In this document: one piece after another, positions 1 to 64,000 of the stretch
Layout: each line of letters begins with the position of its first letter
Numbering within the stretch: the first letter of the stretch is position 1
NCBI GenBank assembly: GCA_965153455.1
Contig: OZ234493.1
Coordinates: 15,924,213-15,988,212, forward strand
Length of the DNA: 64,000 nt
Direction of reading: 5' to 3'
Source of the DNA: Sphagnum compactum
Lineage: Eukaryota
Program-made: the position numbers and the translations under genes
The notes under the pieces: generated by a model
What the model was told of the DNA's origin: nothing
Seen by the model: only the letters and a program-made list of their open reading frames with translations
Database searches by the model: none

Positions 1-2566
1 CCATGGAGGGGGTGCTCACTAAGGCCACAGAACAAGGCATCCAAGTGCAAGGGAAACTTAAGGCCGTGGGGATCACAAACCAGAGGGAGACTACTGTGGT
101 ATGGAGCAAGAGCACTGGCAAGCCCTTCTACAATGCCATTGTCTGGATGGATGGCCGCACAAGTGCAATCTGCAGGTAGTGTATTTCTAGGCACACACTC
201 TGTTCTGATGCATATCTAAGAAGAAGTCATAGCTTTTAGAAGCACAGCACTGAATGCCAATTGCTGGGTTGTTTAGAGCTGGAGATTACTGATGCCTGTA
301 ACCTGGAGCAATCTGGTTGCTGAGATCTTCCCTGAGGATCAGAAGTCTACTGATGCAGCCACTTCCTCCTATTATGGCTGTAACATGTGTATTGATGTGG
401 TGGAAACATAAATGAACTTACAGAGGAATCTGCACAACAAATAGCTTGAAGGTAACATGACAATGAGTGCCTGGTCTGACACTTTGTGAGACTTGCTCAC
501 AAAGTGTCAGACCATCACCAATGAATTGCAGTGGTGAACTGCCATGACTACCCATGGACTTCATCAGCTTCTGACAGTGGGTATAGAGGAGTATGTAATA
601 GTCCACCCAAAATCTTGGGCAAGAACATGGTACAAAACCTGCTTCCTGTGTTTCTGTCACATTTCTGGAAGCAACAGGAAGACTCAGTCATAATGTTGAT
701 TAGGACTCAAGAATAATCATAGCTAATGAAAAAAGTCATTAGTAGTGTGCAACACATACTGAGAGTGGGACTTTGGACCCAAAACCACTTGCAAGATGGG
801 CAAAAGCCCTAAAAGCTATCTTGGAGCTCCATATTGCAAGCACTTGCAAGTTAGCAGAAGGTTTTGATGACTCATGGCTTTTTTTCAACAATGTGATCTA
901 GATTCTCATGAAGCCCTTACTCTGCAGGCAGTTGGAGGAAAAGCTACCTCTGGGTAGGCAACATTTTGTGAAGACATGTGGCCTTCCCATCCATCCCTAT
1001 TTCAGTGCTACAAAGCTGCTTTGGCTAATGGAGTCTGTCCCTGAAGTAAAGACTGCAATTGAGAGTGGGGATGCACTCTTTGGAACCATTGATACGTGGC
1101 TCATCTGGAACTTGACAGGGGGTGCAAATTCAGAGACCACAATCCATGTCACTGACTGCTCCAATGCGTCACGAACAATGCTAATGGACCTTGAAACCTT
1201 GCAGTGGCATGAACCCACACTGAAGTCTTTGGGAATCCCAAGAAGCATTCTTCCAAAAATTATAAGCAATGCAGAAGTGATAGGTGAGATTTCAGAGGGA
1301 TGGCCTTTTGTTGGTGTTGCATTGGGTGGCTGTTTGGGAGACCAACATGCAGCAATGCTTGGGCATTATTGTAAAAAGGGAGAGGCTAAAAGCACATATG
1401 GAACAGGATGCTTCATTATCTCCAACACTGGGGAACAGATTGTTCCTTCAAACCATGGGTTGCTGACCACAATCTCATATAAGCTGGGACCAGATTCTCC
1501 CACCAACTATGGGCTTGAGGGTTCGATTGCCATTGCTGGAGCTGCAGTTCAATGGCTGAGGGATAACCTGGGCATAATCAAAACTTCTAGTGAAGTTGAA
1601 GAGGTTGCAAAGACAGTCTCTGACGCTGGAGGAGTGTACTTTGTTCCAGCATTCAGTGGGCTATATGCTCCCTGGTGGCGAGATGATGCTCGTGGAGTCC
1701 TGGTTGGGATCACACGCTATACAAACAAAGGTCACATTGCCAGGGCCACGCTTGAGAGCATGTGTTTCCAGGTATGACCATTCTCATCTATGATTCGAGG
1801 CACACTTCTATATGTTTTTGTGAAAGTCTCAACAGCTGTACCTGATATCTTCAAAGTGAGCTGTTGAGTCCCTGCAAGTTTCCAGTGTTCCAAGGTCTTT
1901 TCCAATTCAATGCAGAGTTAGTTGAGAATGGTAAAGTAAAGGTGTACTGCAAGCATGGACCTGTGCCAACAATCTGGTCATGCCTGGAGCTACCATGATC
2001 AGGGAAAATTTGATGCAATGGCTGACCCATATGTTTCCAAACCATTACCAGGCAAGGGAAGTGTTGACTTCAATGAAAGCAGATGCTGCTGGTGGAGATG
2101 CTAAGGTTGAGGGTGAATTTCTGCTCAAGGTGGATGGAGGAGCTACTGTCAACAACTTGCTGATGCAGCTTCAAGTATGTTCCATTTTGGTGTGCATCAC
2201 CTTGCAGCATGCACTCAGACTTTGTCATATATTCCTGTACAAAATATTCTTGTGAGAACTGGATTGAAAAATGAGGTTCCTCTACTTCCATCTTCTGAAC
2301 ACCATGAGATTGCCTTGCAGGCTGATTTATTGGGAAGCTCTGTGGTCAGGCCAGCAGACACTGAAACCACAGCAGTAGGGGCAGCATATGCAGCAGGATT
2401 GGCTGTGGGAATCTGGACAGAGAAACAAATTGCAGAGCTTACTGCAGGTTCAGGTGCATCTTCTATTTTCCACCCACAGGTAACAGAAGATGAGCGGGAG
2501 AGGAGGTACCAGTCCTGGAATAAGGCAGTTGAAAGGTCCTTTGGGCTGGCTGATCTTGCATCATGA
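1..2566 (+). CDS. GLPK: Glycerol kinase, 5' part outside the window; exons <1-175, 928-1771, 2052-2174, 2321-2566
   Basis: FGGY/glycerol kinase motifs [79 protein letters not shown] and [23 protein letters not shown] introns keep the reading frame; stop TGA at 2564-2566. Confidence 0.95.
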
Positions 2567-4246
2567 ATTCAAAATCTTCCAAACTGGTTACCAGTATTCT
2601 TGTTTAGAAGACAGGTTTCATCTGAAAAAGGGTCACCATTTTTTTATGGGTTCAATTTGACAAGTCTATTCAAAGCCCAGGAGCAGTTTGCTGAAGTTCT
2701 GATGAACAGAATTAAGAAAATACTCTGCTTGCATATGCTGCCAACATTCTTCAACAAGTCTATTGGACGTGCTCATTTGTAGGAGGACAAGACAATGCAG
2801 AACCCCATTTGTTGACAATCTTTGAACTGTGCAGCTGGTTTGACAAATTTGGGTGAAGACCCATTTGTGCTATCATCTATGAAAGACAATGTCAAAATTT
2901 TCTCTGCATATGCTATCACCTTTGTTAGGTTCCAGCAGCACTACATATTGTATTGCTGGTTGTTTTGTCCAAAGTTGCATTGCTGGGATTAACATGCAGT
3001 AGCTTGGTAACACTCTGATGTGAGTAAGTGCATAAATCTGATTGTGTTATTCAAGAAGTTCAAGTGCTATCCAAACTGGTAAGAGTGAAAATTTGAACTA
3101 CAGACTTTGGTCACTGCACATTAGAAATTTTGGTGAACAGAATGGGATAATAGTGAATAGATTCCAGCTGCCAGCAAACACACTAACCAACCTTCACCAG
3201 GAGGGATGGATGGTGGGTAAACACTTCTCCATTAGGTTGCAGTATTGACTGTCAAACTACATTGGCTAACAACCAATTGCCATTACCTAGTTATTGACTA
3301 TATACATGCAACTATCTAGTAACCACCTATTGCCATACATACAATCCTAGCTACAAGATCTATTTTTGACAGGATAGGTAACCAAGGTGAAACTTGATTG
3401 TCAACTCAGTTGGGGTTTATCTACATCTGCATCATAACAGGATTCCAATGGATGTTACACCGGTGGGCTGGCTGTTGGTTCCACTTTGGCCTTCTATTAC
3501 ACCTGAAAAAGTCATTTGGGGTCTTCTACTTGCAAGGACCGAAAGCAAAAGTCAGCAAGAAAAGCAATGACAAATATGAGCCATGGACAACACCACTTTA
3601 GACAATCCAGAAGAAGAGATTTGGCAGTCTCCACTCACACTGTTGACAGCATTTAAGACACATAGTTCAATGAAAGACTGCCAAATCTCATCTAATCCAT
3701 AACAACAAGACATAAACATGAGCAAACTGAGACCCAGTTCAAATGACTGTCATCCATTTCCATCAACACCTTCCCATGGAAAGGAATACATGGATGTCAC
3801 TAACATAACAGAGCATTGAATGCACTGAATGAAAATTGACCACCCAAATACAACAGCAGTCTACTGGCTGTATGCACTCATGGCATTTCTGGTGATCAAA
3901 AGATCTTTGCCAATGCAAGATCTTTAATCACCAGTTTGAATACTGCCATGTTCCAAATCATGACCCAAATGACCGACTAATTCAAAGACAAGTGCACTGT
4001 TATGAATAACCAACTCCCAAATTGCAGAGGGGCATGAAAGTCATCTGATGCCCGTTTCACAAGACAAAAAACAAAATGAAAACATTAAAGCCTCAGCAAG
4101 ATGGATATATGCCTGCAATAAGTCTAGAAAGTTAGTTCAGAGCATAACTATGCTGAAATTGCAAAACATGGACCACTGTTGTCAAACGGAGACCAGCAGA
4201 ACAATACCCAATCTTTCTTTCTGCACAAGAAAGAGTGCCCAGTCCA

Positions 4247-7200
4247 TCAGTGGTTCTCCCTGTTATAGTAAGGAGTGACAGAGCGTGAATGGGTTCGTGC
4301 CCTAGTGCTGCGTCTTGGTGGGCTGCGATAATGAGAGCGCTTTGGTGTTATGGAACGCTCCCGGCGATAACCACTTCCACGATAAGGGGATTCCTGTCTC
4401 CCCCGGAATGGAGAATATCTTGGTGAATATCTTGGATTGCGCCGTGAACCATCTCTTGGATCATCGTAGCTGCTCGGCCCTCGACGTTCATGATCACGTG
4501 AGTATGCTGCAGACATCATGAAAAACTGAGCACTAGAAGTAACAGACAATTGCATAACCAGGAAGCATGAAAATATAAGGGATCACTGTAACTGCAGTAC
4601 AGAGTATGTCAACTCAACTACGGTCAAATTGCTGCTCACAGTCCAACAGTCCACACATGCAAACTATCAGCAACTTCAAAACCTAGGTGCTATAGTCATT
4701 CACATTGTATTCTCAGTTTCAGGAACAAAAGAAAAAATATATCTAGGAGGTTGCAGAGAAGACTCCCCAAACAACATTTTAAAGGTAAGAACCTGTCAGT
4801 TCCAGCAAAATCAAAACTAACACAACATGAATAAGCACAGTCATAACCTCATGAGTGTCACTCACAAAGTGTCAGACCATCACCATCATACTGGAGCTGC
4901 CATGACTTCCCACTGATTCCATCAGCTCCCAACAGTATGTGATGATATGCATATGATAATCCACCCAAAATTCTAGGCAAACCATCATACAAACATCTGC
5001 ATCCTGACTTTCTATCTCATTTCCAGAAGTAACAGCTGTCATGATGTTGGGTAGCACAGAGAAATGTAAAAAGCCAACAGTATCCTCAATGTAACAAGCC
5101 TGTGATGGAAAGTCTCAGTTCATTTTAGCTTGTGCCTGAAAGCCTTTTGTATAGAGAATCCTACATAGAGGATGGTGGTTAAGGTCTCCTGCATGCCGAA
5201 CATATCCTTCAAGCACAACACTGGACAAATTAAAAACACAAGTATGGACCAAACTGACCTGGCTCACGAGAACTCCTTATGCTCCTTACACCCAGGTATT
5301 GGCCAGGGGTAGGTGTCCTTGCTCGCTTCCTCTTTGCCTGCAAAAGAAACTAGAAACTTCAGTAGAGTTTATCTCATACCATTGATATGGAAATCACACT
5401 GCAGTTTTAGGGTAATGAGACACTACCCATGCAAGCTTTCTTTTACACTACAACAGCAAGTCAAGTTGATCATACAACCTGGTGTGGTGACAGAAGCACT
5501 ACCTGAGCACAGTGACAGATCATTAACAGCAGCTCTAGAGGTCAAGAGAGAGGAATTAGTGACTTAAACCCAGACATTCCTAGAACTGATTGAATGTTTG
5601 TGGCCTGTACTTACATCTCTCCTTTCCAATGATAGGGTGTATGACAGAATAACATTAAACATAGCCAAAAGTTTTGAGTTTTGCAATGCGCATGATTTGT
5701 CTTCATATCTGTTTTAGACTGCTGACCGTTGATTTGATGCTTGACAAGGGTGACACCAGTAGCATATAGGAGGTTGAATCATGACAGCCTTTGACTTGCT
5801 TTTACTAGAAACTGCACAGACCATTAGGCTTGAAAGGAATGCAATGTTGAGGGTTTGCGCTGTATAGATGTCACTTGATTTAACCCCAGACTTTACTCAA
5901 GCCAGCCCATGCATCTCAATCTTTCAACTAGCAGCAGACTGCTGCCAAAAGGTTGAATTGGAGTTGTTGCACAAATCATTGATGTGGAAGCCTGTTGATG
6001 AAAAGTTGTGGTCTAGGTTGCCTCGGATTCAAGACTTGAGCTGACTTCATGGAACTGCTTGGCTAAAGTTGTGTCAGACACAGAGCAGCTGAGTTGACAA
6101 TACATGCTGATAACATTGGATTTTGTCTGACACTCCAGCTGATAACTTGGTGAGAATTGCTTACTATGCTGACTCATATTTGTTATTTGAAAGTTGATGA
6201 CAGTTGTTGACTAGGTTGGTTCCTGTTTGACACTCCAGCAGCCTCACTATGTTGCTCGTATTTGTAACTTGAATTTGACACTTGAGCTTGAGTTCCTGAA
6301 CATTGTGGACTACATTGGTTTGAAATTGACACTTGATCACAGTTGGCGAATTCTGCAGACTAAGTTGACTGGAATGTGGGAGACAGGAGCTTAGTTCAGA
6401 AAGGCTGGGCCCATGTGTCCTGCCAGGTGAGTTATGACAACAAGACCTGACAGTAAACAGATCAAAAGAACAAATGGTGCACCACACAACCAGCTTTGTT
6501 CTTCCTCACACACATAATGTTAAGGAACACAAGGCTCCCATGTGACGAGGACATAGTGGGATCAGACCTAGATAGGTTTAACCCATATGCACTTGGTGGT
6601 AAAATACTCATGGACACCAGACCTGTTCACTTCACAAGAATTGCCTCAGATGCTTCCGCTTACCTTCTCCACTGTGATAACACGTCCTTCAAGGGTTGAC
6701 CGATGCAGATACTTGATGCACCGATCTGCTTCCCTGGCACTGCCCATGGTCACAAATCCAAAGCCACGAGATTCTCTGGTTCGAGGATCAACAACTAAGC
6801 GACATTCAAGGACCTGCATAAACATACACATACACAGTAGTCTGCATCAGCAAGGGGATGAGATGAGGCTTAGTTTCTCACATCTCTCTGGCAATATGGC
6901 ATACAAATAGTACTAGACAAACTCAGGCAAAAGATTTCAAACTGGTCAAGAGGGCCCTCAAAGCAAGCAACACAAACCTAGTTCTCACCTTCCCCTCCTG
7001 TTCAAAGTGCTCCTGGAGGTCCTTTTCTGAGACCCGCACTGATAAACCAGTCACATACAAATTGTTCCCTGGATTGTTCGCCTCCTCACTCGTCTCCCTG
7101 TAGCTCCTGAGACACAGAAACATGGCAATAGAGAGTGCTTGTCAATAAGCAGATATGGGAGTTGATGGAGGCCATCATAGAGCGATCAGATAAGAACATG

Positions 7201-7967
7201 GAAGCACAAACACAGAGACTACAAGCTATGAAAAAACCTTACTGCTATGGAAATTGATGGATGCAATCATGGAGCCATCAGATAAGAACAAGGAAGCACA
7301 AATACAGAGATACTACAAACCATGAAAAAACCATTACTGCCAGAATACAAGGGGAAAAGTGACTCGACACCTACCTTGCAGGGCTCCTAGATCTTGTCCT
7401 GGAGCGGAATCGAGTAGTAGGTGAGGACTGTCTGCAAGACACGGCAGTAGAAATGAAATATAAGTAGGTCAAACCTAAAGCTTAGAAACGAGGACGAAAC
7501 AACAGTCTTTGTAATCTTGCAGTTCTAATGAAAAACTTGCAAGACCGAGTTTGCTGGACAAAACACAATATCGTAACAGCCATACAAATACATGACTTCG
7601 ACCAGGCAGAGAGGATAGAGAGAGGAAAAGCAAATACCTCTGCCTTGGAGAGTAAGACTGCAAAAACAGCACACAAAACAGGCGAGTAGACAAGCGAGTT
7701 AGTGCGCGAAAAGCTCTATGAAATGTCCGCACAGTGCTGGCTATAACACGCGACATCCGTTTTCATGCTCGAGCAAACGCAAGTGTCTTATATCACAATC
7801 ACAACAGACACAGAAACAAAAGAAATAAAAAGAAGAGCCCGGGAAGAGAGCTTCACCTGTACTCACCGGCCGACACCTACAGCTCATTCTTCAAGCACGA
7901 TTCCAAAGGGGAAAATAAAAACAGAAACAACAAGAGTGATTATGCACAAACGAAGGGGACTTACCAT
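4247..7967 (-). CDS. SR45a: SR45a/Transformer-2-like splicing factor (RS-RRM-RS), about 228 aa; exons 7967-7965 (ATG only), 7657-7638, 7431-7375, 7106-6989, 6813-6664, 5337-5259, 4506-4247
   Basis: RRM with NPGNNLYVTGLS and ESRGFGFVTM, followed by the Tra2-type AKRKRARTPTPGQYLG motif, with RS/RY-rich flanks. All junctions are GT-AG and the total is 687 nt in frame. Confidence 0.88.
7154..7340. repeat. Tandem duplication of about 93 bp in an SR45a intron
   Basis: Two diverged copies of ATGG.A.TTGATGGA...ATCAGATAAGAACA.GGAAGCACAAA.ACAGAGA...ATGAAAAAACC.TTACTGC. Confidence 0.8.
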
Positions 7968-8869
7968 GGCGTCTGTTGACGAGAAAACCAGCGGCAAAAC
8001 AAAAAATATGAAATGAAAACACACAGAGACCAGCTTCTCTTCTCTCCACTTCACAATATCTCCGCTGAACGCTGTCGGAAAAGCTGCAGGTCCGTCCGCG
8101 ATTAGCGCACAAGGAAAGGCGCAAAAACAGATAGAAAGAGCTCGGAGTCGTGCGCGCTAAACAAGCGCATATTCTTCTTCTTCCTCAGGCCCGGCCGACC
8201 GCGGGAACGTTGCAGGTCTCAATCGAGATCTCTATCGAGGTACCAAAAGATGTTCCCAAACGGTCGATATTCTCGATGCAAGAATTTTCAAAACGGGCAG
8301 GGGGTGCTGCCCGTGTGAATTTTGGATACCAATAAGGATCTCAGCCCGATTTTTGAACTCTTGAGTTAGGTACATATTGTGATAACCCCAGTAGCTAAGT
8401 TTTTCTGTGTAGGGGAAGGAACTGCTGTCAGTGCCTTCCCCTACATAACAAACCAAGGGTAAAAAACTATGGTGTGAAAATCAATCAAGCCGGGGCCTTA
8501 CAACTGAAAAATTGTGCTGTGTAAGGCACCCCCAATTTGCATTTACAAATTCTCTGAGTTTGTTATGTGTAAGCTAAGTCCATAGAGGTGAGGGCGTTCC
8601 AGAAATAAGGGCCTTGACAAGGTGGAAGCCGAGGCACCTTGCATTTCAGGAATGCCCTCACTCATGCGCCTTACCTGGTGTAAAGGTCTCCTGCTTTTGG
8701 GTTTGTTTTTTTGACTATTTTACCCTTGTGATACCCTGTGGTTAAATGTTGGGGTTGGAACGTTACAAAAACCAAAACATTGCCTTCAAAAGGGGAGGAA
8801 CTATTCGGCTTTGTAAGGGTGCCTCCCCTTATACTCTGCAAAAACCACAGCAGTGCTTTACAAATAGCA

Positions 8870-9793
8870 CTAGTTTGAACCCTGTGCCTAATGCACAGGT
8901 GTGTTATTTCAACAATGTTTGGTTCATGTTTTAGTTTTTTTTTAAAAACTTTTATTTTTTTATTTTTTTATTTTTATGTGTTTTCTGTTTTTATTATTAT
9001 TTTGTATAATAAAAATAAACTGTTTCTTTTTCACTTTTGTATTTTTGTTTGTTTGGATGCAAGTTTGAAGTTTGGAGAAAGAAGACACACCTCATTTTTT
9101 TTCAAGTAGGGTTTTTCTTCATTATTATAAGTTTTATTTTTTCTTATTTTCTACTCTTTATTTGGTTTCTTCTTTTTTGTAATTTTTTTTCTTTTAAAAT
9201 GATTTTACTGTATTTCCCTTTCCTTGTTTCATTTGTTTCCATTCCTTTTTTATAGTTTTTGTGTTTTTACTTTTTTTTGTTTATGTTTGTTTCATGTTTT
9301 AATTTTTTCTATTCTTATTTTGTCTATCTTCATTTTTTTCTACTTTTATGCGTTTATTTATTTATTTATTTTCTATTTTCTTTTCCAATTTTTTAAAAGT
9401 TTTTCTAATATGTTTTATATTAAAAAAACTTTTTTATTTTTGTTTGATTAGATGCAGGTTTGAAGTTTGGAAAAAGAAGACAAACCTCATTTTTTTTTTC
9501 AAGTATGGTTTTTTATCTCTTTCTTTTGCTCTCTGTTTTGTTTCTTATTTTTTGTCATCTATTTTTAAAATTTCTTTTTTTAAAGATTAATTTACTGTAT
9601 TTCCCTTTTTTGTTTCATGTTTAAGTGTTTACAAAAAGTTTCTAATTGTTAAAGTGTTTTTCTGTTTTTTTTTTTTCCTAGTTTTTTCCCTTCTTAAAAT
9701 ATATATTTGTTCTGTTTGGATGGATGACAGGATGGATGGAAAGCTTCATTTCATCCCGAAGCTTCACGACCACAACGTCCTTTACTATATAGA
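8870..9793 (-). mobile_element. Non-autonomous Helitron
   Basis: Minus-strand 3' end has hairpin CCTGTGC-N5-GCACAGG (8881-8899) followed by ...CTAG|T (CTAG at 8870-8873). The 5' end is TCTATATAG at 9793. The T-rich body is homologous to 43281-44120. Confidence 0.75.
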
Positions 9794-9939
9794 ATAAGGG
9801 ACAGCTTTGAGGCTCTGCCTGGATTTAAGGGCCTAGTCCAAGGCTGGGCCTCAAAATGCAGGAAGTGCCAAAATGTTTGTAGGGTATGTTATCAAGCAGA
9901 ATCTGTCCTTTACAAAAGGCTGAGGCCTTTCAAAAACAA

Positions 9940-10195
9940 GGGGTGCGTCACCTTGTGGCCTTGCCATTTGCATTGAAAAGTATCTTAAGGCAAAAGAAGA
10001 CTTATGGAAATTCAAACATTTCACAATGCAAAAATATAATCTTCCAAAAAAAATCCTGTGCAAGAAACCAAAATCCTTCAAGATATCATAACTCCATAAC
10101 TAAGCTCAAGTTTCAACACAAGCCAAAGTATCATCTTTCAAAAAATCCTCATATAAAAATAGACCTACTACTTAGGAGTCAAAATCCCTTAAACT
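9940..10195 (+). repeat. Dispersed ~260-310 bp repeat, copy 1 (others at 28456-28770 + and 41370-41690 -)
   Basis: Shared GGCCTTGCCATTTGCATT.AAAAGTAT...CTCAAGTTTCAACACAAGCCAAA.TATCATCTTTCAAAAA...CCCTTAAACTA. Confidence 0.8.
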
Positions 10196-11031
10196 AATCT
10201 ATCTATCTATGAAGGAAGGTAGTTTGTTTTGTTTTGCAGTTATGAGATCCACTGAAATGGGATGCTTCAGATCGTGTTCTTGCTGTCTTTGGAAAGCTCT
10301 TGATGATGAGGAGGGGGTGCATGGGCTTGGTTCCATGACTTTTTGGACTTGCAGTGCAAAAGTTCTTGAATATTGAATGATTTCTTCACTGAAAATTAAA
10401 TTAAATCATAGCTGAAAATTTCGGAGGAATTGGAATGTGCCTTTGGTGTTGTTGGAAAGATCTTGATGAGCAGGATTTAATGGAATTTATTTGGTAAGAT
10501 TTGGATTCAGAATGTGGGAGATAAGGCATCCCCAAAGGCTTTTCTACACATATCCCAGGTGTAATGAAGACAAGTCCTTTAACCACATATACATGGTGAT
10601 CTTATGAAACATTGCACCCAGAGCACATGATGCTTCTGGATGGACAAGATATTATAAGCAAGCAAGCAAGCAAACATAACAGTATAGCTACAGGAATCCC
10701 ACAAAATGAAAAACCAGGCAAAATCATGGTCAGTGACAAGATGCAAAACACCACTTGGCATTGCAAAACTGCATCTAATTCTAAAACCCTCATCCCCATA
10801 TAAACTAGAAGTTCCATTCTAGATGACCTTGCAACAAGTAAAGGTATGAATGACATTCAGGGTTTAGAGTTTAGAGTTTAGGGTTGTGCACATGAGTGAT
10901 TTCCTCACCAAACCAAAATCTATCTCCAGTTATGTAACAACTTTGGTTGCAGCAAACTACAAGAAGTCTTGGAGAAGAAAGTCTAAAGTTTACATTCATG
11001 AAGAGTCTCAAGTCCCAGTAAACCCTAAACC

Positions 11032-12244
11032 CTAATAGTTGTAGTCTTTGACATGAAGACTCTCCTTCCCGGTGGCAGTTGCTTCCTGATTTCCAGTGCC
11101 ATAATACTTCCCCAAAGTGGCCTCGGAGTTTGCCTTTGCTCGGACATGAAGAGCTTTTTGTGCAGCATCCACATTCTCCTTCTTTCCTGACCATGTCTTG
11201 AGAACAGTTGCCTGCAATGCACGGCCGAAGGAGAATGACAATGTCCACGGTTTAACAGTATCCAAGGCATTCATGGCATTCAGGTTCTGCGTAGCTTCCT
11301 CTTCACTTTGACCTCCTGACAGAAAGACAATCCCAGGAACTGCAGGTGGAACAGTCCTCCGCAGAGTCCTGACAGTGTACTTTGCAATTTCTTCAGGTGA
11401 AGCCCTGCAAGAGGCCTCAGAGCCCGGAGTGACCATGTTAGGTTTCAGAAGACTTCCCTCCAGTAGCACATGCTGATCATTGAGTGCCTTGTAGCATGCA
11501 GCCAACACTCGCTCCGTAACTGCTGCACATTTCTCAATGCTGTGATCGCCATCGGTTAGCACCTCAGGTTCGACAATTGGCACCAACCTGCAGGCACAGA
11601 AAAAGAAATGCATTGGAAGTTTGTCTCAACACCCAGAGAGGGAAAGGAGCTGTATAACAACAAAAGCAACAGGAAAGTAGCAACAAAGAAAGAAAGTGAC
11701 GATCTGATCAGTACCCATTCTCCTGGCAGATGATGGCATAGCGAGCAAGGCCTTGTGCATTGAGCTGAGTAGCAAGCTCTGAAGGCTCAGTAATGCCAAT
11801 CTTCAGCACAGCTCTCCACTTAGCAAACCGAGCACCAGCATCATAATATTTCTGGCACCGTTGCCCAAGGTTGTCATGACCTTGAGTCGTCGTCTCTCCG
11901 TTTGTTCCATAGATCTCCACAGTGCCTTTGTCCACTTTGATGCCAGGCAGCACTCCTTTCTCCTTCAACACCTCCACAAATGGCTTACCATCCTGAGTCT
12001 TCTGGTACAGGGTTTCTTCAAACAGAATGACGCCACTGAGGTACTGGGCGACCTCGGGTGCCGTGAATAGAAGCTCCCGAAGTGCTTGCCTGTTGTACTC
12101 CAAATTCTCAACGTTAATGCTGGCAAATCGCTGCCCAATTGTCCCGGTGCTCTCATCCGCTGCTAGTATCCCCTTCCCAGGAGTCGCAAGGTACTTAGCC
12201 GTGGCCATGAGCTCCTCAGCGTACTTCCCATTGTAGGCCGACAT
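11032..12244 (-). CDS. FBA: Cytosolic class I fructose-bisphosphate aldolase, 361 aa; exons 12244-11715 and 11587-11032
   Basis: Motifs [63 protein letters not shown] and [10 protein letters not shown], with a C-terminal Tyr. No transit peptide. One GT-AG intron; 1086 nt in frame. Confidence 0.96.
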
Positions 12245-12470
12245 CTTGACCTAGTTGTCAAAGTTCCTTCTACCAAACCCAAGAATCTTGACGAACCCTT
12301 TTGCTTCTTTTGCTGCACAGCCTTCACAAACCACGATTAGTAAACACTAAGGGGCCACAATCACTGAAAACCTCAGCCTTTCAGCAAAACAGAGCGTTAA
12401 ACGGACATGGACTGAAATGGTTGGAGCTCAAAGCAGCCGTGAAATTGCTCTTGCGCTCAAAGCCCTGGAG

Positions 12471-12760
12471 TTGCATGCAACGTGAGATTACGCCCAACAA
12501 TCAAGCCATCTTGATTCTTTTACTGGGGCTCAATGAGCAAACCGATTAGAATACACTGAATGGGAAACTCAGGGCCGGTTTTCGAGTACGTATCGTCTTG
12601 CTCTTGACAAAGAAAAGAATGCATGCAGAAAGTATGCGTTGATCCGGAGGAGGATCTCACAAACGAGGGACGAAGCGATCCGAGGCTTCCAAAAGTGCGG
12701 GCGTCTTCTTTCCTTTGCATGCAACTCGAGCTTCTTCCCCCACGCCATGCATGCATGCAC
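12471..12760 (-). promoter_or_regulatory. Cluster of RY/Sph (CATGCA) motifs upstream of the aldolase
   Basis: TGCATGCA near 12472, 12620 and 12716, and CATGCATGCATGCA at 12746-12759. Confidence 0.45.
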
Positions 12761-14509
12761 GAGGTCCCCGCCTCATTAAACCCTAAACTTCCCTAAACCC
12801 TAAACTACCGCAAAAAAAAACCACCCCCAAAATTGAATTTGATTCGTTCCAGTGAATTTTGAGAATTTGGAGTGCGTCAGGGCCCCCTAAAGAACCATGA
12901 TTTTTGTTATAGTATTAGGGTTTAGGGATTTATTTATTTAGTTATCTTGAGTGAGGTAATAATCAATGTGCAATTGCTATTTACAGACTAGTTTCAAGAG
13001 TTTTATTAATTCAAAATTTGAATTATTTATTTTGAGAATTATAAAAATATGAAAAAATGTAATTAAAAAAAATATACATTAAAAATTTCCAACATTTCAT
13101 ATGTTCACAAATTCGTCTAGTTCAAAGAACTTTCAAACTCATCAAAATCAAAATCCTTTTCAATCACCTTCATCAAGTCGGAAGGTGGTTTACAACAAAT
13201 CTCTAGGATCATTTGGCCAATTTTTGCACATAAAAATCAATCTCTCTAAATTATTTAATTATAAATGACATCTTCTCAAGTTTGTAAGTATGCTTCCTAA
13301 AAAAAAAAATCCTTTCAATTTCAATACCCAACAATCCTTAGGATTTGGCAAGCCAAAAAAGTAAGAGTAGGAAAAATAAATATTAAAAGGGAATATTTGA
13401 TCACTTTTGTTTTTTGAGAAAAAAAGTCATTAGATTTCGAAAAAATTAAAAATCATGTTGTGACATTTCTTTATTGATTTTGGTTTGGTAAATTCTTTTT
13501 AAATGTTTAAATAGGTTCCTAGAACATGTCATCATTTAATGTGAGATCCCTTTTGGGCTCCTTGTAACTAATGTGATGTTAAAAAATGAAAAAAATAGTT
13601 AGGACAATTGATCATACAATATCAATTGTTGATATTAAATACCAATTTATCATACAATACAAATTGTTGATATTAAATTAATGGCAGGGCAATTGTGTAT
13701 AACACACCTTGGTAGTATATGTATCTGGTCCCTATTTCCAAACCTTAACAAAATTTAACAATCTTAATAATTACATATAAAAGGTCAAATTGGGTTAAAA
13801 AAAATCCAATTATCAAGCCCCAAGGAATTATCTACTATATACAAGCCCCCCAAATGCAGATTCAAAAAAGTGCCCAATTGTTGGGCACCAAGCTATTCTA
13901 TAGCTTGTGCCATTGGCCCAAGTGTGAATTGGTTACCCAATTAATGTTTCTTTCCAAACCACTTTGAACAATTTAATTGAATTTTTAATGACATAAAATA
14001 CTCAAAATTCAATATCTTCCACACTTTTAGCTAGTCTAAAATTTTTCAAATCACTTTCATTAAATCCTCTTGACTAAGGGTTTTGCAACAATACTAAGAA
14101 AGCACTCAAAATCCTCTACAATTTTTAGTTGTTAGAAAATGAATTCAATACTAAATAATTTCTCCATCACAGGTTGAAACATTATGAAACCAATTCAATG
14201 AACTTGTACCCATTGAAGACTTTCCAACAGTACCATGAGTGTGGCAAGAGGCACCATGGTTTGAAAGATCTCAACATGACAAACAAAACAAATGAACCAT
14301 CGTCCTTTATAGATAAATAATATGGGCAAGAAACTTGGGTTCAAAAGTACCCAATGTTGGCCCCCAAAGAATTTTACTACATAGATAGGCCACAAATTTG
14401 GGTTAAAATAAGCAATCATTGCACTCCATGTTTCCTTGCCCTTGACACTAAGAAAAGTATATATTTTTAGACATTTTTCACAATTTGAAGCGCCCACCAC
14501 ACAGTTTTC

Positions 14510-14910
14510 TATGTTTTTTTTGTTGTGTTCTCATCAATGCCTTCTTATTGCACGCTCTTGTTGTTTGTCAATTCTTAATTGTTGTGTGCTTTTGTTGTTC
14601 GTTAGCACCTCATTGATGTGCGCTTTTGTTGCTCATTGGTGCTTCCTTGTTGTGTGTTCTTAGTGCTCATCAATGTCTCCTTGTTGTGCTGCATGTAGTT
14701 GTTGCTCATCAATGTTTCCTTGTGCATTCTTAGTGTTCATCAATGTCTCATTACTATGTGTTTTTGTTGTTCGTTAACACCTTTTTGTTGTGCGCTTTTA
14801 GTGTTCGTGGGTGCCTCTTTGCTATGTGTTTTTCTGTTCGTTCACATCTCCAATCCAAGCACCTTTTTAACCCCTAGTGTTTTTCATCGCCTCCTTGTTA
14901 TGTGTTCTTC
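14510..14910. repeat. Degenerate ~37-bp tandem repeat
   Basis: Recurring GTTGCTCATCAATGCCTCCTTGTTGTGTGCTCTT-like units. Confidence 0.65.
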
Positions 14911-15829
14911 ATTAAAAAAAATTGAAAAAAAAAACTACCATTTGCAATTATATTCTAGTTGCATAGGACATTTGTTACTAAACAATGCTTAGTTGCATTA
15001 AATTTTTTGATTGGCTCATATCAATTGACATGTGTTTTTTTATGTGAAAATGTAGGACAAAGCCTCCTTATTATATAATTCTCAAAATAGAAATGCAAGA
15101 CAAAACATATGGGATAAAATTTGAAATTACAACTTAGTTACAAACTACATTACAACTAAAAAAATTATTTCATATCTTCTGTCTTCCTTTTAAAATTTTG
15201 TTAATTATATAACTAAGTAGATAAATAATTAGTTAACTAAATTATTAATTATAATTTATAAAATAATATTTCATTATTTGAATATAAAATAAAATAATTG
15301 ATACATTTTATTTACTTATTTATTTATTAACCAAGTTATTAGTTATAAATTTTCATTAATGGTTCTTAAATAATCAAATAAATAACTAAAATATTAACTA
15401 ATTAATAATTATTAACTAACTAACGAATTAGTTATATATTATTGATTAATAATTCATATTTAAAAAATAAAAAATATTTATCTAGTATTAAATATTAACT
15501 ATAAATACTTAATATTAACTATTAATTATCAATTAATTAATAAGTATGTAAATTACATTAGGTAATTAGGTAGTTAATTTGCCTAAATGCAAACTAAATA
15601 CAGTTTTATAAATACACCAATTGAAACATATTCCCATTATAACTTCAATAGAATTTAACAAAAATACATAAATACCTTTCAAAAGTTTATTAATACACCT
15701 ATGTATATGATTAAAGTTTATGTTGACACCCTAGTGGTGTGACTAAGTTTGATTCCATTTGTAATTAATGTGACATATAGGCATGATTATTGATGAATTT
15801 TTTTTGGAAAGTACAATGAAAAATTCATT

Positions 15830-16158
15830 AGTTGCAAATGTAATTATAACATAGTTGCAAAAATGGTCAAGGGTGCAAAATATGTATAAAGGCGATTGCA
15901 AATGAACTAATTGCAAATGACAATTAGTTGCATGTAGTTGCAAATGTAATTGTAACATAATTGCAAGAATGGTTAAGGGTGCAAAATATTTGTGAAGGCA
16001 ATTGCCAATGAACTAGTTGCAAGTGATAATTAGTTGCATGTAGTTCCAAATGTAATTGTAGCATAGTTGCAAAAATGGTCAAGGGTGCAAAATATTTGTA
16101 AAGGCAATTGCAAATGAATTAATTGTAAATGATAATTAAGTACATTTAGTTGCAAATG
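15830..16158. repeat. ~110-bp tandem repeat, about 3 copies
   Basis: AGTTGCAAATGTAATT.TAACATAGTTGCAAAAATGGTCAAGGGTGCAAAATAT...GCAAATGAACTAATTGCAAATGA.AATTAGTTGCATGT repeated. Confidence 0.85.
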
Positions 16159-16976
16159 CATTGGTTCTGTTTTGGGGGATTTCTTTTAATGTGTGTTGTT
16201 CATCAACACTTCCAATTGAAGTGCGTTATTGGTGTTTTTTGGTCATTTTTAAATTGGTATTTTGCCCTTGAATTTTTTTGTGCATGTGTGGAAGAAGATA
16301 ATTTTCACCTTCTTTTTCAACTTCGAAAGGTTTTTATTTCTATTTTTTTTTGTAAGTTTTTTTAGTTTCTTTCTTCGAAACATTATTTTTTATTTTTTAA
16401 ACTATTTTTTTCATTTTTTATTGTTCTAATTTTTTTCAAATGTATGTTTTTAATTTTTTTTGTTTTTTTTTATTGTAATTAGACATGTTTTAGAAAAAAA
16501 AATTTATCCGTGTTAATTATTTGACGTGTTATGTGTGTAGTGTCATGTGCAAGACCAAAATTTCACTTGCACAAAAAATTTCACACAATTTTTTTTTTTT
16601 TCACATTTTTTACTTCCAAAATCTTGTAAATGTTTGTAATTGCCTTATGTTCTTATAATTGTTTTAACAATTTTTGTTTAATATTTTTCGCATAGATTAA
16701 ACAACTAGAGCTAAAACCCATAATTTTGGGAAAAAAAAATTATTTTTATTTTTCTTCTAACGTATCTAATATATGTTGAAAAATGGAGTTAATCAAAATG
16801 AAAATGTATGCTGAAAATAAAATTTGTCACAATGAATGGAATATACAAGATGAAATTTTGAAAGGAAGTTTTCAAATAGATCCAAGTACAGCAAAAGAAA
16901 TAACATAAACAAATGAATGAAATGAAAACAAACGTTCAAAAATTAAATGTTCCAAAAAAAATATGGAAAGGTCGTA

Positions 16977-17130
16977 TGTCACGACCTTAGTTTTGGGCTT
17001 GCGACCAAGGCAAGGACATGTAAAGGTGCGGGCTAGGAATGCAGCTTGGGAGTTACATTTACACTCCCGGGAATGTGGGAGAGTGTGAAGGAATGAGACT
17101 CCAACTCCCACTTTGGGAATTGGAGTCCCT
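16977..17130 (+). mobile_element. Truncated LTR-like repeat fragment (TG start)
   Basis: GC-richer island TGTCACGACCTTAG...GCGACCAAGGCAAGG...CTCCCACTTTGGGAATTGGAGTCCC. It resembles an abundant moss repeat I recognise from memory and abuts the left end of the 1-kb duplication. Confidence 0.5.
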
Positions 17131-18168
17131 TTGGCTTGATCCTCAATTATAACCAAGTAGTTGTGACAGGTAATTAAAAAGGGATAGTGAGGTTACCTTT
17201 CCCAACCCGAACTATTAGCAAGATGAAAGATATGGCAAATGGTGTCATCTTATGGCATAAGAAAGATATACTTATTCCTAAATAGTTCACGTTTGTAGTT
17301 TACCTAGGCAACAAATGAAAACTTGTTTGTAGGGTTTGGATGGTCATGATATATATTAGAAATGACAATTTATTGGTTGATATTAGATCATGCTGTGTTT
17401 TTGTCACATGGAACATCTTTTGAACCTTTTTTCTAGATGCCAATGTATACATATTTGGACAATGTAATAGATTTGTGATTATATAATTTGAATACCATTT
17501 AAGCATGTAACCATTGCCACTATTTGATTATGCTTAATTAACCTTGTCACCATTTGTAGACCTAAACTATCAACAAAATAATTATGTTTGTAGGGAATCA
17601 ATTTTAACACATCTGTAAACCATTGTTGGTTTAAAAAACCAATTAGCCTAAAACCATGAGTGGTTATGAAATGACAACACATTTTCATTTAAAATTACGA
17701 TGGTTCAAAAACCCAATGTGTATTCAAATATAAAATAATAAAAAAGACCAAGGGCAGTGAGAAGATGAACAACCATAATTTTTCAATTAACATATGGTCT
17801 AAGTGATTAATTTTCATCTAAAAGGTCATGGTTTCCTTTGACTAAGTTTAATTGAATTAGCAAACAATTTTTATGATAGACCTTGGTCGAATAGGCAATG
17901 GACTATATGACGACTATTGGTCAAAAGACCATGATCTATAAGACAATCTTTAATCAAATAAATCACCTAGGTAATGTTTTAGAGTCAAGTACTAATGAAC
18001 ATATAAAGTTACCACAATATCAAAAATTGTGACATATGTCCACATCATAAGAAGCCAATTAATGGCACCTATCACTATGTGTGCATCCCATCACCCAACT
18101 ACATGGGAGATAAAATAAACTAGATTGTGCCATGTGGTGGTTTAAAAGATGGTGAACTTGAAGTTGTC
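17131..18168 (+). repeat. ~1.04-kb direct repeat, copy A (copy B at 39800-40836); carries a decayed CACTA TnpA-like motif
   Basis: Near-identical to copy B from TTGGCTTGATCCTCAATTATAACC to GGTGAACTTGAAGTTGTC, and the ORF track shows twin ORFs. The translation NYNQVVV...VRLPFPT.TISKMKDMANGVILWHKKDI resembles the En/Spm Tnp1-type domain. Confidence 0.9.
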
Positions 18169-18217
18169 ATTTATACCTACCTACCCAAACCTACCAAGTT
18201 AACCTACCTATACCTAT

Positions 18218-18488
18218 CGGTGTTTTTTTCTAAAGATTTGTCGCCATACTTTTATTTTTAAAATACCCTGGCTACCAATACAAAAGGGGGTTTTTAATTT
18301 AAATCGCCAAAAAATGACAACAATTGGGGGGGGGGGGGGGGGGGGAGGGTATTGCCACAATTATGTATATTGGCTATAGGTTTAAGAGTCCTTTGTAATA
18401 ATGTCGCCAACTTGATGAAATGTGTCAAAATATACCTAGGGATGCTTGCCACCCTAACTCCATCCGAAAATTGAAAAAAAAAACACTG
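18218..18488. mobile_element. Possible hAT-type MITE with an internal G20 run
   Basis: Termini CGGTGTTTTTTTC and GAAAAAAAAAACACTG; imperfect 8-bp flanks ATACCTAT/CTACCTAC; poly-G at 18326-18345. Confidence 0.5.
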
Positions 18489-19331
18489 CTACCTACCTAT
18501 CTTGCCTACCCGAACCCACCAAGCTAGTTTCCCTACCCAAGTTGCCTACATGGCCTAACAGACCTACCTAAACCTACTTAGCTTAACCTGCCTACCTAAG
18601 AAAACTTAACCTAGCCAAATCGAATCTAACTTCATTAGGATGTTACATGGAGCTGAACCCCTCACCTCCACAAGAACAAACTAAGTCCTTAATAAATGCA
18701 CCGCACCTTTGGTGGTGACATAAGATGTCACTATAGAAAATATGAACACAAAATCATTTTACCACCCACATGTAGTAGATAGTAGGTAGGTACTAGCTAT
18801 ACTAGGAACTTTGAAGCTAATATAGGTAGGTAGAATAGGTTCTACAATTAGGTAGGTCATAGATCATAGGTACGCACATGAATCTCCCACCTACCTAAGA
18901 CCTACTATCTATAACTTGGTGTTTGCATGTTATGGTGTACACAATCTGTTGAAAATATTAAATTTGCTAACTTTATGAATAAGTCTAGTGTTACACCATT
19001 TTTACAAACTAAGACCATCACTATTCGGGTGGAAACTCTTCAAAGTTCAAATGAGTAGGTCAAGTTAATGGTTCATTATGGTGCCAAACCGATATGGAAC
19101 CTCTGCTCATGTTGAAACCTTCCAGGTTTTTTGGCCATCTCCTTGCACGACTTGCTTCGTGCTATTGGTGATGGGTTTAGGTCCTAGGTTTCATGATTTA
19201 TCCTCTTAGGGCTCCTCATTGTGCATTTTGCTCTTTGGGGTGTGGTCTTTTGTTTGGACTTCAGTCCTTTCTTTTTTCTTCTCTTGTTCCCTTGCCGGGT
19301 GTTTTTCCTTTATCTATTTATTTAAAAATTA

Positions 19332-19560
19332 AAGACAGCTAGTAACAAACTACTTATGGGCAGGAAACTCAGAATCAAATGCAAGAGCTAGAGTTTGTTG
19401 GGTGCCAGTCATTCTCCCCATTTCACTGGGATTGCTAAAAAGTCCTAGAATCTCACTTGCAGGCCAAAGCCATCATAGTGAAGCTAATTCCAAAGGGGTC
19501 TAGAGCTGGGATGGGCCACATGGAAAGCTCTTCTTTGCAAAAGGGTTAAAAATTCTAGGC
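19332..19560 (+). mobile_element. LINE (L1-like) ORF2 remnant, frameshifted
   Basis: The translation RQLVTNYLWAGNSESNARARVCW..VILPISLG.L / LQAKAIIVKLI / WKALL matches the post-RT region typical of plant L1 elements. Confidence 0.6.
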
Positions 19561-20240
19561 CCCAAGTGGGTGGACATTGGAAACCACCTTGTCACCTCAA
19601 AGGAAGGCAGCAGATGGGGAACAGAGAAGGAAACAATGGATGTACTACAACAATTTTATGGTTTTGTAAATGGGTTTGTGCAGTTTTTTTAAAAATATTT
19701 TGATTGTGCAAAAGTGTGAAAAAAATTTGCTGAAAGAAATGCGTTTTACGCTGAAAAACACATTAAGGTTTCTAAGTTTTCTCAAAGAAATTTAGCAAAA
19801 TTGTTGTTTTGGAATTGCCAAGACACATTTGGATTGTTGATGATACTTTATTATTGATTATGGAACACCAAGGTTTCTCTTTTCTAACAAAGACCATGAG
19901 AATTTTCCTCAAAACTTTATCAATTTTGCATTACTCTTTCTTTGGCAGCATCTACTCTCAGTACCTTCACAAACTGTTTGTAGTTTTGGTGTGATTTCAT
20001 ATAATGTCAACATTTCATCTAGTTTTTTATTACCATAATGCAAAGGCAGCTTCAACACATGTCTGTCAGATAATTAATTAAAATCGAATATTCCATGTCC
20101 AAAATTGAATATTCCTGAGTATTCCAGTAGATTCACTATTTTCCTTCTCAAATTTTGGTTTTTTGAAATTTCAACATTTTTACAAATAGTTCAAATAGTG
20201 TTGAAGCTGCTAAGGTACTATGACACATTCACAGATCTAA

Positions 20241-20614
20241 GAGGATCTCTACTGGTGCTCAGTATGTGACTCCAGACAGTAAAATTTATTCCTACAAAGT
20301 CAAAATATGCCAGTTTAGCTGAGGAAATTGGTTTTTCTGCATCCACAATTCGTGCAGCTTGCCTTGGCTGGTAAAAGGCGCAACACAGTTGTGCACCTTC
20401 AAAAAAGAGTATAATAAATTGGACCTGACTGTGGCTCAGTATTTCTGATTGGTAGATCATCATGATTGGTCCAGGTGGTTTGCTATTAGTAGTCCCCATG
20501 TATATGCAGTTCCAGTTACAGTTTTATGGGTGCGGTTGCCAAACTTAAACAGCTAAACTTAGACATTTAATTTTACTATCCACAGTGACATACTGAGCGC
20601 CGGTGGAGATGCTC
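20241..20614. mobile_element. Tourist/PIF-Harbinger MITE, same family as 54814-55187
   Basis: ~30-bp imperfect TIRs GAGGATCTCTACTGGTGCTCAGTATGTGAC / GTGACATACTGAGCGCCGGTGGAGATGCTC; TAA and TAG flanks. Confidence 0.8.
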
Positions 20615-22974
20615 TAGTACATGATATTTTAAATCACACTTCAGTTGTGCTTGGGAATGCCATTAAATCTCTAAAGCTGGATTTACACCAAGGGTTAGTA
20701 GGGATATTTTTATTCCATTTAACCCCCTCTTGATTTGGGGATTGAAATGACTGAAATATAAGAAACAAACTAGCCCCTGTGTTGTTCACACAAAGAGGAT
20801 AGATAAAAGATATGATGGGGTTAATTTAACACTATGTTGAACCATTCACATTGAGTGATTTTCCAAACTACACAAAAAAGTTTGGGCAGCTTGGGGGAAC
20901 TTAGGAATTTTCCATTCTGCCCATAACCTTGGGCACTCTGGAGAATCCCTGACAGATGTTTTCCAGGATATTTGAGAAAAAAAATTAGGCAATTTTTGAG
21001 AATTTTGTTCTGCTTGAAAATTATCGGGCAGATTACATATGTTGAAAAAAATTTACTTCTGGTAAAAGAAATTGGGAACTCGAAAAATCCCAATGCTTGA
21101 AAAGATTTGGGAGAATTTTTTTCCAGGATGCTTGAAAAAATTCATGCAGTTTTGCAAGTTAAGGGTCCCCACCAAGATTATAAAGGTTGAAAATAAAATC
21201 ATTTCTGGCCAAAACGTTTGGGCATCTTTGAAATTTTATGCTGCCCGATCATTTCAGGCACCTTCAAAAGGTTGAAAAAAAGAGTTCATTATGCCCAAAC
21301 AGTTTGGGCACCCTGAAAAATCCAGACGCTTGAAAAATTTCGCACGGGTGAATTTTTTGTTGCTGCCCGCCATTCTGGGTGATTCTCACATGAAAGAGAG
21401 AGTATGTTGGCAAGAACAATTATAGAAGCTCTCTTGAACATGAGAACCTAAACCCCAAAACCCTAAACCCTTTGAAATCAAGGGGTCAAATCAACCTTCT
21501 TATTCCACCCTAACTTTATCCTAAATCTAGAAAAACTGAAGGATTTTTTTTCCTGGGGTTAAGATATCCAACACATTTATCCCCCTCTTAAACCCCAATG
21601 CCATGTCATTTGCCAAGTCAGCTTTACTGCTCTTGTGTGAATGCGATACCATTAGGGTTAGTTTATTCTTTTGGTTTATCCCTTTTACAGCTTAAAGCAA
21701 GACCCATCAAATATATGTCATTGGTTAAAATTGTTAGTGTTTCAACTAGATGCACAAATCAAATTGAAAATTATGTTGATATTTTAGAATCAAACAAGTA
21801 TTATTGATCTCTGATGATTTTGTTTCAACCTGCCATAATAAACAGTGGAGTTGTTACACAATGTGCTCCTTGTTTGAAATGTCTGAAGCCATGAAACATT
21901 CATATATCTCTCCTTAGAATCACAGCCTCAGAAAGCCAGAGCAAGGTTTTAACTTCTTTTTAAGTCAAGGAAAGACTTCTAAAACAAGACTTACAAACCT
22001 GTAAATAAAGGACAATGCAACAAAGACAAAATAAGAACAAAAAAACAAAAAATACTCACTTGCAGTATGAACCATAGTGACAATCTCTCACTTGTTCTGG
22101 GACCGTCCACGAGTGACATGTATGATAGTCACTTCTCTATCACAACTTCCCCACTGACTTCATCAACTCCCTACAGGGGGTATAGGCGTGTGTAAACACT
22201 AATCTGCATACTGTGTTTCTGTTGCAAGTCTGGAATCAACAGGAAGACTTCGCCATAATAATAGCTATAGCATCAAACAATACAAGGAGAAATGCAAAAA
22301 GAAAAGACTTGAGCCGAAAAAAAAAAACTGACACACAACCAGAGGAAGACAAAACATAGAGAAACTGACTGCGGAGAAAAAATAAACCATGAAACATCAA
22401 CACCAAATGAACCCAAAGCTTTTGAGTGTAACCGGATATTGTAGCTTTGGGTATGCCTTCAGCAATGTAGCAATTTTACTGCTTTAAGATTGCTTTGTAC
22501 ATGCCATGCTTGTCAGCTTTTTTTGCAAGCAGGCAGGTGGTCAGAGGATGCCCAGGCCTCAGCTGTGTCATTCTGTGGTACATAATCACTCATCAGAGTG
22601 TCAGTGGGGTGGGTGGTACATAGGGCAGCACACTAAAGGAATTTCAAAAAATCGACAACAATGAGGAGTAACAACAGCAGCCATTCTAGATCAGTGCTGT
22701 TTTGCAACTTCTCAATCACTTATATGCAGCATAGCATTGCTGCTTGCTTGTCCACCCAAAAAACATAAATAAAACTCAAATGCCTTATCTCAAGCTTCAA
22801 GTCTACATTTTCCAAATACCATGACTAGACAGAGTTTTACTTGTAACAAAGTGACCTTCTGTGTAGTTCTTTTGTGCCTTTCTGATACCGCTATCTGCAC
22901 CTTACCATACTTCTCTCCCCCATTCAATATACCTTTCACCCATGTTTGCAACAAGCACACATGATAGCTTCTGC

Positions 22975-24907
22975 CTACAGTTTGGACATAAGTGTTGATG
23001 TCAATGTCTCAGGCTGCCCAGCCCCCTTTACAGCTACTGCTTTGCTTGGAGGTATATCAATTGCTGGTGAGCAATTGAAAAACCCATGTGGCTGCAAAAC
23101 CATTTGTCAAAGCCCACATACATGAGATATAAACATTATGGGGTATTGGTACGGCAAAATGCAAAAACACATCTGCAACCTCATAGCGGTGTTTGAGTTT
23201 TAGGGTTTTTGCATCTTCATCCTGTAGGGTAAGTAAGATCAAAGACCAAAAAATGAAACCTTGAGATGGAACCCAATGTGCTCCACAGGCATCACTGGCC
23301 AGTCCTCCAACCGTGGCACATGAGTTACACCAAATACATACCTGTACTCACAGACACCAGAAACTTTGGAATGTCAGGTGCAATCAAAGCACAAATGCAG
23401 TTGAAGAGAAGCAACCAAGTACTTATTCAGAAATGTGATCAAATCTACTTCTCAATACTGCAAGCATCTAGCCATTTACACAGTTCTCTAGGGTAAACCC
23501 CCAGGGTGGGGGCCATTCCCACAGACTTTACCCACTGTAAAGCACAAGACGAACATGATCATGAACTTAAACATATGTAGATCATAAAAGGGCGAAGGTC
23601 GTCACACCTAGTCTGTTAGAGGGAGGTATCTTAACCTATAAGTAGCCATGATTTCCCTCCCACTCTTAAGGAATAGGTGTAAGATATAAGAGATGAATAT
23701 TCATGGACATAAGGTGGTAGGTACGGCCCAAGGAAGGGGTTAATAGAATGAGTCCATGCCAGAGGTGGGAGCGAAAGGCAGACTCCGAAAATTCTGGTTA
23801 TGCCCCCATCTGAGGGCCTTTACCGCATGCAAAGATCTAGGTGAAAGTTTCTTTAGAGCAGCATGACAAAAACAAGCCCAAAAATAGATACGTAAACGAA
23901 AGAAAAGGAGCAACCTAACAAAGATTAAGCTCCTGCCCAATTTGTGGAGGCAATCTTACATTTTTAAGATGCCCTCCAACTACACTGAAATCTTTGCCAG
24001 TTCCTTACATAACGAGGGAAAGGACATGACATTACTGGAAAACCTGAGGATTAACTGCAGCATCAGAGTTCCAAAATGAAATGAGAATAATGGATCAAGG
24101 AAGCTGTACCAGAGGACTATGTCAGTCTCCGCAAGTTTTCGGTCCTGCTGAACCCAAGTAGGCAGGCCTTCACCAACACGTGGATTTTGGTTCGAGAACT
24201 CCCCACCTGGAAAGCACTCATCCCGGTTATACTATGTCACCCAAAGGTTGTGATTCAAGAAGGCAGCTCGCCGGAGAAACTTGGCATCAGGACCTCTAAT
24301 GGCAGACAATTGGAGCCTGGCATCAGCTTATAGCCTGTCAGCTGTCCTGTGCGATTGAATGTTCTTGTGTTTCGTACCTGTGTGGCACAAATCATTTCAA
24401 AAGTCTGAAAAAAGAAATTGGAAAGCAAGTTTCTTAAAATTTGCAGAAAAAAACTTTGATTAAGAATGTAACGGAGGGTGAAATGGAAAGTAGCTGTACC
24501 AGCCAATGCGGAGCAGTAAGAGAGTTGCAGTCCTGTTGAGCCTCAAGCTCTGACCGCAGAAGTGTTTCCTCATGTCAACAAATGCATTTGTTACTGTCAC
24601 AGTTTTTCCATGCAAGAGAAGTTCAGATACATATCTCACTCAGAGGTACTTGGATTGCAATGATGACGGGTTAATAATAATACCCACAGAAAAAATGTTG
24701 AGTGCCAACAAAGATTCAGCAAATATGGCATGGAGATTAGTCCAAGATTTAACCTTCATTTGCGGCATATTTACCAGCACATGGATGCCCTCCACTGGCC
24801 GTGCATACCCATTCTCAAGGGGACAAGCACCTGGTGTTCTGCAGAACACTAGAGGCCTTGCCAACCTTCGACTTGGAGCATCTTCTTCTCCAAAGTAACC
24901 TACACAC
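22975..24907 (-). pseudogene. Peroxisomal copper amine oxidase (CuAO-zeta type) pseudogene; exon remnants 24907-24754, ~24571-24500, 24377-24110, 23341-23260, 23091-22975
   Basis: Recognisable segments [104 protein letters not shown] and PHGFFNCSPAIDIPP...SKL*. There is a frameshift near 24297 and an in-frame TAG near 24233. The central catalytic exons and the N-terminus are absent. Confidence 0.88.
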
Positions 24908-25917
24908 CTTCAGATCACCCCATGCCCCCCATGAAGTGATTTTTCTTGGCCAATTCTGATTTTTTGAAACTATGGCAAAAGAAGTGCATCTTGTAGGATT
25001 GTTCATAGATTTTTAGATTTCAGATGTATTTGTTGTTTCAGAATTTATAATTGAAGAAGTTGGGAAGTAGGAAACTGATGGGCATAGAGAAAAATCCCTT
25101 CAACACAACCTGTCACCCCGATCTTGACAAAAGAAAAAAAGACTACATACAACAACAAGTATACCATATCATTATATATTTACAATTTATTTAATTTTGT
25201 AAAAACTTGTTAGACTATTATTTCCTTGTTCTTTTTTAATCCCAATTTGATTGATATCATCTCTTGTACGAAGTTGATCTAAAATGGCATGTGCACAATG
25301 GTTGTAATTAATCTCAATGAATATACTTCTGTAAATAAACAGTGAATTCTTATTCCCTATTCACATTGGAAAACAAAAAATAATGTGAAATTGCTCGTAG
25401 TGGATATATATTGCACAACAAACCATGTGCAAAGGGGATGCCTTGAGATTCTCAGATTTTCAAACTGGGATTCCTCACAAGTTTCTTGTGTTGGGTGACC
25501 CAGCATCCACACTGGTAGCATGGTAAGGACCCAAAAATTCATTTAAATTGCTTCCGAATATTACACATACCCATGCTTAGATTAAAATACCGTCGTTGAT
25601 ATTAAATCTAATATTTGTTGGGCTTCATATGGTCACTAAGAGGCCCCAAATAAAATGGTGAAGGTATCAGTGCAAGGTGCTGGTTCACCCTGGCCATGAG
25701 GTGTGTAAGATGAGGGCGGAGCGCCCTGAGTCCTACACACTGCGACTCACTGACAGTGACTTGACTCACACAGGAAAATGCTCTCCCCTTGTGAAAAGAT
25801 TTTTGACCATTTGAAAAACTTTCATGGTTTACTTATCTTTCCATACCACCTTACAAGGGTCTGCTGTGCTGAGATCTTGCAGGGTTCTTATTGGAACCAT
25901 GACATTATGCCATATAA

Positions 25918-26218
25918 GAGCATCTCCACGGCACGCTTGCAAACACCCCTTTTCATTAAATCTTGCAGCAGGATAGCGTGAATCCTGCTGCGCTCCTGTA
26001 TTGATGTCCGTTTTGCAGTGGTCACTTCAACCCCTTCAAAACCTTTTTTCTACTATGGATTTGGACATTGACTATTACTGGTCAAGATGTAAAGACATAA
26101 ATGGTCTTTGAGTGTTTAAAGGGACTTTTATGAAGTTTGTGGGTGGGGACAGTGATCATTACATACTATTCTATTTTAATATAAAGGAGTTGTTTACAGT
26201 TTTGCAGTGGAGATGCTC
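25918..26218. mobile_element. Tourist/PIF-Harbinger MITE, 301 bp
   Basis: Perfect 12-bp TIRs GAGCATCTCCAC / GTGGAGATGCTC with a perfect TAA target-site duplication (25915-25917 and 26219-26221). Confidence 0.88.
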
Positions 26219-26451
26219 TAACCTCATTCAAAATGATAAAGCGTTTCAGCAGAAAAATCTTTATGCACCTGAAGTCATCTTCACAGGGCCCAAGGACGTC
26301 CTGGAGGGATGGATGTCCTGCCAACAAGGGCGATAAGGAAGTTCACCAACTCCTTGGGAAGAGGTCTCTGCCCAATACAAAAATATTTTCTAGAGTCATC
26401 TATTATGTCTGTTCTCTGTGACATACATCAGCAAGTGTTCAGTAAGCATTG

Positions 26452-27030
26452 GGACATATTATAACAATTTTACGGTTTTGTATGGGTTTGTGCAGTTTCT
26501 TTCAAAACAATTTTTATTTGGCAAAGTGGTAAATTTTTGTTGAAAAACCCCATTTTACACCTTAAAACATTTAAAAATTTCCAAGTTTTTCTCAAAGAAT
26601 TATAGTACAATTGGTTTTGTTGGAATTGTCAACACACCTTTCGATTGTTGATGACAGTTTATTATTGATTTTGTAACACAAAGGTTTCAATTTTCTAACA
26701 AATGAGTATTTCCCTCCAAATATTATGAATTGTGTATTGCTCTTTCTTTGGCAACATCTACTATTAGTACCTTCACATTCTTGACAAAATGTTTGTAGAC
26801 TTGGCCCCATTTCCATATAATGTCAACATTTCTTGCAGTTTTGTATTGTCAACATGTCCATAAATGTAATACATCACATTTTCAACGAACTTCAGTCATG
26901 TTTAGGAATGCAATTAAATCTCTGAGGTTGTCCCATAAAATATCTGTAATTGATTAAAATTATTCGTTCAACTAGATGCACAAATCAAGTTGAACTCATG
27001 TTCACGTTTTGGAATCAAATTAATATTATA
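26452..27030 (+). repeat. Diverged paralogue of the 19638-21810 segment, which is interrupted by insertions
   Basis: Collinear shared blocks ACAATTTTA.GGTTTTGT..ATGGGTTTGTGCAGTTT, GGAATGC.ATTAAATCTCT and TTCAACTAGATGCACAAATCAA.TTGAA. Confidence 0.7.
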
Positions 27031-28455
27031 TTGCCAATGAACTAGAGAACAACAATTTCATTGGATCAACAAAGTAGCCTATCTAAATTTTAAAACTTTT
27101 TTTGATAACACTGCCAAAAAGCAATCGGCCAACACTAATGCAAATCCTAAGCCATGGCCACTCAGTTCTACCAATAAGAAAATGATAAAACAATCTTTCT
27201 TCTGCTTACTGACTAGCAACGCGCAGGCAGAATTTTTTGGAATCTGCACCTTCTTTCACACTTGGCAAATTTGTACACTTCTAAACATTCATCCAACAAC
27301 TCATTGTAATAATCAATTTGGTATTCTCATTAGAAAATTGAAATTGGATAACTAGACTTTAGTAGTGTATGACTATGAGATTTCACAATATTAAGAAAAT
27401 TCAGCTATCAAATCTTTTAGGAACCGGTTAATGGTTAGCGTGAAACGAACCCAAAGAAACCCCACAAGAATGAAAGTGATCATAACCTTGTGATTCAATT
27501 GCAACTTCATCACTACTATTATCTTTTATCTATTAACAACTTCTTAGCTACCTACTTACTTAATTATTATCTAATTATCAACCTAACTTAACTTATTAAT
27601 TAATGTATCTTATATGACACCTAGGCTCAACTATATTGAGGGCTAGGCCTAGGTTGAGTGTTGGTACCATCTCAAGCACAAGAACTTCTCAACCCTGGAC
27701 AATCATTGTGATGTTCAACTTTTGAGAGATACCAGAAATCAAGTGTGGATTTGACAAATATGGACATGCTAGCATAAAGTTCCACAAATCCTACGTCCCT
27801 GTCTTGACATTCTTTGCAGCCATTACGTAATTTTACAAAAATCCTACGCACTTCTATTGACATTTCCAAACATGGTTCTCCAAGTCCAAGCTCTGATACA
27901 GTACTCGTGCATGCATAATACACGAACTAACTCCAAACCCTCCATTTAGGGGGCCCATTCCACCTAGGAATGTGGTGAGCTAATGTTCAATTAGGTGATA
28001 AAAGGTTTCTATCTGGGGGCTTGTTTCGAAAGGTAACTAATGTTCCTTGGTGGTCCTCACTGTCGATTCACATCATCCAAGGTTGCTCTCCACTGTTGAT
28101 GACAGCCCCACAAGTGGAAGCACCAGCTTGTCCCACCCAAGGAAAAAATCCAAAACCTATATATATATGGGTCCTTTACGGGACACGAAAACAGGTCACC
28201 AACTGTGGAACAGCCCAGGTATATTTGTGAACGCACCAAAGCCGGGTAGGGTGAACCCAGCTCTCATTACGTGGTACCGGGCATTACCAGGGCCTGTTCC
28301 AGGTCTAGAGCAAATCAGTATCCACCATTGCACCATCCACTGGATGCCAGTTATAAATAAGTAGTGGGTAGACCTCAAGTGAGTTATCTAGTCTCACCTT
28401 GGTAAGCCATTCTGTGAGACGTAGGTGCTGTCCATTTGTTGGCAGATAGGTAACA

Positions 28456-28770
28456 AGGGGTGTGTCCCCCCACTGTGGCCTTGCCATTTGCATTAAAAAG
28501 TATGTGAAGGCAAAAGAAGAATTATGGAAACTCAAATATTTCACCATGGAGAAATATAATCTTCAAAAAATCCTTTGAAAGAAATCAAAATCCTTCAAGA
28601 TAATATAACTCTATAACTAATCTCAAGTTTCAACACAAGCCAAAATATCATCTTTCAAAAATCCTCATATGAAAATAAACCTATTACCTAGTAGCCAAAA
28701 CCCCTTAAACTATTATACTCTATAATGAATCTAAACACAATATCCTTGCCTTGCTAGGCAATGCCAACAA
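28456..28770 (+). repeat. Dispersed repeat, copy 2 (family of 9940-10195)
   Basis: Direct homology to 9940-10195 and inverted homology to 41370-41690. Confidence 0.8.
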
Positions 28771-29431
28771 TAAAACAGGTAACTAGTATGTAAGTAGATG
28801 ACTTATACATAGGTAAGGGCTGTTTTTTAAAAAAGTAATTGAACTAACCAGTGTCGTCCTCAGCAATGGAACTGGAACCCAATAGAAAACTGTTTCCAAA
28901 GAACTTACCATTCATTCTGCATGGTGCACTGGTGGGTGCTGGTTCACCGGGACCCCAAGAAATTTTCCCCTAGGCTACCTCTTTGACGTGGCTACCCAAC
29001 TGACATGAACCCCAAGTCGGTTCCAAGAGCTCAAACAAAAAGAAGTTTTCCATGCTTTAGTACTCAATTGGTGGCAAATTGGTCAATTTCAACGCTTTTG
29101 TCTACTGCTGGTGAAGCTCGGGCCCCAGCAGATTCACCGTTTCGCTTGACTTTCAAAGTGACTAAACGTTACAGGAAATTTCCATGCAGAGGAAATTTGA
29201 ACTAGGTGCCAGCAAAATGCAATTAGCACTTGGCAATATCTCTCTACTTTTGCTTGTCCCTACCTAAGACCTTAAGTGTTGTAATTTATCACAGTTCTTT
29301 TGCATTCGGCATACTAGACTTGGCAAGTTCTTTTATTTTCAATTGATGTTGAGGATACTAAGCCACGCTTGTCTGTGTCTGTGCTTGCAGTGGTCAATAG
29401 TGGGTAGTCTTTCAAACTTTTGCTCCTAGTC

Positions 29432-38395
<8,964 letters not shown>

Positions 38396-38529
38396 TACGA
38401 TGACACATTTATGTTTATGGGCCATTGAACAACTTGTGGCCATGATTTACACAGTACATAACACGTTTATTTTATCTTTTGGCATCAATTTCCCAAGGAT
38501 TATTTTATAAACAAGGCTTTTCAAGTTTT

Positions 38530-38910
38530 CTTGCATGTTTGCCCACCTTGTCACTTTCTTCAAGACAAGACTACAATTGATGAAGGTAAAGCTACAATGC
38601 ATGAAGTGCTACAATTTGAATAGACTCACTATTTTCAATTTTCAATAGAATGTTTTCATCAAATTAGTTCTTAGATTCCTTCAATGCAACCATATACCCA
38701 TAAACGTTTGCGGCATCATGTTTAGGATTCTCCACTTTGTTTTAAGGAGGTCTATCAACACAACAAATCCATTTGTCTTTATTGTAAATATCCTCACACA
38801 CCTTATCCCCAAAAATTCAAGGTTTTTAAACCATTCCTTGTGACTAGGTCTTGGCTATATGTAGGAATTTGTAACAAAGTTGAGATTCTTTTTTAACAAC
38901 AAAATATTTT
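38530..38910 (-). mobile_element. Decayed PIF/Harbinger accessory ORF (Myb/SANT, NAM-associated type)
   Basis: Across frameshifts and stops the translation reads ESQLCYKFLHI..., GDKVCE..., LKTKWRIL.HDAA..., FTFINCSLVLKKVTRWA, which resembles Harbinger ORF1 motifs. Confidence 0.5.
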
Positions 38911-39799
38911 CTCCGTTGTAATATGGCACTTACTAATGAATATTTAAAACAACTAAAGATGCCAATTATTTTATTGATTAACCTTGAAGGGCAAGAAGAT
39001 GTCATGAACTTGTGTTCAAAGGCCATGATGTTGTTCTTGAATTGAATGATAATAATTTGGAGGGTGAGAACAAGATTTTCATTGGAACAAGTTTGGTTTC
39101 TAGAGGTTGGACCAAATGATGGTGGTATGGGTAAATTGTCACTTCATTTTACAATACAAATTGGCGTTGGATTTATTATATCCCGAGGGGACATTTAGTG
39201 AAAAGTTTGGGATTTACATGCGTGAAACAACCACTTTTAGGGGGGTATTAGATAATTATTCAACCTATTTTTTATCACCCTATTATTATCTTTTTTTTTA
39301 ATATATACATATTAAAGCCACCCTATATTAATTATAATCCATTGTTTCATATTATTACATACCCTATATTATAGTTGAATTGATTATTTGAATAGAATGC
39401 ACCTTATTTTTTAACTAATTAACTTATAATTTTTGGGTATATATTGCACCTTGTATTTTTATTCATGTATTTTCTACTTTTTTTACTAATGTTTCCCCCA
39501 CCCCTTAGATTATATCATTGTGAAGATGATCTTACATCACTCCAAAACAATACCCAAATCCATCTTCGTACTATTTTCATTAGGGATGTTAAACCATTAT
39601 ATTTATTATAATCATAATAATAATGATTGAGCCAAAAGTTTGTCCCCAACCTGCATTGACACATATAGTTTCTTCCAAAAGTATCCAACCCACAAGAATT
39701 CTCAACTTTGGCAATGTGGAGTCCAAACAACAGTAGTCCCCTTCCAGATACACATGTGCATTGCCCTGTCCATTGTCAATGATATATTCACAAACATAC

Positions 39800-40836
39800 T
39801 TGGCTTGATCCTCAATTATAACCAAGTAGTTGTGATAGGTAATTAAAAAGGGATAGTGAGGTTACCTTTCCCAACCCCAACTATTAGCAAGATGAAAGAT
39901 ATGGCAAATGGTGTCATCTTATGGCATAAGAAAGATATACTTATTCCTAAATAGTTCACGTTTGTAGTTTACCTAGGCAACAAATGAAAACTTGTTTGTA
40001 GGGATTGGATGGTCATGATATATATTAGAAATGACAATTTATTCGTTGATATTAGATCATGCTGTGTTTTTGTCACATGGAACATCTTTTGAACCTTTTT
40101 TCTAGATGCCAATGTAAACATATTTGGACAATGTAATAGGTTTGTGATTATATAATCTGAATACCATTTAAGCATGTAACCATTGCCACTATTTGATTAT
40201 GCTTAATTAACCTTGTCACCATTTGTAGACCTAAACTATCAACAAAATAATTATGTTTGTAGGGAATCAATTTTAACACATCTGTAAGCCATTGTTGGTT
40301 TAAAAAACCAATTAGCCGAAAACCATGAGTGGTCATGAAATGACAACACATTTTCATTTAGAATTACGATGGTTCAAAAACCCAATGTGTATTCAAGTAT
40401 AAAATAATAAAAAAGACCAAGGGCAGTGAGAAGATGAACAACCATAATTTTTCAATTAACATATGGTCTAAGTGATTAATTTCATCTAAAAGGTCATGGT
40501 TTCCTTTGACTAAGTTTAATTGAATTAACAAACAATTTTTATGATAGACCTTGGTCGAATAGGCAATGGACTATATGACGACTATTGATCAAAAGACCAT
40601 GATCTATAAGACAATCTTTAATCAGATAAATCACCTAGCTAATGTTTTAGAGTTAAGTACTAATGAACATATAAAGTTACCACGATATCAAAAATTGTGA
40701 CATATGTCCACATCATAAGAAGCCTATTAATGGCACCTGTCACTATGTGTGCATCCCATCACCCAACCACATGGGAGATAAAATAAACTAGATTGTGCCA
40801 TGTGGTGGTTTAAAAGATGGTGAACTTGAAGTTGTC
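39800..40836 (+). repeat. ~1.04-kb direct repeat, copy B
   Basis: Near-identical to 17131-18168. Confidence 0.9.
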
Positions 40837-41369
40837 TTTCAAACTTGAACTTGAAGGTCTTGAAGATTGGACCTTCATTGCTTCTGAAATTATTTAAACA
40901 CTCAACAACAGAGGTTATCACAAAAATAAAATAACTGTACAAACACTCATAATAATATGCATTCCATTGTACCTTGGTAGCATCAACTCTAGTTACATTA
41001 TTTCCAGAAAAAGTTGATTTTTTTTTTTCTAAGAACAAAATGTTGGGAAGGAATTTTTTTTGAATATTTGAGAATATTTCATTTGTCAAAATGAAATTTA
41101 GAAATTAATTAATCATTCAAACAGACATGTGTTGAAGTTTGGAAAGGTACTAAAGTGTATGGTAGGTGAGAAAAATGTTTTAAACAGAATGACGGAAACT
41201 TATTGCAAGCTTTTGGAACTTTTCATCCTGTGCTCATTCTAAAATATTTAAAATTATTCCTACCATCTCAGTCATAGCACTCACTCCTCAAGTTTTCAAC
41301 CAATGCATTCAAAATAAAGTCTGCATAGGTTACAAAACCCTGACCAAACTTTTCCTTTGCATTTATTGG

Positions 41370-41690
41370 CCTTGTCTACCAAGGCAAGGATATTGTATTT
41401 AGATTCATTATAGAGTATAGTAGCTTAAGGGATTTTGGCCCCTAAGTAGTAGGTCTAATTTTATATGAGGATTCTTGAAAGATGATACTTTGGCTTCTGT
41501 TGAAACTTGAGATTAGTTATAGGGTTATGATATCTTGAACGATTGTGGTTTTCTTTTTTTTAAAAGGTTTTCTTTTTTGAAGATTATATTTTTGCATGGT
41601 GAAATATTTAAATTTTCATAATTCTTCTTTTGACTTAAGATACTTTTTAATGTAAATGGCAAGGCCACGGTGTGATAAACCCCCTTGTTA
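41370..41690 (-). repeat. Dispersed repeat, copy 3 (inverted)
   Basis: Reverse complement of the 28456-28770 / 9940-10195 family. Confidence 0.75.
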
Positions 41691-41986
41691 TAAATCATAG
41701 TCTTCCTCCAAGCCTCCACTGCACCTTACAGTCTAGACTAGAAGGCCCTTTCAGGGGGGCAAATTCAAATTATGTGTGTTAGAGAATGGGTATGCCCTGG
41801 TTTTGGTACTTAGTGGTCCCCTTACCTCCTTGTGGCCTGCCACTTTTGGGCTGTTGGCTTACCTGGACTTTGGTCCTTGCCTCTTGTTTCTTTTTCTCTC
41901 TCTTTCTTGGGTGCTTTCTTTTTATAAAGTTTGGCAACGTTTCATCATTATGCTCCATGACAAAGACAATATATTATTATGTTAAA

Positions 41987-44497
41987 CTAGTGGGTACCCG
42001 TGACCTTCGGACACTGTGAAGTCCCTTGGTTTCTTTAAACCGAGAGAGACACACACAAAGGTGCAAAGCAGCTAATTTTATTTTTATTTTATTTATTTTT
42101 TGTGGCGAAAATCCGTTGAAAAGTCCCCCATGAAAACATACATGGTGAGGCGAGTGTTTTGGAAAATTTCCAAAAAAAAAACTAAATCGCCACATTTCTA
42201 GGAGGGTGAAAAAAAAGAGTTTTGAAATCGGCACATTTTGAGGAGAAAAAAAACAGGTTTTGAAATTGCCAAGATTTGTGGAGGATTTGGGCATATTCCA
42301 AGCTTTCTTCTTTTGAAACGCGTTTATGAAGGGCGTGCTAACCCTAACCCCCTTAAGTTTGGTGGGGAGATAATGTTTTGCATCTTGGGGGGGTGGGCTG
42401 GGTGAGCCAGGTGGAGTTGTGTCCAATGCCCACATGTTCTAAAAACAGTTTAAATTGATGACCCAATGCACATCATAGCCCCAATTAAAAGCAGTCAAGT
42501 TGGGATGCACTTACAAAAGCAAAGTAAAAAATGACCATTGACGTATGCAAACCTTGACTTTATACACGACTTTATCTCTACCATTACTGAGTAAAATAGT
42601 AAAGAATAATTTTGAACCTACTCCATAATCCATTATAATCCAGTGCTAACCCTCACCCCCTTACCCCCAAGGAGGACGACCGGACAGATAGACACCTAAA
42701 ATATTATATATAGTGGGTACCCGTGACCTGCGGGCACTGTGAAGTCCCCCGGTTTCTTCAAACTTGGTTCATGTTTTAGTTTTTTCTAGAAACTTTTATC
42801 TTTTTTATTTTTTATTTTTATGTGTTTTTTGTTTTTATTATTATTTTGTATTATTTTATATATAGTGGGTACCCGCGACCTTCGGACACACACAAAGGCG
42901 CAAAGCAGCTAATTTCATTTATATTTTTTTGTGGCAAAAATCCGCTAAAAAGTCCCCCATGAAAACATACATGGTGAAGCAAGTGTTTTGGAAAATTTCC
43001 AAAAAGAAAACTAAATCGCCACATTTTGAAGAGGGAAAAAAAAAAAGTTTTGAAATCGCCACATTTTGAGGAGGGAAAATACAGGTTTTGAAATTGCCAA
43101 GATTTGTGGAGGATTTGGGCACATTCCAAGCTTTCTTCTTTTGAAACGCGTTTATGAAGGGCGTGCTAACCCTAACCCCCTTACCCCCAAGGAGGACGAT
43201 CAGACAGATAGACACCTAAAACATTACATAGTGGGTACCCGTGACCTTTGGGCACTGTGAAGTCCCCCGGTTTCTTCAAACTTGGTTCATGTTTTAGTTT
43301 TTTCTAGAAACTTTTATCTTTTTTATTTTTTATTTTTATGTGTTTTCTATTTTTATTATTATTTTGTATAATAAAAATAAAGTGTTTCTTTTTCACTTTT
43401 ATATTTTTGTTTATTTGGATGCAAGTTTGAACTTTGGAGAAAGAAGACACACCTCATTCTTTTTCAAGTAGGGTTTTTCTTCATTATTATAAGTTTTATT
43501 TTTTCTTATTTTTTACTCTTTATTTGGTTTCTTCATTTTATTTTATTTTTAAATTGAAATTTTTTTATTGTATTTCCCTTTCCTTGTTTCATTTGTTTCC
43601 ATTCCTTTTTTATAGTTTTTGCATTTTTACTTTTTTTGTTGATGTTTGTTTCATGTTTTTATTTTTTCTATTCTTATTTTGTCTATCTTCATTTTTTTCT
43701 ATTTTTATGCATTTATTTATTTATTTTGTTTCTATTTTCTTTTTCAAAAAAATTCTAGTTTTTCTAATATGTTTTATAATGAAAATAATTTTAAAATAAT
43801 TTTGTATTTTTGTGTGATTAGATGCAGGTTTGAAGTTTGGAAAAAGAAGACAAACCTCATTTTTTTTTCAAGTATGGTTTTTTTTCTCTTTCTTTTGCTC
43901 ACTGTTTTGTTTCTTATTTTTTGTCATCTATTTTTTGATTTTCTTTTAAGATTATTTTACTGTATTTCCCTTTTTTTTCATGTTTAAATATATTTATTTT
44001 ATATGTTTTCATTTTGTTTCTATTTTAAAGTGTTTTTAAAAAGTTTCTAATTGTTAAAGTGTTTTTTGTTTTTATTTTTTTTCTAGTTTTTTCCCTTTGA
44101 AAAATATATATTTGTTCGGTTTTTTTCTTTTTTGTTACAACTTGTTTCATTTTATTTATTTATTAATAACTTGTTTTTTTCTTTTTTAATTTGAAATTTC
44201 TTGTGTTGTCTTCAAAAGATTTCTTCTCTCGTTTCTCATTTTTTTTTCAACAATTTTTAGTTTTTTAAAATTAGTTTGTAGCTTTTGGCAAATTGCAAGA
44301 CTAGAGGATTGGATCGCATAAACATTTGGATAAACTGTTGCTGCCGCCATTCCTCCTCCTCCTCTTCCATCATCTTCTTCTTCCGGGATGAGGAACTTGG
44401 ATGGATGAATGTCAAGACGGATGAAGGGACGGATGGATGGAAAGGACGACCGGACACCACCGCAAGCGGACAAAACCAAGGATATTATATAAGTAGA
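41987..44497 (-). mobile_element. Composite non-autonomous Helitron, about 2.5 kb, with multiple internal 3' termini
   Basis: Minus strand has a 5' A|TCTACTTATATAAT at 44497 and a 3' hairpin plus GGGTACCCACTAG|T at 41987, giving a canonical A|T insertion. Internal duplications 41990-42355 ~ 42863-43180 and 42643-42852 ~ 43162-43370. Confidence 0.8.
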
Positions 44498-45804
44498 TTA
44501 TGCACCAGAGATAACGAAATGTAAGTAATGATAACCTTTGATGAGATTTTGAAGAACCTTCAAAAATAATATAATATTTTCTTTAAACCCGTTATGTGTA
44601 GGAAAAGGCCCTAGTTTTAGTTTTATTTTTATTGTATATAACTTTTGGAGTGAGTTTGAGGATGATTTTTTGAATTTACAAATCCTTCAATTCTAGAGAC
44701 TTCCCAAGAATTTGAAACCCAATTTTGGTTAAGAACTGATTCAATTCTATTTACATTGCACCAAACAAGAGTTAATAACTTACATAAATATGTATGCACA
44801 CTCATGAGGTATTAGTGCAACATAAAATTAAAGAAATATGCAATCAAGAAAATGAAATCTTGACAACTAATGAAACAAGGCATCCAACCCTAATTTTTTA
44901 CCCATTTGGAGGGAGGGTGGCTTGTTTCTTTGAGAGAGTGGGATACACTTTTGTAAAGCAAATAAACTTGAACTTGCCAACATTGGTGCAAACCTGATTT
45001 TGATATGTTAATGCCCTCATGCAAGAGGCCGTTACCTGTTGTAAAGAAAGAGGTCCCAGGACAAGATCAAATAAGAAAGATGTAAAATCGATGGGTTGAA
45101 ATAAACCTTAATGACTTTGTGAACTTGCCTCAGAAATAGTGAGAATTTTACAAAGTGCAAGAACTATTCCTTGAAATGAAATATACCGAGGGTGTAAATT
45201 TCATTAGATAGACAAGCCTCCATTTCACACTAAATATTTCCTCCAGAAATTATAAAATGGCAACCCTTCGTATCAGAGAAACAATACATTATATGAAGCT
45301 TGCAGTTGACTTCTCAGATGATATGTTGATGTGAAACTGTATTTTGCAGTTCTTTACTATTTCTTCCTCACACAATGGTCCACCACCGCGTGTGAAACTA
45401 TGGCCATCAACACCAAATCTTGAGCTCCAAATGATCATAGTTTCAATTTGCTTCACCCCTTGATGAAGAGTAGATAAGTCTAATAGAATCTCAAGGCATT
45501 GCGTGTTGTAAACATACCAACAAGCATTCCAGAAGTGCATGCTGCATGTTAGGTTCTAAGGGAAAGACACCAGACGCCATACACAATGTCTGCTGTGCAC
45601 AAGATGGCCGGACATTCTATAAGGCTAGTAGGTATCAACACCTGATACACTTGGAAATTCTGTGTCAATGATCAATGATAATTATGTCATCACTGCTGGC
45701 CATTTTACATTCACAGTGGGTAAGAACTTCAAGAAGCATACCGGCATGCTTGCAGTGCATTAGAGGGCATGGGACCTTAACATTCTAGGTAGAAAAGTCA
45801 CCAT

Positions 45805-46022
45805 TGCCAGTTTTGCTGTTCCATCACAATGTGATGTAGGCATTCTTCAGTTGCATTGAATGACCCGCAGAGTGGCATTCTGGCATGATTGCAGAGCATT
45901 ATAGGCCAAAGGGACCCTGACATCCAAGGTAAAACGGTGACCATTGCAATGCATAGATGCCAGTTTTGCTGTTCCATTTTAATGTAGGCATTCTTCAGTT
46001 GCATTGAATGACCCACAGAGTG
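45805..46022. repeat. Two ~65-70 bp direct repeats downstream of KARI
   Basis: TGCCAGTTTTGCTGTTCCAT...ATGTAGGCATTCTTCAGTTGCATTGAATGACCC.CAGAGTG at about 45805 and 45958. Confidence 0.75.
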
Positions 46023-46295
46023 ATGATCAGATCTCAAATATTTCAGCAGCACTGCCATTTTCCAGAGATGTTTTCAAAATTGCTGTTTGGATTCACCAAA
46101 CAAGCATAACAAAACTCAGGATCCCCTCTTTTATTCATCCTCAGTTCAACAAAGGCATTGCTCTTGTCATTACCCTCCCTCTTCAGGCACCCTGACTAGT
46201 GGTTGGTGGCCTTTGAAGATCTCAACTATTTAAGCCTACTGAAAGTAGTAGGCACCCTGAGTTTGATGAGAATACCTTATCACAGTCTCCTGTGC

Positions 46296-50513
<4,218 letters not shown>

Positions 50514-50631
50514 GGATTTCTGCACTTGGCTGAACGAAGCGCAGGCACAAGATCGCTGCAAATTTGCAAAGAGAGTTTAGAGCGGCTGCGTCTTTCCCTT
50601 TTTCCATCGGCGGCTTCAGCCTTCTACTCCG

Positions 50632-51035
50632 GACCTACCTGATTACGATTTCCCGAACCTACCTCAACTAATTTCCTTACCCCTGTTATCTCATTTACGA
50701 ACCTACCGAGAATCATTTCCCGACCTACCTTATCTCATTTGCGAACCTACAGAGAATCATTTCCCGACCTACCATATGTCAATTGGCGAACTTCCAGAGA
50801 ATCATTTCCTGACCTACCTTATCTCATTTGCGAACGTACCGAGAATCATTCCCCGACCTACCCTCTCATTTGCGAACCTAAGGAGAATAATTTTCCGACC
50901 TATCCGATTTCATTTCCGAACTTACCAAGGAAGTTACCGAGGTTCGTTTCCTGACCTATTTTCTCTCGTTTGCGAACTTACCGAGGTTCATTTTCTGACC
51001 TGTCTTATCTCATTTACTAACCTACCAGATTCCGT
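50632..51035. repeat. ~44-bp (2 x 22-bp) minisatellite immediately upstream of KARI
   Basis: About 8-9 degenerate copies of GAACCTACCGAGAATCATTTCCCGACCTACCTTATCTCATTTGC. Confidence 0.9.
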
Positions 51036-54000
51036 TTCCAACCACGTTTGACGAGGACGAGCCTACCACTGTCTGGTAGGTTCGGACTATTGGATAGATG
51101 TCTAGCCTCTTAAACCTCCACGTGTGATTAGGTTCCCACAGATTTTATTTTTTTCACTATATTTCTCTTACTTAGGCCTACTTTGTTTTAAACACCCACT
51201 TTGTATTTCCTTTGGAACACATGCATAGGAAATTTTTTAAAAAATATTTTTGAGTCTATAAAATATTTTTATTTATTTATTAAATTTAATTGATATTGTT
51301 AATAAATTACCTAGGGTTTTCAACATTATGAAAAATAGCATCCTATTTCTATTAACAACAGACAAGATGGGACTAGGGTTTATATAGGGTTTGGGTTAAA
51401 AGGGACGAAATATGGGTTCAAAGGATCTTACTTGACATGTGATTGGACCGTCAGATTAGATATTTTCACAAGGGAGGAGCCCTCGTGCAGCCCACCGTTC
51501 TTTGCCTTTTGCACTATATCCACATTAAATGCATTATAGCGAATTTTGTCATCATATGAATTGTGATGAAATTGTGAATGGACCAAAAAAGATTAAATCA
51601 TAATGGATAAATGATTTTCGAAAGTCCAATATTGAGAATAAATGAGAAACAACATTATTTTTTCCAACAAATTTTGTTCCTTTTTTGACAATGTTTTGGA
51701 GAAAATAGGGGGAAAACATTTTTTTATAAAATAAGTTGAATTAATTTTGCTAAAATTTTGGAAAATCTATAAATTGAAGAGCAATGTTAGATATGTAGTT
51801 AGGTACTTAGGTAGGTTGCTAGGGTAGGTAGGCTAATACTTTAAATACATAAATTAGGTAGGATAATTATGTAAGTTAGGTAGGGTAGTTAAGTTACGCT
51901 ACCTACCTAAGTTAGAAAAAAATGATCATAATAATAAAATGAAACAAAATGTTGTATGTTGAAAATGTGGTGCAATTGTTCAAGACTTGTTTCCCAACAT
52001 GGAGGTGATGGGTTCAAATCTTCAACCTTGCAACATGTATATGTATGACAAGGCTAGGCCTAGGTTGCTGCTTAAAATACTTAGCTTAGAGCTAGGTTTA
52101 GTTAAGTTTGTTAGCTATCCTACCTAGCATAGGCCATATGCACACATGTCCCAATTGTGCATGGGACAAATGTCATCATATTTTATGCATACATTTACAT
52201 GGTTGGTGATTGGTGAGTTGTAAAAATAGTCACATGTAGTTGTAACCTTGGTGCAATTAAGCTTATGACATCCAAAACCATCAAAGATACTACATGAAAA
52301 ACATTGGTCAAATCATATGGAAGATGCAATTGTTGTTGTGATTGGGTGCCACATAATGTGCCATGCATAATCTTTTGTGACTAATGTTTTTCACAACTTT
52401 TTAAAGGTGATTGAACATTGTGACAGTCACATGTGATATTTGCAACTTAAAACTAATTATAAATTTAGTTGTTAATATGTGAATTCGTTATAATGGTGGA
52501 ACTAGTTTTTTTTTTGGGGTTAGATTTGGAATCAAAACTAAAATCATGAAAAAATATTTTTCAACATAGGGTCAAGATTTTGTAAGTATGAAAGTTGAAT
52601 TTTTTAAAATGTTGATAAGTATGTTGAATTTTATAGTTAATTATTAATTAGTTGTCGAATTCAATTCGTACATAGACCTTCATTTTAATTTGTTGTAATA
52701 CTTTCTACTCATACAATTCTTTGGGAATGCATAATGTGCACATGGAGTTAGATTTAGATTTTGAATTGGGCCCAAAGGTTTTTGAGTTTGAAAAAAATGT
52801 GTTAGAACCAAAATTGAAAGGTTTAGGAATTGAAAGAATTGGGTTAAACCTGCCCGTAATAAAACTTGCAACTAGATTTTGCATTGTCAAACTAAGATAT
52901 ATGGTTTTTATAAAAGGAAGAACCACACATCATTGATGAGAACTAATCTTTTGAAAGTATTTGGTTTGCAATGTTAAATCTAGAATTTTAGGGTCAAATT
53001 CTTATGACTAAGTTAGGACCCTTTTGTTGGTATCATCACAAGAACTAGAACATAGAACTAGCCTTTTGCTAGATTCAGAATCAAATCTAAAATTGTGAAA
53101 AAACATTTATGAACACAAGCTTAAGTTCTTTATATAAGCAAGTTGATATTTTTTGTGAAAAATTGACAAGTGAGCTGAACTTTATATTTAAATATTAGTT
53201 TAAATTAGTTGTTAAACTCTACATAGTCCTTGGTTTTAATTTGATACAAAGCTTTGTACATAAAGCATTTTGATAAAAATATTTTTTGCATGTGGAATGG
53301 GCTTAATGATTAATCCCATGAACTTACTTGGGCATTGGTTTCACTTCACAAGCTGACCCTAAAGTAGGATAGGGCCCTTAATTTATTTCAAAATGCTTTA
53401 TGAAAAGATAAGAGACCCCTTCCATGCTTCATAAGTTCTCACCCTTTCATTATCACAAAGGCTCAAACTTGTTAAACCCCTTAGGCCGGTGCCTTACCCT
53501 ACACGTAGAGGCTCTTGAATTTGAAATTGAAGGGTTTAAAGGGCTCAAACCTACACCTTGAGAACCTCCAACAAAATATGAAGTGTCTCAGCTGGGACCG
53601 GAGGTTCTCGTAAAAATGACGAACCACAGGACAACTGGTGAGAACCTCCCGAAGGTGCGGTCCGGGGGTTTCAGGTTCGGAAGCATTTGAAGGTGAAGTT
53701 CGGTGGGGCGATTTCTGGTTCGGGGATACACGAAGCTGGAGCCCTGGGAGCAACGAAGGAGTGCGGGCCACACACGCGGGAGAGGGTCGAGCACCAACAC
53801 TTAGCGCGCGGGTGGCTTAGTTGCTGCGTATCGGGCGACGATGGCGGAGACTTGATCCTTGTCCAGTCGGCCAATTCCCGCTTGGCTTCCGGAAGTCCTT
53901 GTCCTTCCCTGCTGCAAGCCATTGTAGGTAGGAAGGGAAGGAAGCTGCCAGACTTGTGGGTACCCATTCGTTTGATTCTTGAGCACTGCTGGAATAGGGA

Positions 54001-54186
54001 GAAGAGCAGCTGCAGATTTCACAGGTAGGAAAGAAGGAAGAGAAAGGTAGACAGCTGCGACGGACGGAAAGACTTGTGGGCAGGGCTGTAGGAGGGCTCA
54101 GGTAGGAGAGCGAGCTGAGAGAGCTATTAAACTCCCACAAACGCACCCACAGAGAGACGGAGAGAGACAGAGACAGAGAGGAGATT

Positions 54187-57100
54187 ATGGCGTGCGTAGG
54201 TCAGTGCCTTGGCATGGCCACGGGACCAGTTTGTCACCTGAAGCTGCAGAAAGACGCGCTCGTGTCTCTTTTCCCAAGGAAGTCGCTAGCACTCCGAACC
54301 CTTCTTCCTCCTCTTCTTCACCTGCAGCAAGGGACGGGAGATAATAATACTTGCAAAGGTGTAATAAGTTGCTGCAGCTCATTGTCAACAAGAAACCGTC
54401 CTCAAATTGTACGAGGAGTAATGGCCATGGCTAGTCAGGAAGGCGGGATTTCCACTTGTACGTGATCCTTAAACTGCCATCCAAATTCAGATAAAATTCA
54501 ATGTATGTGGTAGTCCCACTTCTCCTCCTCCTGCTCCACCTGCTCCTCCTCTTTCTCTACATCAGAATTTTTGAGTCTGCTTGGATTCTTTCTCTTTGCA
54601 CATTCCGAGCCTTCCTGCAGACTTTGCATTATGGCAATGATGGAATTGAGCAGACCTAGATGAGCTATCTGTAACAAGGTCATGTACTCCATCCATCTAT
54701 GTTACATGAAACTGCAAGACATCAGTCTCTAATAGCATGATGAGCTCCAGCTCTGGAAACCTGCAGGAAACAAATTGAAAACAGGATTTTATCAGTTCTT
54801 CATACTACACTTAGAGCAATTCCACTGGTTCTCAGTATGTGACCTTGCAAATTAAAATTGGATGAAGAAAAATCAAAATATGTTGGTATGGCTTAGCAAA
54901 ATGGTTTTAGCCCAGCACTTTTGCACACTTCACTGAGGCTGGTAAAAGGCACAACAAAGCCTGACACCTGCCAAAGATGAGTGTAATAAATATGATCTGA
55001 TTGCTGCTCCTTGTTTGTGATTAGCCAATCATAATGATTGGTCCAGGTGCTTTGCTATTAGTAGTCTCCCACCTATTTGCAGTCCCAGTTCTAGTTTTAT
55101 GGGTGGAGTTGAAAAAAACTCTTCTCAAATGACTAAATTTGCATGTGAGAAATATTTTTGCAGGGTCACAGAAATATGGAGATGCTCTAAATTGAGCTAT
55201 CCATAATAAGGTCATGTAGTCCATCTATGCCACATGAGACTGCAAGACAGTCAGTCTCTACCAGCATGATGAGCTCCAGCTCTGGAAATTAGGAGGAAAC
55301 AAAGTTGAGAACAGGATTTTATCCATTTCTTCATACTATACTTAGGTTTTTAGCCTTGCAGAGAGATAGATGCCCTTTGTACATGAATTCCTTCAATGGA
55401 CACCGTGATGATTAGGAGACTTGACTTCTGTTACCATGATGAGCTTATGTGTTAGAGGATGTAAATTTGAACATCAACCTCTTGCATTTGAAAAATTTCT
55501 CTCAATTTATTGGGTTTTTTTTGCATCCTATTCAATATGTGAAGTATAATTAAGTAGAAGTGAGGAATGGTAGGCAAGTCCATTGTATGAAGCCTATAGC
55601 ATGTTGGGATGTATAGCAGTAGACAGAATTACCAGATCGGGATGTAGCAAACTGGCATTGTAGAGATAGTATGCTGAAATGTGGCAAACCAGTATGAGAT
55701 AGAGACCTATTTGTATTCACTGGGAGAGACATCCCAATCAATTGCTGTGAGGTATAAGTAAGTATGGTTGCAGAGTGTAAAAACTTGGATGATTGAAGTA
55801 TAGCAAGTATTTGTATTCACTTGGAGAGAGACATCCCAAGCTTATTGCTGCATTGCATTTCAGTTTTTCAAACTTTGGATTTTGGATTTGCTGAAATAGT
55901 GTTAAAGAAGGTCTCAGCTGAAAATCCATGACATAGCATGCAAGATCGTGTATGGAGGTAGATGTTTTCTAAACAGTAACTTCCAGTCTTTATCCTGGAT
56001 GTGACTGGAGAAGAGTTTTTTCTTGAGCACTAACTTGAATTTCTGCATTGATTGTCATATGACGGAGAAGCTGTGTTGGGATGGATACAGTGGTGGTTCA
56101 AGAGGTGGAGTTTTTCTGGAAGGGTCAAGGTTCTGAAGTGCTTCTTTCTGGAGATTTTCTGAACTGGGAAAGTAAGGTGCCAATGGAGAAAGGACCCAAT
56201 GGTTGGTTTGTTGTGAAACAGGTATACCCTTTCCATCCAGCTTTATTGGAGCAGTTCTTATCAAGTATTTGGTTTATGAAAATTCCCAACTTCCAGCAAT
56301 GTGTGTTGACACTTATGCACCTGCCAAGTGAAGCTTTTTCTGAAGTGTTTGGTAGGTGGTTGTGGCAGAAGCTAGCCCCAGGAAAGTACACATTCAAATT
56401 CATTGTGGATGGGCAGTGGCAGCACTCACCTGACTATCCGCTTGTTTCAGACAATGCCAATGGCTTCAACAATGAGGTCCTTGTACCAGGTTTTTCTGCT
56501 GGCCCTACATTGAAAGTGTGATCTTGAAGAGCTCAGAAGGAGCCACATGTGCTAAGAGATGTTCAGCAATCTTAACACCCATTTTATCAGCTTGCAGCAT
56601 GATTGATGACCCTACAATGGCTGATTTTTTGGAGATTTGATATAATATTTGTGTTTTACAGAAGAACCATCAAGCACTGAAGCTGCAGGAAAGCAGACAG
56701 CCACTAATGCACTGGGATCTGAAACTGCTCCCCAATCAAGAACTGCAGAAACTCCTGCAGCAGCTGGGAAGAAGGTAGCAAAGACCGTGGCTACAACAGC
56801 CACTGCCAGCCCCACCAGAACTGCAGAAACTCCTGCAGCAGCTGGGAAGAAGGTAGCAAAGACCGTGGCTACAACAGCCACCGCCAGCCCCACCACTGAT
56901 GCTGCTTCAGCAAGACCTAAACCTGTTCCAGCAGCTGGGGCAACGAAGGTAGCGAAGGCAGCTGCAGTTGTAAAATCATTGCAGTCAACAGTGGTGGAGG
57001 ATGTGATTCCCGAATTGTCAACCTTTCTGAAGAAACAAGATGGCATTTCAGATGTTGAGCTTACTTTTGTTGACAATGAGGTATTTTGTCTTGCAGAAAT

Positions 57101-57991
57101 TCAAACTACAAATATCAAAACTAGTATAATATTAGCATTTCCAAACCTTGACTTCACATAATTCAGAACCCAGAATTGCACTGGGCAGAAGTTCAATATA
57201 GAAACATATAATATAGCTTGCCTAGATATAATTATCCTCAAACAAAGTGGCAAACGTTCTACAGCCCATGTGAAGAGTTGACAAGATTCTCAAGAGTTAG
57301 GCACAGTGCCTCAACAAAGACTATGAATGTAAGAACCTGCATAAGTCCAAAGGTTTTGCTAACTGCATCCAGAGTGCCATCAATGAGATGGGATGTAAGA
57401 GACCTGTATAAAGTCCACAAATGTCGCCAAGTCTACTAAAGAATGACTACATGTTTGGAGTTGCAGCTACAGGGATGCTTTGCAAAGAATGGAGTACCAT
57501 ACTCTTTTTGGGTATATTTTCCAGATGGCAAGCTTGAAGGTATGAAAATAACACCATCTCACATTTAATCCTGTCAGCCCTCTGAACAACTTTAGCATGT
57601 AATATGTTCAAGAGCACTCTGGTTTAGTGCATTGCAAATTAATAATTTGCAGAGTCTAATTAGCAATGTGGTCAAATTACTTCAAACCTCAAGGTAGGAC
57701 AATGAAAATTGCTGGAATCCCTTTGCAGTTCCCTGAAGGAGGTTGTTGCATAGGCAGCTGACAAAGAACCTCCTGTTCCTCTGATTTTCCTTAGTTGATT
57801 TTCATTCACTTGTGACCAATGGTGCGTGTATGGTGGGGACAGGAACCAGAGGCTTTTCAATTTCATCACATGGCTCTACACCCAGCACAATTGAGCCTTT
57901 CTTAATTGATGAGAAAAAAATTACTGGAGACCTCGTAGTCTTTTGGGTTTCAAAGCGCCTTTTCGCACAAAAACTTTTGTCTACAAATTGA
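54187..57991 (+). CDS. Putative plastid protein of about 387 aa: transit peptide, CBM48 (AMPK-beta-type glucan-binding), A/T/P/K-rich linker, NdhV/DUF2996-like domain; exons 54187-54457, 56091-56221, 56369-56489, 56662-57080, 57467-57539, 57843-57991
   Basis: CBM48 segment VEFFWKGQGSEVLLSGDFLNW...LAPGKYTFKFIVDGQWQHSPDYPLVSD..GFNNEV. NdhV-like segment VEDVIPELSTFLKKQDGISDVELTFVDNELQGCFAKNGVPYSFWVYFPDGKLEGTRGFSISSHGSTPSTIEPFLIDEKKITGDLVVFWVSKRL. All junctions are GT-AG; 1164 nt in frame. Confidence 0.82.
54814..55187. mobile_element. Tourist/PIF-Harbinger MITE in intron 1 of the CBM48-NdhV gene
   Basis: Termini TTA|GAGCAATTCCA and TGGAGATGCTC|TAA; interior homologous to 20241-20614 (ATGATTGGTCCAGGTG.TTTGCTATTAGTAGTC). 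Confidence 0.8.
56739..56894 (+). repeat. Coding 78-bp (26-aa) tandem duplication in the linker
   Basis: RTAETPAAAGKKVAKTVATTATASPT occurs twice, and the DNA copies are almost identical. Confidence 0.95.
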
Positions 57992-59891
57992 TATTTTGAG
58001 TTGTCCCTGATTGTTATCTCTTTCTTTTAGTAGCTTGAACAAAGTTCTGATTTTTTTTGTCTTTGCTCCAAAATGCTCACAAAAAGAAATGCCCTCTTTA
58101 TAAACAACAGTAGAGTTTCCAAATGTCTGAAGTGGGCAATAATTGAGCTGAAATTGTTATTAAGCTTGCTCCAGGTGGGACCAATTACAAGATGTTATTA
58201 GTACACTTTGGACTTAGGTGCATGTGGATCAGTGCTCGCCAACTAGGAATAAAGCAGTTACAGGCTGGTGCTGTGCAAGCATCTGTTTATACTACAACTA
58301 CGGTCACTATTTGGTGTTGCAGGAGCTTAAAGCCACCACCACATTAAGCTTTTCAGAAAGCAGTGCAAGACATTGCATGGTTTGGATGAATTACAGCATC
58401 CCTGAAGATGCTTGAAGTGATAGTTTGTTATGTTTGACAAAGTGAATGCTGTGGAAGGTGAGAGGAAATGGGAGTTGTTGAGACCATTTGTGTATGGGGT
58501 ACAAGACATTTTGCGTGGTTTGAAGCTTGCAGTACTTGAAAATGTTGAAAATTTTGGATTTGAGATATTCACCAGAGTGGGGACAATTTTTCAACCCATG
58601 CTTTTCATATGTTATGTTTGTGGGATAAGAGTAATTTTGTACAAATATGCATTTTCTTCTTAGAAGTATTCAATCTCAGTCAGCTCACCTTCACTGTCTC
58701 ATCATACCCTTCATGAAGGAAAAGGGGAAGGTGAGAGTGTAATCAAGTTGGATTCTGTCTCGACTGGCAAACTCCAGATCATCCCCTCTGAAGAAGAGAT
58801 GTTTTAAAAAAATTTAGGAAGAAAGTTGAAGCCACCTCTTATTCTTTTGACTGCAAAACAATGGAAAGGAGACAAATGACTAAAATCTTCTTCCAATTGT
58901 TGGCAAGAGTCAATTGGGAAGGTTGCAATTTACAAAGGCTTTGGTGGTTGATGTTGCAGAGAAAGAGGGTGGAAGAAGGATGGTGTGAAGTGTAGAGTAT
59001 GGCCATAAGGTGGGGGAAGCAGGAGGTGAATGGATGGTGCCTTCTGTTTCTGAGGAGGAATTATTAAGGTGTCATGCACAATGTCAATACAAAGGTCTTT
59101 TGGCCTGTTTTTGGTGAATTCCAGTCCAAACCAGATGCTCTTGAACTGCATAAGCTACAACCCCACTACTCATTCAAGAGTCAGTACACAAAATGAAAAG
59201 TTCCGATTCTTTGCAGTCACACTTCAAGAATGTTGCTAGAAAAATACAACCAAAAAAAAAAGAGAACAGAGATTTCACGACCTGGAAATATCACGAGTTG
59301 AGAGCAAAGATAAAACATGAACTCAGTTGGTTTCCTAAAACACACCAAATGACCAGAAGTTGTGCATTTTCATAGTTATGAATCAGCACACTCACAGTTT
59401 GTTGAAAATATCACATTTTGAGCAACAATGTCTGCAAGACAAAGTCCATTGTACAAACCAAAAGGAAGAGAGTCCATGAAAACAGAAGTTGAGCTCCAAG
59501 AGAAGGTATTAATACCCGGGGATGCAGACGTGAGATTTTCCTCTAGATCTTCTCAGTAGCCATCTTTTCTCTTTTCTATCACCCCACATCATAGATTACC
59601 ACTTGTTTCTTCTGCTCATACTTCATCAAGGCTCCATGATATGATGCTGGATGCCCACTTCTAATGCAGAGAAACTTTTTTGCAGAGAAAGTGTTGGAGG
59701 ATTAGGCAATAATACATCATCTATCTATCACACAAGCTGCTTCTGAGCTACGACTTTGCTCTCTCTTGGATTTGATTGAGAGCTTCATGCCTGGTTTTCA
59801 AGCTCAGGAAGTGATACATGTATTTGCTGCTTCTGAGCTTTATAAACAAGCAGCTTCTGATTTGGATCCTTGCATTTGGGCACCAATTCTT

Positions 59892-60434
59892 CTACACAGC
59901 CAAAAGTGAACGAAACCTAAACACATAGAAAGGAACTGGAACCCTAACCATCTGGTCTGGCTTCTTCTGGGGTTCGAAATCCGTCGCGGAAGCGTCGATG
60001 ATCTCTTGGAACTGAATGATCTCTTTGGCAAGAGACCTTCTGATGTTCCTCACCACCGGATGCGCATCTTGAATGGAGTCCAGTCGCAACAGCAGCGTCA
60101 TGATCTGCTCTGTCCATTTCCGGCGCTCTTGCTCATCTTTGCAGAGCTCATCGAACTGTCCAGGCTTCGCCGCTCGGCGTTCAAGCTCCTTCAACTCCGA
60201 GCGTACTTTCCTTATCACTCGCAGATGCTCCATCGGCTTGGTCCGCCGCACGACATAGCCCCGATACGCCGACTGGATCTTCGTAGCTGCCGTATTCGCA
60301 TCCACAACTGCAACATCACTGTCCGACTTCGACACTATGCCAAATTCTTGAACCTGATAAAGAAACGCTTGACGCCATGAGGGGTGATCCTCAAAGTCAC
60401 CTACTTGGAAAGGAATTACTCTGTAGTTCTTCAT
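59892..60434 (-). CDS. IQ-motif + BAG-domain Hsp70 co-chaperone (BAG5/BAG6-like, short); start and 3' end uncertain
   Basis: IQ motif AATKIQSAYRGYVVRR; BAG helix EQIMTLLLRLDSIQDAHPVVRNIRRSLAKEIIQFQEIID. The first in-frame ATG is at 60434. A possible donor ATG|GTTAGG at ~59950 could alter the C-terminus. Confidence 0.8.
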   Translation of the reverse strand: MKNYRVIPFQVGDFEDHPSWRQAFLYQVQEFGIVSKSDSDVAVVDANTAATKIQSAYRGYVVRRTKPMEHLRVIRKVRSELKELERRAAKPGQFDELCKDEQERRKWTEQIMTLLLRLDSIQDAHPVVRNIRRSLAKEIIQFQEIIDASATDFEPQKKPDQMVRVPVPFYVFRFRSLLAV

Positions 60435-62939
60435 GTCAGGGAAGAACCTTCTTTCTAGACTTACTATTCTTTTTTTCAACAAAGAGATGTTGACCGCGGC
60501 TACCGAATACCCCGCCGCTTCTTGCAACTCAACTGCGATTCGCTTCTACATATGAAACAGTGGCAAATTTCTGAAAACTTCTCCTGCTCGCCATAGTCAT
60601 CACCCCCAGAACATGTGCAGCAAGCTCCTTGTTGTTTGCAACCTTCAACTCCGAATTGAACTTCTTTCTTCTTTCTTTTGCGACGACAACACCACTGACT
60701 CGTCTTCAGGAGCTCAAAAATCGCTCTTTCCCGAATTCTCCACTTCCAAATCTAGCTCAAGATTGCTTGCAAATTTCCGACGTCGCAATCGGCGCCGTCG
60801 ACTGCTACACTTCCCTTCTCGGCAACAAGACGCGCAGAGGGGGCTTGCAGCAGCAAGTGGTTTGCTTTGGCTGGTGGAACGAGTCCATTGATGGCCCACT
60901 TTGGATGGCCCACTTTGGTTGGCCCTCTGTAAGAGGAAGACAGATTGATGGAGTACATGGATGAAGAGAGTGTTTTCATTCGATTAGGTCTCTGTTTCCT
61001 ACTGCTGTGAACCAGTGCTGGGCGGGTATCAACTTCTGAACATACCAAATGGTACTGGTATTAGGGTACAAGGCTGGTTTTTGGCTGGTATGAGGCAAGT
61101 AAGTAAATATATGAGTGTTGTCGTGTGCATATGATTTTTGATATATGCACTCACTAGTGTAAGTGTAAGTGTATTGCCCAAAATATATACACACCAGTCA
61201 CACTATGTGTAAGTGTTGTATAATATTGTACCTATGATTTATGTTCGGCACAAAATAGTTCTCAAAAGTCTTGCTGAAAAAAATTAATTTTTTTTTATAT
61301 TTGTCAAAATTGTTGAAAATTGATCTATCAACTTCTGAAAAACGATTTTATCCATTGGGTTATTATTACAAATACACAACTCATGGTGTACTTTGCATAC
61401 TTTATTCATTAATTTTGAAATTGCCAAACCTTGTTTTCTAAAAATAAATAAATAAACCAATATTCAGCCCATGAAGTGTTGACTATCATGGGTTGTATGT
61501 ATGACAATTATTTATATTCATATCTGTGTAAATGTAAAAGTGTGCAACGACCCTTTCATTCAATGTAAAATATGTGAAGTGTACTTATTATATTTGTTAA
61601 ATAAAAAAGGTATTACATCATAACTTTTAATTCTTAACCAAAGGAGGGTATTGCAAGGTTTAAGGGTGTCTATGTGCCTACTAATTAATTAATTTGGAAG
61701 GTTCCAGGTTGAAAAATATAAATGTTCCTGAACATTCCAAGGCTTATTATAATTTCCTTCACAAAATTATTTTTTGAATATTTAAACATTTGTACTGATT
61801 ATATAATTAGTGTTGAATATGTCAAGGTCCTAGGGTAGGTGCCTCTATTTCACATGCACACACTGATATGGAATAGGAAAAAGGCCATTTACCATTCATC
61901 ACCAACGCTGTCCCATAGAACATTTCCCAAGTACCTAACAATATGTCTATGCAAAATTTGTGGATTTCAAAATATAAAAATGATATGAAAATTATTTATA
62001 TAATTTTATATAATTAATATGGTTTTTTTACTTGTGATGTCTTGCTGTGAAATATATAAAATTTATGTTTTAATTAAATCTGTGCAAATATTATGATGTA
62101 ATTTAAGATTTTTATGTATTAAACATAAACATTTATGTATGTCATTTAAAAATAATGTCTCATTTATTTGAATATTTAAAATATTGAATGCATACAAGTA
62201 TTGTTCATATTAATTATAACATATGATTTATGCAATTTTTGTATGAACTTATAAGTTTGTGATGATTAATTGAAAACAATAACAATACCAATGCACATAT
62301 GAAAATACAATGTCTATTATTGTACTACTTGAACGATTTCAACATAAATAATATTTTATTTTATTTTGTCGAATCTTTGACAAATTATTATTATTTGTGT
62401 CAAAATTTTAATAAAATAAAAAACTCAACAATTAAGTTTGAACCACAGACCTCCAAATAGAAAGAGACTTAACATTGAGACACACTAGATTCTTCCACAA
62501 CCTTGAAAAAAGTTTGTTAATTATTTTGTATAATCATTACATGCCAAAAAATTCAGAATTAAAAAATCAAGTGCCAAACTTAAATTTAAAATTTAATTAA
62601 TTACTCGACAATTTGTTGCTGAAATCATTTAAGTATAAGGATATCTACATGTTAGTTTCAACCCATCAGGGCAGTTTTTAGAGATATATTAAAATGATTC
62701 TCAAAAGATCACATAACCAATTACCATATATAAGTGAGGTTCTCAAAAATTTGAGAATTGACTCTCATATAAAACCATACTTTTGAAAAGATCTAAGAAT
62801 TCGTCAAATAACCTTCAAACTGTCAGTCCTTTGCTGGTTATTTCATGAAAAGTTCTGGTTCTTTGAGACAACTTTTTAAAAAATCTCATGTTCTTTGATT
62901 TCTCAAGTTCTTTTTAAAAAATAGACATTGGTTTAGGGT

Positions 62940-63223
62940 TTAAGAGTTGAAAAACTTCGCAATGGCACTCGATGTCACACCGTTGCTGTGTCCTTTTTCA
63001 CTGTAACATTGAACATTTTCACGCTGAAGAAGGACACTGCCAAGACGCACTACAACAACGTCAGGCTCAATGTTTTTAAACCTTGACTTTGGTTCAACAC
63101 ACATTGTTGGACCACAAGAGCCAAGGAAACAGAGTACCTTTTGCCTCAATCTCTTCAATCATGGGAGGCAACTTTTTGATTAGGTTAACATGAGCTACTC
63201 AAAAGCTGCCATCTTTCCAGAAC
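62940..63223 (-). other. Possible terminal exon/3' UTR of a minus-strand gene beginning beyond the window
   Basis: Strong acceptor TTTTAATTGCAG at 63224-63235, followed by short open frames in all phases; base composition is genic. No product can be recognised. Confidence 0.3.
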
Positions 63224-64000
63224 CTGCAATTAAAATTTCGGGATCAGAATTTGGAATGTTGAAAGTTGGCCAAATAGCACAAAGAAATCCTTGCTCTAAC
63301 ATCTGATAGTTGGATATGTGATTCTCATCCTTACAGAAATTTCACAGACTTTTGTTAGCTTAACTTGTGCTGTCAGCATCTGTACTGAGTCATGCTAATC
63401 TCTATTGAGAGTAGGAGTGCAAATGCTGCAGTGAGCAAATTGTAGTTATCACCCTTAAAGTCGGAAAAACTGTCGATATTGAGGTATGGAGTGTACTCCA
63501 ACAAAAAGTATAGGCTACGAGTCTTCTTATGCATATACCACAACCAAATTTTCAACTCCAGCTGCTGCCACTGGATCCATATTTCACACATGGTTAGATC
63601 TATTTCAAACAAAAACATTGCAGCAGAAAGAGGGAATTCTTAAAACTTTGTCATGCATATTCATGAGTGAAGTATGTTTACTGGAAGTGATTGCATTATC
63701 AAGAACAAAGCTCTCTAGAAATCCATGGTTACTTTGATTGAGTAAACACACCAAATTGCGAAGGAGCCACTACAATAGCATCCAAAAAAGAGATGGGGAA
63801 CTCCAGGAACAACCTGCTCTATTAGTTTGGTGGCCACAATCCTTTGAAAAGTGCCATTTGCAATGGCACTTTGCGATGATTCAACAATGATTTTGTTGGG
63901 CAGTTGAAATTGTCTTTAATGGGCCGTAGGTAGACATTCCTCCCAAAGTGCCTGGATTTTCCATGACTACAAAACATGTACTTTGTCAAAAGAAAACAGG

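What the first reader, a model, noticed from the sequence alone, without database searches (positions are those of the whole stretch)
54187..57991. Starch-binding CBM48 fused to an NdhV-like (NDH-1 complex) domain: candidate starch-thylakoid tether
Seen: one in-frame 6-exon gene model encodes a transit-peptide-like N-terminus, a CBM48 with its aromatic and Lys glucan-binding residues (G.F..W, YTFKFIVDGQW, NN), a ~100-aa low-complexity linker, and a complete DUF2996-like domain. The CBM48 and linker exons are separated by only a 172-bp phase-compatible intron, with no independent start or transit peptide for the downstream part. Known: NdhV is a stand-alone peripheral subunit of the photosynthetic NDH-1 complex (cyclic electron flow) in cyanobacteria and angiosperms, and CBM48 in PTST/SEX4-type proteins binds starch. 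Inference: this fusion could link NDH-1 or thylakoids to starch granules, or couple cyclic electron flow to starch status. I do not know of a described function for this architecture.
Basis: partly seen in the sequence, partly recalled or inferred. Interest (0 to 1): 0.88.

Follow-up and report, generated by a model that had tools for sequence, protein, structure and literature searches.

The report
Starch-binding module fused to NdhV
This peat-moss gene really does join a starch-binding module to NdhV, the small subunit that helps ferredoxin dock on the chloroplast NDH complex, and the same fusion is found from early streptophyte algae to ferns but not in seed plants, which hints at an untested link between starch and cyclic electron flow.

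Summary
A six-exon gene on the + strand (54187-57991) encodes 387 aa: a transit-peptide-like N-terminus, CBM48 (81.9 bits), a roughly 105-aa disordered Ala/Thr/Lys/Pro linker, and DUF2996 (68 bits). The protein is identical to an NCBI protein filed under Sphagnum compactum. PolyA RNA-seq reads cross all five introns, 26 of them at the key 56489>56662 joint. Two intronless metatranscriptome contigs carry the whole fusion ORF.

The C-terminal domain matches the solved cyanobacterial NdhV (E 5e-15; Z 14.2 over 109 aa) and keeps its ferredoxin-contact basic pair. In a tree it belongs to one eukaryotic lineage that also holds the stand-alone seed-plant DUF2996 proteins. I therefore read it as the moss NdhV orthologue, not an extra paralogue.

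The fusion occurs in Chlorokybus, Klebsormidium, zygnematophytes, liverwort, mosses, lycophytes and ferns. It is absent from Ginkgo, angiosperms and prasinophytes. The CBM48 lies on a phase 1-1 two-exon cassette, and its glucan-binding residues are kept in 23-24 of 24 fusions.

Function is inferred only: a glucan-controlled or starch-tethered NdhV. I found no paper on this architecture, and a Physcomitrium NDH paper states that NdhV could not be identified. Verdict: new variant of a known kind, interest about 0.63.

The parts
54000..54186 (+). 5' UTR (at least this much is transcribed)
   Evidence: X24 depth 21-23 from 54000; metatranscriptome contig piece 54003-54457
54187..54457 (+). Exon 1: ATG and transit-peptide-like N-terminus (residues 1-90); ends in phase 1
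   Evidence: In the first 90 aa, S+T 14, D+E 3, K+R 9. pLDDT below 50. No targeting predictor was available.
54458..56090 (+). Intron 1 (1633 nt), holding a repeat-like insert
   Evidence: 15 junction reads, GT..AG. Direct repeat 54722-54774 / 55251-55303.
56091..56221 (+). Exon 2: N-terminal half of CBM48
   Evidence: 23 junction reads to exon 3
56369..56489 (+). Exon 3: C-terminal half of CBM48 (K144, W151, N168). Exons 2+3 total 252 nt and form a phase 1-1 cassette.
56490..56661 (+). Intron 3 (172 nt) between CBM48 and linker
   Evidence: 26 junction reads from 18 starts; depth 0.73
56662..57080 (+). Exon 4: disordered Ala/Thr/Lys/Pro linker, then the N-terminal helix and first strand of DUF2996
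56739..56895 (+). 78-nt x 2 tandem duplication inside the linker (26 aa repeated)
   Evidence: TRF score 307, 98% matches. L001, L002 and P0002 carry one copy.
57467..57539 (+). Exon 5: middle strands of DUF2996
   Evidence: 20 and 22 junction reads on its two sides
57843..57991 (+). Exon 6: C-terminal part of DUF2996 with K363-K364 and the C-terminal helix; TGA at 57989-57991
   Evidence: DUF2996 47.3 bits on this exon alone
57992..58400 (+). 3' UTR (approximate end)
   Evidence: X24 depth 19.8, 11.2, then 2.55 across 57969-58400

Best explanation
This is a nuclear gene for a chloroplast protein that is the moss orthologue of NdhV, the loosely bound regulatory subunit at the ferredoxin-binding site of the photosynthetic NDH complex. 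It carries an N-terminal CBM48 starch/glycogen-binding module on a flexible linker of about 105 residues.

Shown here: the gene model, its expression as one mRNA, both domains, their folds, conservation of the glucan-contact residues and of the ferredoxin-contact basic pair, and the wide distribution of the fusion in non-seed streptophytes.

Inferred: the C-terminal domain docks on NdhS/NdhI and promotes ferredoxin binding, as in cyanobacteria. The CBM48 binds alpha-glucan at the starch granule surface or as soluble glucan. The pool of this transient subunit would then be partitioned between starch and NDH, or NDH-rich stroma lamellae would be held near granules, which links NDH-dependent cyclic electron flow to carbohydrate status. 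Seed plants lost the CBM48, plausibly by loss of the in-frame two-exon cassette.
For: - **Model and expression:**
- **Domains:**
- **NdhV identity, sequence and fold:** the best PDB sequence hit is 6khi_V (Tlr0472, chain V of the NDH-1 supercomplex), E 5.3e-15 over residues 257-386. The AF2 model residues 274-386 align to 6khi_V at Z 14.2, rmsd 2.1 A, 109 of 109 residues, 38% identity.
- **NdhV identity, layout and contact residues:** the model has the N- and C-terminal helices flanking strands that are described for NdhV (passages of PMC6992706). K363-K364 align with R122-K123, the ferredoxin-contact pair (passages of PMC7021789).
- **Orthology, tree:** the eukaryotic DUF2996 domains form one clade (100/99). 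Seed-plant stand-alone proteins form one clade (100/96) that sits with the moss, lycophyte and fern fusions (80/66).
- **Orthology, search and literature:** only 247 clusters in 1.84 billion representatives match the profile, and no second seed-plant group appears among the 150 listed. In Brassica napus the 'DUF2996 family protein' is equated with NDHV (passage of PMC12801548).
- **Distribution:** fusion in Chlorokybus, Klebsormidium, Closterium, Netrium, Spirogloea, Mesotaenium, Calypogeia, Sphagnum, Ceratodon, Physcomitrium, Selaginella, Diphasiastrum, Adiantum and Ceratopteris. Stand-alone in Ginkgo, angiosperms, Pyramimonas and Nephroselmis.
- **CBM48:** Z 15.8 and rmsd 0.9-1.2 A to AMPK beta CBMs. 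The equivalents of W100, K126 and W133 are kept in 24 of 24 fusions and that of N150 in 23 of 24 (residues named in passages of PMC4032982).
- **N-terminal additions are tolerated:** cyanobacterial-type homologues carry low-complexity N-terminal extensions, reaching 305 aa in total.
Against: - No experiment or data set here shows starch binding, chloroplast import or NDH association.
- The Arabidopsis NdhV sequence itself was not in hand, so the link 'angiosperm DUF2996 clade = NdhV' rests on papers and on finding a single clade.
- The branch joining seed plants to the land-plant fusions is weak (80/66), on only 108 columns.
- On the tree the CBM48 label needs 4 changes (2 forced by starred branches), not one gain and one loss.
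- Five of 26 fusions lack one of the two basic residues: Ceratodon and one unnamed moss-like sequence have NK, Physcomitrium SK, Klebsormidium RP and Chlorokybus RV.
- No plant genome could be searched for a second, stand-alone NdhV, and clusters at 50% identity could hide one.
- A haptophyte (Diacronema) record also has a DUF2996 protein, which does not fit a strict NDH link.
Confidence: 0.55

Rival explanations
1. The protein is an NDH subunit (NdhV orthologue), but the CBM48 does not act through glucan. Instead it serves as a protein-protein or stabilising module, as the AMPK beta CBM also packs against the kinase domain, for example by contacting other NDH or PSI parts that seed plants later replaced with new subunits.
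For: The NDH subunit set differs between bryophytes and angiosperms (passages of PMC8211685 and PMC11629750). PDB entries of whole AMPK show the CBM inside a protein complex (entry titles). LSF1, a CBM48 protein, is among the PDB hits; that it has a scaffold role is recalled, not checked.
Against: The four glucan-contact residues are kept in 23-24 of 24 fusions, from Chlorokybus to ferns. That is hard to explain without a glucan ligand. The linker is long and disordered, which fits a tether better than a packed interface.
Confidence: 0.15
2. The DUF2996 domain in the fusion no longer serves NDH. The protein is a starch-metabolism scaffold, comparable in logic to PTST proteins, that uses DUF2996 as an adaptor for another partner.
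For: DUF2996 is wider than NdhV (passages of PMC12038448). Five of 26 fusions have lost one of the two ferredoxin-contact basic residues. The Physcomitrium PSI-NDH proteomics reported NdhS-NdhU but no NdhV (passage of PMC11629750).
Against: That paper says NdhV was not identified because no database record existed, not that it was sought and missed. Its supplementary table could not be read. The domain is 59% identical to the angiosperm protein and falls in the same single lineage. No other candidate NdhV was found for these taxa. Among named eukaryotic hits, the algae outside streptophytes are prasinophytes, a group in which some plastomes carry ndh genes (passages of PMC4194372).
Confidence: 0.2
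3. Annotation artefact: two neighbouring genes (CBM48 and DUF2996) wrongly joined.
For: None found. P0022 (Diphasiastrum, 212 aa) and P0156 (203 aa, from a 919-nt contig) show that CBM-less forms exist in some records.
Against: 26 reads join exon 3 to exon 4. Depth is even across exons, and no internal start site is listed. Intronless contigs carry the whole ORF. There is no in-frame Met downstream of residue 122. The architecture recurs in 26 of 283 collected proteins across many lineages.
Confidence: 0.01

Closest known systems
NdhV (Tlr0472 of Thermosynechococcus, Sll0272 of Synechocystis, At2g04039 of Arabidopsis): subunit of the electron-donor-binding subcomplex of photosynthetic NDH
   Same: DUF2996 domain. 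Significant sequence match and the same fold as chain V of 6khi/6l7o. The ferredoxin-contact basic pair is kept. A low-complexity N-terminal region precedes the domain. It belongs to a single eukaryotic lineage together with the seed-plant proteins.
   Different: It carries a complete CBM48 between the transit peptide and the linker. Described NdhV proteins are stand-alone. Association with NDH is not shown for this protein.
AMPK/SNF1/SnRK1 beta-subunit carbohydrate-binding module, which acts as a glycogen sensor in AMPK (PMC2642990: search listing and start of abstract only)
   Same: Best-matching CBM48 by sequence (E about 1e-14) and by fold (Z 15.8). W100, K126, W133 and N150 equivalents are present. 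The logic of a glucan-binding module attached to a regulator is shared.
   Different: No beta-subunit C-terminal interaction domain was reported by Pfam. The protein looks plastid-targeted rather than cytosolic. The partner domain is an NDH subunit, not part of a kinase complex.
PTST1-3 / FLO6 (plastid CBM48 plus coiled coil, targeting partners to starch) and MFP1 (thylakoid-bound starch-initiation protein); both recalled, not checked in a call
   Same: A plastid CBM48 protein that could bring a partner to starch, or starch to thylakoids.
   Different: CBM48 is N-terminal here. No coiled coil is present: the region between the domains has no predicted helix. The partner domain is DUF2996.
SEX4 / LSF1 glucan phosphatase family
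   Same: Plastid CBM48, with PDB sequence hits at E about 1e-10.
   Different: No phosphatase domain.

Membership tests
NdhV / DUF2996 (PF11210) | Pfam DUF2996 above the gathering score | tested here: met
   68 bits against 27, residues 283-384, profile positions 9-119 of 120
NdhV / DUF2996 (PF11210) | Sequence similarity to a structurally defined NdhV | tested here: met
   6khi_V (Tlr0472), E 5.3e-15, 58.8 bits
NdhV / DUF2996 (PF11210) | NdhV fold: N- and C-terminal helices beside central strands | tested here: met
   The model has H281-298, four strands and H367-380. Z 14.2, rmsd 2.1 A, 109 aa to 6khi_V; Z 11.9 to 6l7o_V.
NdhV / DUF2996 (PF11210) | Two consecutive basic residues that contact ferredoxin (R122-K123 of Tlr0472) | tested here: met
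   K363-K364 in this protein. Kept in 21 of 26 fusions, 122 of 122 seed-plant-type and 22 of 22 cyanobacterial-type sequences.
NdhV / DUF2996 (PF11210) | Orthology to Arabidopsis NdhV | tested here: inconclusive
   A single eukaryotic clade and a single seed-plant clade. The Arabidopsis sequence itself was not obtained, and the branch to the land-plant fusions is only 80/66.
NdhV / DUF2996 (PF11210) | Physical association with NDH and a role in NDH activity | not testable with these tools
   Needs BN-PAGE or cross-linking and a knockout
CBM48 (AMPK1_CBM, PF16561) | Pfam match above the gathering score, and the fold | tested here: met
   81.9 bits against 26.8. Z 15.8 with rmsd 1.2 A to 4yee_E; rmsd 0.9 A over 81 aa to 1z0m_B.
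CBM48 (AMPK1_CBM, PF16561) | Glucan-contact residues W100, K126, W133 and N150 (rat AMPK beta1 numbering) | tested here: met
   W116, K144, W151 and N168. Kept in 24/24, 24/24, 24/24 and 23/24 fusions (residues from PMC4032982).
CBM48 (AMPK1_CBM, PF16561) | Binding of starch or glycogen | not testable with these tools
   Needs a binding assay
AMPK/SnRK1 beta subunit | C-terminal domain that binds the alpha and gamma subunits | tested here: not met
   The Pfam scan of P0001 at E up to 1 lists only AMPK1_CBM, DUF2996 and two sub-threshold matches
PTST family | Coiled coil next to a C-terminal CBM48 | tested here: not met
   CBM48 is N-terminal. Residues 176-280 have no helix and pLDDT below 50. 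The family definition is recalled.
SEX4/LSF glucan phosphatases | Dual-specificity phosphatase domain | tested here: not met
   No such Pfam match

The most novel reading that the evidence does not exclude
In all non-seed streptophytes, the transient ferredoxin-docking subunit of chloroplast NDH is built as one polypeptide with a working starch sensor. NDH-dependent cyclic electron flow would then be switched, or positioned, by the state of the starch granule. That would be a direct physical link between carbon storage and photosynthetic electron transport, which seed plants gave up when they lost a two-exon cassette.
Probability: 0.3. Interest if true: 0.8.

Novelty: new variant of a known kind. 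Interest (0 to 1): 0.63.

Why it matters
NdhV is the least understood subunit at the ferredoxin site of NDH. It is loosely bound, and it is missing from the spinach cryo-EM structure read here.

A 2024 study of the Physcomitrium PSI-NDH supercomplex states that NdhV could not be identified because the database holds no record of it. The orthologue is probably filed as an 'AMP-activated protein kinase glycogen-binding domain-containing protein', so this finding gives that field a concrete candidate.

It also offers a testable route by which starch status could act on cyclic electron flow in algae, bryophytes and ferns. And it gives a clean case of domain gain and loss by an in-frame exon cassette.

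Tried and rejected
- **Own genome:** none is held, so I could not look for a second DUF2996 gene in this moss.
- **Pfam on single exons:** this gave nothing for exon 1 or exon 5, and only sub-threshold noise for exon 4. The full-length database protein was needed.
- **NCBIfam:** no model matched P0001, P0023, P0204 or P0150.
- **ESM Atlas:** it returned only 'DUF2996 domain-containing protein' clusters at scores of 0.82 or below, a lead at most.
- **Foldseek:** the list was filled by CBM48 chains, and NdhV appeared only in the VIA second look.
- **Paper search:** badly designed, because two plant names alone satisfied it, so it said nothing.
- **Papers not held:** Gao et al. 2016 is not held. 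Fan et al. 2015 was not seen, only cited by others.
- **Earlier scan notes:** those on CBM48 concern bacterial outer-membrane proteins and do not bear on this finding.
- **Exon-2/3-skipped isoform:** no 54457>56662 joint is among the joints listed. Eight joints were not shown, so its absence is not established.
- **Complex prediction:** I did not run one. No moss NdhS or NdhI sequence was in hand, and a cyanobacterial stand-in would have said little.
Full report
**What is in the sequence**

Reading 53600-58600 and joining frames gives one six-exon gene on the + strand:

| Exon | Coordinates |
|---|---|
| 1 | 54187-54457 |
| 2 | 56091-56221 |
| 3 | 56369-56489 |
| 4 | 56662-57080 |
| 5 | 57467-57539 |
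| 6 | 57843-57991 |

- All five introns are GT..AG, and the CDS is 1164 nt, encoding 387 aa plus TGA.
- The protein is identical over its whole length to P0001, an NCBI 'unnamed protein product' filed under Sphagnum compactum.
- Pfam on P0001 gives AMPK1_CBM (CBM48) at 81.9 bits for residues 96-175 and DUF2996 at 68 bits for residues 283-384. Both are far above their cut-offs.
- On single exons only two of five pieces matched a family: the CBM48 frame and exon 6.
- The first 90 residues are poor in acidic residues: D+E 3, S+T 14, K+R 9. They are modelled as disordered. This looks like a transit peptide, but no targeting predictor was available.
- Residues 176-280 are Ala/Thr/Lys/Pro-rich and have no predicted secondary structure. 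They contain an exact-register 78-nt duplication at 56739-56895.

**Is it one gene?**

Stranded polyA RNA-seq raw reads from a run with the same species label (X24) cross every intron at the predicted borders:

| Joint | Reads | Starts |
|---|---|---|
| 54457>56091 | 15 | 12 |
| 56221>56369 | 23 | 16 |
| 56489>56662 | 26 | 18 |
| 57080>57467 | 20 | 19 |
| 57539>57843 | 22 | 18 |

- All have the first mate on the - strand.
- Exon depth is 17-36, and the 172-bp intron has depth 0.73.
- No place was listed where many molecules begin or end.
- Two intronless contigs from metagenome or metatranscriptome records, L001 and L002, carry the complete ORF from the same ATG to the same stop. It is 361 and 364 aa, 88-91% identical, with a single copy of the linker repeat.
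- There is no in-frame Met after residue 122.

**What the C-terminal domain is**

- The best match of P0001 in the PDB by sequence is chain V of 6khi/6l7o ('Tlr0472 protein'), the NdhV subunit of the Thermosynechococcus NDH-1 complex. The match is E 5.3e-15 over residues 257-386.
- An AlphaFold2 model built on 20 fusion sequences has pLDDT 80-90 over most of the domain, but below 50 for residues 346-358. It aligns to 6khi_V at Z 14.2, rmsd 2.1 A, over all 109 modelled residues of the chain.
- The model shows an N-terminal helix, four strands and a C-terminal helix. This is the layout described for NdhV, whose strands pair with NdhS and whose C-terminal helix holds the NdhI hairpin (passages of PMC6992706).
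- R122 and K123 of Tlr0472 contact ferredoxin (passages of PMC7021789). They align with K363-K364 here.
- Two basic residues stand at this place in 21 of 26 fusions, 122 of 122 sequences with the seed-plant-type C-terminal tail, and 22 of 22 cyanobacterial-type sequences.
- The five exceptions are Ceratodon and one unnamed moss-like sequence (NK), Physcomitrium (SK), Klebsormidium (RP) and Chlorokybus (RV). The group labels came from my own crude rule on C-terminal motifs.

**Orthologue or paralogue?**

*Searches*

- With P0001 as query, 25 proteins passed E 0.001. Of these, 21 carry both Pfam domains. Two have DUF2996 alone: a Diphasiastrum model and the angiosperm Craigia, the latter 59% identical over the domain. 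Two are bacterial CBM48 proteins.
- With the Craigia protein as query, 434 proteins passed. The 120 listed are all DUF2996-only proteins of 142-341 aa, and all those that carry a source name are angiosperm.
- A profile of 18 sequences was searched against 1.84 billion representatives. It found only 247 clusters at E 0.001 or better, 150 of them listed.
- HMMs built in a script found both domains in 26 of the 283 proteins collected.

*Taxa named by the sources*

| Form | Taxa |
|---|---|
| Fusion | Chlorokybus, Klebsormidium, Closterium, Netrium, Spirogloea, Mesotaenium, Calypogeia, Sphagnum, Ceratodon, Physcomitrium, Selaginella, Diphasiastrum, Adiantum, Ceratopteris |
| Stand-alone | Ginkgo, Taxus (partial), angiosperms including Victoria, the prasinophytes Pyramimonas and Nephroselmis, and a Diacronema record |

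*Tree*

I built a maximum-likelihood tree of 55 full-length domains, chosen by me from 183, using 108 columns.
- It separates the eukaryotic proteins from the cyanobacterial-type ones (100/99).
- It makes seed plants one clade (100/96).
- It places that clade with the moss, lycophyte and fern fusions, but only at 80/66.
- The tree roughly follows the organisms and gives no sign of an old duplication.
- The CBM48 label needs 4 changes on this tree (2 forced by starred branches). One of them is P0156, a 203-aa CBM-less protein from a 919-nt contig that sits next to Closterium.

*What the papers add*

- Arabidopsis NdhV is described as the homologue of the cyanobacterial protein (passages of PMC4916593).
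- In Brassica napus the 'DUF2996 family protein' is called NDHV (passage of PMC12801548).
- I did not obtain the Arabidopsis sequence itself.

*Reading*

This protein is the NdhV orthologue, at about 0.85. The CBM48 was joined to it by the time of the streptophyte ancestor, or earlier with a later loss in chlorophytes. It was lost before the last common ancestor of seed plants.

**How the loss could have happened**

- Exon 1 ends in phase 1 and exon 4 starts in phase 1. Exons 2 and 3 together are 252 nt, or 84 codons. The CBM48 is therefore an in-frame cassette.
- The Diphasiastrum model P0022 is the fusion protein P0009 minus exactly this part. It may be a second locus, an isoform or an annotation choice.
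- No skipping joint was among those listed for Sphagnum, but eight joints were not shown.

**The CBM48**

- The model of residues 91-178 has pLDDT 83-93.
- It superposes on AMPK beta CBMs at Z 15.8 and rmsd 0.9-1.2 A, and on SEX4 at Z 14.3.
- The residues named as critical for carbohydrate binding in rat AMPK beta1 are W100, K126, W133 and N150 (passages of PMC4032982). They correspond to W116, K144, W151 and N168.
- These are kept in 24, 24, 24 and 23 of the 24 fusions with a near-complete CBM48.
- Pfam finds no beta-subunit interaction domain, phosphatase domain or coiled coil. The protein is therefore not a SnRK1 beta subunit, a SEX4/LSF protein or a PTST protein.

**How it most likely works**

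From the cyanobacterial work:
- NdhV is a transient subunit.
- It raises ferredoxin-dependent plastoquinone reduction in a dose-dependent way.
- It is needed for ferredoxin to be seen on the complex (passages of PMC7021789).

A regulatory subunit that comes and goes is a natural point of control. I infer that the C-terminal domain docks on NDH as in cyanobacteria. I infer further that the CBM48, held on a flexible tether of about 105 residues, binds starch or soluble alpha-glucan. Starch would then either sequester the subunit or hold it, and with it NDH-rich membranes, near granules.

N-terminal additions seem tolerated. Residues before 37 are not in the aligned part of chain V, and cyanobacterial-type homologues carry long low-complexity N-termini.

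None of this is tested. The direction of any effect is open.

**Rivals**

1. The CBM48 may be a protein-contact module rather than a glucan binder. The near-perfect conservation of the glucan residues argues against this.
2. The DUF2996 domain may have left NDH for a starch role. The loss of one basic residue in some mosses and early algae, and the wider range of DUF2996, speak for this. The single lineage and the lack of any other NdhV candidate speak against it.
3. The two-gene artefact is refuted.

**Literature**

| Search | Result |
|---|---|
| 'DUF2996' | 2 papers, neither on this fusion |
| 'CBM48' with 'NdhV' | none |
| 'CBM48' with 'ndh' | 6 papers, 5 listed; by title and abstract none concerns plant NDH |
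| 'NdhV' with 'Physcomitr' | 7 papers, 6 listed |

[quoted passage not shown] Its supplementary protein table, which could show whether the fusion protein was in the band, could not be read.
- The library lacks most subscription journals. Fan et al. 2015 and Gao et al. 2016 were not seen, so an earlier remark on an N-terminal domain in lower-plant NdhV cannot be excluded.
- The two-domain architecture is visible in the precomputed Pfam columns of the database, so it is not hidden. It is undescribed as far as I could search.

**Verdict**

This is a new variant of a known kind: an NdhV with a built-in starch-binding module, ancestral to streptophytes and lost in seed plants. Interest is 0.63. 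It gives a missing subunit a candidate and makes a starch-NDH link testable, but every functional step is still inference.

Noticed in passing
window 54441-55175 (intron 1), with direct repeat 54722-54774 / 55251-55303: This part of intron 1 has very high depth on both strands in all four RNA runs (up to about 4400 in contig depth). It also has many loose ends and odd joints. It looks like a repeated, transcribed element inserted in the intron. The reads probably come from other copies.
   Followed up: partly
window 56739-56895: The 78-nt linker duplication (26 aa, twice) is present in this genome. The related Sphagnum transcripts L001, L002 and P0002 have one copy, so the linker length varies between close relatives.
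   Followed up: yes
P0022 and P0009 (Diphasiastrum); P0156 (unnamed 919-nt contig): CBM-less versions exist that are otherwise the same as, or very close to, fusion proteins. They could be cassette-skipped isoforms, second loci or annotation choices.
   Followed up: partly
P0150 (Ginkgo), P0162 (Taxus): These gymnosperm proteins have TIERK / SIERK where all other groups have the near-invariant IDE[KR][KR]. The acidic D-E pair is altered while the basic pair is kept.
   Followed up: no
P0160 (Diacronema lutheri record): A haptophyte record holds a stand-alone DUF2996 protein that groups with green-algal ones. It could be contamination, gene transfer, or a role outside NDH.
   Followed up: no
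P0026, P0057, P0059 (Theobroma, Melia, Citrus); P0050 (Hibiscus): Several angiosperm DUF2996 proteins are named 'Glyceraldehyde-3-phosphate dehydrogenase A' or 'HhH-GPD base excision DNA repair family protein' by their sources. These are probably propagated misannotations.
   Followed up: no
P0021 (Closterium sp. NIES-53, 670 aa): This fusion protein model is extended by a reverse-transcriptase-type Pfam domain (PF07727). It is probably a gene model merged with a transposon.
   Followed up: no
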